A DNA stretch of 64,000 bases, from positions 1 to 64,000 of the IMG/VR virus record IMGVR_UViG_3300023218_000003. One strand, written 5' to 3'. Shown piece by piece: positions 1-64,000 of the stretch. A model generated the notes under the pieces. The model was not told the DNA's origin. It made no database searches and saw only the letters and a program-made list of their open reading frames with translations. The stretch comes from a virus. Lineage: Duplodnaviria > Caudoviricetes. Each line of letters opens with the position of its first letter. Position 1 is the stretch's first letter. The position numbers and the translations under genes are program-made.

Positions 1-13
1 CAAGCGACACAAC

Positions 14-30
14 AAAAAAAAAAAAAAAAA
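14..30 (+). repeat. A17 homopolymer in the leader of the first gene
   Basis: 17 consecutive A, 12 nt upstream of ATG 43. Confidence 0.9.
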
Positions 31-42
31 CAATACAATACT

Positions 43-1041
43 ATGGCAAAAAAGCGTAGATCACTAGCAGCAACAGGCGACGCAATGGACGACGCCTTCG
101 AACACGAAGAAGAACGTCAAGAACAGCGTGCGCAAGAACGCGCGCAGGGCATCGATCGTGTCTTCAGATTCAGCATCAAGCCGGGAGAAGAAGCAGAAAT
201 CATTCTGCTTGATGAAGACTATCATGACGGCGTCGCGTTCTACGAACATCACATGCGCGACAGTCAGGGCAAGTGGACAGTCTTTCGTCCGTGTGTCAGC
301 GAAGTCGCATCGTGCCCGATCTGTGAAGGCACTGATTCGAAACCCTACTTCGCGATGTATCTGTCGGCGCTTCATCTGAACGCGTATCAGGACAAGAAGA
401 CGAAAGAATGGCGACACAGTCGCGTTCTGCTTCAGATCAAGTCGATCAGCATCCCGACGTTCAAGAAGGTGATGTCTGCGGCGATGAAGAAGCACGGCAC
501 GCTTCGCGGCGTCTGCTTGAATCTTGAACGTCCGAAAGGCGCAGCGACGTCTTCGACACGCATCGGCGAACCCGTCGAATACGAAGACACTGGAACGCGC
601 TTCGATTTCGTCGAAGACCTTGAAGACGAATTCGGTCACGACGCGATCAAAGCGAAAGACGGCACTGTCTTCAAAGAAGCGAACGTCGACATCACTGCGT
701 TCGACTATGAAGCGCTGTTCCCGTTGACGTTCGATGTCGACAAAGCGATCGCTGAACTGAACAAAGAATTCGGTGGCAGCAATTCGCACGAAACGGCTGA
801 CGAAGTCGCGAAAGAATGGGACAGCGACGACGACGACGATGACGCTGAAGATCGCAAGCCCGCGCGCAGTTCGCGCAAGAAGAAGCGTCGCAAAGTCGCA
901 GACGTCGATGACGACGATGACGACATCGACATGTCGCCGCCGAAGCGCAAGTCGAAGTCGACGACGAAGAAGTCGCGCAGTCGCAAAGTCGAAGTCGATG
1001 ACGACGACGAAGCCGAAGGTGACGACGGCGATGACTGGTGA
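43..1041 (+). CDS. Putative single-stranded DNA-binding protein (gp32-like, Zn site, acidic tail)
   Basis: H..CxxC (HH..CPIC), very acidic C-terminus ending DDW, adjacent to helicase/RecA. Confidence 0.6.
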   Translation: MAKKRRSLAATGDAMDDAFEHEEERQEQRAQERAQGIDRVFRFSIKPGEEAEIILLDEDYHDGVAFYEHHMRDSQGKWTVFRPCVSEVASCPICEGTDSKPYFAMYLSALHLNAYQDKKTKEWRHSRVLLQIKSISIPTFKKVMSAAMKKHGTLRGVCLNLERPKGAATSSTRIGEPVEYEDTGTRFDFVEDLEDEFGHDAIKAKDGTVFKEANVDITAFDYEALFPLTFDVDKAIAELNKEFGGSNSHETADEVAKEWDSDDDDDDAEDRKPARSSRKKKRRKVADVDDDDDDIDMSPPKRKSKSTTKKSRSRKVEVDDDDEAEGDDGDDW

Positions 1042-2425
1042 CATCATCATCGATTCGCTTGTGTGGTTTCCTCGCGATCACTTCGATCGCGGGGAAGCTG
1101 CGCAGCATCGCAAGAAGCTGATCGTTCAGCCGCGCGGCTACGGTGACGACACGCCCGCGCCTATCAAGTGCTATGCGAAGACAGACACGCACATCGGATT
1201 CCCGATCGCATACGGTCTGCGCGAACATCGCAAGTCGTCTGTGCGCGAACACATCGACGGCACGACAGCGGGTGATGCGATCACAGTGAAGAACACGCCC
1301 GTCGCGAGAAACGAAGAACAGTGTCGCGTCTGGCTGTCGATGCGCATCTACTTCAAGCGAGACAACGGCAACATCGCTGGCATCATCGAAGCGCCGACAG
1401 GGTTCGGCAAGACTGTGACTGCGTGCAGATTGATCGCAGAGAAGAAACGCGCGACAGCGATCATCGTCACGACGAAGACGCTTGCGAAGCAGTGGCGACA
1501 AGAAGTGAAAAAGCATCTTGGCATCGACGCAGCGATCGTCGGCGGCAAACACGTCGGCGACAAGATGAACGCGAAGGTCGTGATCATCATCGTGCATCAA
1601 CTGTGCATGAAGCGCGAACACAGCGCTGCGTTCTACGATCGATTCGGTGTCGTCGTATGGGACGAAGTTCATCGAATGGGCGCACGTGAATTCAGTCAGT
1701 CGCTGACGAAGTTCAAAGCACGCACGCGACTTGGATTGTCTGCGACGCCCGATCGAAAAGATAATTGCGAACGCGTCTTCTTGAACTATTTCGGCAAGCC
1801 GTTCGTCGTCGCGAAGCAGCAGACGATGCCGTGCGATGTGTGGGTGCTTCCCTTTCAAGTGTCGCCCGCGCTGTCACGCTTTCATCACATGTCGAACGGC
1901 AACACAGCAATGCTGATGACGAAGCTTTCGCAGTTCGATCGAAGAAATGAAATGATCGCAGCGCACACAAAAAAGATGTATAATAAAGAGCGCACAATCT
2001 TGATTCTGTCAGACAGAATCGAACAGCTTGGAATCTTGAAACATCTGCTAGTGAATGAACACGACATCGACGAAGAACAGATCGGCATCATTGCTGGCGA
2101 AGCTTATGATGTCAGCAGCAACACGCGTCGCAAAGTGTCAGATGCTGAAATCGATTTCGCGAAGAATGAAGCGACGATCATTCTTGCGACGTATGGCATG
2201 GCGAAAGAAGGTCTGGACATTCCGCGTCTTGATGCAGGGCTTGACGCAACGCCGCGCGCAGACGGAACGCAAGCACTCGGGCGAATTCGTCGTGCCTGTG
2301 AAGGTAAGAAGCGCCCTGTGTGGTTCACGATCCACGACACGAACATCAACATCGTTTCGAAATACTTTCACGCACGAATGCGAGAATACGAACGGGCAGG
2401 CGCAACACTGAAGAACTATGGCTGA
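1031..2425 (+). CDS. Superfamily 2 DNA helicase (UvsW/XPB-like)
   Basis: APTGFGKT Walker A, DEVH, GLSATP, QALGRIRR; start placed at ATG 1031 overlapping the SSB stop. Confidence 0.9.
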   Translation: MTGDIIIDSLVWFPRDHFDRGEAAQHRKKLIVQPRGYGDDTPAPIKCYAKTDTHIGFPIAYGLREHRKSSVREHIDGTTAGDAITVKNTPVARNEEQCRVWLSMRIYFKRDNGNIAGIIEAPTGFGKTVTACRLIAEKKRATAIIVTTKTLAKQWRQEVKKHLGIDAAIVGGKHVGDKMNAKVVIIIVHQLCMKREHSAAFYDRFGVVVWDEVHRMGAREFSQSLTKFKARTRLGLSATPDRKDNCERVFLNYFGKPFVVAKQQTMPCDVWVLPFQVSPALSRFHHMSNGNTAMLMTKLSQFDRRNEMIAAHTKKMYNKERTILILSDRIEQLGILKHLLVNEHDIDEEQIGIIAGEAYDVSSNTRRKVSDAEIDFAKNEATIILATYGMAKEGLDIPRLDAGLDATPRADGTQALGRIRRACEGKKRPVWFTIHDTNINIVSKYFHARMREYERAGATLKNYG

Positions 2426-2861
2426 CAAAACAAAAAAGCGCGAACGCTATCAGAACGACACAGCGTTTCGCGAACATCTGAAAGACTACGAACGCACACG
2501 CTATCGCGAACAGCACGCTGTCAACGTGCGCGACTGTTCGTCTTCGCTGAAGCGACTGACTGACTTCGGCGAAAAGCGCACAGTCATCGACGGCAGCAGA
2601 CGCAAGACGATCGTCACGTTCAGCACTGACGAAATCGCAGAAGCGATCGAATATCATCCGACGCGCGTGCGACAGTGGCAGGGTGCAGGTAAGTTTCCGA
2701 AGCCGAAGCTACAAGTCGAAGCATCGAAGCTGTGCGTCTACACTCTGAAGCAAGCACGAATGATCGTGTCGACGATGGCGCGTCATCAAGAAACGAATCA
2801 GTATCTGCGCGACGATCACACAGAAACGATCGCGCTGCTTCATCGCGCGATGCACGCTTGA
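2418..2861 (+). CDS. Putative MerR-like HTH DNA-binding protein
   Basis: FSTDEIAEAIEYHPTRVRQWQGAGKFPKP resembles a MerR/excisionase winged HTH. Confidence 0.5.
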   Translation: MADKTKKRERYQNDTAFREHLKDYERTRYREQHAVNVRDCSSSLKRLTDFGEKRTVIDGSRRKTIVTFSTDEIAEAIEYHPTRVRQWQGAGKFPKPKLQVEASKLCVYTLKQARMIVSTMARHQETNQYLRDDHTETIALLHRAMHA

Positions 2862-2896
2862 AAAAATTTTCAATTCAACAACAACAACAGGAACAC

Positions 2897-3238
2897 ATGA
2901 AGAAGAAGAACACACGACGTCGTCTTGTGAAGCTTGAAGGCGACGTTCACGACACAGTCGAAGAACGCGTCAGCGGCGAGAAGACACAGACAGCAGAAAC
3001 GTCTGAACAGATCGAAGCTGATGAAGCAGTCGAAGTCGGCGACGATGAACAGTTCGCTGAAGTCGGCGCTGAATTCAGTCGCACGATCAACACGGGCGAC
3101 TTCACGTCTGTCAGAGTCAGCAGTTACGTTCGCGTCTGCTGCAAGAACACGCCTGACGCGATCAAGAAGCGCGCGCAATGGTGCGAAGACTTCGTCATTC
3201 ATCGCGTCAGTCTGAACGCTGAACCATACATTCGATAA
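2897..3238 (+). CDS. Hypothetical protein
   Basis: ATG after A/C-rich leader, phage-like codon usage. Confidence 0.6.
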   Translation: MKKKNTRRRLVKLEGDVHDTVEERVSGEKTQTAETSEQIEADEAVEVGDDEQFAEVGAEFSRTINTGDFTSVRVSSYVRVCCKNTPDAIKKRAQWCEDFVIHRVSLNAEPYIR

Positions 3239-3241
3239 ACT

Positions 3242-4477
3242 ATGTCACGATCACTGAAACTTGATGATGGCGCTGCACCGAAGAAGAAAGCAGCGAAGAA
3301 GAAAACAGCAGCACGCAAGACGAAGAAGAAAGAAGAAGTCGAACCGAAATCTGAAATCGAAGCGATCGACATGTCGATCGTGAAAGATCGCGGCGAAGGT
3401 CGCTTTCATCTTGCGAACAGTTTGCCGCACACGAAATACATTCCGACAGGCGTCTTCTTGATCGACTTCGCGCTGCTTGGCGGATTCGCTGACGGTCGTG
3501 CGGGTCTGATCTACGGCGTCGAAGGCAGCAGCAAGTCGACGCTGTGGCTTCTGACGTGCGCACAGTTTCACAAGAAGTATCCCGACAAGCACGCGATTCT
3601 TGCAGACGTCGAACACATGTTCGATCGAAATTGGGCCGAAATTGTCGGCGTCGATCTTGAACGTCTGCGTCTGCTTCAGCCCGATCACGGGCAAGAAGCT
3701 GCTGACATGATCATCGCATACATGTCAGCGATCGAAGTCGGGCTTGTCGGCATCGACACGCTTGCTTCGCTTGTGCCGATGCAGATCGATGAACGAAGCG
3801 TCGAAGACTACGGTGTCGGCGAACGTGCGAAGATCATCGGCGACTTCTGTGCGAAAGCACTGAACACATGGTCGCGCGAACGTCGTCGTGATCACGACGT
3901 CACAGTGCTGAACGTGAATCAGTTTCGTGACAAGATGAACGCGTCGAAGTTCGAAGACCCGAAGAAGCTTCCCGGTGGCTGGCAAGCGAACTATTTCCCG
4001 AAGATCAAGATTCAGATGAAGCAGCGCAAGATTGCGCTCGATCGTGGGCCGAAGAAAGGCATCCCGCTTCACAATCTTTGCACGTTTCGAATCGCGAAAG
4101 AAAAAGGCGGCACGCTTCAGTCAAGCGAATTCATGATCAACTTGAATGAAGATCACGAATTCGGTCTGCCGATCGGTGCAGTCGACGACTATCTGACAGT
4201 CGCGACATACGCGAAGCGCGAAGGTCTGATCACTGGCGGCGGCGCGTCATGGTATGTTAACGGCATCGACACGAAGTTCAGAAAGCGTGACGACATCATC
4301 GCGATGCTTGTCGAAGAACCCGAAGAATTCGTTCGACTGAAGCAGAAGATTCTGATCCGAAAACGCGTCGAACTGAACATGCCCGCGTTGCCGCCCGATG
4401 ACTATCTTCTTGGCGAATGCGATCAGTCGATTGTCGACGAAGCGCTTGAAGCAGAGTCAGTCAAAGACGATGACTGA
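3242..4477 (+). CDS. recA: RecA/UvsX-like recombinase
   Basis: IPTGVFLIDFALLGG, GVEGSSKST Walker A, DVEH, IDTLASLVP, NQFRDK, PGG. Confidence 0.9.
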   Translation: MSRSLKLDDGAAPKKKAAKKKTAARKTKKKEEVEPKSEIEAIDMSIVKDRGEGRFHLANSLPHTKYIPTGVFLIDFALLGGFADGRAGLIYGVEGSSKSTLWLLTCAQFHKKYPDKHAILADVEHMFDRNWAEIVGVDLERLRLLQPDHGQEAADMIIAYMSAIEVGLVGIDTLASLVPMQIDERSVEDYGVGERAKIIGDFCAKALNTWSRERRRDHDVTVLNVNQFRDKMNASKFEDPKKLPGGWQANYFPKIKIQMKQRKIALDRGPKKGIPLHNLCTFRIAKEKGGTLQSSEFMINLNEDHEFGLPIGAVDDYLTVATYAKREGLITGGGASWYVNGIDTKFRKRDDIIAMLVEEPEEFVRLKQKILIRKRVELNMPALPPDDYLLGECDQSIVDEALEAESVKDDD

Positions 4478-5019
4478 TGTCGTCTGTCGATGAATTCTAT
4501 GACACAGTCGAGAAGGGGAAGAAAGACCCGTCACTGTGTTGCGTGAAGTTCTGTCGCAACAGACGCGCAGGGCGACACAGACTGTGCAACGGGCATCGCA
4601 TGGCGAAGTGGCGCGCAGAGAATCCGATACGATCACAGTTCGACACACTGCGCGACAGCGCACGAAGACGACGCATCGAATTCACTGTGACGTTCGAACA
4701 GTTCAAGAAGCTGTGTCACGACACGAACTATCACGAAGAATGCGGCTGCGAATCACACTGTCTTCAGATCGATCGAATCGACGCAGCGCGCGGCTACAGC
4801 ATCGACAACATTCAAGTCATCACAACATCAGAGAACACAGCGAAAGGCAATCGTGAACGACATGCGCGCGAGTATCAGCGCGCGCTTCTGAAGCGCAAAG
4901 GTCTGACAGATGAACAGATCGATGAAATCGTTCCGCGTGACGATGAAGTGTCAGACGCTGACGACTCTGAATTCTACGGCAAGCCGTTGCCCGAAGTCGA
5001 CGATGACTTGCCGTTTTGA
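4477..5019 (+). CDS. HNH/His-Me finger endonuclease-like protein
   Basis: IDRIDAARGYSIDNIQVITTSENTAKG motif, N-terminal Cys/His cluster. Confidence 0.65.
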   Translation: MSSVDEFYDTVEKGKKDPSLCCVKFCRNRRAGRHRLCNGHRMAKWRAENPIRSQFDTLRDSARRRRIEFTVTFEQFKKLCHDTNYHEECGCESHCLQIDRIDAARGYSIDNIQVITTSENTAKGNRERHAREYQRALLKRKGLTDEQIDEIVPRDDEVSDADDSEFYGKPLPEVDDDLPF

Positions 5020-5036
5020 TTCATTACTGTGAACAC

Positions 5037-5393
5037 ATGGGCATTGCGAAACGAAAGAAAGACAGAAAGTGCAGCGCGTCGCACGTGCGATCGCCGAAAG
5101 CAGAACGTGAACGCGCGAAGCTGATCGGCGGTGAAGTCGTGCGCGGAAGCGGCAGCGGCAAGTGGGAAAAAGGCGACGTGCGCAAGCGCGGCGTTCTTCG
5201 ACTTGAACACAAGACGACAGACAAGCAGTCGTTCAGCGTGACGCGAAAGATGGTCAGAAAGATCGAAGCTGCTGCGCTATCGGGTGACGAACTTCCCGTG
5301 ATCGAAATCGAATTCAACGACGACGGCAAGAAAGTGATGTCGTGCTGCGTCGTTCCGACTTACGTTCTGGAAATGATCGAACTGATCGAATGA
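5037..5393 (+). CDS. Holliday junction resolvase-like PD-(D/E)xK nuclease
   Basis: GSGSG..KGDV..LEHKTT..SFSV pattern of Hjc-like phage resolvases. Confidence 0.7.
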   Translation: MGIAKRKKDRKCSASHVRSPKAERERAKLIGGEVVRGSGSGKWEKGDVRKRGVLRLEHKTTDKQSFSVTRKMVRKIEAAALSGDELPVIEIEFNDDGKKVMSCCVVPTYVLEMIELIE

Positions 5394-6250
5394 AGAACTT
5401 CAAACGCAGACGACAAATCAGCTTCGACTTCCCGCAGATCGAAGATCACGAATCACATGTCGACATCGATCTTGTCGGCATCATCAGAAGTGCTGACGCG
5501 CAGCCTGACAGATCGCGTGACGGCGGTGAATTGATTCACGTGTCGAACATCATCGGCGACTTCTGCCCGCGTCGTGAATGGCTGAAGCGCGAAATCGGAT
5601 ACGACGTGCCGCGAACCGTGAACGGCGCGATGCGCATCGTGTGGGCACTTGGGCGCGCTGCTGAACTTCACGTTCGCGAACAGCTTCTGACGCGACTTCG
5701 CGGCAACGCGTTCGGAAGATGGGGATGCGATCGCTGTTCTGCGATCGAAGAAGTCGCGCGACGCTATCACTTCAAGCAGTGCGAATGCGGCGGCAAGTTC
5801 GATCGCTATCACGAAGCGCAGATCATCGACGAAGAAAGCGGCGTCACGGGCAGCGCTGACTTCATCTGGATTCATCGCGGCTTCTTCAACGTCGTCGAAA
5901 TCAAGTCGATGGTGAAGCACGACTTCGAAGCACTGAAGAAGTGCAAAGCAGATCACATGAATCAGGCAGAATTCTATCGCTGGATTCTTCATCGCAACGG
6001 TCACGAAGTTCATCGTGCTGATGTCATCGTCGTCGCGAAAGACTACGTGAACGAATCGCCCTACAAGATGTTCAGCAGCGAACGTGTCGCGACAGCGCGA
6101 CCGACGATCGTCAGTGCGACGAAGTCTGATGTCGAACTTGCGCGCGGCGATGAACTGCCGGATCGTGTCGCGCAGTGCGCGTCGCCCGACTCCCCGCGTG
6201 CGAAGATTTGTGACGCGTGCAGTCTGTGCTTCAACATGCCTTCGAACTGA
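5390..6250 (+). CDS. Cas4-like PD-(D/E)xK exonuclease
   Basis: CPRR, G..AE..V, GSAD..EIKS, QAEFY, C-terminal Cys cluster (Fe-S like). Confidence 0.75.
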   Translation: MKNFKRRRQISFDFPQIEDHESHVDIDLVGIIRSADAQPDRSRDGGELIHVSNIIGDFCPRREWLKREIGYDVPRTVNGAMRIVWALGRAAELHVREQLLTRLRGNAFGRWGCDRCSAIEEVARRYHFKQCECGGKFDRYHEAQIIDEESGVTGSADFIWIHRGFFNVVEIKSMVKHDFEALKKCKADHMNQAEFYRWILHRNGHEVHRADVIVVAKDYVNESPYKMFSSERVATARPTIVSATKSDVELARGDELPDRVAQCASPDSPRAKICDACSLCFNMPSN

Positions 6251-6680
6251 TGATCGTTGGAATCATGCAGAACATGTGGTCGAGCGACCCTGACAAAGTG
6301 CAGCAGATTGTCGATCAGTGGCGCGCACGCTGTTCGGCGGCTGCGTCACAGGCAAACGCTTGAAGAAGTATCTTGGCGAATACATGTGTTATCGAATCAG
6401 ATTTGATGAAGCAAGCGAGACGATTACGCGTCATGCGTCAGGATGCCCACCGGCAGATGTCGATCACATCAAGCGTGTGATCGAACATGCGAACAAAGCA
6501 AGCAGTGGCGTGACGCATGTCATCGCATTCGGAAAGATCGCAGCACAGGGCTTGTCGATGATCGATGACGACTTCGCGAAGATTGAAGTGATTCATCCTG
6601 CTGCGCGTAATGTCGATCGCGTGAAAAAAGAATTGATCGCGTTGAAGCGACGACTTGAACCTAGACGAATCAAACTATGA
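6250..6680 (+). pseudogene. Frameshifted uracil-DNA glycosylase-like phage protein
   Basis: MIVGIMQNMW.. from ATG 6250 and ..TLFGGCVTGKRL..VIAFGKIA..HPAAR in another frame, joined at GCGCGC 6321-6326. Confidence 0.55.
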
Positions 6681-7054
6681 CGCCGACGAATCGAACCGTT
6701 CACTTTCTCGCTGATCGCGGCGTGCGCTGCGGCAACGTCGAACGACACGTTCATCAAGTTCGCAAGCGATACGATCTGTTCGGCTTCATCGACGCGATTG
6801 CGATCTATCCCGACACGATTGCCGGTCTTCAGATCACGTCAGGTTCGAACGTGTCGTCGCGCGTCGACAAGATCATGAACGAACGACGCGAAGCGTGCGA
6901 AGACTTCATGCGTGTCGGCATCGTCGAAGTGTGGGGCTGGCGCAAGCTGTCGCCGCGCGGCACGAAAGCAGTGCGCTGGAAGCCGCGCGTCATGCGCGCT
7001 TCGATGTCGCGCGGTCAGATCATCTGGCACGAAGTCGACGCTGACACGATCTGA
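6677..7054 (+). CDS. PD-(D/E)xK nuclease-like protein
   Basis: DLFGFIDAIAI..GLQITS..VEVWGWRK. Confidence 0.6.
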   Translation: MTPTNRTVHFLADRGVRCGNVERHVHQVRKRYDLFGFIDAIAIYPDTIAGLQITSGSNVSSRVDKIMNERREACEDFMRVGIVEVWGWRKLSPRGTKAVRWKPRVMRASMSRGQIIWHEVDADTI

Positions 7055-7061
7055 AATCGAT

Positions 7062-7077
7062 TTGAAAAAATTTTCAA
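7062..7077. promoter_or_regulatory. TTGAAA-N4-TTTCAA palindrome (representative of 15 copies)
   Basis: Copies at 2858 (N5), 7062, 8142, 11459, 19120, 21391, 23224, 26410, 30576, 35778, 37607, 41448, 43765, 50475, 62112. Confidence 0.8.
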
Positions 7078-7085
7078 ATCTGCTG

Positions 7086-7114
7086 TTGACGATTGAACAA
7101 GAATGCACGATGAT
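7086..7114 (+). promoter_or_regulatory. Early/middle promoter-like element TTGACG-N6-CAAGAAT-N4-GATGAT
   Basis: -35/17 nt/-10-like spacing; related copies at 9541, 12786, 20994, 21425, 28578, 39561, 41482, 62146. Confidence 0.6.
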
Positions 7115-7162
7115 CGTCTTGTCAGCGCGAGAAGCGCACATCAAACATCAACATCACATCAC

Positions 7163-7384
7163 ATGAAAAACATCATCAAGATCATCGACGGCGACGCACT
7201 TCAGAACTACGACGTCAGCGTCTTCAGCGGCAAGCGAATCGAATCAGTCGAAATTTTCGCTGATCGCGGAGACGATCACTTCTTTCAGTTCAACTTCGTC
7301 GACGGCGACAACAGCATCTGGCACGAAAACAGCAGCATCGTCGAACAGTTCGTCGGTGGATTCGAAGTCGTCATCGAAGCTTGA
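7163..7384 (+). CDS. Hypothetical protein
   Basis: ATG after CATCAACATCACATCAC leader. Confidence 0.6.
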   Translation: MKNIIKIIDGDALQNYDVSVFSGKRIESVEIFADRGDDHFFQFNFVDGDNSIWHENSSIVEQFVGGFEVVIEA

Positions 7385-7410
7385 TCACTGACATCAACAC
7401 ATCACATCAC

Positions 7411-8145
7411 ATGAAGATTCATCAGATTCACGGCAAGAACAGCTACTGCGGCCCGTCTGCGATCAGCCCGATCACGGGCTACAGCAGCGACGACGCAGCG
7501 ACTGTGCTGCGAAGCTTGAACGGCAGACGCGCGATCAAAGGCGCGTCGCAGTGGGACGTTCGCTGTGCGCTTCACGCGTTCGGCGTCGACTCGACTGAAA
7601 TCTACAACGCGCCGCGCGGCAAGGGCATCACGCTTGCGCAGTGGCTGAAGCAGTCAGTCGAAGATCGCAAAGCGGGCGTCGTCTTCTTGATCGTCGCAGG
7701 CTGGCACTATCAAGTCGTCTGCGGACGAAAAGCGACGTGCGGACGCATTCGCGAAATCGTCAGCGTGCGCGACAAGTCGCTGAAGCGTCGTTCGCGTGTC
7801 AGTCAAGTCTATCGTCTTTCGATGCGCGGCAATCGCATTCAGAAGCCGTCAGCGCTGAAGCAGCGAGACGAAGCGCGCAAGCAGCGCACTGTCGACCCCG
7901 AACGCGCAGCGTATTCGAAAGCGCGACGACTCGCGAAGCAGCACGACTTCACGATCGACATCGACAGCGGCGGCTATGACGCGCCGACGCATTACTGGGT
8001 TTTCGCAGACGATGCGACTGAAGCGCGCGCAGACTATCCGTGGGAAGGCGATCACATCTGCTGCGACTGGTGCGACGTGCTTCGACGCATCGAAGACATC
8101 ATCGAATTCAAGAAGAACACGTGCGATCGTCGCATCGAACTTTGA
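7411..8145 (+). CDS. Hypothetical protein with papain/C39-like Cys-His motifs
   Basis: YCGPSAIS and IVAGWHYQVV. Confidence 0.4.
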   Translation: MKIHQIHGKNSYCGPSAISPITGYSSDDAATVLRSLNGRRAIKGASQWDVRCALHAFGVDSTEIYNAPRGKGITLAQWLKQSVEDRKAGVVFLIVAGWHYQVVCGRKATCGRIREIVSVRDKSLKRRSRVSQVYRLSMRGNRIQKPSALKQRDEARKQRTVDPERAAYSKARRLAKQHDFTIDIDSGGYDAPTHYWVFADDATEARADYPWEGDHICCDWCDVLRRIEDIIEFKKNTCDRRIEL

Positions 8146-8268
8146 AACAATTTTCAAAAAACAATTTCATTCGTCGGCGACTCGTTTAGATTTGTCGTCG
8201 ACGAAAGAAGAACGACGCGAACTGCGTCATCATCATCGAACAAAGAACAACACACATCGAAGAAGAAC

Positions 8269-9471
8269 ATGAAAGTGAATGACATCGTGAAATACGTCGG
8301 AGAAGAATCCGACGAAATCCCATTCAAGCAGGGCGATCTTGTCTTGCTGAAACGCGAAGAAGCTGAAGGCTATGCCGCAGTGCCCTTCGACAAGCCGAAG
8401 TCGAAAGAAGCGACGCTTGTCTACCCGAACGAAGTCGAAGAAATCGACGAAGACGAACTGGAAGCGGCGCGCGACGAAGCAGAGAAGAACGCAGACGAAG
8501 ACGCTGCTGAAGCTGAAGCGCAGAAGAAGAAGCAGGCAGCAGCAGAGAAGAACGCAGACGAAGACGCTGCTGAAGCTGAAGCGCAGAAGAAGAAGCAGGC
8601 AGCAGCAGAGAAGAACGCAGACGAAGACGCTGCTGAAGCTGAAGCGCAGAAGAAGACCGCTGCGAAGAAGAAGACGACGCCCGCGAAGAACGCGTCGACC
8701 CGCAAGACGCAGAAGTCTTCGACTGCGAAGAAGAAGCAACCCGCGAAGAAGACTGCTGCGAAGAAGACCGCTGCGACGTCGAAGAAGAACGACGCTGACA
8801 GCGGCGAAGAAGAAGTGAAGCTGACGATGACGAAAGAAGTCAAAGCAGCGCTGCGCGGCAAGGGCGCAGTTCGTGCAGCACGCGATCTGATCGCGCAGGG
8901 CACGATCAGCGACTTCACGCTTGGCGGTGTTCTCGCGAAGATCGCTGCTGATCGCGACTTCGAAAAAGAGAAAGACCCGGAGACGGGCGAGAACTTCGAA
9001 GGTCGCAAAGGCTTCGAATCGTTCATCGAACGCGATCTTGGCATTCGCTATCGCAAAGCGCAGTGGCTGATCGAATTCTACACGACGTTCAGCAAAGCGG
9101 GCGTCGATCCGAAGAAGCTTGCGAAAGCGAAGTATTCGAAGATCAAAGAAGTTCTGGCGATCGTGCGCGAGAAGCCCGAAGAAGCCGAAGAATGGATCGA
9201 CAAGGCGAACAGCAGCAAGTTCGAAGAACTGAAAGAAGAAGCGCGTCGCTACGAACGCAAGATCGACATCGTCAAGATGGCGCGTGGCAAGAACGACCCG
9301 ACGATGGTCAGCTACAAGTTCAAAGTCTTCAACAAGCAGGCGAAGAACGTCGACGAAGCGATCGAAAAAGCGAAAGAAGTCATCGAATTCAACGACGACG
9401 ACAGCGAAGAACAGCAGAACGCGAAAGCGATCTATCACATCTTCAGCGAATGGCTTCAGCTTCAGGGCTGA
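8269..9471 (+). CDS. Putative DNA-binding protein with acidic repeats and histone H1-like Lys/Ala tract
   Basis: AAKK-rich tract, 21-aa repeats, helical C-terminal domain. Confidence 0.6.
   Translation: MKVNDIVKYVGEESDEIPFKQGDLVLLKREEAEGYAAVPFDKPKSKEATLVYPNEVEEIDEDELEAARDEAEKNADEDAAEAEAQKKKQAAAEKNADEDAAEAEAQKKKQAAAEKNADEDAAEAEAQKKTAAKKKTTPAKNASTRKTQKSSTAKKKQPAKKTAAKKTAATSKKNDADSGEEEVKLTMTKEVKAALRGKGAVRAARDLIAQGTISDFTLGGVLAKIAADRDFEKEKDPETGENFEGRKGFESFIERDLGIRYRKAQWLIEFYTTFSKAGVDPKKLAKAKYSKIKEVLAIVREKPEEAEEWIDKANSSKFEELKEEARRYERKIDIVKMARGKNDPTMVSYKFKVFNKQAKNVDEAIEKAKEVIEFNDDDSEEQQNAKAIYHIFSEWLQLQG
8479..8655 (+). repeat. Exact 63-bp tandem repeat, about 2.8 copies (AEKNADEDAAEAEAQKKKQAA)
   Basis: Units start at 8479, 8542, 8605. 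Confidence 0.95.
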
Positions 9472-9499
9472 CGCACTTCGTCGACTGACTTTCGATCAC

Positions 9500-9538
9500 G
9501 AAGCGCGTCGTCTGTAACAGGGCGGCGCGCTTTTCTTT
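9500..9538 (+). terminator. Rho-independent terminator
   Basis: AAGCGCGTCGTCTG / CAGGGCGGCGCGCTT stem followed by TTTTCTTT. Confidence 0.75.
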
Positions 9539-9574
9539 CGATCGCGATCAGTCAAGAATGTGCTACATTACAAC

Positions 9575-9850
9575 ATGGCGAAGAACATCACATCACGACG
9601 TCGCATCATCGTCGACACAGACGATCGACCCTTCACGCATCTGACACTGAACATCGAAGATGTCGAAGACGCTGCGCGACTGAACGAAGACGAAGAAGCA
9701 CGCGCAGTCTGGCAAGACGCGCTTGATCGCGTCGCACAGTTCGAAGCAGCAGGCAAGAAGTGCGAAGTGAAGTATCGAAGACACAAGACGCGCGACGAAA
9801 AGAACGTGCTGCCTGTCATCGACGTCGTATCAATCAGCGAAGAAGAATGA
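9575..9850 (+). CDS. Hypothetical protein
   Basis: ORF immediately after promoter-like CAAGAAT..TACATT. Confidence 0.6.
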   Translation: MAKNITSRRRIIVDTDDRPFTHLTLNIEDVEDAARLNEDEEARAVWQDALDRVAQFEAAGKKCEVKYRRHKTRDEKNVLPVIDVVSISEEE

Positions 9851-10344
9851 AGCCGAAAAGAAGAATCAGAACGAATCAAAGCGGCTGGACTCCGCTTCAG
9901 CCCGCGACGATCGATCGCGCGTCACTGAATCGAACGATCGATGATCTGCGCAAGAAAGCGAAGCTGTCGAGAAGCGAAGCAGAAGAACAAGCGAAGCGTG
10001 CGCTTGGTCAGGAAATCTGGCGCAACAACATCTATCAAGTCAACGTCACGCGATACGAACCGATGGCTGAAGGGATGCCGCAGCTTGTGCATCTGTCGAT
10101 TCGTCGACGCGATCGACAAGTCATCAAAGACTGGCGCGATATGCAGCGCATCAAGAATCAGCTTGTCGGCGAAGAATGCGAAGGCGTCGAACTGTATCCC
10201 GCCGAGTCGCGACTTGTCGACACAGCGAATCAATTTCATCTGTGGTGCTTCGATTCAGAAGACTTCAGATTCCCTTTCGGCTTCAGCGAACGTCTTGTCA
10301 CTGACGACGTTGAAATCGGAGACAGCAAGCAGCGCAAGCTGTGA
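9847..10344 (+). CDS. Conserved phage protein (DUF7694-like)
   Basis: HLSIRR..DWRDMQRIKN..ELYPAESRLVDTANQFHLW. Confidence 0.6.
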   Translation: MKPKRRIRTNQSGWTPLQPATIDRASLNRTIDDLRKKAKLSRSEAEEQAKRALGQEIWRNNIYQVNVTRYEPMAEGMPQLVHLSIRRRDRQVIKDWRDMQRIKNQLVGEECEGVELYPAESRLVDTANQFHLWCFDSEDFRFPFGFSERLVTDDVEIGDSKQRKL

Positions 10345-10363
10345 ACATCAACAACAGAACAAC

Positions 10364-10663
10364 ATGGCAAAAAAATTCATGATCACAATCGGTCCCGCGA
10401 CTCTGCTTCAAGCAGCAGCAGCAGTCGAAGACATCGATTTCGACGTTCGTCTTCTTGAAGAAAAGAAGCACGTCAGCAAGAAGCAGAAGCGTGTCATCGG
10501 TCGCGTCGGTCGTGTCACTGCTGAACACGTGAAGCAGACGAACGAACTGATCAGTCAGGGCAAGTCTGACATTCAGATCGCGAAGGCGATCGGGATCGGC
10601 AAGTCGACTGCGAACGCAATCAGAAATGGTCTGTATGATCATCTGCTTGAAGCGGAGAAATAG
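10364..10663 (+). CDS. HTH DNA-binding protein
   Basis: QGKSDIQIAKAIGIGKSTANAI C-terminal HTH. Confidence 0.65.
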   Translation: MAKKFMITIGPATLLQAAAAVEDIDFDVRLLEEKKHVSKKQKRVIGRVGRVTAEHVKQTNELISQGKSDIQIAKAIGIGKSTANAIRNGLYDHLLEAEK

Positions 10664-10680
10664 AACGACGACATTCATCG

Positions 10681-10962
10681 ATGTCACGAAGATCGATCAA
10701 TCTTGACGACAGCGCAGAAGCGAAGCCGACACGTCGACGGCGTGTCGAATTGTCGAACGGCAGATTCTTCCCTTATCATGATCACAGCAATCACGAAGTC
10801 GAAGTTCATGTCACTGACGAATCACTGTCTGCTGAAGAAGTCGCTGCGATGGTCAGTGACGCGATCAACGCTGATCTTCAGCGACGAACGATGACGCCCG
10901 AAGAACTGAACTTCAAAGCAGGTGAACGGCGCATCATCAGACGCAAACGAAAGTTCACATGA
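10681..10962 (+). CDS. Hypothetical protein
   Basis: ORF with phage codon usage, overlaps RNase H start. Confidence 0.55.
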   Translation: MSRRSINLDDSAEAKPTRRRRVELSNGRFFPYHDHSNHEVEVHVTDESLSAEEVAAMVSDAINADLQRRTMTPEELNFKAGERRIIRRKRKFT

Positions 10963-11462
10963 TAGACATCTACACAGACGGATCGTGCGGCGCGAAAGAT
11001 CGCTGCGGCGGCTGGGCATTCGTCGCAGTGCAGCGATCGAAGCGATTCAACCCTGACGTGATGCCGAAGCACGCGATGCCCGACGACGAAGTCATTCACG
11101 TCGGCACTGGCGGCGAGACAGACACGACAGTCAATCGAATGGAACTGATGGCGATTCATCGCGCGATGCAGTTCATGTTCGATGCAGACATGAAGCGCAC
11201 GAAGATCAGAATCTTCAGCGACTCTGCGTATTCGATCGGCTCGCTGACTGAATGGCATCACAAGCAGTCGAAGTCAAAGTGGCAGAATTCATTCGGCGAA
11301 CCGATCGCGAACATGAAGCTGATCAGAACGATGCTTGTGCTTCTTCGCGATCTGCGACAGCAGCACACAGTCGTCTTCGTGAAGATCAAAGGACACAGCG
11401 GACATCACTACAATGAAGAAGCAGACAGACACGCAGGCGCTGAACGCGCACGGCGACTTTGA
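10959..11462 (+). CDS. rnhA: Ribonuclease HI
   Basis: YTDGS, TVNRMEL, FSDSAY, KGHSG..NEEAD catalytic motifs. Confidence 0.92.
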   Translation: MIDIYTDGSCGAKDRCGGWAFVAVQRSKRFNPDVMPKHAMPDDEVIHVGTGGETDTTVNRMELMAIHRAMQFMFDADMKRTKIRIFSDSAYSIGSLTEWHHKQSKSKWQNSFGEPIANMKLIRTMLVLLRDLRQQHTVVFVKIKGHSGHHYNEEADRHAGAERARRL

Positions 11463-12027
11463 AACAATTTTCAAATACGACGAAGCGAAGATCGAACAGA
11501 TCAAGCAAGCACTTCATGATCGTCGATGGGATCACTTCTTGATGTTGCATGAACGCGTTGATCGACTCGCTGCGCTTCACGACTTGATGATGCTTCACGG
11601 CGTCGTCGACATCGGCGATCGATGGCAATACTTTCGCGCACTGTGGGTCGACAGCGAGACGATCACGCAGCAGTTCGATCAGTGGGCTGAACTGATTCGC
11701 ATGGCTGACGAAGACGATCAGCTTGACGACATCATGACGACTGACGATCAGATACTGATCGAAGCGCTGGACTTCCCGCTTGTCGTGTATCGCGGCGCAA
11801 TCGCAGATCGAAACGAACGCGGTATGTCGTTCACGCGATCGAAGAAGCTTGCTGAATGGTTCGCACGTCGCTTCGTCAACGACGCTGACGCTGTGCTGAT
11901 CACTGCTGAAGTCACGCGTGAACAAGTCGCATTCATCAGCACTGAACGTGACGAAGATGAAGTCGTCATTCATCCTGATCACCTTGAAGAAGTATTCGAA
12001 GATGCCGAAGTTCGACCTATTCGATGA
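11413..12027 (+). CDS. Hypothetical protein with ADP-ribosyltransferase-like R-S-E motifs
   Basis: VYRG..GMSFT..A.WFA..RDEDEVV; start uncertain. Confidence 0.45.
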   Translation: MKKQTDTQALNAHGDFETIFKYDEAKIEQIKQALHDRRWDHFLMLHERVDRLAALHDLMMLHGVVDIGDRWQYFRALWVDSETITQQFDQWAELIRMADEDDQLDDIMTTDDQILIEALDFPLVVYRGAIADRNERGMSFTRSKKLAEWFARRFVNDADAVLITAEVTREQVAFISTERDEDEVVIHPDHLEEVFEDAEVRPIR

Positions 12028-12514
12028 CACGATCGTCAGAAATATCAGCTACGATCAACAGAAGCACGACATCTGCAATGAACACGGGATGATCGTCGCG
12101 ACTGCGATTGCACACACAGACTTCACAGCGAAAGGAATCAAAGACAACGCAATCGGGATGATCGATCTACAAGGCAGAGAAATCACCGTCAGTGGCAAGA
12201 AAGCGATCGTGACGAATATCAGCGTCAGTGCAAGTGCGACGGGCTTCGACGAATACACGATCGAAGGAAAAATCTACGGCAACGACGACGCAGTTCAGTC
12301 ACACACTGAAGCGCTGAAAGCGTCTGCTGAAGTGCTGAAGAAACAATTTGAAGAAGAACGTGCGAAGTTCGAAGCAGAGAAGAAGCGACTTGCTGAAGAA
12401 GCCCGTCGACTGGAAGAAGAACGACTGCGCGCTGAAGAACTTGAACGCAATCGTGTGAAGACGCGCATCATTCGACTGCGCAAGTATCGGGAAAAGAAGA
12501 CTGGACAAGAATGA
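12002..12514 (+). CDS. Hypothetical coiled-coil protein
   Basis: ATG 12002, E/K/R-rich C-terminus. Confidence 0.55.
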   Translation: MPKFDLFDDTIVRNISYDQQKHDICNEHGMIVATAIAHTDFTAKGIKDNAIGMIDLQGREITVSGKKAIVTNISVSASATGFDEYTIEGKIYGNDDAVQSHTEALKASAEVLKKQFEEERAKFEAEKKRLAEEARRLEEERLRAEELERNRVKTRIIRLRKYREKKTGQE

Positions 12515-12541
12515 ACTGTTCGATTTATCTTTCACGCGTTC

Positions 12542-12778
12542 ATGTCGAATACTGTAGAACGCGACCCAAGAAACGACCCACGAACGAGCGATGTGGTCGA
12601 GCGCATCAGCACGACGTCGGGCAACCCGCTGCGACGCATCGTCGTCATGCGGGACGGGATGCAAGTCTTCTACAAGACAAGCGTCGACGGCGACGTGCTG
12701 AAGTGCTGGGTCATGACTTGGCGCGAATGGGCAATCGACTGCGACGTCAAGCAGATCGGCGATCAGATTGTCGAATAG
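12542..12778 (+). CDS. Hypothetical protein
   Basis: ORF ending in TAG. Confidence 0.55.
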   Translation: MSNTVERDPRNDPRTSDVVERISTTSGNPLRRIVVMRDGMQVFYKTSVDGDVLKCWVMTWREWAIDCDVKQIGDQIVE

Positions 12779-12931
12779 ATCGCTGTTGCGCGTTTCAAGA
12801 ATGCGCTATATTTACGAACGCACGTGCGACGGATTTTCATTCTGTTGTTCGTGACATCGATGATGACAACGGCAGCGCGTCGGCGCTTTTGTGAGTCGGC
12901 GCGCTGCTTCATCAACAACAACAGTGAAGAC

Positions 12932-13555
12932 ATGAATCGAAACGATATTGAAAGACTGATGCGCGCAGAACTTCGCGAGAAAGCACAGCGCAAGCGCACG
13001 CTTCAAGAAATGCAGCAGCACGCTGATCAGATTTCGCAGTCGTTTTCGACAGCAGCAGGATCGTTCTTCACATCGTCTTCATACTTTTCTGGCAGCAACA
13101 ACACACACACACAATCCCGGCACATGAACTTCGAACAGATCATCAACATCATCAGCGTCGCGACAGTCGTCTTCACGATCTGTCTGATCGTTGCTGCAAT
13201 CGGCTTCAGAATTCTTCCGCGACTCGCGACGCGCCCGCCGTGGTGGTTGTCGAGACGTGCGAAGAACTTCTTGGGACGTTTCGTCGGATACGGCGAATGC
13301 AAGTGCTGCGGCGACACGTGGAACTGGAAGAAAGCGCACACGACTGAAATCGTCGACGCTGACGGTGAAGTTCGCGGCGGCGTCTTCCCGCTGTGTGAAG
13401 ATTGCTGGCACGATCTTGCGATTCCCGAAGAACGCGAACCCTACTATCACAAGCTGTTCGATGAATGGATGAAAGAAGCGCCGCATCACGTGCGCATTCG
13501 CATCGAACAAGAAGATCGCCCGAAAGCGATCATGGCAGTTCAGAACGGCAACTGA
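12932..13555 (+). CDS. Membrane protein with Cys motifs (true start possibly 13124)
   Basis: TM segment IINIISVATVVFTICLIVAAIGF, CKCC and CEDC; internal A/C-rich leader before ATG 13124. Confidence 0.5.
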   Translation: MNRNDIERLMRAELREKAQRKRTLQEMQQHADQISQSFSTAAGSFFTSSSYFSGSNNTHTQSRHMNFEQIINIISVATVVFTICLIVAAIGFRILPRLATRPPWWLSRRAKNFLGRFVGYGECKCCGDTWNWKKAHTTEIVDADGEVRGGVFPLCEDCWHDLAIPEEREPYYHKLFDEWMKEAPHHVRIRIEQEDRPKAIMAVQNGN

Positions 13556-13556
13556 C

Positions 13557-14216
13557 ATGGCAACACATTCAACAGCATCAACAACAGACAGCAGCGCACC
13601 GAAGTTCGCATCTGCGACGCGCGTCGAATGGGAGACACGACACGAAGCACACGAAAGCGAACGTCGCTTGATGTGTCTGCTAGTGTCAGCAGACTGGGTG
13701 AAGACGTTCTTCGAAGCGACGCAAGATCACGACATGTGGATTCACTACGAAGGCGTCGAAGGCTGCAACGACGGCAAAGCACAAGTGCGAACTGTCGAAT
13801 GGTCGATCATGCGACAGTGTTTTCAGATCGTCGTCTGGCATCCGTCGTTCGAAGTCGTCGATCAGCACGAAGCGATGCCGACAGTCGAAGTCGAACTTCA
13901 GTCGTTGAACGCACGCACAGCAGAGTCGCAGAAGATTCTGAACACGACGCGAACGTCACTGCGTCGCATTCAGTTTCGAAAGAAGAAGCGTCAGCAGAAA
14001 GAATCGTCGCACTGGCAGACGGGCGTGCCGCCAGCGAACGTGCATATCGTTCTTGAAATCGCTGAAGGCGAAATGCGCGGCGGTCGCGTCGTCGCAATCG
14101 ATCACGCGAAGGATGAATTCGTCTTTTCGTATGGCGACGCGATGCTTCAGCGCTTCGACAAGACACAGTTCAACATGCGATGGATGACGATGGAGAAACT
14201 AGCAGCACTGCCATGA
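13557..14216 (+). CDS. Hypothetical protein
   Basis: ORF with phage codon usage. Confidence 0.55.
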   Translation: MATHSTASTTDSSAPKFASATRVEWETRHEAHESERRLMCLLVSADWVKTFFEATQDHDMWIHYEGVEGCNDGKAQVRTVEWSIMRQCFQIVVWHPSFEVVDQHEAMPTVEVELQSLNARTAESQKILNTTRTSLRRIQFRKKKRQQKESSHWQTGVPPANVHIVLEIAEGEMRGGRVVAIDHAKDEFVFSYGDAMLQRFDKTQFNMRWMTMEKLAALP

Positions 14217-14470
14217 CACTGACAGAAAAACTGATCGCGATCGCGATCGTCGTCTTCATGTGTGTGATCGCTGCTGCGATCGGCGGCTTCATCGTCTTCG
14301 TGAACATGCACGAAATCGTCATCTATCTTGACGACGAACAACGCGACGACATCGAAGAAGTGAATCAACTGCATCGCGAACACGCGCAAGCGTATCGCGC
14401 AAGAACTGAAGAACATGAAGACGACACTGATCACAGCGCTGCTGATGACGTGCGCACTGACGCACGCTGA
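14213..14470 (+). CDS. Small membrane protein
   Basis: Hydrophobic LIAIAIVVFMCVIAAAIGGFIVFV. Confidence 0.55.
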   Translation: MTLTEKLIAIAIVVFMCVIAAAIGGFIVFVNMHEIVIYLDDEQRDDIEEVNQLHREHAQAYRARTEEHEDDTDHSAADDVRTDAR

Positions 14471-14702
14471 ACACGAAGAAGACGAAGTGCAGACTGACAG
14501 TCGCGGTCGCGAACTGCCCGTGCTGATGCCGAAGCACGTCGACGAAGACGGGCACGCAGCGACACACGCAGACATGATCGATCCGCTGCACGCTGCGTCG
14601 CTGCTGTTCCCTGACGATCTGATCGAACAGATCGAATGCGAACACGAAGCTGAAGAATCGCAACGCAGACAGCGTCGCTTCAGACTCAACACGAAGAAAT
14701 GA
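14415..14702 (+). CDS. Putative secreted acidic protein
   Basis: Signal-peptide-like MKTTLITALLMTCALTHA. Confidence 0.5.
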   Translation: MKTTLITALLMTCALTHAEHEEDEVQTDSRGRELPVLMPKHVDEDGHAATHADMIDPLHAASLLFPDDLIEQIECEHEAEESQRRQRRFRLNTKK

Positions 14703-14707
14703 CTTTC

Positions 14708-14779
14708 GCGCACGTGGCTGACTGGTAAAGCGATCGACTCTAAATCGACGACATGCGGGTTCGAATCCCGCCGTGCGCA
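14708..14779 (+). tRNA. Amber suppressor tRNA, anticodon CUA (no encoded CCA)
   Basis: Acceptor GCGCACG/CGTGCGC, D arm GCTG-ACTGGTA-AAGC, anticodon loop CT-CTA-AA (CTA 14740-14742), T arm GCGGG-TTCGAAT-CCCGC, discriminator A. Confidence 0.88.
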
Positions 14780-14805
14780 TCACACAGCAAAAACAAGAAC
14801 AACAC

Positions 14806-15069
14806 ATGAAGAAGAACACGTTCAAGCATCAGCTTGGAAAAGAAGCAAGATCGAAGACGACGAAGCTGAAAGGCATTCTGACAGCGCGCAGCGAAAATCT
14901 GTATGGCTGCAATCGATACTTCGTTCAGCCGCCAGTCGACAAAGATCAGAAACTTCCCGATGGCTGGTGGCACGACGAAGACGACATCGAAGTCATCGGC
15001 GACGGCGTCGACGCGAAGCGCAGCGAAGACAAGAATCAGAACGGCGGGCCGATCAGCAAGTCGAAATAG
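14806..15069 (+). CDS. Conserved small phage protein
   Basis: KGILTAR..LYGCNRYFVQPPVDKD..PDGWW.DE pattern. Confidence 0.65.
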   Translation: MKKNTFKHQLGKEARSKTTKLKGILTARSENLYGCNRYFVQPPVDKDQKLPDGWWHDEDDIEVIGDGVDAKRSEDKNQNGGPISKSK

Positions 15070-15153
15070 ATTCGCGCGCCGCCTTCGCATTCGTGAACTG
15101 ACTGACAAAGACACGAACACGAATGACGAACTGAACTGAACAAACTATCTGAA

Positions 15154-15810
15154 ATGAAATTGAAAGAACTGACATCAAACGCGCTGCATGACAGCAGCTT
15201 CGTGCCTGACGAACTTGTCGGGCAACACGTATCGATCCCCGATCGCACATCTTCGCTGAACGTCTATCGCGTGAACGAAGACAAGTCGCTGACTGAAGTG
15301 CTGCCGAAGAACAAGAAGCGTCGCGTGAAGAAGCGCGTCGACTTTCAGCATCGTGACAAGCGCGCGCTGCTGAAGATCAAGATCAAGTCGCTTGACGCTG
15401 AAATGCGAATCATTCGACTTGAAGAACAGAAGACGCCGTCGCTGTCGCGATACATCGAACTGCGTGCGCATCGCAAAGCACTGGGACAGAAGTCGCGTGC
15501 TGCGCAGCTTGCGCTTGCGTTCATTCGCGGTCGACGCATCGAACAAGTCGAGTCGCTTCCCGCGCCGACGACGATCAATTCGTTCGAACGACCCGCAGAC
15601 GTTGCGCGTCTGCTTGCTGACGTGCGAAAGAACATCATGACGTTCGCTGACAATCCCGAATCAGTGTCGACTGACGACGATCACGAACGCTGGCTTCGTG
15701 AAGCATCTGACTTCTTGATTCACGCAAAAGTCTACAGCGGCAGAGAAGGCGGCATCAGCAGCATCAGTGACGATGACGCGCTTCATGACTTGCGACTTGC
15801 GACAGCGTGA
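15154..15810 (+). CDS. Conserved phage protein
   Basis: LKIKIKSL.AE.RIIR.EE..HR..AFIRG pattern. Confidence 0.55.
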   Translation: MKLKELTSNALHDSSFVPDELVGQHVSIPDRTSSLNVYRVNEDKSLTEVLPKNKKRRVKKRVDFQHRDKRALLKIKIKSLDAEMRIIRLEEQKTPSLSRYIELRAHRKALGQKSRAAQLALAFIRGRRIEQVESLPAPTTINSFERPADVARLLADVRKNIMTFADNPESVSTDDDHERWLREASDFLIHAKVYSGREGGISSISDDDALHDLRLATA

Positions 15811-16625
15811 CGATAGATTTCGGCGCACTTCTCGACAGCGTGCGGCGCATACGGGAAGAAGAAGCCGTGATTGAACAGCTTCTGTGCTGACAGCACGCAC
15901 TGACTGCGCTTGATCTTCACAAGCTTCGAAAGACGTTCGTCGTTCATCCAAGCGCAGCGCAGCTTCAGCGCTTCAGCGATGTCGCGAGTCGTGACGAAGT
16001 GCGGGTTCGTCGCGTGAAAGATGCCCGAAGCGAAGTGCTTCTTGCGAATGATGAACAAGATCAGCGAAGTCAGATCGTCGACGCACGTGACGCTGTTCTT
16101 GTGATTCACAAGCGTCGAATACTTCGACAGCTTGCTGAACAGATTGCGATCGTGAACGCGACCGTCGAACGGCAGTCTGATGCGCAAACTGATCGGTTCA
16201 TGTGCGTTTCGCATCGCGAATGTTTCAGCAAGAATCTTCGTCTGACGATAGACGCCCGTCAGAAGATTCGGCTGATCATCTTCAGTGAATTCGCAGAATT
16301 CGTCGCCGTCGAACACGCAGCCTGTCGACAAGTGAATCAGTCGCGTGTTCGTGACTGACGATGCGTCTGTGATCATGCGTGCAAGATCAAGATTGTCGCG
16401 CATCGTGATTTCGACATGATCTTCACAGTCATCGATGTTCTTCTGACCTGCGAAGCCTGCTGCGTTGATCACGAAGTCGCACGCGCTGATCTGATCTGCG
16501 ATCTGTTCTTCAGTCTTCGTCTGTTCGCGCGACAGCACGTGAAGTTCGATGCTGTGTTCTGCTAGTTTCTCGGCGATTGCGCTGCCGATGTATCCGCTTC
16601 CGATGATTGCAATGTGTCGTTCCAT
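15783..16625 (-). CDS. NDP-sugar epimerase/reductase (RmlD / 3,5-epimerase-4-reductase-like SDR)
   Basis: IIGSGYIG, VINAAGFAG.KNIDDCE, HLSTGCVFDG, YxxxK (YRQTK). Confidence 0.85.
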   Translation of the reverse strand: MERHIAIIGSGYIGSAIAEKLAEHSIELHVLSREQTKTEEQIADQISACDFVINAAGFAGQKNIDDCEDHVEITMRDNLDLARMITDASSVTNTRLIHLSTGCVFDGDEFCEFTEDDQPNLLTGVYRQTKILAETFAMRNAHEPISLRIRLPFDGRVHDRNLFSKLSKYSTLVNHKNSVTCVDDLTSLILFIIRKKHFASGIFHATNPHFVTTRDIAEALKLRCAWMNDERLSKLVKIKRSQCVLSAQKLFNHGFFFPYAPHAVEKCAEIYRHAVASRKS

Positions 16626-16714
16626 AAGACTTCAAATCTACTGAATGAAAGCGCTGGACGCAAGCTGACGAACGTGGCAATCTTGGCAGCGGCGGGCGCG
16701 GCGGTCTTCTCGGC

Positions 16715-17080
16715 GTGATTCTTCCCGGCTTCGACTACGCTGACGACTACGATCGCACGTTCGCAGAAGCGACGCAGCCGACACGCATCGAAGTCACTGA
16801 ACAAGGCATGATCATCGAAGGCATCGTCGATCACTCGACAGGCGCAGACATCAAAGGCAACGCGATCAATCGCGGCATCAGAAACGTCAGCACACTTGTC
16901 GGCTGGTTGAAGCTGATGGGCACTGTCGAAGCTGTGAATCTTGCGAACGAAATCACTGAACGTGCAAAGAACGCGGGCACGACTGACGTGCGTCTTCAAG
17001 AACTGTTCACGCAAGAAGAACTGGCAAGCATCGACGCTGATCTGACTTCGATGCTTGCTGAAATTGAAGCAGCGCAATGA
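16715..17080 (+). CDS. Hypothetical protein
   Basis: GTG start downstream of late promoter-like motif at 16654. Confidence 0.5.
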   Translation: MILPGFDYADDYDRTFAEATQPTRIEVTEQGMIIEGIVDHSTGADIKGNAINRGIRNVSTLVGWLKLMGTVEAVNLANEITERAKNAGTTDVRLQELFTQEELASIDADLTSMLAEIEAAQ

Positions 17081-17667
17081 AAACGATCTTCATCTACGTC
17101 AACGGCATTCTGACACGTCCCGGCAGTGCAGATAATTGGAACGGCAAAGCAGTCACGTGGACACATCTTCACACGTCGCATCGCGCAGAGAAGATCGAAT
17201 ATTACGTCGGGCCGATCAGTCGCGTGCTAGGGCAGAAGAAGCGCAGCGCGAAGCTTGCAAAGACACTGCGCTTCTATGATCGCGACGACTGGCGCATCGT
17301 GCTTGTCGGTCACAGCAACGGCGGCAACGTCATCTGCAATGCGCTGAAAGAATCGACACGCAGCGTGCTTGATCGCATCGACGCGATTCATCTGATCGCG
17401 CCTGCAAGTGAAGCAGACTTCGACAAGAACGGACTGAACTTCGTCGGCGCACCCGTGCGCGTCTACATCGGCACACGCGACAGCGCACTGAAGATCAGCA
17501 GCAGCTTCGGTCGTCTTCTCGGCTACGGTTCACTTGGCAAAGACGGGCCGCAGAACGTCAGACTTGATGACGTGCGCGTCACGTTCGAAGACTTCGGTCA
17601 CGGCGACTGGTTCGCTGATCAGAATCTTGACGACACGTTCAAACAGATCACTGGACACGCTGCGTGA
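17077..17667 (+). CDS. Alpha/beta-hydrolase fold protein
   Basis: IVLVGHSNGG nucleophile elbow, IHLIAPA, C-terminal GHGDW. Confidence 0.75.
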   Translation: MKTIFIYVNGILTRPGSADNWNGKAVTWTHLHTSHRAEKIEYYVGPISRVLGQKKRSAKLAKTLRFYDRDDWRIVLVGHSNGGNVICNALKESTRSVLDRIDAIHLIAPASEADFDKNGLNFVGAPVRVYIGTRDSALKISSSFGRLLGYGSLGKDGPQNVRLDDVRVTFEDFGHGDWFADQNLDDTFKQITGHAA

Positions 17668-17686
17668 TTCGTCGCAGACTTGAAAC

Positions 17687-18323
17687 ATGCCACGTTTCAA
17701 AATCGATGATGTTCCGCCGCATGTAGCGATTCGCGCAGATCAAGATCAGCAGCAGCAGCGCGAACGACACTTCAGCAGGCAGCGGCGCACGCACTGTGCT
17801 TGTGCAAGGTGTCGACTCTGACATGATCGAAATCAGTGAAGCTGTCACGCTGAACGGTCAGACAGCAGTCACTACGACGAACACGTTCAAGTGCGTCACG
17901 AAGATCACAGTCACGTCAGCAGGCGCGACGGGTTCGAACGAAGGCGTCATCTACGCGAGAAGCGGCACTGTCACTGCTGGTGTCCCTGCTACGTTCTACG
18001 GTTCAATCGAAATCGGAACGAACATCAGCGCGATCGCAGTTCTGTTCGTGCCGAAAGATCACATCTTCGTCGTGTCACAAATTTTCACATCGATCGGGGA
18101 TTCATCGAAGACACGGAACTTCAACTTCAAGCAATACGTGCCCGCGACTGGACTGTGGCTGGAAGCGTTCGACGTTCACACGAAAGAAGCTGAATTCTTG
18201 CTGCCTGTTGTCGCGTATCCCGCACTTGTCGAAGGCAGTGTCATCGATCTGAATGTCGCAGTCGACACAGGCACAGCGAAAGTCACAGCGTCACTTGCAG
18301 GCTATCTGATCGCGCAGCGATGA
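17687..18323 (+). pseudogene. Probable virion-associated protein with apparent internal deletion/frameshift
   Basis: MPRFKIDDVPPHVAI (ATG 17687) and AQIKISSSSANDTSAGSGARTVLVQG.. lie in different frames meeting at CGCGC 17732-17736. Confidence 0.5.
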
Positions 18324-18679
18324 ATCCCGCCTACGAATACGAAGCGAAGGTGATCGATGTCTACGATGGCGACACGATCACTTGCGACGTCGATCTAGGC
18401 TTTCACATCACTGCGCGCATCAAGTTTAGACTGTTCGGCATCGACACGCCCGAATTGCGCGGTGAAGAACGTGAAGAAGGTCTGCGCGTGCGCGACATCG
18501 TGCGCGAACGAATTCTGAACAAGCAAGTGCTGTTGAAGTCGCACAAAGGCAAGACGGGAAAATACGGTCGCTGGCTCGCTGAAGTCATCTTCAATGACGA
18601 CGACGGCATGAAGACGAATCTGAATCTGCTGCTTGTCGCTGAACGAAACGCTGTCAGCTATTTCGGCGGCAAGCGCTAA
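18320..18679 (+). CDS. Thermonuclease (SNase-like) endonuclease
   Basis: VIDVYDGDT..RLFGIDTPE..GKYGRWLA. Confidence 0.85.
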   Translation: MNPAYEYEAKVIDVYDGDTITCDVDLGFHITARIKFRLFGIDTPELRGEEREEGLRVRDIVRERILNKQVLLKSHKGKTGKYGRWLAEVIFNDDDGMKTNLNLLLVAERNAVSYFGGKR

Positions 18680-18713
18680 GAAGTCGCGCACGCTGATCGT
18701 TCAAGAAGCTGTC

Positions 18714-19112
18714 ATGAAATCACTTCTATTCATCCCGCTTGTCGCTGTCGCACTCAACACTGAAGCAGCGACGATCAAAGTCGACATCAGTGAAGGTCGA
18801 CTGACTGTCTTCAAAGGCCCGCTTCCCGTCTTCACGACTCCCGTTCAGACTGCTGCGAACGGTATCGGCTTCAAGATCGGATCGGGAAAGACGCCGACAG
18901 GCAGCTACACGATCACGAAAGACGACGAACATCGCTTCGGAAAAATCTTGCGCTTGTCAGGCTATCAGGGCAACGCGCGCGGCATTCTTGTTCACAAGCA
19001 CTACGGTTCGCTGAACGGCACGTCGGGCTGCATCTGCCCGCACACGCCCGCTGCGATGAATCGTCTGTTCAAGCTTGTGAAAGACGGCGACAGAATCATC
19101 ATCACACGCTGA
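18714..19112 (+). CDS. YkuD-type L,D-transpeptidase catalytic domain protein
   Basis: Signal-like N-terminus, TPTGSY, ILVH..SGCI catalytic motif. Confidence 0.75.
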   Translation: MKSLLFIPLVAVALNTEAATIKVDISEGRLTVFKGPLPVFTTPVQTAANGIGFKIGSGKTPTGSYTITKDDEHRFGKILRLSGYQGNARGILVHKHYGSLNGTSGCICPHTPAAMNRLFKLVKDGDRIIITR

Positions 19113-19154
19113 TTCGTCGTTGAAAATTTTTTCAAAACAACACAGCAACGAAGA

Positions 19155-19181
19155 GGCGCATCGGTGACGGTGCGCTTTTTT
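19155..19181 (+). terminator. Rho-independent terminator
   Basis: GCGCATCG-GTGA-CGGTGCGC followed by T6. Confidence 0.7.
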
Positions 19182-19201
19182 CGTGTTACCTTTTCGACGA
19201 C

Positions 19202-19543
19202 ATGAAAACTGCAACACGAATCACGATCATCATCTTCGCGCTGTGTGCTTCTCTGCACGCGCAGAACTTCAGCAGTGATGAAGCGAACGCACTGCGACAG
19301 ATCACGCAGCAGATCGAAGCACAGCGTCAGCAGACAAGCAGCAGCGCATCGTTCGCAGAGTCGCGCAGACTTCTGTTCAAGAAGATCGAACGCGAACTGT
19401 CAGGGCTTGAAAAACTGCCGAAGCTGACAGCAGATCAGAAGCGCTGGGTGCTTCGCGCTGGTATTGCTGGGAAGAAGGGCGACCCGTTCTATCGCCCGTT
19501 TCTTCCGCGACTGTATGCGCTGCACTACAAGCACGCGCAGTGA
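19202..19543 (+). CDS. Putative secreted protein
   Basis: Signal peptide MKTATRITIIIFALCASLHA. Confidence 0.55.
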   Translation: MKTATRITIIIFALCASLHAQNFSSDEANALRQITQQIEAQRQQTSSSASFAESRRLLFKKIERELSGLEKLPKLTADQKRWVLRAGIAGKKGDPFYRPFLPRLYALHYKHAQ

Positions 19544-20092
19544 TCACTTGCGCGAGAAGACAAGACCGCGCGCACGAATGAATTCACGCTTCATCGTCGA
19601 AGCGCCGCGCAGTCGCATCGTCAGTGCTTGATCAAGTGCGAAGCCGAAGTTCGCGAACAGTTCGATCCAGTATGTCGACGGCTGACAGTTCACGTGATGA
19701 TGACCGCGCTTTTTCGGCGGCGCTGCACTGATCACAAGATACTGCGGCGTCACGACAGTCATCAGACTGATCACGTTCGGCAAGAACTTCGCTTCGACGT
19801 GTTCCAAGAATTCGACGGACCACACGAAGTCGAAGTGTCGAAAGATCACATCGTCAGTGCAGACGCCTTTCGTGAAGTCGTGCAGAACGTCGGGCTTGCA
19901 GTTCACGTCACCGTCGACGCCGACTGCATCGATCTTCAGTTCGCGTGCAAGACGAACCTGACCGCCGGGGTCGCACCCGACATCGATCATCGACTTGCAG
20001 TTCAGATCGTCGCGCATGAATTCAAGCGCACCTTGATCTGTGTGCGTGATGTTCTGATGACCGCCAAGATGTTTCGGTGTATCTTTCGCCAT
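19544..20092 (-). CDS. Class I SAM-dependent methyltransferase (glycan-modifying type)
   Basis: IDVGCDPG, GVDGD, FDFVWSVEFLEHV, GHHHVNCQP..YW. Confidence 0.8.
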   Translation of the reverse strand: MAKDTPKHLGGHQNITHTDQGALEFMRDDLNCKSMIDVGCDPGGQVRLARELKIDAVGVDGDVNCKPDVLHDFTKGVCTDDVIFRHFDFVWSVEFLEHVEAKFLPNVISLMTVVTPQYLVISAAPPKKRGHHHVNCQPSTYWIELFANFGFALDQALTMRLRGASTMKREFIRARGLVFSRK

Positions 20093-20094
20093 TC

Positions 20095-20997
20095 ATGAAG
20101 TTCGCATTCACATTCGATCACGGCAAGCACTACACTGAAGCACTGAAGCACGGCATCGCGCGTCGCGGCGACAGTCACGCAGTCATCACATGGACTGATC
20201 ATTTCGATCTGTTCGACGAATTCGATGTCGTCGTGTTCAACGGCATGAACCCGAAGCATGATGAACTTCGACGCGTGCTGACGATTCAGCACAAGCCGTT
20301 CATCGTCGTCGATCTTGGCTACATGAAGCGCGGCAGCGGCGCAGCAGACACACGACGCGATCGATACTATCAAGTCGGCTGGAATCGCATCGGCTACGTG
20401 CCGCCGAAGTATCGCGAGAATGACAGAAGCAGATTCGATTCGCTTGATCTAAACGTCGTCGACGATCGTGATCTTCCGACAGGCGACGTGTTGATCATCG
20501 GGCAAGTTCAGAAAGACACACAGCACAACATGTCGCACGTTGAACTGAATCACGCCTACATCGACGCAGCGTTCAGAATGTTTCGAAGAATGCCGAAGTC
20601 GAAGATCATCATGCGTCGTCACCCGCGCGCACCGCAGCGATTCGACATGCCTGACTTCGTCGAAGATCAAAGCGGCACAGAAGTCAGACTGATCGACGCG
20701 CTGCTTGATGCGCGCTGCATCGTCACGATCAATTCGACGACGTTCTACGAAGCAACGCTTGCGGGCGTGCCCGTCATCAGCGGCGATGAATCGATCTGTC
20801 ACTACGCAAGCGAGACGACGAAGCTGTTCGAAGAAGAACTGAAGCTGCGCACAGCAGAACAGAAGCTGCCGTTCTTGCGTCGCATGGCACACGCACAGTT
20901 CACAGTCGACGAAATGGCTGACGGCACTGCGATCGACTCGCTTCTTCAAGACTACGACGCAGCAGTCGCAGATCGTGTCGTCGCACATCGTCGTTGA
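20095..20997 (+). CDS. KpsC/KpsS-like capsular polysaccharide synthesis protein (GT-B-like)
   Basis: LIIGQVQKD, RRHPR, VTINSTTFYEATLAGVPV. Confidence 0.7.
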   Translation: MKFAFTFDHGKHYTEALKHGIARRGDSHAVITWTDHFDLFDEFDVVVFNGMNPKHDELRRVLTIQHKPFIVVDLGYMKRGSGAADTRRDRYYQVGWNRIGYVPPKYRENDRSRFDSLDLNVVDDRDLPTGDVLIIGQVQKDTQHNMSHVELNHAYIDAAFRMFRRMPKSKIIMRRHPRAPQRFDMPDFVEDQSGTEVRLIDALLDARCIVTINSTTFYEATLAGVPVISGDESICHYASETTKLFEEELKLRTAEQKLPFLRRMAHAQFTVDEMADGTAIDSLLQDYDAAVADRVVAHRR

Positions 20998-21048
20998 CGA
21001 CGAAACAAAGAAGCGCGAACTTTCATTTCACATCAACAACAGCGAAGC

Positions 21049-21384
21049 ATGAGAATCAAATACAGCGAAGAAGTGTGCGCAGCACTCCCCGACGAAATCT
21101 GCAAGTCACTGGGAATCGAAACGCGATGGCACGAACGCAGCGGCGACTTCGATGCCGTCGAACAGAAAGTCAGCGCAGATGATGCGCAGAAGCTGATCGC
21201 ATCTGCTGACGCTGCTGTGACGTTCGACACGATCAACGCTGCTGCGTCGTTTCATCCGAATCGCGGTGAATGGGAGAAAGACGACGTCGATCGACCGCAA
21301 GCTGACACGTCGAAGCTGCTGACGTCGTGCGGTGACGCAGACGATGCGAAGCAGAAGCGAAGATCACGCACGCTGACGCTGTGA
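21049..21384 (+). CDS. Hypothetical protein
   Basis: ORF after promoter-like TTGACG at 20994. Confidence 0.55.
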   Translation: MRIKYSEEVCAALPDEICKSLGIETRWHERSGDFDAVEQKVSADDAQKLIASADAAVTFDTINAAASFHPNRGEWEKDDVDRPQADTSKLLTSCGDADDAKQKRRSRTLTL

Positions 21385-21498
21385 TCAGCGTTGAAAATTT
21401 TTTCAAAAATCGTCCGATTTGTTCTTGCGCAGAACAAGAAACTGCTGTTTTATAGTGACGCAGCGCAGCAAGCGCATCACATCAAACATCATCACATC

Positions 21499-22368
21499 AT
21501 GAACGATCCCAAAGAAATCCGCCAGCAACTGAAAGCAGAACTTGGCTTCAACGCCCGCCAAGTCAGTCTTCGCGCAGAACGTCACGGCACGCTGACGTTC
21601 ACGATTCGCGACACGAACGTCAGCTTCGACGACGTGCTGGACATTCGCGAATTCGCTTCGAAGTTCGAACGCATTCATCGCTGCGAAATCACGCACGAAA
21701 TTCTGTCGGGCGGCAACACTTTCGTCTACGTGCGCATGACTGACGAAGTCGAAGATGCACTGACTGCTGATCTTCGCCCGCTGATCGCTGCTGCGCTTCG
21801 CAACAAAGAAGTCGAAGATCACGGCACGAAGATCGACGGCGTTGCTGACTGCTTCATGTGGCGCACCGATCACTACACTTGCAGCGTCAGCGTCGACGGC
21901 GCGACTGGCTTCGGTTGTCAGTGCTACTGCGACATCAACAACGAAGCGAACTTCAACAGCGCTGTGAAGTCGATGGCACTTGACGTGCTTGAACAGCGCG
22001 CACGCATCGAAGCTGACGAACTGCTTCGCATGAAGCATGAAGCTGAAGACGCGAAGCGCGCTGAAGAAGTCGCTGCGATTCAGCAGAACGACGATGACGA
22101 CAGCAACGTCGTCGAACACGACTTCACTGCTGCTGACAAAGAAGCAGACGTCGAACAGCTTCTGCGCGATCAGATCGCGAAAGACGCTGCGAACGGTGCG
22201 CCCGCTGACGTGATCGCTGATCACGCTGAAAAGCTTCGCGCGATCGTCGAAGCGAAAGCTGAAATCGAAATCGCACGTCAAGAAGCAGAGAAAGCACAGC
22301 AGAAGCTGAACGCGCTGACTGACTCGCTTCAGAAGTTCGAACAAGACGTGATCGAATTCCGCGCATAA
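21499..22368 (+). CDS. Conserved early phage protein with coiled-coil C-terminus
   Basis: RQVSLR..FTIRD..RCEITHEILSGGNTFV; A/C-rich leader. Confidence 0.6.
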   Translation: MNDPKEIRQQLKAELGFNARQVSLRAERHGTLTFTIRDTNVSFDDVLDIREFASKFERIHRCEITHEILSGGNTFVYVRMTDEVEDALTADLRPLIAAALRNKEVEDHGTKIDGVADCFMWRTDHYTCSVSVDGATGFGCQCYCDINNEANFNSAVKSMALDVLEQRARIEADELLRMKHEAEDAKRAEEVAAIQQNDDDDSNVVEHDFTAADKEADVEQLLRDQIAKDAANGAPADVIADHAEKLRAIVEAKAEIEIARQEAEKAQQKLNALTDSLQKFEQDVIEFRA

Positions 22369-22432
22369 GAATCAACACAGCGCGCGCAGAACGAACACTG
22401 CGCGCGCTTTCAACATCGAACATCACATCATC

Positions 22433-22924
22433 ATGAAACTGAAAAGACTGAACGACAGCAGCGACGTGCTGCAAGGCGCGACGAACTGCGTCGAATATCT
22501 GAACAAGAAGATCGAAACGTCGCACGCGTGCGGCAAGCGCATCTTCAAAGCGAAGCACAAGCGCGACATCGCGCAGACTGCTGAACAGCTTCGACTGTTC
22601 GCGACACAGCTTGAAGCAGCGATCGAAACTGCGACTGACGTCGAAGACGAAGAACGCTTCACGCGTGCGCAGATCAAGCTTGCGGTCGATCTGCTGAAGC
22701 ACGTCATGCACAACGGCGAAATGTGCGTTGTCGGCACGTCTGCGAAGACGCATCACTGGAAAGATCGCGCTGGCGGTCTTCACACGATTCTGGTTCACAG
22801 CAACGTCGCAACCGTGAAGTCGCTTGACTGTCTTCATCGCAGACGCATCAAAGACGGCTTCGCTTGCTACGTCACGAACATCGACAAGCTGACGCGCATC
22901 GCGAACGCGTTGCCGAAGAACTGA
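22433..22924 (+). CDS. Hypothetical protein
   Basis: ATG after hairpin and A/C-rich leader. Confidence 0.6.
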   Translation: MKLKRLNDSSDVLQGATNCVEYLNKKIETSHACGKRIFKAKHKRDIAQTAEQLRLFATQLEAAIETATDVEDEERFTRAQIKLAVDLLKHVMHNGEMCVVGTSAKTHHWKDRAGGLHTILVHSNVATVKSLDCLHRRRIKDGFACYVTNIDKLTRIANALPKN

Positions 22925-22949
22925 ACATCAATACACACGCATCATCATC

Positions 22950-23213
22950 ATGACACTTCCCATGCATCTTCTTCTGACGTCGTCTGATCTTGGCGACATC
23001 TGCAAGTTCACTGTCTCGCGAAAGGGCAGACTCGGCAGACCGCAGTATCTGATTCCCGCTGATCAGCTTGGCGACGAACAGTGGAAGGAAATTCACAACA
23101 TGCGCGCGTATCTTGGCAAGCGTGCGCACGAATGTCGCGCTGAAGTCGGCTTCGATCTTGGCGAAACGCTGACAGAAGAAAGCGGATTCTACAGCGTGAA
23201 GCGCGAACACTGA
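22950..23213 (+). CDS. Hypothetical protein
   Basis: A/C-rich leader, phage codon usage. Confidence 0.55.
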   Translation: MTLPMHLLLTSSDLGDICKFTVSRKGRLGRPQYLIPADQLGDEQWKEIHNMRAYLGKRAHECRAEVGFDLGETLTEESGFYSVKREH

Positions 23214-23242
23214 ACTGATCACGTTGAAACAATTTTCAAATC

Positions 23243-23632
23243 ATGAACAACGACACATCACACGAAGCGATCGAACTGCGCGACGAAGTCAGTCGCGTGA
23301 TCGAACACGCTGAATTCGAAACTGACATTGAAGACGCGAAGCACGCGCTTCACGAACTGACGAAGCGCGCAGGCAATCCGATGCAAGTGCGCACAACAGG
23401 CAACTTCACGAACGTCGATCGCGACAGCGTCGCACACGTCTGCGGGATGCTTGAAGAACTTGATGAACTTCGTGATCACGCAGCGACGCTTGAAGTGCGA
23501 CACGCTGACATCGTGCGCTTCATCGAAATCATGGACGGCACACTTGTCGAAGGTGGAGATCGTCAGATGTCGTGGCGCAGCTTGTCACAGACTCTGCGCG
23601 ACATGCTGCACGGAAAATCGACCGAAGACTGA
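23243..23632 (+). CDS. Hypothetical protein
   Basis: ATG 3 nt after palindrome 23224-23239. Confidence 0.55.
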   Translation: MNNDTSHEAIELRDEVSRVIEHAEFETDIEDAKHALHELTKRAGNPMQVRTTGNFTNVDRDSVAHVCGMLEELDELRDHAATLEVRHADIVRFIEIMDGTLVEGGDRQMSWRSLSQTLRDMLHGKSTED

Positions 23633-23636
23633 AGAC

Positions 23637-23873
23637 ATGGCTGGATCATTCAATCACCTAGTCGGAGAAGACGAACGCTTCACTGTCGACACGATCGACA
23701 ATCTTGGCGACGCGATCGAAGCACTTGAAGAATGCTGGCAGATCATTCATCGACTGTCGTCAGGCGACGAACAGATGATCGCAGCTATCTGTGACGAACT
23801 GAACATCGTGAACCCGTGGGAAGTCACGCCCGACGAATCGTCGAAGCAGTCAATCAAAGCACTGAACGAATGA
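23637..23873 (+). CDS. Hypothetical acidic protein
   Basis: ATG 23637, coupled to next gene. Confidence 0.5.
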   Translation: MAGSFNHLVGEDERFTVDTIDNLGDAIEALEECWQIIHRLSSGDEQMIAAICDELNIVNPWEVTPDESSKQSIKALNE

Positions 23874-24241
23874 AACGAATCATGAACAACGAACTGAAAG
23901 CACAGCTTCAAGCAGTGCGCGCAGACATTCGCGCGCTTGAACTTCAACTGAAGGCGATCGAAGCGCAGAAAGCACAGCGCATCTTCATGACAGCGTGTCA
24001 GCGAATGCGTGCGCGCAAAGCGTATCGCGACGCGATCAAGATCAGAAAGCATCGCATTGCTGCACTTCGCGGCAGAATCGACATGCTTGAAGAACAGATC
24101 GGCGGCGCAGTCATTCACGCATTCGAACAGGGTGCAGACTTCGGCGAGAAGAACGAAGCAGAGTATCGCGCGACAGGGAACCCGCTTGATTCGACAAGCA
24201 CACGCGCGATCAAGCACGCACAGCAGATCGAAGGACTATGA
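23870..24241 (+). CDS. Hypothetical coiled-coil protein
   Basis: ATGA overlap with previous gene. Confidence 0.55.
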   Translation: MKRIMNNELKAQLQAVRADIRALELQLKAIEAQKAQRIFMTACQRMRARKAYRDAIKIRKHRIAALRGRIDMLEEQIGGAVIHAFEQGADFGEKNEAEYRATGNPLDSTSTRAIKHAQQIEGL

Positions 24242-24567
24242 ACACAGAAGCAATCATCATCGTGTCAGCAGTGCTGACGTTCGCAACGCTGTTGCTGATC
24301 GCTGTCATCGCGGTCGTCGACTATGTGCGACGCAGTCGAAGCGAAGCGAAGCGACGAATCCCGAAAGCGGGCGAAACGTGGATCAGTGGCGACGAAGACG
24401 GTTCGCCGTGGTATGTGTCGCCGCAGCGACAGTGGACAGTCACAGTGATCGACGTGCGTGACGACTGGGTTCGCTACAAGTTCGACGGCAAGAACTGCTT
24501 GTTTCAAGATGAACGTCTGCCGATCGATCGCTTCTTGTCAGTTTACAAGCTGAAGACTGTCGACTAG
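24238..24567 (+). CDS. Membrane-anchored hypothetical protein
   Basis: N-terminal TM helix; ends in TAG. Confidence 0.55.
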   Translation: MNTEAIIIVSAVLTFATLLLIAVIAVVDYVRRSRSEAKRRIPKAGETWISGDEDGSPWYVSPQRQWTVTVIDVRDDWVRYKFDGKNCLFQDERLPIDRFLSVYKLKTVD

Positions 24568-24587
24568 ATTTCAATCTGATGTGATGC

Positions 24588-24656
24588 GACGGGGGTGATG
24601 TCCCGTCAAACACGAAGCGCGTCGTCTCCATCATCGGGGGCGGCGCGTTTCACTTT
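24588..24656 (+). ncRNA. Hairpin (GACGGG-GGTGATGT-CCCGTC) plus terminator-like hairpin; paralog at 43060
   Basis: Two adjacent stem-loops; same architecture and loop sequence at 43060-43120. Confidence 0.4.
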
Positions 24657-24820
24657 TCAGCACTGCACACAGAATCTGCACACAGCGCGCGAAAACGATC
24701 AGCAGTGTGATCACGCGTCGATCCCCGTCACAACGCAGCAGGCGACGGCAGGCACGCAGCCAGCACGCTGCACACGAACAGTGGACATCTTCAGCGTGAT
24801 CGATTATCGTGCTGACCGCT

Positions 24821-25495
24821 ATGGCAACGACGCAATCGAAGAAGCGATCACGCAGCGTGTCGATCGAAACTGAAGACGCAGATGACAGCAAGAAGATCGC
24901 TGCGCTTCGCGTAGAACGACGCAAGCTGCGAACGCTGAAGGCGCACTCGAAGAATCCGCGCAAGCATCCGAAGAAAGGCAGTGACGAATGGGAAGCGCTG
25001 CGCGTTTCACTCGCTGACCAATACTTCGACCCGATCGTGTTCAACGAACGCAACGGAATGCTGATCAGCGGTCATCTTCGAAAGAAGATTCTGATCGATG
25101 ACGGCTTCGTCGAAGCTGACTGCGTAATCGTCGACTGCGATGAAGAAACGCCCGTCGCATTTCTTGCATACGTCAGACAGCCGCATCAGCACGCGAAGAA
25201 CTTGATGCGCGGTCATCGCACAGTCGTCATGCCCGACTTTCAGGGAATGGGACTCGGCGTCAAACTGTCTGACTGGCTCGCGAATCATCTTGTGCAGAAA
25301 GGCTGGCGATACACTTCAGTCACGTCGCACTCTGCGATGATTCACTATCGTCTGAAGTCGCCCGACTGGAAGTGCATTCGTCGCGCGTCGCACGTAGCGA
25401 AAGGATCGAAGAACGCGAAGATTCACGCAGCAGCAGGTTCGCAACAGCGCTTGACGTATTCGTTCGAATACATCGGCAAGAAGAACAAGTCATGA
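24821..25495 (+). CDS. ParB/Srx-like domain fused to GNAT acetyltransferase domain
   Basis: N: NPRK..PIVFN..LISGHLR; C: PVAF..RTVVMPDFQGMGLG (R/QxxGxG acetyl-CoA motif), YTSVTSH. Confidence 0.7.
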   Translation: MATTQSKKRSRSVSIETEDADDSKKIAALRVERRKLRTLKAHSKNPRKHPKKGSDEWEALRVSLADQYFDPIVFNERNGMLISGHLRKKILIDDGFVEADCVIVDCDEETPVAFLAYVRQPHQHAKNLMRGHRTVVMPDFQGMGLGVKLSDWLANHLVQKGWRYTSVTSHSAMIHYRLKSPDWKCIRRASHVAKGSKNAKIHAAAGSQQRLTYSFEYIGKKNKS

Positions 25496-26010
25496 AGGGA
25501 AGAAAGATACTGCTGACAGGCAAGCGCGGCAAAGACGCGCGCAAAGCACAGCGCGAAGCTGAACAAGAAGAACGCAGTCGTCTTCAGAAGCAGAATGCGT
25601 TCTTGAAGCAGCTTCTTGAATCGCGCGGCATGATCGCACTTGCAGCGAAGCGCGCGAAAGTGCCGCGACGCACTGTCTATTACTGGCTGGAACATCACGA
25701 TCGCTTCCGCGAGAAATACGAAGACACGATCGAAGAAGTGAAAGACATGATCGAACTGAAAGGCATCGCTGCGCAAGCTGACAAAGGCAATCACAGCGCT
25801 GCTTCGAAGTGGCTCGCTTCACGCGCACCCGAACGTGGCTACGGTCGCGACAGACTTGAACTGACAGGCGCAGACGGCGGGCCGATTGAAGTCAAGTCGC
25901 CGACGCTTGAAGAAGTCGCAGAGAAGTGCGACCCGACACAGCTTGCGACGATGCTTGCACGTGTGCTGAAAAGCGACGACAGTTCTTCTGACGAAGAAGA
26001 ACAAGAATGA
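25492..26010 (+). CDS. Terminase small subunit
   Basis: HTH (AAKRAKVPRRTVYYW), A.KWL..R, LELTGADGGPIEV. Confidence 0.75.
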   Translation: MKGRKILLTGKRGKDARKAQREAEQEERSRLQKQNAFLKQLLESRGMIALAAKRAKVPRRTVYYWLEHHDRFREKYEDTIEEVKDMIELKGIAAQADKGNHSAASKWLASRAPERGYGRDRLELTGADGGPIEVKSPTLEEVAEKCDPTQLATMLARVLKSDDSSSDEEEQE

Positions 26011-26225
26011 ACACATCGACTTTCACGATCTTGCGCATCAGTCGCGCGTCGTTCGAAGACATCAAGAAGCGCATCAAAGATGTCGACGACTCGCTTCAAG
26101 CGATCGGCGTGCCGAAGTCAGCGCACGGCTACGCTGACGAATACATCTTGAACGAAGACACTGACAGCGAATTGATTCGATTCACGAACAGTGAAGTCGC
26201 GCTGAAGCCTGACGACGTAGACTGA
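26007..26225 (+). CDS. Hypothetical protein
   Basis: Coupled small ORF. Confidence 0.5.
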   Translation: MNTSTFTILRISRASFEDIKKRIKDVDDSLQAIGVPKSAHGYADEYILNEDTDSELIRFTNSEVALKPDDVD

Positions 26226-26413
26226 TGAATGTAGACATCGATCTTGTCGACGTGTGGGAACGACACTTGAATGCGCACCCGTCGAATGTGCTGCACGTGT
26301 CGAAAGAAGAAATCAGTCGTCAGCTTGACGCACGCATCAAGCGCGCTGAAGACGAAGTGAAGCGACTGAAGAATCTGAAAGAAGAAGCGATGCTTCGAAG
26401 CGTCGTCGATTGA
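26225..26413 (+). CDS. Hypothetical protein
   Basis: Coupled small ORF; stop lies inside palindrome 26410. Confidence 0.5.
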   Translation: MNVDIDLVDVWERHLNAHPSNVLHVSKEEISRQLDARIKRAEDEVKRLKNLKEEAMLRSVVD

Positions 26414-26446
26414 AAATTTTTTCAACAACAACAACACAGCGAAGAA

Positions 26447-26632
26447 ATGACAGAAGAATACGATCTGAACTACAGAATCGAAGAAGCAGCATCAGTCGCT
26501 GACGGCACTGAAGCAGAAGTCTTCTTCACGCAAGTCGCGACGTTCATGAAACAGTTCGCAGACAACGGCGGCTTCACACATCGCTTCGAACGCGAAGCAG
26601 AAGTCGTGAAGCATCATTCTGCGCCAGTGTAG
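26447..26632 (+). CDS. Hypothetical protein (frame stays open past TAG to TGA 26824)
   Basis: A/C-rich leader; 63 further sense codons after TAG. Confidence 0.5.
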   Translation: MTEEYDLNYRIEEAASVADGTEAEVFFTQVATFMKQFADNGGFTHRFEREAEVVKHHSAPV

Positions 26633-26934
26633 CAGCAGACGCAACTTCACTTTGTCGGCATCGGTCTGCCGCAAGGCGACGTGATCATCATGACGCGACA
26701 CGGACATCCGATGCGCTTCTATTCTCGCGAAGCAGTCGTCGGCTACATCGAAGCGAACGCTGATCGAATGATTCATTCGGGCTTGTTTCACGTCACGAAC
26801 GGACACGCAACGCAGATCGTCTGAAAAAAGTTTCGACTACATAGTGCGCTGTAGTGCGCACGTGTGCGCTGTCTTCATCAGCGCGCAGATTTCGTCTGGA
26901 CGAACTGTCATCGTCGACAGTATCTTGCCGCTGC

Positions 26935-28500
26935 ATGGACGACGACGAAATCGAAGAATTCTACGGCAGCGCGTTTCGCACACTTGTCGAGAAAGCGCGC
27001 AGAAACTATCTTGCGTTCTACTCGCTGTTCGCGTTGCGACCCGACAACCCGAAGATCGTCGGCGACTTTCAAGACGTCATCTGCAACAAAGTTCAGCGCG
27101 TGCTTGAACACGTCGACAGCAACAGACAGACGACGTCAGCGCCGCCGCAGCACGGCAAGTCTGACGCGATCGTGAAGACAGCAGTGCCGTGGGCGATGGG
27201 TCGATTCCCCGGCATTCAGATCGGTCTTGCTGCATGGGACTTCCCGCTTGTCGAAGAACTGTCGACAGAAGCGAAGTCGATCGCAATGCATCCGTGGTAT
27301 CGTCTCGTTTTCCCTGATCTTGAAATAGAACAGAACATCAATCGAATCGTGAACTGGAGCGTCACGAACGGCAGTCGAATGCGTTCAGTGTCGCGCGGTC
27401 GATCGCTTGTCGGTCGACGTGTCGACTGGTTCATCGGCGATGACTTGTATCCGAATCGTGAAGCAGTCGAACGAAAGACGATGCGTGCGAAAGTCAGAAA
27501 ATGGTTCTTGTCCGACTGTCTTCAGCGACTGTCGCCGAACGCGATCGTCTGGCTTCTAGGCACGCGCTGGCATCCCGAAGACTTGTGCGGCTATCTGCAC
27601 AGCGACGAATATGTGAAAGACGTCGAAGCGTCAGGTGAAGTCGCTGAACTGTATGAACACTTGAACTTCCCTGCGCTGTGCGACGATGAAGAAAACGATC
27701 CGCTTGGCAGAGAATTCGGCGAAGCGCTGTGTCCGATGATGGGACGTGACGAAAGCTTTTTGAAGGGCAAGCGCGCGTCGATGCCGTCATACGAATGGAA
27801 CAGCTTGTTTCAAGGTCGACCGCAGTCGCAGTCTGCTGATCAAGTCGATCTGTCACGTCTGAACTACATCGACGCTGATGAAGTGCCCGTTACTGGGCTG
27901 ACGTGGGCGCGCGGCTGGGACATAGCGACAACAGAAAAGTCGATGAACGATCCGTCAGCAGGCGCGAAGTGCGCATGGCACGCAGAGTCGAAATCGTTCT
28001 ACATCTTCGACATGTTCAACAAGCGTCTTGCGTGGCCGAAGCTGAAGCGTCAGATCATTCGCATCGCGCTTCGTGATCGCGGCATCTGCGCTGACGATCT
28101 TGATGAAGATCAGCTTGATCGACTGCGTCACGTCGCGCGCATCAAGCCCGAAGACATGCTGACTGAAGATGAAGCATTCGAAGACAACGCTGTGCTTCAG
28201 ATCGGTGTCGAGGGCGTCAGCGGCTTCGCAATCGGCTTCAGCGAAGTGCGCGACTGTCTGCGCGGCTTCTGTCGCGTGCGCAAGAAGAACCCGCCGAAGA
28301 ACATCGACAAGCTGACGCGTGCGCTGCCGTGGATGAACTGGATCGACGACGGTCGCGTCTACATCGTGCGCGGCGCATGGAACAAAGATTTCGTCGATCA
28401 GCTTCAGTCGTTCCCTGACGGCGATCACGATGACATGGTCGACGCCGTTTCGATCGCGCGTGAAATGCTGACGAAGAAAGCGATCCCGAAACACGCGTGA
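26935..28500 (+). CDS. Terminase large subunit
   Basis: SAPPQHGKS Walker A, FIGDDL Walker B, GTRWHPEDL, GDHDDMVDA nuclease motif. Confidence 0.92.
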   Translation: MDDDEIEEFYGSAFRTLVEKARRNYLAFYSLFALRPDNPKIVGDFQDVICNKVQRVLEHVDSNRQTTSAPPQHGKSDAIVKTAVPWAMGRFPGIQIGLAAWDFPLVEELSTEAKSIAMHPWYRLVFPDLEIEQNINRIVNWSVTNGSRMRSVSRGRSLVGRRVDWFIGDDLYPNREAVERKTMRAKVRKWFLSDCLQRLSPNAIVWLLGTRWHPEDLCGYLHSDEYVKDVEASGEVAELYEHLNFPALCDDEENDPLGREFGEALCPMMGRDESFLKGKRASMPSYEWNSLFQGRPQSQSADQVDLSRLNYIDADEVPVTGLTWARGWDIATTEKSMNDPSAGAKCAWHAESKSFYIFDMFNKRLAWPKLKRQIIRIALRDRGICADDLDEDQLDRLRHVARIKPEDMLTEDEAFEDNAVLQIGVEGVSGFAIGFSEVRDCLRGFCRVRKKNPPKNIDKLTRALPWMNWIDDGRVYIVRGAWNKDFVDQLQSFPDGDHDDMVDAVSIAREMLTKKAIPKHA

Positions 28501-28518
28501 TCGCTTGTTCGTTTGTTC

Positions 28519-28542
28519 GTCAAATCGTGCGCACGATTTGAC
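28519..28542. promoter_or_regulatory. Perfect 24-bp palindrome GTCAAATCGTGCGCACGATTTGAC
   Basis: Self-complementary; related GTCAAA-N12-TTTAAC inverted repeat at 54759-54796. Confidence 0.7.
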
Positions 28543-28658
28543 ATACCATTTTTATTTGACAACATGGGTTGAAGCCCTTGCGCATGAACAAAAATCTGCG
28601 ATTATCTAAACACAGCGCGAGAACAGCGCCGAACAAAAACATCAAACCACATCACATC

Positions 28659-29162
28659 ATGAAAAAAGTCAAAGTCATCAACAGCATCAAAGATCGCATC
28701 GAATTCAACGGCATGAAGTTCAATCTGTATGCGATGCCGACTGGACCGCAGACTTCGAATCGCGTTGACGCGAAGACGAATCGTGCGAAGACTCTGAAGT
28801 CGTCGATCGACAAGATCACTGATGCGATGACGAATGTCGCTGCTGCGTTCGACGCGTCAGGCATGACGCTGAAAGAAGCGACTGAAGCGATGCAGCGATT
28901 CAAGCAGAACCCGATCGTGAAAGTCGAACACAAGACGAAAGACTTCGGCTTCAAAGATTTGAAGACAGACACGCGTCGCGGCGCTACAGTCAAACAGCAG
29001 AAGCGCGAACACATCGGTCGCTACTGGATCAACAGTCACATGTCGACAGCAGCACACTGCGTCGAATGGGGCGTGATCGTGACGCCCGAAGTCGAAGCGA
29101 TCATCGACACGCAGTCACGCACATCAGCAGTCATCGACTTCGACAAGATTCTGAAATCATGA
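28659..29162 (+). CDS. Hypothetical protein
   Basis: A/C-rich leader, promoter-like element at 28578. Confidence 0.55.
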   Translation: MKKVKVINSIKDRIEFNGMKFNLYAMPTGPQTSNRVDAKTNRAKTLKSSIDKITDAMTNVAAAFDASGMTLKEATEAMQRFKQNPIVKVEHKTKDFGFKDLKTDTRRGATVKQQKREHIGRYWINSHMSTAAHCVEWGVIVTPEVEAIIDTQSRTSAVIDFDKILKS

Positions 29163-29449
29163 ACATGACAAAAGCAAAAGCAATCAAGCCGATCAATCGC
29201 AACATCATCGTCAAGATGGATGATCGGGAAACACAATCAGCGGGCGGCATTCATCTGCCCGAACAGTCGCACGTGACGAACGTGTGGGGTGAAGTCGTCG
29301 CCGTCAGCGATGAATGCGAAGACTTCGAAGTCGGCGATCGTGCGTTCGTCTCGCTTCACGTCGGCACGCACATGAAGATCGATCGTCATCAAGACGTGAT
29401 CATCGTCGACGAACGAAAAGTTCATCTGCGCGAAGCTGCGGCGCAATAA
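29159..29449 (+). CDS. groES: GroES/Cpn10 co-chaperonin
   Basis: IKPINRNIIVK..SAGGIHLP..GEVVAV..VGDR. Confidence 0.8.
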   Translation: MNMTKAKAIKPINRNIIVKMDDRETQSAGGIHLPEQSHVTNVWGEVVAVSDECEDFEVGDRAFVSLHVGTHMKIDRHQDVIIVDERKVHLREAAAQ

Positions 29450-29481
29450 CAGCAGCACAACAACAGAACAAAGAAAACGAC

Positions 29482-30387
29482 ATGGCTGAAAAAGCAGAAA
29501 TCGAAGAAGAAATCGGGAAGCGCTTCGCTGATCTTCCCGATCACATGCAGCAAGACGAAGACGTTCCCGCGTTTCTTCGCAATCGCGGCAAGGGACTCGG
29601 CAAGGGTCTTGGCGAAATCATGAACGACGATCAGAGTCGCGCAGCGCGCGCAGCAGGCATCGACATCACAGCGTCAGCGAATCATAGCAAGACGACGACG
29701 ATGCGCGGCAAGTTCACTGAAGCGTGTCCTGCGTGCAACGAAGTTCACGATGAAGTGACGCTGATCGTCGGCGACGACGGCTTCAGTCGCTACAAGTGCC
29801 CTGTGAATCACGCGATCGTCATCAACACGCCTGACGGTCTTGTCTGCGAATCGAATGCGATCGAAGAAGACGACGTCGTCGTGAAGATGCCTGACGCTGG
29901 CAATCGTCATCTGTCTGCACAGATCGCGAAGCGTGGCGACACTGAACCGATCACTGTCGAAGAAGCTGTGCGTGCGCCGATCAAATCGTCATACAGTCAG
30001 GGCACGTTCAACATCATCAAGACTGCGAAAGGCAGACTGACGAAGTGCGAAGAACGCAAAGACGAACTGCGCAAGCTGATCGAAGAATCGCAGAACGAAC
30101 TTGCGTCGCTGACGACTGAAAGTCGACTGCTGCGCGACACGATCGAACGCTTCGAACAGTCGTCTGAAGACGATCTTGATTTCGAAGACGACGATGAAGA
30201 TGACGGCAAGCCCGTCGTGCGTCGTCGCAGAACGAAGCGCAAGTCAGCGCCGAAGAAGAAGCAAGCGCGCAGTTCTGACGGCACGTTCGCGAAGAAGACA
30301 GCGCCGACGAAGTTTCTGAAAGAAGAAGACGACGAAGGCGAAGATGACGATCAGCGTCTGCCTGTCGGATACGACGAAGAAATGTGA
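29482..30387 (+). CDS. Hypothetical protein with Zn-ribbon and coiled coil
   Basis: CPAC..CP, charged C-terminus. Confidence 0.55.
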   Translation: MAEKAEIEEEIGKRFADLPDHMQQDEDVPAFLRNRGKGLGKGLGEIMNDDQSRAARAAGIDITASANHSKTTTMRGKFTEACPACNEVHDEVTLIVGDDGFSRYKCPVNHAIVINTPDGLVCESNAIEEDDVVVKMPDAGNRHLSAQIAKRGDTEPITVEEAVRAPIKSSYSQGTFNIIKTAKGRLTKCEERKDELRKLIEESQNELASLTTESRLLRDTIERFEQSSEDDLDFEDDDEDDGKPVVRRRRTKRKSAPKKKQARSSDGTFAKKTAPTKFLKEEDDEGEDDDQRLPVGYDEEM

Positions 30388-30620
30388 TGCTGATCAACGT
30401 CTGCATCTTGATCGCGGCAGGCGTCGCCCACATGATCGTGGGCGCGCTTGTCGTTCGATCGTATCTGAACAGCGCAGTGAAGCTTCACGCACGCGCTGAA
30501 CGTCTGCTGATGCTCGGCAGCGGCATCTACGGCTGGCTTCTGCTTCGCAAGTTCAGAGAAGCGAAGCGACGTCGTTTGAAAAAAGTTTCAAACGCAATCG
30601 CTGCTGGACAGAAGCGCTGA
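30387..30620 (+). CDS. Small membrane protein
   Basis: Two hydrophobic stretches, basic tail. Confidence 0.5.
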   Translation: MLINVCILIAAGVAHMIVGALVVRSYLNSAVKLHARAERLLMLGSGIYGWLLLRKFREAKRRRLKKVSNAIAAGQKR

Positions 30621-30629
30621 AACGTGGCA
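30604..30629 (+). promoter_or_regulatory. Late promoter-like motif CTGGACA-N7/8-GAWWCG-NNGCA (representative of 11)
   Basis: Copies at 16654, 17651, 30604, 31984, 35216, 36995, 37635, 43990, 45695, 54847, 60550, each upstream of a gene start. Confidence 0.75.
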
Positions 30630-30645
30630 CGACTGATTCGTGCCC

Positions 30646-31998
30646 ATGAAGCTTCTGACCTTAGATACACGATCACCGCTTCGCGGTCGCGCTGCACTTC
30701 AAGCTGTTCAGAAAGAACGTCAGTTCATCGAACAGCGTGTTGGCGTGCCGATTCACAAGTTCACTGACTATCGATCGTTCTTGCTTGCTGGCAGCAAGAA
30801 CGTGTGGGCTTCATTTCGCGCGTGTCACTTGACGGCGAACATCTTGCTGTCGACTAAATTCAAAGTCGTGCGCGAAGGCGAAGACGAAGCGCTGACGGGA
30901 ACGCCCGTGAACGGGCTGATGTCGATGCCGAATCGATTCGATTCGTGGGAAGAACTTCTGTATCTGTGGGTCTTTCACTTGAAGCTGACGGGCAACGCAT
31001 ACTGGCTGAAAGACGAACTTGATGGCGCTGATCGACCGCGCGCGATCTATCCGCTTCTGCCGCATCTTGTGACAGTGATCCCGCATCGCACTGACAAGAT
31101 CGCGAAGTATCTATACAAGATCAACGGCGAAGAACTTGAATTCGCGCCCGAAGAAATCATTCACTTCAAGCGACCGCACCCGATGAACTTGCACTTCGGC
31201 ATGGGTGACGTCGAACCGTCGCAGACGCTGTTCAACAATTTCATCAATCGCGGCAGCTACGAAGAAGCGTTCTTGAAGCACGGCGCTATGCCGTCAGGCA
31301 TCATGACATACAAGGGCAGCGAAGAAACGCCCGCGACGCTTGACGACATGGCTGAAGAAGAATGGGGCAAGCTGAAAGACTGGTGGCAAGACGAATACGG
31401 CGGGCGCAAGAACGCGGGCAAGACTGCGTTCGTCACTGGCGAATGGGAATACACGCGACTTGGTCTGACACAGCAAGAAATGTCGTCGATCGAAAACGAG
31501 AAGTGGAGCATCGAACAAATCTTCATCAATCACGGTGTCCCGCTTTCGATCGCAGGCGTTCAGAAAGCTGCGAACTACGCGACAGCGAGACAAGACGAAA
31601 TCAACTTCAGACGATTCGAAATCGTGCCGCTTCTCGACTTGCTTGTCGGCAAGCTGAACGGGTCGGGCGAATTCGTGAAGCTGTTCGATGAACGTCAGCG
31701 CATCGAATACGAACTGTCGGGTCTGATCGACGTCGAACAGGTCTGGAAAGATCACGAAGGTCTGATCAAACACGGCGGCATGACGATGAACGAAATCAGG
31801 GAAAAGATGGGCTTGCAGCCTGTCGACGATCCGTCGCTTGATCAGTTCTTCGTCGATCAGAATCGTGTGCCGCTTGACATGGCTGGCACGACGCCGCCTG
31901 ATGAACTAGGTCTGCGAATGCTTCAAGCGGGATTGCCCGTTGCGCCCGACTACGCGACGCACGATCATTCACGTCACATCGATCTTGACGACGATTGA
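30646..31998 (+). CDS. Portal protein (HK97-like)
   Basis: LTGNAYW, EIIHFK, GAMPSGI, NAGK, GGMTMNEIREKMGL. Confidence 0.9.
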   Translation: MKLLTLDTRSPLRGRAALQAVQKERQFIEQRVGVPIHKFTDYRSFLLAGSKNVWASFRACHLTANILLSTKFKVVREGEDEALTGTPVNGLMSMPNRFDSWEELLYLWVFHLKLTGNAYWLKDELDGADRPRAIYPLLPHLVTVIPHRTDKIAKYLYKINGEELEFAPEEIIHFKRPHPMNLHFGMGDVEPSQTLFNNFINRGSYEEAFLKHGAMPSGIMTYKGSEETPATLDDMAEEEWGKLKDWWQDEYGGRKNAGKTAFVTGEWEYTRLGLTQQEMSSIENEKWSIEQIFINHGVPLSIAGVQKAANYATARQDEINFRRFEIVPLLDLLVGKLNGSGEFVKLFDERQRIEYELSGLIDVEQVWKDHEGLIKHGGMTMNEIREKMGLQPVDDPSLDQFFVDQNRVPLDMAGTTPPDELGLRMLQAGLPVAPDYATHDHSRHIDLDDD

Positions 31999-32021
31999 TA
32001 AACGCTGCATTTCAGACTATC

Positions 32022-32765
32022 ATGTCAGACGCGCAACAATCAGAAACTAAAGTGACGACGCAGCAGCTAGGGAAACGCGTCGGCGAACTTGAAGTCGACG
32101 TCAAGAATCTGACGAAGTCAGTCGGTGATCTTTCGACTGTTGCAGCATCGACACAGCAACAAGTGAACATGCTGACGCAAGGTCAGACTGCGCAAAGCGA
32201 AAAACTTGATCGTCTTCTTGCACGTACTGCTGGCGGCGAAGCGACGAAGGGAATGATCCCAGTGTCGTATGTCACATGGGGAATCGGCGCGTTTCTGACG
32301 CTTGCTGGACTCGGTCTTTCGATCACGACGATCGGCGGCGCAGTCGTCTTGTTCGCAGTGAACAGCGGCGACAAGCAGTCATCTGCGAAGATCGAATCGA
32401 TCAGCAAGCTTGAACGCGCACACATCGATCACGTGAATGAAACGATCGATCTGCGCGTCGCTACTGTCGAAGACGAAATCAACGAGAACACAGCGAACGT
32501 CGAACGCATCGATCACGAATACCTGCCGACGACACAGTTCGATCGTTTCATCGATACTGAATTCTTGCCGCTTCGTGATCGAATGACAGAAGCAGAAGTG
32601 AAAGAAGCACGCAACGACGAACGCATTCAGAAGACGTGGGAAGAAATCGTCGATCACGAAGACGAACTTGATCATCCGATTCGTCAGACTTACGAACTTG
32701 AAGGTCTGAAGAAGCTGCTTGATGAACAGCGCAGTCACGATCACGAAAGCGCTGGAAACGAATAG
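32022..32765 (+). CDS. Membrane protein with coiled coils
   Basis: Central hydrophobic segment flanked by heptad-rich regions. Confidence 0.55.
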   Translation: MSDAQQSETKVTTQQLGKRVGELEVDVKNLTKSVGDLSTVAASTQQQVNMLTQGQTAQSEKLDRLLARTAGGEATKGMIPVSYVTWGIGAFLTLAGLGLSITTIGGAVVLFAVNSGDKQSSAKIESISKLERAHIDHVNETIDLRVATVEDEINENTANVERIDHEYLPTTQFDRFIDTEFLPLRDRMTEAEVKEARNDERIQKTWEEIVDHEDELDHPIRQTYELEGLKKLLDEQRSHDHESAGNE

Positions 32766-32787
32766 CGTTTCATCGTAGCGTCTGCAC

Positions 32788-34896
32788 ATGGCGCGCGTGC
32801 CTTCATACTATCCGCCCGAAGGCTGGAACAGCGAGAACTTCAGATCAGAAGCAGGTCTTCGTCTGCTTCGCGATCTGACGTTAGCACAGCAACGCTGGAA
32901 GCAGCGCGGCATTCGTCGCTACAAGCGCATCTGGCAAAAGCTGTTCGAAGACATGCTTGATCGCATCGTGCGTGACGCGATGAACGCGCATCGTCGCGAC
33001 GGCGGCAAAGATGCGAAAGCGACAGTGAACGTCAACCCGATGGGTGACACTGCATTGTGGGGGCAAGCAATCGATCGCGCGCTTCGTGAACTAGGCATCG
33101 AAGCGACTGTCGCTGTGACGCCTGTTGTCGAAGACGTCACAACAGGACTGCAAGACGAAGTCACATCTATGTTCGACGGTCGACGCCCGTCGAAGACTGA
33201 AATCAGACGACTGAAGCCGAAGTCTGAATACATCGCGCAGCAAGTCACGAACATCACTGACACGACACGTGCGCGTCTTCAGCGCGAAATACAGCGTGCG
33301 ATCGATGATCGACTGACGATCGTCGAAACAGTGAAGCGACTGCGAAAGCGATTCCCGCAGATCGCGTCGAATCGCATCCCGACAATCGCGCGAACTGAAA
33401 TGGGGCGCGCAGCAGATCGCGCGACGATCATGACTCTGCAATCACAGAATGTCGTCACGCACATCAGCGTCGTCGGCTGTCGTGCGATCGAAAAGAATTC
33501 GCCCGTCTACAAGGGCGTGCCGACTTGCAACATTCAAGACGTGCCGATCGAAGACGCGGGTCAGCTTACGTTTCATCCGAATCACACGGGAACGATCGTG
33601 TCGTCGCGCTTTCGTGAACCGCGTGAAGACTTGCCGTCGCGCACGCCGCCACCGCAGCGACCGACGCCGTCGAATCCGACGCCCGCGCCAAGTGTCAGAC
33701 CGCCCGCGCCCGCACGAAACAAGCCGAAGCCGAAGCCGACGTCTGGCAGCGGCGTGATCGAAGAAGTCGGCGACATCGCAGAAGAACTGACTGAAGAACA
33801 GATCGCGCAGCAGAAGCAGTTCGATGTCGCGCGCAAAGTCGATGACATTCACGCATCTGTTCTTGCGAATGAATCGAAAGTCGCGAAGCGCGTGAAGAAC
33901 GCGCAGATGACGCTTCGCATGGCTGAAGACACGTTCGATCAAGTCGCAGCGAAACAGGGCGACATTCAGAAGCGTCGAATGCGCATCAATCAAGAAGCGA
34001 TGGATCGTCGACGCAACGGCGACATCGACGGATACAATCAACTGCGACAAGAACAAGCGAAGCTTCAGAACGACTTCGTCGATGAATGGAACAGCAGTCG
34101 CGAAGCAGTGCTTGCAGCGCAGCGCAAAGTCGAGACAGCACAGGCTGATCTTCACGAACTGCTATTCGAAGGTCTTGACGAAGCAGATGTCGGCGACTGG
34201 AAAGCAGTGAAGACGCCGCTGCGCACGGGCGACAAGACGCTGACGCCGATCTTTCGTGAAATGATGAACGATGCGAAAGATTTCATCGATCGCATTTCAG
34301 CGCGACACACAGTTCGCTTCAACGAAGTGAAGATCACAGCAGTCAAAGGGCGTGCATACTTTCAAGTCGACAGCACAGCGAACAGAACGACTGACTTCAC
34401 GGGCACTGTCGGAAAAGTCGCGCTGCGAAAGACAGCGGGGCCGAAGACGATGGTTCACGAACTGATGCACGCTGTCGAGTATGCGAACCCTGATCTTGTG
34501 AAGCGCAGCTTCGACTTCTTGCGCAAGCGTGCAGAACAAGCAGGCGGCGCTTCGTATCTGCGTCTGTCTTCTTTGACGGGCAAGCGCTTCGGCATGGACG
34601 AAATCGCGCTTGCTGCGAACGGCAAGCCGCTGCTGAAACTTGCTGACGAATCGAAAGCGCACTATGCGGCGAAACTGAATCGCGGCGGGTCACACATGAT
34701 CGGGAAAGAACTGCCCGACTACAACGCGCAGCGATGGCAGTCACAAGAACTGATGACGATCGGAACAGAAATGCTGTATAGTGATCCGATCGGCTTCGCG
34801 CGTAGTGATCCCGAATTCTTCAAGTTCGTGCTTGGGAACCTTCGCAATCAATACGTCGACGACGCGATCGTCACAGCAGCAAGACAAGCAGAATGA
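32788..34896 (+). CDS. MuF/SPP1 gp7-like head morphogenesis protein with C-terminal zincin metallopeptidase-like domain
   Basis: IARTE..C..HPN MuF motifs, Pro-rich linker, HELMH (34456-34470) plus downstream ELMTIG. Confidence 0.75.
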   Translation: MARVPSYYPPEGWNSENFRSEAGLRLLRDLTLAQQRWKQRGIRRYKRIWQKLFEDMLDRIVRDAMNAHRRDGGKDAKATVNVNPMGDTALWGQAIDRALRELGIEATVAVTPVVEDVTTGLQDEVTSMFDGRRPSKTEIRRLKPKSEYIAQQVTNITDTTRARLQREIQRAIDDRLTIVETVKRLRKRFPQIASNRIPTIARTEMGRAADRATIMTLQSQNVVTHISVVGCRAIEKNSPVYKGVPTCNIQDVPIEDAGQLTFHPNHTGTIVSSRFREPREDLPSRTPPPQRPTPSNPTPAPSVRPPAPARNKPKPKPTSGSGVIEEVGDIAEELTEEQIAQQKQFDVARKVDDIHASVLANESKVAKRVKNAQMTLRMAEDTFDQVAAKQGDIQKRRMRINQEAMDRRRNGDIDGYNQLRQEQAKLQNDFVDEWNSSREAVLAAQRKVETAQADLHELLFEGLDEADVGDWKAVKTPLRTGDKTLTPIFREMMNDAKDFIDRISARHTVRFNEVKITAVKGRAYFQVDSTANRTTDFTGTVGKVALRKTAGPKTMVHELMHAVEYANPDLVKRSFDFLRKRAEQAGGASYLRLSSLTGKRFGMDEIALAANGKPLLKLADESKAHYAAKLNRGGSHMIGKELPDYNAQRWQSQELMTIGTEMLYSDPIGFARSDPEFFKFVLGNLRNQYVDDAIVTAARQAE

Positions 34897-35207
34897 TCAC
34901 ACTACGAAACGACACTGAAGGCTTCATCATCACGCTTGATGACACAGACGATGATCTGTTCAAAGTCAGCGCGACTGATGAATTGAAAGATGAACTGCAA
35001 GACGATCTGTCGATGCTTGAAGAATTCATCGAACAGAAGAAGCGCACAGTCGAAGCGTTCGTCGAAGACGCAGATCAGTCGCCGTCGAACCCTACGATCG
35101 AAGATGAAGTCGCACGTCGTCTTCAGCGACACGGTTATGAAATCGTCGCGAAGACAGACGTCGTTCAGTCGATCGATGACGATGACGGCGGTGAAGTCGT
35201 CTTCTAA
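34893..35207 (+). CDS. Small acidic protein (candidate immunity partner of the MuF C-terminal domain)
   Basis: Translationally coupled (ATGA) directly downstream. Confidence 0.45.
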   Translation: MITLRNDTEGFIITLDDTDDDLFKVSATDELKDELQDDLSMLEEFIEQKKRTVEAFVEDADQSPSNPTIEDEVARRLQRHGYEIVAKTDVVQSIDDDDGGEVVF

Positions 35208-35276
35208 ACTTTTTTCTGGACACGTCTTCGAAACGTCGCACACTGAAAGCACTGCATTCAATTCTTCTGCATTCTC

Positions 35277-35762
35277 ATGAAATACGCACAAGTCGTTTAC
35301 AAAGGGGCCGATGATCGCATCGGACGATTCGGAACCGTCAAGACCGGCGACACAATCACGCTGACCGAAAGCGAATACGACTGCGTTCGCGAAGATTCGC
35401 GATACGAATTCAAGCAATGGGTCGACGCTGAAGCGCGCAACGTGAAACCCGCACAGACGGACACGGAAAACACTCGCGACGCGCGCAGCGAAGGCACGCC
35501 GTCAGAACCGTCAGAACCGTCGCGCGTCACGCAAGACGTCGAAGAAGGCATCGAAGTCGTTCGTGTCGACGAAGACGAAGACGAAGACGAAGGCGGCGAA
35601 GAAATCGAAAGCTACGACGAACTGACCGTTAAAGAACTGAACGCTGAAATCGACGCACGCAACGAACTGCTTGACGAAGAAGATCAGATCGTGCCTGACG
35701 GCAAGAAGAAAGCTGATCTGATCGCAGCGCTTGAAGCGAACGACGAAGCTGAAGGCGACTGA
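35277..35762 (+). CDS. Acidic head-associated protein with C-terminal HeH/Rho-N-like motif
   Basis: YDELTVKEL..KKADLIAAL. Confidence 0.55.
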   Translation: MKYAQVVYKGADDRIGRFGTVKTGDTITLTESEYDCVREDSRYEFKQWVDAEARNVKPAQTDTENTRDARSEGTPSEPSEPSRVTQDVEEGIEVVRVDEDEDEDEGGEEIESYDELTVKELNAEIDARNELLDEEDQIVPDGKKKADLIAALEANDEAEGD

Positions 35763-35796
35763 TCGACGTCATCTTCGTTGAAACAATTTTCAAACG

Positions 35797-36627
35797 ATGA
35801 AGCGACTGCGTGTGAAGAAAGACACTGTCGATTCGCGACGTTTGCGAGTCGGCGGCAAGCAGAAGAAGCAGAAGACTTCTTCGCACGACGTCGTTGAAGA
35901 ACAGTTCATCATCTGCGAAGCGTTCGACGGCGGGCGCTTCTACGCATTGCAGAAAGACGGCGACTTCACCCGTCTGTGTGTGCCGAACAGTGACGGCGTT
36001 CTGCTTGTCACTGACACGCCTGTCAGCACTGCTGACGTGAAAGAACAGCGTGCGCTTGAAGCGAAGCCTGTCGTGCAGCACGCGAAGCTGAAGCACTTCG
36101 AAGCTGTCGCTGAATTCGATTTGAAAGCGCAGCACGTTGAAGACGAAGCGAAGCGCATCGTCGACTTCAAAGACATCAAGCTTGACGGGCTTGCGTCGAC
36201 GTTCGCTGCTGTGACTCCCGCAGATCGCGACGGTGACACGATCGCTGACACTGCGTTCAATCGCACGATCGGTCGCTTCATGAAGAACCCTGTCATGCTG
36301 CTGGATCATCAGAACAGCGTTGACAAGATCGCGGGTTCATTCACGAAGATGCGCATTTCGCAGCGCGGTCTTGAAGTCGAAGCTGCTGTGTCGAACGCAC
36401 CCGAACTTCGCAAGATTCGCTTCTTGATCGCTGAAGGTCATCTGAAGGCATTCAGCATCGGCGGACTGTTCAAGTTCAGCGACGAAAATCCGCGACTTGT
36501 CGAAGAAGTCGAACTTTTCGAAGTCAGTCTTGTCGCAGTGCCCGCGAATCCTGACGCGCTGTTTCAAGCACGCGCAGTGACGATCGAAGACGCGAAGACT
36601 GCTTTCAAGCGAATGACTCTGAACTGA
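35797..36627 (+). CDS. HK97-type prohead protease
   Basis: DRDGD, LLDH, AFSIGG, LFEVSLVAVPANPDA. Confidence 0.9.
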   Translation: MKRLRVKKDTVDSRRLRVGGKQKKQKTSSHDVVEEQFIICEAFDGGRFYALQKDGDFTRLCVPNSDGVLLVTDTPVSTADVKEQRALEAKPVVQHAKLKHFEAVAEFDLKAQHVEDEAKRIVDFKDIKLDGLASTFAAVTPADRDGDTIADTAFNRTIGRFMKNPVMLLDHQNSVDKIAGSFTKMRISQRGLEVEAAVSNAPELRKIRFLIAEGHLKAFSIGGLFKFSDENPRLVEEVELFEVSLVAVPANPDALFQARAVTIEDAKTAFKRMTLN

Positions 36628-36640
36628 ACGACAAGAAGAA

Positions 36641-36991
36641 ATGCCACGACAAGTATCAAAGAAGAAAGCGAACGTGTCTGATGTGAAAGTCAGCACGTCG
36701 AAAGACGCGCAAGCGGCGAAGCCTGCGCAGCCGAAGAACGAAGCACGCAAAGTGAATGTCGAAGCGCACCCTGCTGCTTCTGATGAACGTCTTGCTGCGC
36801 TTGACGTGTTCGAAGCTGACACGAAGTCTGACGGCACGATCAACGGTCTGAAGCCGCACACGAAGTATCGTCTGATCGAAGTCGATGCAGATTCGAAGAT
36901 CGAAGTGATCAACCCCGCTGCGCTTGCAGGGAACAAGATTCGCAAGGGCGTGCTGATCACGAAGATCATCGAAGTCGAAGACGAAGACTGA
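36641..36991 (+). CDS. Hypothetical protein
   Basis: ORF in head module. Confidence 0.55.
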   Translation: MPRQVSKKKANVSDVKVSTSKDAQAAKPAQPKNEARKVNVEAHPAASDERLAALDVFEADTKSDGTINGLKPHTKYRLIEVDADSKIEVINPAALAGNKIRKGVLITKIIEVEDED

Positions 36992-37032
36992 TCGCTGGAC
37001 ACGCGCACTGAAACGACGCACACTGAATCATC

Positions 37033-37506
37033 ATGAACATCACTGCTTCTGCTTCACTGAATCTATACGCAGACATCACGCCCGCTGATGCGCTTGCGTC
37101 GAACCTCTATCGCATCGGCTTCAGCGGCACGACGCTGACGATTCCGTCTGCTGCCGATCTGATCTACAGTCGCGCGATCACGACTTCGAACGGCGTCGCG
37201 AAGACGCTTGAACCCGACACGAACACGCTTGAAAGCGAAAGCGATCCGCCGACGAACCCTGACGGCGAAACTGTCGCGCTTGCGACCGTGTATGCGATCG
37301 TCTTGCAGAACGCTGACGACACGCTGTCGGCGACATACGCGTCTTCGAACATGGGCACTGAAGAAATGGGCGGCACGCTTCAGCCGGGGGCCGTTCACGT
37401 GCATCACTTCCCCGCAGGGCTTTCGATCGGCGCGACTGCTGCACTCGCGATCACGGGTCAGTCTGGCACGCCCGTCGTCAACGTGCTGTTCATCGGCGCT
37501 GAATAA
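37033..37506 (+). CDS. Probable virion structural/decoration protein
   Basis: T/A/G-rich beta-type composition, own late promoter motif, next to capsid gene. Confidence 0.5.
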   Translation: MNITASASLNLYADITPADALASNLYRIGFSGTTLTIPSAADLIYSRAITTSNGVAKTLEPDTNTLESESDPPTNPDGETVALATVYAIVLQNADDTLSATYASSNMGTEEMGGTLQPGAVHVHHFPAGLSIGATAALAITGQSGTPVVNVLFIGAE

Positions 37507-37562
37507 TTCTGCACGCGTCAGAACGACTTCTTCTTCGCTGTGTCGTTCCAAGCTGCGAAATG

Positions 37563-37595
37563 AAGCGCGTCAGTCTTCGAGCTGGCGCGCTTTTT
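37563..37595 (+). terminator. Rho-independent terminator
   Basis: GCGCGTCAG..CTGGCGCGC stem followed by T5. Confidence 0.7.
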
Positions 37596-37724
37596 CGTTT
37601 CTGCATTTGAAAATTTTTTCAACTGCAGAAACTTCTGGACACGCATTCGAAACGCAGAACGCTGTGAATGTCGAAGCCGTAAAGTGCGGCGACACAGAAC
37701 AAGCAACCGTATTCGAACAAACGA

Positions 37725-39479
37725 ATGAAACTGACCAAAAAAGAAGTCGAACGGATGCGTGAACTGAACGCGAAAGCGTCTGGCGACCGCACTGACGACG
37801 AAAAGAAAGAACTGTCCGGTCTTCTCGCGAAGGCATCTGACAGCGGTGACGACATCAGCAAGCTTCTTGCTTCCGATTTCGACATCGACGAACACTTCAA
37901 GAACGCACGCAATGTCGATCTTGAAGACGACGGCGATGACGCCCTGACCGCTGACGCTGTGAAGCAGCTTGTCACGGAAAGCGTCACGAAAGCAATCGAA
38001 GGCAAAGGCGTCACCGACGACGTCGTGAAGTCGCTGACCGATCGTCTCGACTCCCTTCAAAGCGTGAAGCCCGAAGACATCAAGTCTGAGATCAAAGACG
38101 TGCTTGGCGATGGCAACAGCGCCGACGTCGACATCAAGGCTGCGATCGAAGAAGGGCTGAAGAACTTCAAGCCCGAAGGCAGTGTGTCGAAAGACGACTT
38201 CGACAAGGCGATCGCCGATCTGAAGAAGTCGTTCGTCAACAAGGGTCAGAAGAATCAGTTCAGCGGCAACGTCGGCTTCGTGCCTGACGGTGTCGTCGTC
38301 GAATTCCCGACCGAACATCGTGCGGGCAATCTGAACGTCGCTGAAAAGCAGCTTCTGAACGTGATGATGAACGCGACTCCCGGTCTGAAAGAACATCAGA
38401 TCGTCGCGCTTCAGAATGACGGCATCCCCGAAGCGACGCTGAAGTATGCCGCCGCAAGCGGACATCGTCAGCTTGAATCGCTTCGCAAGTCGATTCTTTA
38501 CGGGCAGAAGACGCTTGTCACTGGGTCTGCGAACAACGGCGCTGAACTGATCGCCACCGATCTTTCCAGCGAACTGCTGAATCGCATGTATCTGGATTCG
38601 CCGATGGCGTCTGAATTCGTCGCAAGCGAAATCGACATGCCGACCCCGTCGTTTCAGCTTCCGATTCGCACGACTCGCCCGACGTTCTACAAGGGCAGCG
38701 AAAACCCCGGCAGTAACCCGACCGAATCTTCTCCCGGCACTGACAACGTCACGCTGACGGCGCAGAAGCTGATCGGTCGCACGAACTTCAGCTATGAAGC
38801 CGAAGAAGACGCGATCGTCCCCGTGCTTGGCATGGTGACTGAAAACCTCGCTTCTGCTGCGGCTGACGCGCTTGAAGATGCGATCATCAACGGCGACACT
38901 GCCGGAACGCACCAAGACAGCGACGCGACGTCTTCGGGTTCGATGACTCTGTTCAACGGCATTCGAAAGCTTGCCCTCGGCGGCTCGCTTGATCGTTCGC
39001 TGTCGACCGGCGGCATCAGCGACACGAACATTCTGACGCTGAAGAAAGACATGGGTCGGTGGGGCATTCGTCCGAACGAACTGCTGATCGTCTGCGGCGT
39101 GAAAGGCTATGCTGACTTCGTCGGTCTTGCCGAAACGCTGACTGCTGATCTGACTGGCGCTGCGGGCACTGCACGCATCAACAGCGGCATGGCCCCGACT
39201 CTGTTCGGGTCGAAGATCGTCGTTTCGTCTCGCGTTCGCGAAGACTTGAACGCTTCGGGCGTCTACGACGGCAGCACGACTTCGAAGGGTTCGATCTACA
39301 TCGTGCATCGCCCGTCGTGGATCATGGGTGTTCGCAAGGGCTTCACGGTCGAAATCGATCGCGACGTGCAGCAGCAAGTCAACATCGTCGTCGCTTCGTT
39401 CCGTCGCGACTTCAAGCCGATGGAGACGCCGTCTGCTTCTCTGCCCTACGTCGTCATGGGCCGCGATTACGATTCGTAA
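37725..39479 (+). CDS. Major capsid protein (HK97 fold) with long N-terminal scaffold/delta domain
   Basis: NGAELIATDLS, TLTAQKL, LEDAIINGD, position after protease, strong terminator downstream. Confidence 0.88.
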   Translation: MKLTKKEVERMRELNAKASGDRTDDEKKELSGLLAKASDSGDDISKLLASDFDIDEHFKNARNVDLEDDGDDALTADAVKQLVTESVTKAIEGKGVTDDVVKSLTDRLDSLQSVKPEDIKSEIKDVLGDGNSADVDIKAAIEEGLKNFKPEGSVSKDDFDKAIADLKKSFVNKGQKNQFSGNVGFVPDGVVVEFPTEHRAGNLNVAEKQLLNVMMNATPGLKEHQIVALQNDGIPEATLKYAAASGHRQLESLRKSILYGQKTLVTGSANNGAELIATDLSSELLNRMYLDSPMASEFVASEIDMPTPSFQLPIRTTRPTFYKGSENPGSNPTESSPGTDNVTLTAQKLIGRTNFSYEAEEDAIVPVLGMVTENLASAAADALEDAIINGDTAGTHQDSDATSSGSMTLFNGIRKLALGGSLDRSLSTGGISDTNILTLKKDMGRWGIRPNELLIVCGVKGYADFVGLAETLTADLTGAAGTARINSGMAPTLFGSKIVVSSRVREDLNASGVYDGSTTSKGSIYIVHRPSWIMGVRKGFTVEIDRDVQQQVNIVVASFRRDFKPMETPSASLPYVVMGRDYDS

Positions 39480-39524
39480 TCGACGCACAAGATTTCGTCG
39501 AAGATTCCCATCTGACGAATCACG

Positions 39525-39556
39525 AAAACCGTCGTCCTTCGGGGCGGCGGTTTTTT
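39525..39556 (+). terminator. Rho-independent terminator with UUCG loop
   Basis: AAAACCGTCGTCC-TTCG-GGGCGGCGG-TTTTTT. Confidence 0.85.
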
Positions 39557-39595
39557 CGTGTTGACGATGTCACAAGAATCTGACACATTCTGATC

Positions 39596-39799
39596 ATGCA
39601 CATCACATCACGCATCAATCGCTGGAAAACATCTGACATCAAGATTCACAAAGACTCTGCTGGCTACTTCGAAGCAGAACACAAGTTCGCAGGTCGTCTG
39701 ATCGACTGGGAGTATTTCGAAACGCGCACAGAATGCAGACGCGCAGCAGTCGAAGTCTTGAAAGAACTGAAAGCTGAAGACGAACTGTCTTCGATCTGA
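39596..39799 (+). CDS. Hypothetical protein
   Basis: ORF just after promoter-like element 39561. Confidence 0.55.
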   Translation: MHITSRINRWKTSDIKIHKDSAGYFEAEHKFAGRLIDWEYFETRTECRRAAVEVLKELKAEDELSSI

Positions 39800-39818
39800 T
39801 CAACATCGACATCACATC

Positions 39819-40097
39819 ATGAAAAAATATCACACGACAGAGAAGGGACGCGTCGTCGTCGTTTCGAAGAACAGCGACACGAACGGCTACATCATGACGT
39901 TCCCGAACGATCAAGAAATGCACGTGCAATTCTGGTGGAACAGCAGCGTGCGTTCGTGGTATGCAGCAGCGCACGACGACAACGGTCATCAAGTCGGCGA
40001 AAGCGAATTCTGCTATCTGAAAGAAGACGCGATCGACAACGCGCTTCGCATCGTTGACGCGATCGTCGACAACACTTTCGAACCGAACTGCTACTGA
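39819..40097 (+). CDS. Hypothetical protein
   Basis: A/C-rich leader. Confidence 0.55.
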   Translation: MKKYHTTEKGRVVVVSKNSDTNGYIMTFPNDQEMHVQFWWNSSVRSWYAAAHDDNGHQVGESEFCYLKEDAIDNALRIVDAIVDNTFEPNCY

Positions 40098-40279
40098 TGC
40101 CAGCGACACTGATCAACACGGGCACGTTCGCGCTGTTCGACGCAGCGCGCGACTGTGTCGTCTTCTGGAAGTCGAAGCACGATGAACTGAACGTGCGCGC
40201 TGCGATCTTGTCAGCGTGCGAAGCGTCGTGCTGGATCGACGACACGAATCAACTTGAATGGCGAAGAATCGAATCATGA
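40097..40279 (+). CDS. Hypothetical protein
   Basis: TGATG-coupled small ORF. Confidence 0.45.
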   Translation: MPATLINTGTFALFDAARDCVVFWKSKHDELNVRAAILSACEASCWIDDTNQLEWRRIES

Positions 40280-40902
40280 AGCGAAACAAGAAGAAGAAAG
40301 CACGTGCTGCGATGATTCGCGCACTGAAGACGGGCAACGTCGAAGAAGCACGCGTCAACGAATGCGGCGACTGCGACTTCTGCTGTCACGCGCCTGCGAT
40401 CGCAGCAGACGTGCTGAACGAAGAAGAACTGAAGCTGCTTGGCGGCACGAAAGCAGCGTGCGTGAAGTGCAAGCACGCGAACAACGGCTGCGCTGTCTAC
40501 GATCAGCGACCGACACTGTGTCGCGAATACATGTGCATGTTCGCGCTTGGGCAGTGCGAACTTCGACCCGACGAATCGCGCGTCGCGTGGACACTTCAGC
40601 CGACTGACGCGCGTGACATGCGACCCGTGCTTCTGATGGGTCACTGCTTCGACGTCGAAGAAGTTCTGACGATCGAAGAAAACTTGTCGATGATCGACAG
40701 CGCGCTGAACAACGACATGATCGAATTCGTCGTGCTGCGCACAGACAAAGAAGCGTGGTGCTTTCAGCGAAACAGTCTTGTTCACAAGATCAAGATCGAT
40801 CAGAACGACCCGATCAAGATGCGCGTGTTGCCGCACACAGAAACGACAGCGCGCTTCAAGCTGCTTGATGATGACGACGTCGCTGCTGAACGTCTGACAT
40901 GA
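40258..40902 (+). CDS. YkgJ-like CxxCxxCC Zn/Fe-chelating protein
   Basis: CGDCDFCC..C..C.VYDQRP.LCREYMC. Confidence 0.7.
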   Translation: MAKNRIMKRNKKKKARAAMIRALKTGNVEEARVNECGDCDFCCHAPAIAADVLNEEELKLLGGTKAACVKCKHANNGCAVYDQRPTLCREYMCMFALGQCELRPDESRVAWTLQPTDARDMRPVLLMGHCFDVEEVLTIEENLSMIDSALNNDMIEFVVLRTDKEAWCFQRNSLVHKIKIDQNDPIKMRVLPHTETTARFKLLDDDDVAAERLT

Positions 40903-41411
40903 ACACGCGTCGCATCAGAGTCGGCGGGCGATGGCGCGGTGAAAAGCACGTCGTCACGCAGAACGATCTGTCGAATCCCGAACTTCCCGCGAAGCTTGTG
41001 ATCGGCAAGATGAACAAGCGCGACGAAGACGGTCATCTTCTTGACGCGTATGCGAAGCGCACGACGCAGTTCTATGTCGTCATCGATCGACTTCGAATGC
41101 GCGCATACGACAGACGACGCACGCAGCAGTTCGTTCATCGCGGCGTCAGACTGACGATCAATCGATTCGCACAGCGCGAAGAAATGCTGACAGCAGTCGA
41201 AGCGCTTCAGCGTGTGAAAGACCCTGTCGACGAAGTCAGCGGCGTCGGCTTCAAGTTCGAAGACGTGTCGCTTGTGAAGTGCCCGCAATGCAAGGGGCGC
41301 GGCAGCAGAGAAGAACACGAATGTCCCGACTTCTATCGAAAGCCTTCTGATCCCGTCAAGTCGTGTCACTGCTGCGCGCAGTGTCGTGCGATCTGCGAAT
41401 CGCCGTTCTGA
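40899..41411 (+). CDS. Hypothetical protein with C-terminal Cys cluster
   Basis: CPQC..C..CHCCAQC. Confidence 0.55.
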   Translation: MNTRRIRVGGRWRGEKHVVTQNDLSNPELPAKLVIGKMNKRDEDGHLLDAYAKRTTQFYVVIDRLRMRAYDRRRTQQFVHRGVRLTINRFAQREEMLTAVEALQRVKDPVDEVSGVGFKFEDVSLVKCPQCKGRGSREEHECPDFYRKPSDPVKSCHCCAQCRAICESPF

Positions 41412-41640
41412 TCGCGTTCATTGCTGTGAACACAGTCGATTCAGCGTTTGAAAAAATTTTCAAGAAAATGGTCGAATGACGTTGACGATCGAACAAAAAA
41501 GCGCGATGATCATGTCAGATGAAGAACTTGCTGCTGACAATCGCGCTGATCCTGCTTTCGCTGAATTGCGACAGCGGCTATCGCGCACAGCACGAAGCGC
41601 TTCGTCAGAATCAGAACATCACATCAAACTGAACATCATC

Positions 41641-42123
41641 ATGAATCCCTATGCACCCATCAACCCGCACGCACGCAAGACTGTCGACGCTGACTTTCAA
41701 CTGAAAGCGCTGACAGCGGGCAACGCGACTGTCACGATCAAGTCGAAGTCGACCGACGAACGACGCACGTTCAAGATCAAAGCGAAAGACGGCGAAGAAG
41801 ATTTCTTCTTCGTTCAGCTTCTGACGGGCAGCGACAACAGCGACTGGCGCAGCTACAGCTATCTTGGGCTGATGACTCGCGACAAGTCGACGGGTCTGCT
41901 TGACGTTCGTCTGACTGCGAAGTCGTGCGTGAAAGATCGCAGCAGCGTCGCGTATCTTGCGATCGCGTGGACGCTGCGACAGCTTCAGACGAAGCCGCAG
42001 AACGTCGCTTCGCAAGTCGAAGTCTGGCACGAAGGGCGCTGCTGCGCGTGCAATCGCAAGCTGACTGTTCCCGAGTCGATCAAATCGGGCTTCGATCCTC
42101 GCTGTCTCGCGAAGCTTGGCTGA
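41641..42123 (+). CDS. DUF6011-like Zn-finger phage protein
   Basis: LTGSDN..YLG..EGRCCACNRKLTVPESI.SG..C. Confidence 0.65.
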   Translation: MNPYAPINPHARKTVDADFQLKALTAGNATVTIKSKSTDERRTFKIKAKDGEEDFFFVQLLTGSDNSDWRSYSYLGLMTRDKSTGLLDVRLTAKSCVKDRSSVAYLAIAWTLRQLQTKPQNVASQVEVWHEGRCCACNRKLTVPESIKSGFDPRCLAKLG

Positions 42124-42180
42124 ACTTCAACACAGCGCGCGTCAGTTCGACTCTGACGCGCGCACAACGCATCACACGAC

Positions 42181-42456
42181 ATGATCAGCGAAAACATCAT
42201 CACAAGCATCGCAGCGCACGTGCGCGCGTGCTACACGCAGCACACTGACGCGTGGGCACTCGACTTGAAGCCGTTGATCAGATCACGCGCTGCTGAACTG
42301 ACGACGACTGAACTGCGCGTCGCGTTCGAAACCTACAGCGGGCAGCAGATGCATCCCGGCGTTCAGCGCGAACAGATCATTCAGACGCTTGACGGGCATC
42401 TGAAGCACTTCATCACACAGAACATCGACCCGCGCACAGGCGCGTCACTGACATGA
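42181..42456 (+). CDS. Hypothetical protein
   Basis: ORF after GC hairpin and A/C leader. Confidence 0.5.
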   Translation: MISENIITSIAAHVRACYTQHTDAWALDLKPLIRSRAAELTTTELRVAFETYSGQQMHPGVQREQIIQTLDGHLKHFITQNIDPRTGASLT

Positions 42457-42548
42457 CTTTCGAACTGACAGCACTGATCGTGACGATGATCGTCATCGTC
42501 GCTGTCGCTGTCGTAGGGTTCGCAGAAATCAACAGAACTGATCCATGA
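42453..42548 (+). CDS. 31-aa single-pass membrane peptide (not in ORF track)
   Basis: MTFELTALIVTMIVIVAVAVVGFAEINRTDP, ATGA-coupled on both sides. Confidence 0.55.
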   Translation: MTFELTALIVTMIVIVAVAVVGFAEINRTDP

Positions 42549-42814
42549 AGATTGCGAAGAAAGACATCATCGGTCGCGTCGTTCGATTCGATCGCTATCG
42601 CGGCGACGAACTTCCCGGCCCGTTCAAGCGCGACGAACTTGTCGAAGTGCTGCGCATCATCGAAGAAGAAGAAGTCGGCAGCTTGATCTTTGCAGAGACG
42701 TTCGAATGTCGCAGTCTTCGCACTGGCGAAGAAGACAGTTTGCTGCGTCAAGAATTCGTCGTGCCGAAAGTCGCACTGAAGTTTCCCATCAAACCACACG
42801 TCATCGAACTATGA
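42545..42814 (+). CDS. Hypothetical protein
   Basis: Coupled ORF. Confidence 0.5.
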   Translation: MKIAKKDIIGRVVRFDRYRGDELPGPFKRDELVEVLRIIEEEEVGSLIFAETFECRSLRTGEEDSLLRQEFVVPKVALKFPIKPHVIEL

Positions 42815-43035
42815 AGAAGAAGAAGCAAGAACTGACGCACGGCAATCAAGTCGTGTTCGCACGTAGCGGCAGCTACGATCACGGGCTGACACACACGATC
42901 ATCGACACTGCGTCGACGACTGGCGACAGCGACAAGAAGCGCAAGCGCATCTTCAGATTGCGCGGCAGCGACAAGAAGATTCGCTTCGGCGGTGAACACG
43001 AACTGCGTCGCGCGACTCGCGCTGAACGCTACTGA
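42811..43035 (+). CDS. Hypothetical protein
   Basis: Coupled ORF. Confidence 0.5.
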   Translation: MKKKKQELTHGNQVVFARSGSYDHGLTHTIIDTASTTGDSDKKRKRIFRLRGSDKKIRFGGEHELRRATRAERY

Positions 43036-43059
43036 CAATTTATCAGTGATGTGATAATT

Positions 43060-43120
43060 GACGGGGTGATGCCCGTCACAGAAGCGTCATCGTCCTCGGG
43101 CGATGGCGCTTTCTTTTGCG
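43060..43120 (+). ncRNA. Hairpin (GACGGG-GTGATG-CCCGTC) plus terminator-like hairpin; paralog of 24588
   Basis: Preceded by TGTGATAAT (extended -10-like); second stem GCGTCATCGTCC/GGGCGATGGCGC then TTTCTTTT. Confidence 0.45.
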
Positions 43121-43158
43121 CTGGCGTCGACGCTGACAGCGTGCTACTGTCTCGATCT

Positions 43159-43578
43159 ATGGAACGACGTGTTGAATACATCGCAGACGAACCTGATCGT
43201 GTGGGCCGTTTCGGAACGCTGAAGAAAGGCGACGTCATCAAGGTCGACGAAGTCGAGTATCGCGGCTGTCTTGAAGCGCCGCACAAGTTCAAGCCCGTGC
43301 GATCGCGAAACGTCGACGCTGATCCCGAAGAAGAATTCACGAAACACGATCGACCGATTGCGTCGCCGTTCTTCGATCTTCGCACGATCAGATGGAATCG
43401 CGGCGACTGTCTTCGTCGACTGAAGATGAAGCCGAAGAAGACGCTGATCAAGATTGCACGTGCGATGCAAGACGTCAGCGGCGTTCACGTCGACTTCGAC
43501 TTGCGCGCGACACGCAAGCACATCGCTGAATCGATCTTCAACGTCGCAATGCGACACGACTGGCCGAACAGATCATGA
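43159..43578 (+). CDS. Hypothetical protein, N-terminus paralogous to 35277 gene
   Basis: DRVGRFGTLKKGDVI vs DRIGRFGTVKTGDTI. Confidence 0.55.
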   Translation: MERRVEYIADEPDRVGRFGTLKKGDVIKVDEVEYRGCLEAPHKFKPVRSRNVDADPEEEFTKHDRPIASPFFDLRTIRWNRGDCLRRLKMKPKKTLIKIARAMQDVSGVHVDFDLRATRKHIAESIFNVAMRHDWPNRS

Positions 43579-43787
43579 TTGTCATCGCATTCGCAGCGTT
43601 TCTGTATCTTCTGCTGATGCTCGCTGCTGCGTGCGTCGGCATCATCGTGTGGGCGATCTTCTTCGCGTGGTGGCTTCCCGCTGAACACACGCGCGAAGTC
43701 GCTTTCTTCTTCGCGCTGCTGTTCGCACTTCTACAGCACAGCAGATTCGTGCGCGACACAGACGTTGAAACAATTTTCAAATCATGA
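43575..43787 (+). CDS. Small membrane protein
   Basis: Two hydrophobic segments. Confidence 0.5.
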   Translation: MIVIAFAAFLYLLLMLAAACVGIIVWAIFFAWWLPAEHTREVAFFFALLFALLQHSRFVRDTDVETIFKS

Positions 43788-43984
43788 ATGAAGCAACAGT
43801 CAGAAATCTGATCGATCAGTCAGGGCTTGATTCGTCTGATCGTGTCGAACTTCACGCACGCGTCACGAAAGCGGCTGGCGACACAGAACGTCTGCGCACG
43901 ATTTACGACGAAGTGAATCGTCGCAAAGGCGGCGTGACGAAAGGCTATCAGACGAAGAAGCAGCGTCACTTCGACACGCGCTGA
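43784..43984 (+). CDS. Hypothetical protein
   Basis: ATG 3 nt after palindrome 43765-43780. Confidence 0.5.
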   Translation: MNEATVRNLIDQSGLDSSDRVELHARVTKAAGDTERLRTIYDEVNRRKGGVTKGYQTKKQRHFDTR

Positions 43985-44024
43985 TCGTGCTGGACATCGC
44001 AGCAGAAACGCTGCAACGTGACGC

Positions 44025-44645
44025 ATGGCTGTCACTGTCCCGCTGAACAAACCGTATTGCACTCTGCTTCAGCTTCAGAAAGAACTGAAGAACACTGACG
44101 CAGACGAAGAAGATACGATCAAAGACTGGCATCACGACTGCATCAATCGCGCGTCGCGACTGATCGACGAATACTGTCAGCGCGACTTCTGGTATCACGA
44201 TCGCACTTCGGGCGGTGACGGCGTGCTTGAAGTGCCGAAGCAGTATGTGAAGAGACGTCACATCTTCTTGCCGTGGCCGATCATCACGATCAACACGATC
44301 ACGCTTGATGACACTGCATGGGACGCAGAAGACTTTCGCGCGAACGTCGGCGAATCGCGCATCACATACTACACTGACATCAGCTTCGTTGACTTCGAAG
44401 ACAACGACTGGTTGACGATCGACGGCACGTTCGGCTACACGATCGCAGATACGACGCAGCCGCCGACTGACGCGACGTTTCCCGAAGCGATTCGTCGTGC
44501 GTGCATTCACATCGCAGCAGCGCTGACGGGAGACATGCGCAAAGAAGTTCAAGCGCTTGACGGTTCGAAAGTGTCGCTTCTCGACACGCGCATTCCGCCC
44601 GAAGCAGCGAAGCTGTTGAAGCGCTTCAAGCGAAGATTCTGGTGA
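44025..44645 (+). CDS. Head-tail connector/adaptor protein
   Basis: YCTL.QL..INRASRLIDEYC..P.AIRRACI pattern, position. Confidence 0.7.
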   Translation: MAVTVPLNKPYCTLLQLQKELKNTDADEEDTIKDWHHDCINRASRLIDEYCQRDFWYHDRTSGGDGVLEVPKQYVKRRHIFLPWPIITINTITLDDTAWDAEDFRANVGESRITYYTDISFVDFEDNDWLTIDGTFGYTIADTTQPPTDATFPEAIRRACIHIAAALTGDMRKEVQALDGSKVSLLDTRIPPEAAKLLKRFKRRFW

Positions 44646-44646
44646 C

Positions 44647-45129
44647 ATGATTCAGATCACGATCGAAGACGAACGCGCTGAAAAGATTTTCGACGGTCTG
44701 CTTGATGCGATCGATGATCGACGCGTCAACGCGCTTCTGTTCAAAGAAGCTGAAGTCACACGCAAGCGTCTTGTCGAACAGACGCCGAAGAAATGGACGG
44801 GACAGACGCGCAGAGAATGGCGCACTGCGCAGATCATCGGCGGCTGGACGATCACGAACGATTCGAAAGTCATGCGCTTCTTGGAGAAGGGAACGAAAGC
44901 GCACGGGCCGAAGCGTGCGAAGATGCTCTACATTCCGAAAGTGCCGCAAGCGATGTATGGCTATCAGAAAGGCTTCGTCTTCGGCATTCACTACATCTTG
45001 AAGAAGCGCGTGCGCGGCATTCGTGCGATGAAGATCGTCGAACGAGAACGACCGCTTGCGAAAGAACGACTGCTTGATTCGATGGTCGATCATCTGAAAT
45101 ACTACATCGCGAAATCACTAGCCGCCTGA
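44647..45129 (+). CDS. HK97 gp10-like neck/tail completion protein
   Basis: TPKKWTGQTRREW, FLEKGTKAH. Confidence 0.6.
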   Translation: MIQITIEDERAEKIFDGLLDAIDDRRVNALLFKEAEVTRKRLVEQTPKKWTGQTRREWRTAQIIGGWTITNDSKVMRFLEKGTKAHGPKRAKMLYIPKVPQAMYGYQKGFVFGIHYILKKRVRGIRAMKIVERERPLAKERLLDSMVDHLKYYIAKSLAA

Positions 45130-45133
45130 CGAC

Positions 45134-45682
45134 ATGCCCGAACTGTATCAAATCGAAATGTATGTTCGACCCTACTGGGAAATCGAACGACGCCTGACGT
45201 ATCACTGCCGCGACATCGACGGTCGCATCTGCCGCAAGCTGAACTTCGATCGTGAAGGCGTCAACGAAGCTGACGGTGCTGAAGACTTGCCGTATATCGT
45301 GCCCTACACGATGTCTGACACTGAAGTCATCGGCGCGGGCGCAGTGCCCGACGAACTGACTTCGGGTTCATCGAACGTGCAGATCACGCAAGTCTTTCAG
45401 TTCATGATCGCGAGTCGTCGCGAATACGGTCTTGTGCGTGACGATCCGACGACGCAGCCGTCGCGCAAGAAAGGCATTCTTGAATGGATCGGATGTGTTC
45501 GCGACGCGATCGAAACAGACACAGACGACACGAAAGACCCGCTGCTGAAAGAAGCTGTGTTTCGCCCTGTCGCGTTCAGCATCACTGATCTTGCGGTGAC
45601 TGAACTTTCGTGGCAAGCGATCATGCGCGCCGAATGTGCGATCCCGCACTGGTCGCGTGCTGGAAGAACTGAAACAGATTGA
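45134..45682 (+). CDS. Putative tail terminator/completion protein
   Basis: Position between gp10-like and tail-tube genes. Confidence 0.45.
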   Translation: MPELYQIEMYVRPYWEIERRLTYHCRDIDGRICRKLNFDREGVNEADGAEDLPYIVPYTMSDTEVIGAGAVPDELTSGSSNVQITQVFQFMIASRREYGLVRDDPTTQPSRKKGILEWIGCVRDAIETDTDDTKDPLLKEAVFRPVAFSITDLAVTELSWQAIMRAECAIPHWSRAGRTETD

Positions 45683-45751
45683 CGAAACTTTTTTCTGGAC
45701 ACGTCTTCGAAACGTCGCAGACTGATCGTGTAACAATTCTTCTTCACTGTC

Positions 45752-46102
45752 ATGCCTGCTGCAACCGTTGTCGGAACATCGCTATCTTTCGGAGTCGCAT
45801 CCGATGAATCTTCACTGACGACACAGTCTGTGTCTGTCACGAACAAAGCGGACAAGAAAGAAGCCCGCGACAAAGACGGCGGCGTCACTGCGGTCGCCTA
45901 CTACAACAAGACTTCTGAAATCAGCATCGAAGGTCTTGGCACGTTCAGCGGTGCGTCGACGAACATCGGCACGACTCTGACGATCAGCGGCACTTTCGAT
46001 CTTGCTTCTTCGACTGTCTATCTTGACGAAGTCACGATCGAACAAGCGAATGAAGAATTCGTGAAGACTTCGCTGAAAGCGACTGCATACGAAGAAATCT
46101 GA
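45752..46102 (+). CDS. Putative tail tube (major tail) protein
   Basis: Small T/S/G-rich beta protein with own late promoter, upstream of chaperones and tape measure. Confidence 0.6.
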   Translation: MPAATVVGTSLSFGVASDESSLTTQSVSVTNKADKKEARDKDGGVTAVAYYNKTSEISIEGLGTFSGASTNIGTTLTISGTFDLASSTVYLDEVTIEQANEEFVKTSLKATAYEEI

Positions 46103-46175
46103 TGACGAACTTTCGCGGCGGCAAGCATAGCGTCTTGTCGCCGTTATCAGCTACGCGCACGACGCGTCACAAGAC

Positions 46176-46652
46176 ATGCCACAAGCAAAGCAGCAGGGGC
46201 CGCTATTCGACCTCGATCACGACGAACTGAAAGCGGGCGACACTGTCGTTCATGTTCGCGATACGAAACTTGCCGCAGCACTGATCGCTGTCGGCATCCC
46301 GCTTCGACACGACCCGCCCTATACGCACATCGAACGTGCTGACGGGCAAGAAATCTGGACGTTCTGCTTCTACCCGTCAGATCAAGACGGCGAAGTCACG
46401 ACTGCTGAATGCATCGAAGCGTGGAAGCGCGATCTTGACTTCATCGCTGAATATCCGCTGCACCCGTTCAGCTTCGCGATGGCAGCAGTCAAGAACATGG
46501 ATCGACTGCATCATCACATGACTGAAATCGATCCCGAACCGCAAGTCGCGTTTCGTGTGCCGACTGAAGACGGCAAGTCGGGCACGATGCTGCTGAAGAA
46601 GAATTCGAAGAAATACAAGGCAGCGATTCGTCGCGGCTTCAAACAGCTTTAA
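46176..46652 (+). CDS. Hypothetical tail-module protein
   Basis: RDTKLAAALIAVGIPL. Confidence 0.55.
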   Translation: MPQAKQQGPLFDLDHDELKAGDTVVHVRDTKLAAALIAVGIPLRHDPPYTHIERADGQEIWTFCFYPSDQDGEVTTAECIEAWKRDLDFIAEYPLHPFSFAMAAVKNMDRLHHHMTEIDPEPQVAFRVPTEDGKSGTMLLKKNSKKYKAAIRRGFKQL

Positions 46653-46654
46653 TC

Positions 46655-47341
46655 ATGGCGAAGAAATACGCAGACAAAGAAACTGAACGCGCAGTCGAAG
46701 AAGAAGACGCGAAGCTTGATCAGACTTCGAACAAGCTTGGGCTTTTCGCAGACGTCGACGATGATGGTGAAGAAGTGATCGACGACGAACGCGAACGCGG
46801 AACAGAACGCGACATGCTGGGAGTCGCAGTCAAGGTGCATCGATTCAAGATTCGCCCGCTGACTCTGTCCGCGTTCGCGTTGCTGCGACAGATCGACAGC
46901 GCGTTTCTGACGTTCACGCCGATTCTGTCGAACGACGATCGCGATGCGCTTCTTGAACTTGCAGAGAAGCCGAAGCGCAGCGACGTCGAAGAAAAGCGAT
47001 ACATGAAGCTGATCGCGATGGCGAAAGCTGAAAGCGAAATGATTCAGAATCCATACTTGGAGACGCTGAAGTTCATGGCGCTGATGACTGTCGAAGTCGA
47101 CGAAGAAGAAGCTGAAGACTTGGCATTCGCAGACGACAACGGGCGCGCACTGCGTCGCGCTGCTTTCGAATTCGGCGAACAGATCGAAGCAAACGAAATG
47201 GACGATCTGACGACTGCGATCGGCATTGCAGTCGGAGAAGCGCAACAGTCGAAAGTCGTGCCTACTAAAAAAAAGGGTCCGCGTCACACAGCAGTGAAGA
47301 AAAAGGCAACGCGTTCGCGCCGACGTTCATTGCGCAAATAG
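46655..47341 (+). CDS. Tail assembly chaperone (G-like)
   Basis: Acidic protein upstream of tape measure with slippery AAAAAAG at 47269-47275. Confidence 0.75.
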   Translation: MAKKYADKETERAVEEEDAKLDQTSNKLGLFADVDDDGEEVIDDERERGTERDMLGVAVKVHRFKIRPLTLSAFALLRQIDSAFLTFTPILSNDDRDALLELAEKPKRSDVEEKRYMKLIAMAKAESEMIQNPYLETLKFMALMTVEVDEEEAEDLAFADDNGRALRRAAFEFGEQIEANEMDDLTTAIGIAVGEAQQSKVVPTKKKGPRHTAVKKKATRSRRRSLRK

Positions 47342-47553
47342 TCTGCATCGTCTGTGAAATGGCGAACTGTGATCTGACGACTGCATTCAAACGCTACCCC
47401 GCAAGACTTTGTTTCGAACTTGAAAATTGCTACTACAGGAAAAACGACATAGCTTGTGATCGATGGGAATCTTTTGACGGAATGGGATCAGCAGCAGATC
47501 GCGAAGTGATGACGCTGCTGAAGTCGCTTGAAGAAGACGACGAAGAATTCTGA
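47269..47553 (+). CDS. -1 frameshift extension of tail chaperone (GT-like)
   Basis: -1 frame open from the A8-GGG tract to TGA 47551-47553 (..AFAPTFIAQIVCIVCEMANC..EEDDEEF). Confidence 0.7.
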   Translation, partial: KKGSASHSSEEKGNAFAPTFIAQIVCIVCEMANCDLTTAFKRYPARLCFELENCYYRKNDIACDRWESFDGMGSAADREVMTLLKSLEEDDEEF

Positions 47554-47565
47554 CCCGTTGAAAGA

Positions 47566-49782
47566 ATGGCAAATAGTGCAGATGTATCAATCAACCTGAT
47601 CGCGAATGCGTCGCGCTTTCAAAGCGGGATGCGAACGGGTCAGAATTCATTGCGCGGCTTCAACAACGAAGCGACGCGCACGAATCGTGTCGCGACAGCA
47701 GCGCGCGGCGGCATGTCGAAGATGATCGCGACTGTCGGTCGACTCGCTGCTGCATACATCGGAGTCACAGCAGCAGTGCGCGGCTTCACTGCATCAGCAA
47801 AGACATTCGCTGGACTCGAATTCGCGATGGCACGTGTCGAAGCGCTGACGTTCGCTTCTGCTGACGCAATGGCTGCGATGGAGTCTGAAGCGCGTCGACT
47901 TGGCGCGACGACGATGTTCAGTGCTGCTGAAGCTGCTGAAGGTCTTGCGTTCTTGTCGCAGGCGGGCTTCACAGCAGAACAGTCGATCGCTTCGCTTGAA
48001 GACACGCTGAATCTTGCCGCTGCTGGCAACATTTCACTTGGCGAATCAGCAGACATCGCGACGAACATCATGTCGGGATTCAGTCTTGCTGCTGAAGAAG
48101 CAGGGCGCGTCGCTGACGTGCTTGCGCTGATTCAAGCGCGCGCGAACACGAATGTTCAAGGCATGGGTGAAGCGATGAAGTTCGTCGCGCCGTTCGCGTC
48201 TGCACTCGGCATCAGTCTTGAAGAAGCATCTGCTGCTGTCGGTGTCTTGGCGAACAACGGCATCAAAGCAGGTCTTGCGGGTCGCGGTCTTGCCGCAGTG
48301 CTTGGGCTGATGATCAACCCGAACGAAAAAGCCGCTGCTGCGCTTGAAGCAGTCGGCATGTCTGCGTCTGACATCAACCCTGACATCGTCGGTCTTGAAA
48401 CTGCGCTTTCGAATCTGTCGAAGTTCGACCCGCAGATTCTTGCGCAGATGTTCGGCGCAGCGAACTTCGACGTCGTCGCTTCTCTGATCAAGGGCGTCGC
48501 GAACGGCTCGCTTCCCGAACTGACAGCGTCGCTTGAAGACGCAGAAGGCACAGCAGAGAAGTCAGCAGCGACGATGTCAGACACGCTGATCGGTTCGTGG
48601 CGCGAACTGAAGTCTGCGATTCAAGAACTGATCATCGGCACGGGCGACACAGGTCTTGGCGAATTCTTTCGCGGGATGCTAGTCAACATCACTGAAGGCG
48701 TGCGCGTTCTTCAGTTCGTCGTCGGCGTCGTGCGCAACGCGCTTGTGAACGGCGACATCGGCAGAGCATTCGGCATCAGCTTGCAGATCGCGGGCATCAA
48801 CTTCTTGAATTCGCTTGCGCGCATCGGTTCATTCATCAGCGGTCTTGTGCTGTCGGGACTCGCGCCTGTCATCGGCGTCTTCGCTGGACTCGGCTACACG
48901 ATTCAAGACACAGTCGTCAACGCGTTCAAACTTGCTGGCAACTTCTTGTTCGAAAAAGCGACTGCTGCTGCACTGACAGTGCTTGAAGCAGTGAACAAGA
49001 TTCCCGGCGTCGATCTGTCGAGCATGATCAAGACTGTCGACGAAATGAACAAGATGGCGCAAGCGGGCATGACTGAAGCTTCGCACGTGTTGTCTGACGG
49101 CTTCATGTCGCGCATGAATGACAACATGACAGACGTCACTGATTCGCTTCTTGAAGCGGGCGCTGACATGATGGCGGGCAACGACGGATTCGGAAACGAC
49201 ATCGCGATCGATACGTCTGATCTTGAAGGTGAACTTGACGGCATCATCGAACGAAATTGGCCCGACGCTGTTGAAGAAGCGACGAAGAAAGGCGTCGACG
49301 AAGCGACGAAAGACGGCGGGCTTCCCGAACCCGAACTGACGCTTGATGAACTGAAGAAGAAAGAAGCAGAGAAGAAAGCCGCTGAAGAAGCAGAGAAGAA
49401 GCGCAAGCAAGAAGCAGAGAAGCGACAGCGTGAAGAAGAAGCTGCGATGAAGAAAGCGCAGCGTGAAGCTGAACGTGCTGCTGAACGTCGTGCGCAACGT
49501 GAACAGCGACTTCGCGAGTCGACGAAAGTCGATCAGTTTCGATCTGTCGGCGGCGGTGGCGCTGCATTCAACGTCGGCGCATTCTTGGGACTCGGCACGC
49601 GCGACGGCATCACAGCGCTTGGCGCAGGCGCAGGCGGGCCGCTTGGCGCTGCACGTGTCGGCGGTCAGCGTGAAATCACTGTGCTGAACGACATCAAAGC
49701 ACTGCTTCAGCAGATTCGTGATCGAATCAATCCGTCGACTGGCGCGACGGGCACGGGGCTTCAACTTTCAATCGAAGAATAA
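47566..49782 (+). CDS. Tape measure protein (TP901 family core)
   Basis: FAMARVEAL..FSAAEAAEGLAFLSQAGF..ADVLA..NTNV; Ala/Gly-rich. Confidence 0.9.
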   Translation: MANSADVSINLIANASRFQSGMRTGQNSLRGFNNEATRTNRVATAARGGMSKMIATVGRLAAAYIGVTAAVRGFTASAKTFAGLEFAMARVEALTFASADAMAAMESEARRLGATTMFSAAEAAEGLAFLSQAGFTAEQSIASLEDTLNLAAAGNISLGESADIATNIMSGFSLAAEEAGRVADVLALIQARANTNVQGMGEAMKFVAPFASALGISLEEASAAVGVLANNGIKAGLAGRGLAAVLGLMINPNEKAAAALEAVGMSASDINPDIVGLETALSNLSKFDPQILAQMFGAANFDVVASLIKGVANGSLPELTASLEDAEGTAEKSAATMSDTLIGSWRELKSAIQELIIGTGDTGLGEFFRGMLVNITEGVRVLQFVVGVVRNALVNGDIGRAFGISLQIAGINFLNSLARIGSFISGLVLSGLAPVIGVFAGLGYTIQDTVVNAFKLAGNFLFEKATAAALTVLEAVNKIPGVDLSSMIKTVDEMNKMAQAGMTEASHVLSDGFMSRMNDNMTDVTDSLLEAGADMMAGNDGFGNDIAIDTSDLEGELDGIIERNWPDAVEEATKKGVDEATKDGGLPEPELTLDELKKKEAEKKAAEEAEKKRKQEAEKRQREEEAAMKKAQREAERAAERRAQREQRLRESTKVDQFRSVGGGGAAFNVGAFLGLGTRDGITALGAGAGGPLGAARVGGQREITVLNDIKALLQQIRDRINPSTGATGTGLQLSIEE

Positions 49783-49788
49783 AACATC

Positions 49789-50478
49789 ATGGCACAAGTC
49801 GAATGGAACGGATCGATCAGCGAAGAAGCGCCGCAGTATGACATCGAACTTGATGAATTCGGTGTCGGCAGTTCGACGCTGTATCGTCAGTATGAATGGG
49901 ACTCCGCGTCTGCGATCGCAATCAAGATCGACAGAATGGAGACGCACCCTGACTTCCCGTGGTTGAAGCGCAAGTCAGCGCGCATCAGTCGACAAGAAGC
50001 GAAGTTCGTCACAGCGCAGATCAGCTTCGTCGGCATCCCGCCCGACACTGACAAGAAGACATATCGAATGACTGCGTCGCTAGGCAGTGCGCCAGTCGAA
50101 ACGCACCCGCGCTTTCAAGAATTGATCGAAGAAGGGCTTGTGTCGTTCGACCCCGAAGAAGGCACACTTGTCTGGTCGCAGACTGACAAGAAAGGTGAAG
50201 AAAACAAACTGTTCGGCACTGAATCGTGGCTTCAGCCGACGCTTGTCTACGAAGAAACGTGGGTTCGCGGCAGCAGGGGAAGCAGCAAAGACTTCAGAAA
50301 GATCGGACTGATCGAAACGCCGCCGAAGTCTGACGCGCGACCGCAGACGCCTGACGGCACGAACTTCTTGTTCATTGGCGGCAACATCGAAATCATCGGT
50401 CTCGGTTCGAAGATGACGCGTCGATGGAAGCTGTCTTCTGGCGGGCCGTGGTCAGAGAAACTATACAAGAAGCGTTGA
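49789..50478 (+). CDS. Distal tail/hub-type protein
   Basis: Follows tape measure; repeated ETHP motif. Confidence 0.55.
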   Translation: MAQVEWNGSISEEAPQYDIELDEFGVGSSTLYRQYEWDSASAIAIKIDRMETHPDFPWLKRKSARISRQEAKFVTAQISFVGIPPDTDKKTYRMTASLGSAPVETHPRFQELIEEGLVSFDPEEGTLVWSQTDKKGEENKLFGTESWLQPTLVYEETWVRGSRGSSKDFRKIGLIETPPKSDARPQTPDGTNFLFIGGNIEIIGLGSKMTRRWKLSSGGPWSEKLYKKR

Positions 50479-50494
50479 AACAGTTTTCAAATCG

Positions 50495-51088
50495 ATGGCA
50501 AGAATTCGATGCAACGACAAGCAGCTTGAACAAGTTCTGAACTATATTCTTGCGAAAGCTGAAGGCAGAAAAGCGCCAGAAATTAGCGTCGGCAAGGGCA
50601 TGTTCGCCCCGCACATCGACGATGATCATGTCGTGATCGAATCGCGTGGCGGCGGTCGTGGCGGTGGCGCGTGTCGCAAGTGGTCGATCACTGTCAGCAC
50701 GAAAGACGGCGGCGCTGTCGCGACGCTGAACAGCGGCACGATCAACGGCATCGCTGCGTCGAATCAGGGCGAAGAAGTCAGCTTCAGCAAGAACGCTGCT
50801 GCGATCTACTTCGTCGCAAGCGTAGTCGCGAATACGGGAAGCACAGTGTCGTGGGAATTCTCTGCTGAAACTTCGCAGCCCGAACAGACAGTCAGTGAAG
50901 GTCAGCCGTCTGACTTTCAGTTCACTGTCGCGACGCTGATCGGAGGCGTGCTGAAGACTTCGTTCTGCGGCAACGTCACAGCGACATCGTCGCAAGCATT
51001 CACGACTTCGAAGAACAACCCGAAGCCGGGTGAAGAACCGTTCGTGCGTCACTTCACGTGGCAAGTATCTGACGATGGTGTCTGCTGA
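50495..51088 (+). CDS. Minor tail protein
   Basis: Tail module position, beta-rich composition. Confidence 0.5.
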   Translation: MARIRCNDKQLEQVLNYILAKAEGRKAPEISVGKGMFAPHIDDDHVVIESRGGGRGGGACRKWSITVSTKDGGAVATLNSGTINGIAASNQGEEVSFSKNAAAIYFVASVVANTGSTVSWEFSAETSQPEQTVSEGQPSDFQFTVATLIGGVLKTSFCGNVTATSSQAFTTSKNNPKPGEEPFVRHFTWQVSDDGVC

Positions 51089-51090
51089 TC

Positions 51091-53547
51091 ATGGGCTTGT
51101 CGTTCATCACTCCCGACAAAGGCGTGCAATATGTGCCGCTTCAGATCAGTTCGTCGTCGATTTCATCATCGTCTGTGACTGGCGGCGGAACGACTGAAGT
51201 CGGGCTGACGACTTCATTCGTGAACGAAGGAGAGAATGCAACGACGTCGACGAATTCGACAAGTGACGGAACAACATCACAGACACAGGCAGCATACACC
51301 GAAAACAAGTTCGTTCGAAACGCAAGCAGCACAGGTCTGACTGACTTCGCTTCTTTCACGCAAGAAGGATCATATGAATTTTCTTGGGAGTCATCATCGA
51401 CTGACAGAGACAGTGACGGAAACGGCGGCAGCGCTTCAGTCAGTGCGTCTGGCGCATCGGCATTCACGTCGTCGTCTTCGCGCGGCTTCACTGATCAAAC
51501 AATCGTGAACGGGTCGCAGATAGAAATCAAAGCGACGACACAGCAAGACGGAACGTCGTCGACTTTTTCAACAACGATTGAATGGGTGAAGACTGTCGTT
51601 GAATACGACGCTGTCGGTCGCGGCGCTACAGTCGCAGGATCGAAAACTACGACAGCAGAAACGCAGTCATTCGCTTCGAAGCTTACGACAGGCGAAGTGC
51701 TGACATCTTCGACAACGAACGCGGGAACAGGCGTGTCTACCGCAAGCACGACGACGACATCGACGAACTTCATCGCTTCATGGCTTTCGACGAACAGATC
51801 GAAACTGACAACGACAGCGCCGTTCACAGAACGCGCAAGCATCACTGTGTCTGAATCTGTAGGTTCATTCACTGTCGATGGATCAAAAGCTGTTGCAGAT
51901 CGATCGATTCGGATTGCGACGAACGCTGACTTCTATCCGATTGGCATCGTGCGTGAAATTGAAGGCGGTGGCGTTGACATTCTGTTCGATGATGATCGCG
52001 AAATCAGATCATACAGTCGATCTGACAAAGCAGTCAGCTTCGTGAACGGCGATAGAACATACAAACCGAAGACACGCGAAGATGATCAGAATGTCACGTT
52101 CATTACTGTGAACGCATCAGAAGCGACGAAGACGCGCGAAGTCACGATCACGGGAAATCCGGCACACAATTCAAGCGAATCGAAGTATGATGCTATCGGG
52201 ACAGAACAACGCACGTTCTGCGAAGGCAGCACGACGGGAACGTATGCGCACAGAATCACTTCGACCGCTTCGATCGAAGAAAGCGACGAAGACACGTATC
52301 TGTCGACTGTGACTGATGCGCTGACGACAGAATCGACTGTGACGACGAACTTGATTTCGACCGCAAAAACGACGGTGAATATCAATCATCCCGAAGTCGA
52401 CGCGTCTTCTATCTTCACGACTTCAACTGTCAACACGTCGACGAATTCTTCGACGACAGTCACTGTGCTGTCGAACAACGGCGCTGTCATCGTCGGTGAT
52501 GCATCAACAGACACAGAAACGCAGATCGAAAACGGCGCGACATCGATCACGCAGGGCGGCGGCTACACTTTCGGTAATGATTCGAATCGTGCAGAACTGA
52601 AAGTTCAGCGACCGTATTACGAAGGCGGCGTTTTGATTCTCGGCAATCAAAGCATGACGATGAACTACACGCGCACAGTCGCAGGCTATGCGCCGTTCAA
52701 CATGCCGAAAGATGCAGAACGACCGAACCCGTTCTTGGGCTTCACGACTTCGCTTGTGTCGTCTGAAGGCTTCGCTTCGTGGTCGTATCGATCAGACGGC
52801 GCGATTCAGCACTTCAACAGAATCACGAATCTTGATGACACGCCCTGTCGCACGATCAGTGAAACATTCACGCACAGCGACGTCACGTTCGCACAGACGA
52901 TCACTGATTCAGACAACATTCAGTTCTTCGATCGAACTGTGACGCGCGTCGATGATCTTGAAGTCGTCGAATCAGTGATTGAAGCATCGACAGGCACGAA
53001 GACATTCACGACGACGAATTCGAACGGTGACGAAGTCGAGTCGTCGACAACAACAGGGAACGGGCACAGCGTTCCTGCTACGACGACGACTTCAGCACTT
53101 GTGACGATGTCGCGCACGTGGACGACTGGCTTCATGACTGATGATGCGAACACAGCAGCGAACGCGACAGCACGTTCGCTGACGTATCGCGGCAAACACG
53201 GCAACAAGGGAACGATCGTCGTCGAACTATGCAACAGCATTCAGCACACGACGTTTGAATCAACTGCCAGACTGGGAATCTTTCGCGGCCCGATCGAAGT
53301 CACTGTGCGCGCACCGTATCACTTCAGCGTGACGATGCGTGATTCGAAGTCGACAACACTGACAGAATATTCGAACGGTGATCGCAACGCTGACAAGAAA
53401 ACAGAAGCACTTCAGCTTGATCGTGATGTCGAATACAGCATCAGCGCGAACAGTCTTGTCGGCCCGAATGTCGGTGGACCGTCACAAGTCGACGCTGCAA
53501 CGTATGATTTCGAAGGCTATCAGGTGTTGAAAGTCGACACAGACTGA
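51091..53547 (+). CDS. Ser/Thr-rich (mucin-like) virion protein
   Basis: About one third Ser+Thr by eye, with long S/T runs; very few Cys/Trp. Confidence 0.7.
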   Translation: MGLSFITPDKGVQYVPLQISSSSISSSSVTGGGTTEVGLTTSFVNEGENATTSTNSTSDGTTSQTQAAYTENKFVRNASSTGLTDFASFTQEGSYEFSWESSSTDRDSDGNGGSASVSASGASAFTSSSSRGFTDQTIVNGSQIEIKATTQQDGTSSTFSTTIEWVKTVVEYDAVGRGATVAGSKTTTAETQSFASKLTTGEVLTSSTTNAGTGVSTASTTTTSTNFIASWLSTNRSKLTTTAPFTERASITVSESVGSFTVDGSKAVADRSIRIATNADFYPIGIVREIEGGGVDILFDDDREIRSYSRSDKAVSFVNGDRTYKPKTREDDQNVTFITVNASEATKTREVTITGNPAHNSSESKYDAIGTEQRTFCEGSTTGTYAHRITSTASIEESDEDTYLSTVTDALTTESTVTTNLISTAKTTVNINHPEVDASSIFTTSTVNTSTNSSTTVTVLSNNGAVIVGDASTDTETQIENGATSITQGGGYTFGNDSNRAELKVQRPYYEGGVLILGNQSMTMNYTRTVAGYAPFNMPKDAERPNPFLGFTTSLVSSEGFASWSYRSDGAIQHFNRITNLDDTPCRTISETFTHSDVTFAQTITDSDNIQFFDRTVTRVDDLEVVESVIEASTGTKTFTTTNSNGDEVESSTTTGNGHSVPATTTTSALVTMSRTWTTGFMTDDANTAANATARSLTYRGKHGNKGTIVVELCNSIQHTTFESTARLGIFRGPIEVTVRAPYHFSVTMRDSKSTTLTEYSNGDRNADKKTEALQLDRDVEYSISANSLVGPNVGGPSQVDAATYDFEGYQVLKVDTD

Positions 53548-53561
53548 TCGATCGTTCTTGC

Positions 53562-54749
53562 ATGGCAACGACACAGAAGAAGCGCGTCGCGATCGTGACG
53601 TGTGCGACGAAATCCTACGTCTACGCGATCGACGCATTCATGCGCGCAGTTTCGCGCAACATCTATCACTTGCAGAAACATCGACCGAACGAATACGAAA
53701 TCAGACTGATCTTCGTCGGTGATGAAGAAGCATGGAGACACACGCGAGAAATCACGCAGCACTTGTTCGACGGCGACGGCAAAGACTGGGACAGAATCTG
53801 TGACGTGCAGCACTTCGTCGGCAACTGGACTGAAGGCGAGAACTACAAGCATCACGCACAGCACACGATCGCACAGATGCGCACGAAGACGTTCGAACTG
53901 TCGCGCAGATGGAACGCTGACTTCTGCTGGTCACTCGACAGTGACGTGCTACCGCCCGACAACGCGCTGCTGTGTTCACTTCAGATGCTTGACTTCGATG
54001 GCGGCTACTATTCGATCGCGTGCTGTCCCTACCCGTCGCAAGGGGGCGGGTCGTTTCTGACGGGTCGCGGCACTCGCTTCAACACGATCTTGCCCGACTT
54101 CGATTTCGAAGAACGTGACGTGTCTGAAGACATCGCGAAAGAATGGGCTGAACTGTGCGCTGAAGTCGATGCTGATCCCGAGAATGTCGAACTTGCGCGC
54201 AAGCGTCACGACATGATGAAGCAGATCGAACAGACGTGCCCGCCGAAGTATGGCGGCAACATCTGGAAGCTGAACGCTGAACACGGCTGGCGTCGTCGCG
54301 GCTGGTTCGACTTCGCGTATCCCGCGATCGGTCGCGGCGCTGTCGTGCCGACTGACTGGTGCGGATTCGGCGCGACACTGATGAACGCTGATGCACTGTC
54401 AGTCGCAGACTTCACGGGCTACGACGGCAACGGCACTGAAGACTTGTTCGTCGTCTGGAAGCGCTGGTTCCCGCGCGATCTGAAACTGTGTTCTATCCCG
54501 CATTGCCCGTGCGATCACGTCGTTCGCACTGGCGGCGACAAGCGCAAGATCGTTCACGTTCACGCGTATCACGAAGAACACGAAGAAACGAAAGATCATC
54601 TGCGTCGCGAGAATCGCCCGTTCTATCAGCACACTGTCGGCGAAGAACACGACGACGCGAATGACGGCGTGCCCGCGATCGCTGAAAATGATCAGCAGCA
54701 AGTCGAGTCGCCGACGCAGCAGAAGAAGCGTCGACGCAAGCTGAAGTGA
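53562..54749 (+). CDS. GT-A fold (family 2-like) glycosyltransferase
   Basis: FCWSLDSDV DxD motif, DWCGFGATLM, GTEDLF, CDHV. Confidence 0.75.
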   Translation: MATTQKKRVAIVTCATKSYVYAIDAFMRAVSRNIYHLQKHRPNEYEIRLIFVGDEEAWRHTREITQHLFDGDGKDWDRICDVQHFVGNWTEGENYKHHAQHTIAQMRTKTFELSRRWNADFCWSLDSDVLPPDNALLCSLQMLDFDGGYYSIACCPYPSQGGGSFLTGRGTRFNTILPDFDFEERDVSEDIAKEWAELCAEVDADPENVELARKRHDMMKQIEQTCPPKYGGNIWKLNAEHGWRRRGWFDFAYPAIGRGAVVPTDWCGFGATLMNADALSVADFTGYDGNGTEDLFVVWKRWFPRDLKLCSIPHCPCDHVVRTGGDKRKIVHVHAYHEEHEETKDHLRRENRPFYQHTVGEEHDDANDGVPAIAENDQQQVESPTQQKKRRRKLK

Positions 54750-54758
54750 CGCTGTTTG

Positions 54759-54796
54759 TTTGTTTGTCAAAAAACTGCGACGATTTAACAAACAAA
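54759..54796. promoter_or_regulatory. 13-bp imperfect inverted repeat with 12-nt spacer in AT-rich intergenic region
   Basis: TTTGTTTGTCAAA-N12-TTTAACAAACAAA. Confidence 0.6.
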
Positions 54797-54882
54797 TCTT
54801 TTTTAACATAATCCACTTGACGCGCTTTTTTCGTGTCAACAGATCGCTGGACATCGCGCGAAAAACGACGCAGACTGATCGC

Positions 54883-57800
54883 ATGTCCCGCAGAATGATT
54901 GTCTACGTCGACGGCACTGAAAGACGCGTCGTCGAATCGCCGTTCACGCGAAGCACTGGTCAGATTCCCGACATGTTCACGGGAGAGAAGATCACGCTTG
55001 ATGTCGTGCCGCTTCGTGAAGTTGAAAAAGGCAGCGCGACTGCATACGAAATCGATGACAGCTACAACAGCGACACGTTCAAAGTCGGCGTCGGCGTCGT
55101 CGATGTTCCGCCGTCTTCGGGCAGCTACAAGATCACATACAAGACCGACACGACGATCGCGCTGGACTACGATTCGACAGCGCAGCAGATTCAAGACGCG
55201 CTGAACGATGCGTCGATGACTGATCTGCTGGCTGATTCGCCGAACGGCGTCAGCGTCACGGGCAATTTCGAAACTGGCTATCGCATCACGTGGGATTCGA
55301 CGGGCGCAGTCGACGACTTCGGCAGTGACGAAGTGAATCTGCTTCCCGAATCTGTCGTCGCATTCACGACTGAACGCGAAGGCGACACGGGCATCAGCGA
55401 AGTCGTCATGCTTCGACTGATGAAGAAGCAAGCGGGACTGACGACTTCTGCTTCTTCGATTCCTACCGGCAGCATGTCTGTCAGTCAGATCACTGCGGGT
55501 TCGCGCAAGACTCGCGAAATTTTCGACATCACTGCTGTCGCTGACACTGCGCCTGTTGCGCAGCGAGAAGAAGCACGTGCAGTCGCAGTCGGCGGCGCGT
55601 TTCACGTCGCGACGTTGACGACAGTCGCAGACAGCAGCGACAGTCTTGATGGGAAATATTTCGTGCTGTATGACGACGAAGGCAGCGTTGCCTTCTGGAT
55701 CGATACTGATAACAGCGGCACGACGATCCCGTCTGCTGCTGCGCTTCTTGATCGCAGCGTCGAAATCACGACGATCGAAACAGACGACAGCGACGGCGTC
55801 GTTGCAGACAAGATCGCGACTGCGATCAACAACGACAGCAAGTTCAGTGCGACGCATGACGGCAATGTCGTGATGATCACGTATTCGACGATCGGTGCGC
55901 ACGGCGCTGCTGCTGCTGGCACTTCTGGCTTCACTGCTGCGACTTCGACGACAGGCGCATCGACCGACAATTACGACGGCACGTATTTCTATCTGACGGC
56001 GCTGAACGCTGACGGCGAAGAAGAAGTTCACGCGTGGTATTTTTCGCAAGACGGCACGACTGACCCGCCGACTGCTGCGCTTGCACTCGACAGCGATCTG
56101 ACTGAAATCACATACGGCACGACTGACACTGCGCAAGAAATGGCATCGACGATCGCGACGTCGATCAATTCGAACGCGCTGTTCAGTGCAGTCGCAAGCG
56201 GCACTGAAATCCACATCACGCACGTCAACGCTGGCGACGTCAGCGACATGAACGAAGGCGATTCGCCGTTGACGAATCTGTCAGTCACTGAAAACGGCAG
56301 CGATTCTTCGCTGGACGGAAAGCACTTCATTGCATACGAAACTGACGGCGAAGGCGGCGAACAGTCGCGCGCATTCTGGTTCAACATCAGCGGCAACGCT
56401 TCCCCGTCAGGCACTGCACTGACTGCTGATCGCACGACTGAAATCACGACGATCAGCAGCGGCGCGAAAGCACACGAAGTCGCATCTGCTGTCGCATCTG
56501 CTGTCGATGCACTCGACACGTTCAGCGCAGTCGCGAAAGGCACGAAGATCAACATCGAATCGTCTGAAGGCTACGCATTCACTGACGCATCTGCTGAAAC
56601 GTCTGGCTTCACTGTCACGAAGATTCAAGACGGCGGCACGGGAAGCGACGCATCTGCACTTGTCGAAGTGACGTTCAGCGAACAGGCGATCGGCGGCGTC
56701 TACACACTTTCGATCGACACGGGCGGCGGCGCGCAGACGACTGCGGGCATTCCGTGGGACGCGACGCCCGAACAGATCGTCGCAGAACTTGAAGAACTAC
56801 CGAACGTCGCAGTCGATGACGTCACTGTCGAAGGCGCGCTTGGCGGCGATCTGCGTATCGGCTTCAGAAACAATCTTTCAGACACAGCAATCACAGTCAC
56901 TGTCGACGACGACGGCATCAAGTGGATCGAAGGCAAGCGATTCACGCTTGATCTGAACACGACGTCGGCTTTCTCGCTGCTTTACGGTCTGGACGAACTT
57001 GAATGCATTCTGGAAGTCGAAGCGACGCAGGGCAGCACATACACCGTCAAGCTTGTTCACGCGCAAGTCACACTGAAGAACGGTCTGATCGACTCGACTG
57101 CGTTGTCGCCGTCGCCGCAGCTTTCGTGGTATACGCAAGCAGAAGTCGATGCGCTAATCATTCATCACGAAAAGACGATCACGTCGCTGACTGGCGGCAC
57201 ATCGTCTGATCTTGACAGCATCGCAACGACTTCGCTGACGCCCGAACGCGCAGTGTTCTTCTACGACAACGACAACAGTGAATATGTGATCTATGTGCTG
57301 AAGTCGGGCACTGAAGCAGAGTCGTCGCCTGACATCATTCGACCTGACGACTTCGCTTCGTCGACGAATGAAAAATACTGGGAACGCGTCGACATTCAGC
57401 CGACAGTCATCACTGATCACGGCGAACTTGATGGTCTGACTGACGACGATCACACGCAGTATCTGCTTGTCGACGGCAGTCGCGCGGGAACAGGCGTTCA
57501 AGAATTGCTTGGTCTGAACTTCACTGACTTCGCAGTGAAGACTGTGTCGTCGGGCACTGTCACGCTGACACAGACGCTGACGATCATCGCAGCAGAGTCA
57601 GGCACGACTGACGACGTCGCGACGTTCAGTGCAGCGAAAGGGCACGGCGATCTTCTTGTCGTGCAAGCTGACAGCGGCGACACGATCACAATCAAGCACG
57701 GCACAGGCAACATCAGCACGACAAGCGGCGAAGACTTGACGCTGTCAGGCAGTGATCTGCTGATGTTTGTCTACGACGGCACGAACTGGTGCGAAATCGG

Positions 57801-58728
57801 CGATTCGAACGCAAGCGTCACTGATTACATTCACAGCGACGTCACGATCACTGGACTTGTCGGAGGCACGTCGTCTGATCTTGATTCGATTGCGACGACT
57901 TCGAAGTCTGCTGGCTATCGTCAAGCGGTCGTCGGCACTGACGGTCGACTTTACACATACGAACTGCAAGCGTCGCCGACACTTCCGACGACGACGATCA
58001 CAAGCGTCAGCACGGGCAGCAACACTGTCGATGTCGGCACGACGACTGAACCGATTCCCGGTCAGCGTTTCTTGCTGTCGACGACGAACACGCTTCCCGG
58101 TGGAACGAATGATTCGACGCTGTATTTCGTGAAGTCGTTCAACCCTGTCGGGAACGACATGTCGTTCAGCACTACGCGCGGCGGCAGTGCAGTGAACATC
58201 ACTTCAAGCGGAACAGGAACACACACGATCACATGGGTCGACACGCCGTTCACTGTGCTTCCCGAAGACTACGACAGCGGCACGAACGACAAAGCGTGGG
58301 TGCTTGTTTCTCCCGTCTTCAACATGTCGTTCGAAGTCATCGGGCCGACGACTGATCATTCGACTGGATACTTCGTCATGCCGGGAACGTGCAATCATCT
58401 GAAGATCGACGACGTGCAGATGTATGTTCAGAGTCTGCCAAGCGGCAGCGGAAGCGGCACGCTGACATGGGACATGCGATCGAATTCAGAAGAAAACGTC
58501 GCGGGCAGCAATCACAGTCGACTGTTCAGTTCGACTGGCGCGCAGTCGTCGCTGATTCGTCGTGCAGTGCGCGACGATAGCGAATCGTTTCGTGCTTCGA
58601 ACAGATTCATCCCGCGACAGAACGTGCTTGATCTGTATATTTCAAACACTGGTGCGGGCGTCAGCGGCACGACTGCTGGCAAAGGCGCGATCATCACTGT
58701 CACTGGATGGGAATGCGATCTTGAATAA
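54883..58728 (+). CDS. Large tail fibre / receptor-binding protein with internal repeats
   Basis: About 1280 aa T/S/D/G-rich; three ~110-aa domains and two GGTSSDLDSIATTS repeats. Confidence 0.75.
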   Translation: MSRRMIVYVDGTERRVVESPFTRSTGQIPDMFTGEKITLDVVPLREVEKGSATAYEIDDSYNSDTFKVGVGVVDVPPSSGSYKITYKTDTTIALDYDSTAQQIQDALNDASMTDLLADSPNGVSVTGNFETGYRITWDSTGAVDDFGSDEVNLLPESVVAFTTEREGDTGISEVVMLRLMKKQAGLTTSASSIPTGSMSVSQITAGSRKTREIFDITAVADTAPVAQREEARAVAVGGAFHVATLTTVADSSDSLDGKYFVLYDDEGSVAFWIDTDNSGTTIPSAAALLDRSVEITTIETDDSDGVVADKIATAINNDSKFSATHDGNVVMITYSTIGAHGAAAAGTSGFTAATSTTGASTDNYDGTYFYLTALNADGEEEVHAWYFSQDGTTDPPTAALALDSDLTEITYGTTDTAQEMASTIATSINSNALFSAVASGTEIHITHVNAGDVSDMNEGDSPLTNLSVTENGSDSSLDGKHFIAYETDGEGGEQSRAFWFNISGNASPSGTALTADRTTEITTISSGAKAHEVASAVASAVDALDTFSAVAKGTKINIESSEGYAFTDASAETSGFTVTKIQDGGTGSDASALVEVTFSEQAIGGVYTLSIDTGGGAQTTAGIPWDATPEQIVAELEELPNVAVDDVTVEGALGGDLRIGFRNNLSDTAITVTVDDDGIKWIEGKRFTLDLNTTSAFSLLYGLDELECILEVEATQGSTYTVKLVHAQVTLKNGLIDSTALSPSPQLSWYTQAEVDALIIHHEKTITSLTGGTSSDLDSIATTSLTPERAVFFYDNDNSEYVIYVLKSGTEAESSPDIIRPDDFASSTNEKYWERVDIQPTVITDHGELDGLTDDDHTQYLLVDGSRAGTGVQELLGLNFTDFAVKTVSSGTVTLTQTLTIIAAESGTTDDVATFSAAKGHGDLLVVQADSGDTITIKHGTGNISTTSGEDLTLSGSDLLMFVYDGTNWCEIGDSNASVTDYIHSDVTITGLVGGTSSDLDSIATTSKSAGYRQAVVGTDGRLYTYELQASPTLPTTTITSVSTGSNTVDVGTTTEPIPGQRFLLSTTNTLPGGTNDSTLYFVKSFNPVGNDMSFSTTRGGSAVNITSSGTGTHTITWVDTPFTVLPEDYDSGTNDKAWVLVSPVFNMSFEVIGPTTDHSTGYFVMPGTCNHLKIDDVQMYVQSLPSGSGSGTLTWDMRSNSEENVAGSNHSRLFSSTGAQSSLIRRAVRDDSESFRASNRFIPRQNVLDLYISNTGAGVSGTTAGKGAIITVTGWECDLE

Positions 58729-58736
58729 ATGAATCG

Positions 58737-59657
58737 ATGACGGACATTCTTCGCAATATGGGACGACGCGACGAAGCTGATACAGCAAAAGACAGATTCG
58801 AAAGACCGAAGAAGACGCCGTTGACGGACTGGCTTCCGTATCGCGGCGTCAATCTTCACAAGTCGTGGCAGGGGCCAGACAAAGTGAAGCCGTGGCATCG
58901 ACAAGTCACGATTGCGGTTCCGTTTCTCGACACTAGCGAAACACTCGACACGCTGATCGAATCGTGGCTTCTTCAGACGATCGACGCGAACATCGTCATC
59001 ATCGACACGGGTTCGTCTTCGCGTCACATGGGTCTGCTTGACGAATACGAACGCACTGACCCGCGAATCGAAGTTCATCGTCTTCGATTCAAAGCAGTGA
59101 AGCATCCGTCTGATCCCGTCGCGATCGCGATGGACTTGGCATTCTCGCTGTGTTCGACCGACTATCTGTTCGCGACGCACGCTGACTGCTTTCCCGCACG
59201 ACGCAATCTGATTGAAGACATGATTCAGATTCGTCACGACACGAATGCGCCTGTCGTCGGCTATCAGATCACAGATCGCGAGAACATCAACACGAAGGGA
59301 TGGGTCGGACACACAGCGACGCTGTTCGACATGCAGCAAGCTGATCTTCTGAATCTTGCATGGTCACAGCGCAGATACTGTCATCTGACGGGAATGGATC
59401 ACTTCGGCAACAACAGATGCAACGGCTACCCCGACACAGAATTCTTGATCAACGAACAGCTTGATCGCGCGAACGTGAAACGCGCAATCATCGGCTACGA
59501 ATCGAACTACGTCACAACAGACGACGACAACATTCTTCACGTGCGCAGCTACGGTTCTTCGAAGCTGTATTCAAAGCAGCACTTTCAACGTGCAAACGGT
59601 GACATGGCTGATGCGTTGCGCGTGACGCAGCAGAGAATCAAAGAATGGACATCATGA
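58737..59657 (+). CDS. Family 2 glycosyltransferase
   Basis: VTIAVPFLD..WLLQT..IVIIDTGS..YLFATHADCF. Confidence 0.8.
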   Translation: MTDILRNMGRRDEADTAKDRFERPKKTPLTDWLPYRGVNLHKSWQGPDKVKPWHRQVTIAVPFLDTSETLDTLIESWLLQTIDANIVIIDTGSSSRHMGLLDEYERTDPRIEVHRLRFKAVKHPSDPVAIAMDLAFSLCSTDYLFATHADCFPARRNLIEDMIQIRHDTNAPVVGYQITDRENINTKGWVGHTATLFDMQQADLLNLAWSQRRYCHLTGMDHFGNNRCNGYPDTEFLINEQLDRANVKRAIIGYESNYVTTDDDNILHVRSYGSSKLYSKQHFQRANGDMADALRVTQQRIKEWTS

Positions 59658-60421
59658 AGCACGGAGAAGAAACAGCAGAAGAAATCGAAGCAGCATTCGT
59701 CGGCGTGAACAACGGCGTCGCAGCACTTAGCGAATGCAGACGCACACGACCGACACTGATCAGCGGCACTGGGCGCAGCGGCACGACAGCACTTGCACGC
59801 TGCTTCTTGAATAGCGACGACGTCAAGTTCGTCACGCAAGATGAAACTGACGGCAGCAATCTTGAAGTCGCTGAACTGAACAAAGCACTTGCTGCGCATG
59901 ACAAAGTCGCATGGGCTGAATTCATTCGAAAGTCTTCTGAAGAAGTCGCGCATGATTTCGTCTTCAAGAATCCGCGATTCGAAATCCATGCGTTGCGTGA
60001 AGATTCTGATGACTTCAGTGAAGTGCTTCGCGACTGCAACGTGATCGTGATGACGCGCGATCCGTTTCTTGTCGCGACTCGCGAATGGTCGATTCACGCA
60101 CGTCGAAACGCTGAAGAAAAGGGACGCACATTCGGCGATCACGTGCGCAAGTGCTGCGCTGTTCTTGGGCTTTCGATGAAAGGCGCAATCGAACTGTCGA
60201 AATCGATGGGCGTGCTTCTCGTTTCGTATGAAAAGCTGATCACGCAGCCGCAGCAAGTCGCTGACGAAATCAACGTGTGGTTCGGTCGCGAACGTCTGAC
60301 GAAGAAAGCGATCCCGAAGTCGATCATGCCGAACAACCCGTATTATCTGGAACGTCAGACGCTTGGCTGGATGCGTCAGATGAAAGACATGAAAGAACGT
60401 CGCGCGCGCGGCGAACGCTGA
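59645..60421 (+). CDS. Sulfotransferase-fold protein
   Basis: ISGTGRSGTT 5'-PSB loop, FKNP, IVMTRDP 3'-PB motif, VSYEKL. Confidence 0.75.
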   Translation: MDIMKHGEETAEEIEAAFVGVNNGVAALSECRRTRPTLISGTGRSGTTALARCFLNSDDVKFVTQDETDGSNLEVAELNKALAAHDKVAWAEFIRKSSEEVAHDFVFKNPRFEIHALREDSDDFSEVLRDCNVIVMTRDPFLVATREWSIHARRNAEEKGRTFGDHVRKCCAVLGLSMKGAIELSKSMGVLLVSYEKLITQPQQVADEINVWFGRERLTKKAIPKSIMPNNPYYLERQTLGWMRQMKDMKERRARGER

Positions 60422-60566
60422 CACGTTCGAACGTCTGTCGCCCGCGAATGTATCGCGTGACGTGCCCGACTTCCCTGACGGCTTCTGCGAAGCGCTGTTC
60501 GGCATGAATCGCGATCTGTATCGTCGCATGAACTACGACGCGAAAGTGACTGGACAGATCGAATGA
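60417..60566 (+). pseudogene. Orphan C-terminal coding fragment without a start
   Basis: ..ADTFERLSPANVSRDVPDFPDGFCEALFGMNRDLYRRMNYDAKVTGQIE* in a different frame, joined at (CG)5 60401-60410. Confidence 0.45.
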
Positions 60567-60585
60567 TTCGTCGCAGAATGTCTGC

Positions 60586-60876
60586 ATGGCTGAACAAACT
60601 GATTCGACTTTCGTGATGTCTGACGACAGCACGCACACGTGGCGACCGAAGCGCAGCGGCTTCTATCTGATCGTCGTCGGATCGTCGGGCGGCGCATCCT
60701 TCAATTCGCAATCTGTCACAGTCGCACAGCACGGCGTCGCACTTAGCACGACGCTGACTTCGATCGGCAGCGCAGTTCGCGATCGTGTCTTTCTCCTTGG
60801 TGGGGCCGACGTCACATTCACGCCATCGGGCGCTGTGACGTCGGTCGAATGTCGAATTCACAACGCTGACGACTGA
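60586..60876 (+). CDS. Small late protein
   Basis: Own late promoter-like motif at 60550. Confidence 0.55.
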   Translation: MAEQTDSTFVMSDDSTHTWRPKRSGFYLIVVGSSGGASFNSQSVTVAQHGVALSTTLTSIGSAVRDRVFLLGGADVTFTPSGAVTSVECRIHNADD

Positions 60877-61241
60877 TGCTGAAGAACGGCAAGAACATCG
60901 CTGACGCACGCGGCGTCACGACGTCTGAATTCTGGCTGGTGATCGTCATGATCGTCGCGTCAGTCGTTGGCGAAGCGGGCGATCTTTTCGGCGACAGTCA
61001 CGTCTTCGCGATCGCTGCTGTCGTCGCTGCGCTGATCTACAAGATCGGGCGCTTCGTTCTGAAATACAATCGCAGCAAGCACATCGATGACGTCGACGCG
61101 CTGTCGCAAGAAATCGCCGACACTGTCGACGAACTTGAACTGACGCTTGAAGAACTTCGACTTCAGAAGCGAGAAGAAGACGAAGTGCGTCACGACGAAA
61201 AACTGTCTGCTGGCCCGATCGAAATCCCTGACACGAAATGA
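60876..61241 (+). CDS. Putative holin
   Basis: TTSEFWL plus two TM helices, charged C-terminus, upstream of endolysin. Confidence 0.65.
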   Translation: MLKNGKNIADARGVTTSEFWLVIVMIVASVVGEAGDLFGDSHVFAIAAVVAALIYKIGRFVLKYNRSKHIDDVDALSQEIADTVDELELTLEELRLQKREEDEVRHDEKLSAGPIEIPDTK

Positions 61242-62104
61242 GTCGATTCACCTACTACAAGAACGCGCAGCGATTCAAAGAACGAATCATGCGACTTCAG
61301 CGCGCAGTCGGCGTGACTGACGACGGCATCATCGGGCCGATCACTCTGACTGCATTCGAAGACAAGCTTCTGAAGATCGACGAACTGAAGTCTGACAAAG
61401 TCACGAACGACGACGTCGCGACTGAAGTCGAAGGTGAAATCGACGGCGTCGCGATCAGCAAAGATGCGCTTGATCTGATCGTGCAGTTCGAAACTGGCGG
61501 GAAATCCTACTACGACAGATTCATTCGTCGCCCGTCGTGGCCGGGATATTCTTCGGGCGTCACGATCGGCTTCGGTTACGATCTTGGCTACAACACAAAG
61601 ACGTCGATCGAACGTGACTGGAGTCATGAACTTTCACGCAGCGATGTCGATCGTTTGAAGAACGCTGCGGGCATTCGTGGCAGTTCTGCTTCTGCGCGTG
61701 CGTCTTCTCTGCGCGACATTCAGATTCCGTGGGAAACGGCGCAGCGCGTCTTCTTTGAATCGACGTTGCCGAAGTATGTCGCGCTGACGATTGATCGCGC
61801 TTTCCCTGATGCCGAATTCTTGCACCCGCACGCGCTTGGCGCGCTTGTCAGTCTTGTCTTCAATCGCGGCACTTCGATGTCGGGAAGTCGACGTCGTGAA
61901 ATGCTGACGATTCGAAAACTGATCGAATCGCATGATGAAGGCGATCCGAATCTGTATCATGCGATCGCTGATCAGATTCTGTCGATGCGTCGACTGTGGG
62001 CGCGCAAAAACGGCAAGACTGATCTGTGGGGCCGACGCGCAGCAGAAGCAGAACTTGTGAAGAAGTCGCTGACCGACAGCAATCCCGACGTGTTTCGCGT
62101 CTGA
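61238..62104 (+). CDS. Endolysin: peptidoglycan-binding domain plus lysozyme-like domain
   Basis: LQRAVGV.DDGIIGP.T; FETGG..WPG.SSGVTIG.GYDLG..ALVSLVFNRG..RR.AEA. Confidence 0.85.
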   Translation: MSRFTYYKNAQRFKERIMRLQRAVGVTDDGIIGPITLTAFEDKLLKIDELKSDKVTNDDVATEVEGEIDGVAISKDALDLIVQFETGGKSYYDRFIRRPSWPGYSSGVTIGFGYDLGYNTKTSIERDWSHELSRSDVDRLKNAAGIRGSSASARASSLRDIQIPWETAQRVFFESTLPKYVALTIDRAFPDAEFLHPHALGALVSLVFNRGTSMSGSRRREMLTIRKLIESHDEGDPNLYHAIADQILSMRRLWARKNGKTDLWGRRAAEAELVKKSLTDSNPDVFRV

Positions 62105-62220
62105 TTTCGCGTTGAAAATTTTTTCAAAAATCGTTCGATTCGTGATTGATCAGAACAAGAATGTGCTGTTTTATGGTGGTGAAGCGCAGCATCTGCGCAG
62201 AACATCAAGAACATCACATC

Positions 62221-62385
62221 ATGAAAATCGAATTGAACAACATCGCTGCTGGCACGGGTCTGACGCTGACGTCTGTCCTTTCTGATAGACAGCACGACAA
62301 GAATCGACGACATTTCAAATCAAGCGCGCGTCGTCACACACGGCGCGCGCACGTCATCAACAACAGAAGAACAACGACATCATGA
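62221..62385 (+). pseudogene. Probable chimeric gene remnant
   Basis: MKIELNNIAAGTGLT.. runs into non-coding-like sequence; ADVCPF-TGA-TAG in another frame after CTGACG direct repeat. Confidence 0.35.
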
Positions 62386-64000
62386 ATGAAGAAAACAACC
62401 GCGCGAAGTTCATGCGCGAACTGGAAATTCTGCATTACGCAGGCATCGGAGTCATCTTGATTCGAACACGTGAAGAATCGCGCGCACTGACTGCGATCGA
62501 AGATTTCGCGTTCGAACACGGGCTTCACTTTCGACACTGGAACACACGCGACGGCTGGACGTTCTACGACAACGAAGTCGCGAAGTCTGACGGCAACATC
62601 GACCCTGTCGGCGCGCTGAACGCTGTGCTTGACGTCAGCACGCAAGCTGATCAGCGCAAGCCCATGCCCGAAGGCGTCTACGTGATGAACGATGCGCATT
62701 ACATTCTTGGCAAGAATCCGATGCTGATTCGCGGCATCAAAGAATATTCGAAAGTCTTTTCGAACAACGAATATCGTCTGATCATCACCGTGCCCGAAGG
62801 GTTCGAATGTCCCGAAATGCTGTCGACTGACGTGTCGATTCTTGACTTCGATCTACCGTCGCGCGCTGAACTTGCTGACACACTCGACAAAGCGATTCGC
62901 AGCAGCTTCGTCGACGACAACGGTCAGCCGATGGAATACGAAGAACCCTACGACAACGACGAACGCGATCGCATTCTGAACGCTGCGATCGGCATGACTG
63001 CGATCGAAGCTGAAAGCGCGATGGCGCGCAGCATCGTTCAGAACGAAGCGACGTGGCCCGACACGCCCGTCGACGACTTCGTTCGCGTCATCATGACGAC
63101 GAAGACTGAAGTCATCAAGCGCAGCAACGTGCTTGAACTTCACAGCACGCTGAACCCGTGGAAGCTTGGCGGATTCGATCTGCTGAAGCAGTGGGTGCTG
63201 AAGCGCAAGAAGACGTTCACGCCCGAAGCAGAAGAATTCGGTGCGCGTGCGCCGAAGGGCGTCGGTCTGTTCGGCGTTCCCGGCACGGGCAAGTCGCTTG
63301 CTGCAAAGATCATCGCGCATCTTCTCGGGATGCCGCTGATTCGATTCGACGTCAGTCGCGTCTTCAGCAGTCTTGTCGGCAGCACTGAAGCGCGCGTTCG
63401 CAGTGCGCTGAAGATGATCGAAGCGATGTCACCGTGCGTCGTGTGGGTCGACGAAGTCGACAAAGCAGGACTTGATCAGAACGGCAGCGGCGGCGACAGC
63501 GGCGTCAGCGATCGCGTTCTTCAGTCGCTGCTGACGCACATGGCTGAATCGCAGAAGCAGACGTTCTGGATCTTCACAGCGAATCGCGTTGCGAAGCTTC
63601 CGCCCGAAATGCTGCGCAAAGGTCGACTTGAACAGCTTTTCAACGTCGCGCCGCCGAACAGAACTGAACGTCGTGAAATCATCGACATTCATCTGAAGCT
63701 TCGCAATCACAGCATCGACGACATCGACGACATCGAAGTCGTGATCGACGGCAGCGTCGGCTACGTCGGCGCAGAACTTGAAGCAGCAGTGAACAGCGCG
63801 ATCACTGTTGCGTTCAGTGACGAAGTCGAAGTGACAGGTGAACTGATTCTTGAACAGCTTCGCGAGTCTGTCCCGATTCGTGAAGCATTCGCTGAAGACT
63901 TCGAACAAATGCGCGACTGGGCGCAGAAGAACGCAGCGCCCGTGTCGACGCCTGACGACAGTGAAGATGTCGGCGCGAAGACGATCGGCAACAACAAAAG
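62382..64000 (+). CDS. AAA+ ATPase (Ycf46/SpoVK-like), truncated by window end
   Basis: GVPGTGKS Walker A, VWVDEVDK Walker B, TAN..LPPEMLRKGR. Confidence 0.88.
   Translation, partial: MNEENNRAKFMRELEILHYAGIGVILIRTREESRALTAIEDFAFEHGLHFRHWNTRDGWTFYDNEVAKSDGNIDPVGALNAVLDVSTQADQRKPMPEGVYVMNDAHYILGKNPMLIRGIKEYSKVFSNNEYRLIITVPEGFECPEMLSTDVSILDFDLPSRAELADTLDKAIRSSFVDDNGQPMEYEEPYDNDERDRILNAAIGMTAIEAESAMARSIVQNEATWPDTPVDDFVRVIMTTKTEVIKRSNVLELHSTLNPWKLGGFDLLKQWVLKRKKTFTPEAEEFGARAPKGVGLFGVPGTGKSLAAKIIAHLLGMPLIRFDVSRVFSSLVGSTEARVRSALKMIEAMSPCVVWVDEVDKAGLDQNGSGGDSGVSDRVLQSLLTHMAESQKQTFWIFTANRVAKLPPEMLRKGRLEQLFNVAPPNRTERREIIDIHLKLRNHSIDDIDDIEVVIDGSVGYVGAELEAAVNSAITVAFSDEVEVTGELILEQLRESVPIREAFAEDFEQMRDWAQKNAAPVSTPDDSEDVGAKTIGNNK

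Follow-up and report, generated by a model that had tools for sequence, protein, structure and literature searches.

Intact tRNA Gene with a CUA Anticodon

Positions 14708–14779 (+) of the window, the whole 64,000-nucleotide stretch of phage DNA analyzed here, hold a genuine and structurally intact phage tRNA gene with the anticodon CUA, and the phage that carries it uses the standard genetic code. The tRNA is of the amber-suppressor type, its decoding of UAG being predicted from the anticodon. We propose that it derives from a phage tRNA-Lys(CUU) and would insert lysine at UAG, giving partial read-through at low cost with one purposeful-looking target, TAG 26630; we would give this reading an even chance.

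The original prediction had read from the sequence a complete cloverleaf with the loop CT-CTA-AA, G1:C72, A73, a 5-nt variable loop, and a 27:43 mismatch, and had named ARAGORN as a check. Run on the whole window, ARAGORN calls one tRNA, at 14708–14779 (+) with the anticodon CTA, and Rfam RF00005 matches the same positions with 64.1 bits against a gathering score of 29 (E 1.3e-11, model 1–71/71). All of the predicted elements are present by ARAGORN and Rfam, with a G13/A22 mismatch in addition. The full-length RF00005 score places the gene in the canonical class I elongator type, and ARAGORN concurs. The locus comprises the following features:

14415–14702, +, 95-aa ORF upstream of the tRNA, its TGA stop 5 nt before the tRNA (ORF, sequence)
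14708–14779, +, tRNA gene of the CUA amber suppressor type, class I, A73, no encoded CCA (ARAGORN, Rfam)
14740–14742, +, anticodon CTA in the loop C-T-CTA-A-A, with A36-A37-A38 (ARAGORN, sequence, Rfam alignment)
14806–15069, +, 87-aa gene (phrog_16275), ~26–27 nt 3' of the tRNA, TAG-ended; read-through would add 8 codons

The acceptor stem has 7 bp, G1:C72 to G7:C66, followed by the discriminator A73 (Rfam alignment and sequence); the D-arm combines a 7-nt D-loop bearing G18G19 with the G13/A22 mismatch, and U8 is present. The anticodon stem contains the A27/C43 mismatch and closes with A31:U39, the variable loop is the 5-nt GACAU, and the T-loop is TTCGAAT. In the Rfam alignment, the tertiary-core nucleotides U8, A14, G18G19, U33, G53-T54-T55-C56, and A58 are kept, while positions C15/U48 form an unusual Levitt pair. 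The anticodon arm has what an amber suppressor needs: its 7-nt loop presents CUA after U33, with a purine following at position 37. Thermodynamic folding of the sequence without modifications recovers the cloverleaf in part, as is common for tRNAs.

ARAGORN labels the gene "Pyl." The tRNAPyl fold has a 3-nt variable loop, a 6-bp anticodon stem, and a small D-loop that lacks G18G19. The cloverleaf of the window tRNA is canonical: its variable loop has 5 nt and its anticodon stem 5 bp, G18G19 is present, and the T-loop reads TTCGAAT. We therefore take the label as a naming convention for CUA. With only the anticodon and this default name in its favor and the canonical structure against it, the identification as a pyrrolysine tRNA has a negligible probability.

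The tRNA gene is embedded in a string of co-directional genes, among the early/middle genes; no sigma-70-like promoter or above-chance terminator was found around it, and Rfam identified no other RNA family beside it. A search of the complete 74,591-bp record returned it as the only tRNA, which extends to the entire record what had been claimed for the window. The record is a tailed phage, linear (IMG/VR), 85% complete (CheckV), and of 54% GC, with all credible genes on the + strand and no integrase. The window includes genes for a helicase, a RecA-like protein, small and large terminase subunits, portal, prohead protease, capsid, tape measure, a fibre with a depolymerase domain, a GT2, a sulfotransferase, and an AAA ATPase, and the record encodes a DnaB-like helicase and a family A polymerase beyond it. 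That 981-aa DNA polymerase (L169:6296–9241; genome 69296–72241) has a weak N-terminal match to the uracil-DNA-glycosylase superfamily (E 7.7e-5), just under the Pfam cut-off and preceding the 3'-5' exonuclease domain.

We found no nucleotide similarity to deposited phages. Isolated phages have portal proteins with no more than 27% identity to this one, too little to point to a host; an Atlas search with the sulfotransferase gave no clue to the host. The closest relatives are the IMG/VR fragments L002–L004, whose terminases are 88–93% identical and none of which spans the tRNA region. Exact and relaxed tRNA patterns retrieved no relative carrying the tRNA from viral contigs, metagenomes, or genomes, and the flanking proteins retrieved no relative of the locus from viral contigs. 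The 87-aa neighbor, searched in metagenomes, led to two unrelated phages of normal composition that lack the tRNA, and the terminase relatives L004–L008 held no informative tRNA. Conservation of the tRNA gene or of its CUA anticodon among relatives thus has no support, a relative covering the locus not having been found.

Standard Genetic Code and Rarity of TAG

In our gene model, the ~108 ORFs on the + strand end in TGA (92), TAA (9), or TAG (7). Coding density is 0.941 with TAG read as sense and 0.942 under the standard code, and this lack of any gain indicates that the phage is on the standard code. The terL, portal, capsid, tape-measure, and fibre genes are unbroken under code 11. Borges et al. 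(bioRxiv 10.1101/2021.08.26.457843) recognize code 15 by a density increase of more than 10% (contigs of 5–100 kb) together with in-frame TAGs in conserved late genes; here there is neither a density rise nor an in-frame TAG in those late genes. The description of a standard-code phage with a stand-alone CUA tRNA and intact long genes therefore stands, and the seven genes that had been listed as TAG-ended (10663, 12778, 15069, 24567, 26632, 32765, 47341) are exactly those whose TAGs close coding-like frames, 7/68 on the + strand.

TAG is rare for a reason unrelated to the code. The dinucleotide TA occurs at 0.20 of expectation, a five-fold depletion (CC 0.26, GG 0.43), and TAA and TAG are both at 4–6% of expected in all frames. 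Trinucleotide counts on the + strand are 68 TAG, 46 TAA, and 1,954 TGA, and off-frame within genes they are 52, 31, and 1,771, respectively. The rarity of TAG follows from this genome-wide TA depletion and hence is not code-specific avoidance; relative to the off-frame background (52 vs. 1,771 TGA), TAG is over-represented as a stop (7/108). The few TAG stops are thus no pointer to recoding.

The oligonucleotide bias is common to the relatives L002–L004. When used as a signature of the host, the TA/CC/GG bias led to phage relatives only, being found in 0 of ~120 sampled cellular loci. At the tetranucleotide level, GTAC occurs once (280 expected) and GAGG four times (414 expected) in the whole window (1–64000), TCGA, CGAA, and GATC are 3–4-fold enriched in this 54% GC genome, and Shine-Dalgarno-like GGAG/AGGA strings are near-absent, the leaders being A-rich.

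The original prediction had also suggested looking for release factor or aminoacyl-tRNA synthetase (aaRS) genes in the rest of the genome. Six-frame searches of the 74.6-kb record (~85% complete) yielded no match to PF00472, PF00152, or PF00749 (release factor, Lys/Asp/Asn-type class II aaRS, and Glu/Gln-type aaRS, respectively), and neither kind of gene appears among the large ORFs of the record. The suppressor tRNA is accordingly not part of a code-change module that joins it to an aaRS and a release factor.

Predicted Amino Acid Identity of the Suppressor

The anticodon loop had been placed one change from Tyr, Trp, or Leu. The 5-nt variable loop excludes bacterial Tyr and Leu, as it does Ser, and Trp does not fit A73 and G1:C72. 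The class-I tRNAs that lie one substitution from CUA are Lys(CUU), Gln(CUG), Glu(CUC), and Trp(CCA), and the best fit among them, Lys(CUU), was missing from the earlier list.

We scanned one genome per species from ~185,000 prokaryote species with an identity skeleton (G1C2G3/C70G71C72, A73, D-loop geometry, loop CU-NNN-AA, 5-nt variable loop, and T-loop) that put no constraint on the anticodon or the stem interiors. The matches listed, at least 123, comprise 85 Lys, 27 Ile, 7 Val, and 4 CAU tRNAs; the Lys members, at least 85, divide into 47 CUU and 38 UUU, and no Gln, Glu, or Trp tRNA is among the matches listed. The closest bodies in this set are Lys(CUU), identical at 52/69 positions. A classifier built on the matches listed favors Lys over Ile by 8.2 log-likelihood units, with a cross-validated accuracy of 81%; it is unable to judge the four CAU sequences, and neither this classifier nor the one for phage tRNAs separates a CAU-type (Met/Ile2) body from Lys.

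Phage tRNAs were examined in a set of 488 from 37 loci. The modal phage Lys states at 73, 1:72, 2:71, 3:70, and the loop are those of the window tRNA, while phage Gln tRNAs mostly have U1:A72 (G1:C72 in 0/18), phage Glu tRNAs mostly G1:U72, and phage Trp tRNAs G73 and mostly A1:U72. Naive Bayes classification on this set ranks Met and Lys at the top, with 61% accuracy and a bias toward Met that stems from the choice of loci; it correctly calls the Gln-like CUA tRNA of L027 as Gln. Two other markers of isotype were discarded: the same D-arm occurs in phage Met, His, Gly, Cys, Val, Lys, and Ile tRNAs, and isotypes could not be told apart by whole-body identity to phage tRNAs.

In E. coli, lysine identity resides in the anticodon, including U35, and in A73; lysine is what several U35-bearing CUA suppressors insert, and an A73-to-G73 change shifts them toward glutamine (PMC9976931). 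The window tRNA has A73, U35, and the acceptor, D-arm, and loop architecture of bacterial tRNA-Lys; A36 of its CUA anticodon removes one LysRS anticodon determinant. The E. coli glutamine identity set consists of U1:A72, G2:C71, G3:C70, U38, and G73, and conversion of A31:U39 to C31:G39 in vitro lowers lysine acceptance ~100-fold and awakens glutamine acceptance (PMC1483225). From this set the window tRNA shares only G3:C70, having G1:C72, C2:G71, A38, and A73. Taken with the cellular and phage comparisons, these features suggest a Lys(CUU)-derived suppressor that would be charged with lysine by the host enzyme, under rules that are those of E. coli and may not be the host's. The phage uses 992 AAG and 439 AAA lysine codons, a preference for AAG that would explain an ancestral tRNA-Lys(CUU).

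U35 is also recognized by GlnRS (PMC9976931, PMC1483225), and the tRNA could on that account be a GlnRS substrate, i.e., a Gln-inserting suppressor of the code-15 type in a phage that is a relic or precursor of a TAG-to-Gln lineage. Where phage code differs from that of the host, Borges et al. (bioRxiv 10.1101/2021.08.26.457843) describe only TAG-to-Gln and TGA-to-Trp, so that glutamine is the amber reassignment in such cases, and Kienbeck et al. (PMC10879173) predict 180 phage suppressor tRNAs to be 69% Gln, 19% Trp, 10% Ile, and 1% Tyr, with no Lys. The window tRNA, however, lacks U1:A72, G2:C71, U38, and G73, its A73 and A31:U39 favor LysRS over GlnRS in E. coli, and the cellular skeleton matches listed (at least 123) include no Gln tRNA; moreover, GlnRS is absent from many bacteria (PMC9976931). 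We consider glutamine insertion very improbable.

TAG Stops and Candidate Read-Through

In addition to the gene next to the tRNA, six genes end in TAG, and one of them lies in a segment with a candidate extension:

9941–10663, +, TAG-ended gene of 240 aa whose weak HTH-like matches fall short of Pfam cut-offs; the 76 codons that follow are non-coding-like
12542–12778, +, ~78-aa gene with TAG 12776, stop-free in frame with the next gene to 13555; the intervening stretch is non-coding-like
24238–24567, +, 109-aa gene, TAG-ended, next stop 3 codons on; absent from L002/L003
26447–26632, +, 61-aa gene with TAG 26630–26632; the homologues in relatives are free-standing, 61–64 aa, and TGA-ended
26593–26932, +, ~340-nt segment with TAG 26630 and its extension; absent from L002/L003
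26633–26824, +, 63 in-frame codons after TAG 26630, a candidate read-through extension, ORFan
31995–32765, +, 256-aa gene after the portal gene, TAG-ended
46655–47341, +, 228-aa gene upstream of the tape-measure gene, TAG-ended; read-through would add 11 codons

In order along the window, read-through at the seven TAG stops would add 76, 258, 8, 3, 63, 64, and 11 codons. At 12776, suppression would give a 337-residue fusion (12542–13555). We scored the 16 codons that follow each stop for their resemblance to coding sequence. After TAG 26630 they score +0.78, above 83% of true in-frame windows, and as high a score is seen in only 2.7% of windows that are intergenic and 0.6% of those off-frame; this is the sole stop among 95 with an extension score of at least 0.6. 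After the other six TAGs, the 16 codons are non-coding-like (scores of −0.06 to −1.26). The extension after TAG 26630 is coding-like from its first codon and contains no ATG, GTG, or TTG for 16 codons (then GTG 26681 and ATG 26690).

TAG 26630 is located between terS and terL, and in the closest relatives the homologous small gene ends in TGA directly at the terminase start. We found no homologue that spans the TAG: the 125-residue product is matched in its first half only, by proteins of 61–64 aa. Read-through at this site is for that reason only suggestive, and we regard TAG 26630 as a candidate. The second half of ORF 26447–26824 has no Pfam domain, no Atlas neighbor, and no confident fold, AlphaFold giving a pLDDT of 38 for the ORF; an impression of a Phd/YefM-like motif in it proved unsupported.

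In-frame continuation into the next ORF occurs after 2/6 TAGs versus 10/89 other stops (p = 0.16), nearby back-up stops after TAG are not enriched, and TAG 32763 is found at the same position in L004 as an ordinary stop. In-frame TAGs that precede gene starts, such as TAG 17724 and TAG 32776, were dismissed as read-through sites, the upstream parts being non-coding-like.

Two segments have no counterpart in L002/L003, 26593–26932 and 24096–24564, and each contains a TAG-ended small ORF; in the former, the C-terminal end of the small gene that precedes terL is replaced as well. The long terL ORF, 26854–28500, starts with GTG 26854; homology with the relatives (MNDDEIEEF) begins at ATG 26935 (MDDDEIEEF), which is thus probably the true start. 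The 110 nt before the start of this homology contain GTGCGC-rich repeats.

Proposed Route to Amber Suppression

We propose that the tRNA most likely arose from a phage tRNA-Lys(CUU) through a single U36-to-A change, an origin favored by its bacterial tRNA-Lys-type body. It lies 5 nt after one gene and ~26–27 nt before the next, and host RNases would thus presumably release it from a polycistronic transcript, with CCA added by a host enzyme. The host lysyl-tRNA synthetase would then charge it, given U35, A73, A31:U39, and the lack of the glutamine determinants U1:A72, G2:C71, U38, and G73, and by the E. coli identity rules lysine would be inserted at UAG in competition with release factor 1. 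The i6A37 modification helps suppressors, and the A36-A37-A38 loop suits the requirement for it.

Partial suppression would be cheap because TA depletion leaves TAG at only 7 gene ends. The outcome would be seven phage proteins with C-terminal extensions of 3 to 258 codons, TAG 26630 being the one purposeful-looking case, with 63 coding-like codons in a lineage-specific segment. Such a course would fit the route put forward by Borges et al. (bioRxiv 10.1101/2021.08.26.457843), in which a rare stop codon permits a suppressor tRNA and then the first in-frame stops. It would depart from that route in two respects: the rarity that they trace to low GC comes here from dinucleotide bias at 54% GC, and lysine takes the place of glutamine as the predicted residue.

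Recurrence and Relation to Known Suppressor tRNAs

When IMG/VR was searched with the Lys skeleton, its anticodon now set to CUA, at least 10 further tRNAs (L170–L179) were returned, mostly on fragments of very large tRNA-rich phages, so the type recurs. In L171 and L176, CUA tRNAs occur as tandem pairs, and most of the tRNAs have C31 opposite G39 or A39, as opposed to A31:U39 in the window. The whole records checked among the carriers (G006–G008) look unrecoded in 3/3 cases, and no clear signal of TAG recoding was found in the other Lys-skeleton CUA phages.

Phages without recoding have been reported to carry suppressor tRNAs before. Borges et al. (bioRxiv 10.1101/2021.08.26.457843) surveyed such tRNAs by phage code and found some in standard-code phages related to recoded ones, and they are likewise present without recoding in phage ctE7s22 and in clade 8 of the Zeta crAss-like phages (PMC12386605). 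The present phage resembles those in having a CUA tRNA (CUA or UCA in theirs), no evident recoding, and a rare matching stop. Those, however, are low-GC gut phages, often with many tRNAs, whereas here a sole tRNA with a Lys-type body occurs in a 54% GC genome that is dominated by TGA through TA depletion; and where the Zeta crAss-like examples have a second stop close after TAG, the back-up stops here are 3 to 258 codons away. The present case is thus set apart by the Lys-type body, the mid-GC, TA-depleted, TGA-dominated genome, the sole tRNA, and one candidate in-frame TAG.

Code 15 phages (crAss-like and Lak; Peters et al., PMC9523058) likewise supply their own amber suppressor tRNA for charging by a host enzyme, as we predict here, but they have many in-frame TAGs in late genes, a density gain of >5–10%, and glutamine as the inserted residue; the window phage gains no density, has at most one candidate in-frame TAG, and has lysine as the predicted residue. 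Further counterparts are the lysine-inserting laboratory amber suppressors of E. coli (Normanly et al. 1990 and McClain et al. 1990, via PMC9976931 and PMC1483225), which are also class-I CUA tRNAs with U35 and A73 recognized by a class II LysRS (a prediction in our case); they are engineered or selected cellular tRNAs, whereas this is a natural phage gene. The theta-ribozyme-associated tRNA-Sup genes of Kienbeck et al. (PMC10879173) are again phage amber suppressors, of Gln, Trp, Ile, and Tyr isotypes in contrast to the Lys type seen here, and they adjoin a ribozyme; no ribozyme accompanies the window tRNA, which is 26 nt from the next ATG and has nothing beside it that Rfam detects.

A more far-reaching interpretation would take the phage as being at the first step of a TAG-to-lysine reassignment, with a Lys-type suppressor fixed, TAG rare by dinucleotide bias, a first in-frame TAG at 26630 in a new accessory ORF (61-aa and 125-aa products), and the Lys-skeleton CUA tRNAs of IMG/VR, at least 10, as a hitherto unrecognized lysine-inserting class. 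We think this improbable; the published surveys compared here report no TAG-to-lysine code change for phages.

A serious rival to any suppressor function is a recent, neutral anticodon mutation: the CUA anticodon could result from a recent U36-to-A change in tRNA-Lys(CUU), or from a minority or assembly variant, with no adaptive role. Such a change would be near-neutral since TAG is so rare in the phage and probably also in the host, and the open frame beyond TAG 26630 would in that case reflect chance, a recent nonsense mutation, or a small gene that begins at a non-canonical codon. The single substitution that separates CUA from Lys(CUU) in an otherwise intact Lys-type body, the presence of TAG at only 7 of ~108 gene ends, the non-coding-like tails of the other six TAGs, and the failure to find a conserved read-through target or a relative with a conserved tRNA all agree with an accident. 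It accounts less well for the retention of every conserved position (64 bits), for Lys-skeleton CUA tRNAs in at least 10 other phage contigs, and for the extension at TAG 26630 having the top score of 95 stops; moreover, whole unrecoded clades retain CUA tRNAs (PMC12386605), which argues for selection in general. On balance, we view the accidental origin as somewhat unlikely.

Three roles had been offered in the original prediction, each of them already put forward in publications on other phages, and they fared differently. Programmed read-through gained one suggestive candidate, TAG 26630, and an early stage of recoding is compatible with the data, while sabotage of host genes found no support. 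The last of these, which PMC12386605 discusses for unrecoded Zeta crAss-like phages together with a step toward recoding, the same ideas as those of the original prediction, would have an early-expressed suppressor extend TAG-ended host proteins and so weaken the host or its anti-phage defences. The location of the tRNA in the early/middle region and the lack of any clearly proven target in the phage are in keeping with it; yet a host with the same TA depletion as the phage would have few TAG-ended genes, and the window shows no connection between the tRNA and any defence or counter-defence gene. We hold a host-directed role to be very unlikely.

It has been proposed that stop-codon recoding starts from phage suppressor tRNAs, and the present case bears on the reasons for which phages without recoding keep them. 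The present genome indicates that TA avoidance at mid GC, and not low GC alone, can make a stop rare enough to tolerate a suppressor, and a Lys-type body, if confirmed, would widen the set of amino acids that phages assign to UAG beyond glutamine. The system is small and tractable, with one tRNA, seven TAG stops, and one concrete, testable read-through candidate, for asking whether such a tRNA acts on phage genes, on the host, or on nothing.

Two very large phages carry an opal (UCA) and an amber (CUA) suppressor tRNA (L021:5562–5636 and L042:2715–2787, respectively) that have the D-arm of the window tRNA, a GA-N-AU variable loop, and a GCGGG T-stem 5' strand, a combination unseen by eye in the other pattern matches listed. 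These shared features may reflect a common body for phage suppressors. In L045, the tRNA at 4544–4616 (−), which ARAGORN calls "tRNA-Stop(tta)," is one nucleotide (U33 to C) from the tRNA-Lys(UUU) of L037; this change shifts the register of the ARAGORN call, and the gene probably encodes a Lys tRNA whose anticodon loop has changed, rather than an ochre suppressor.
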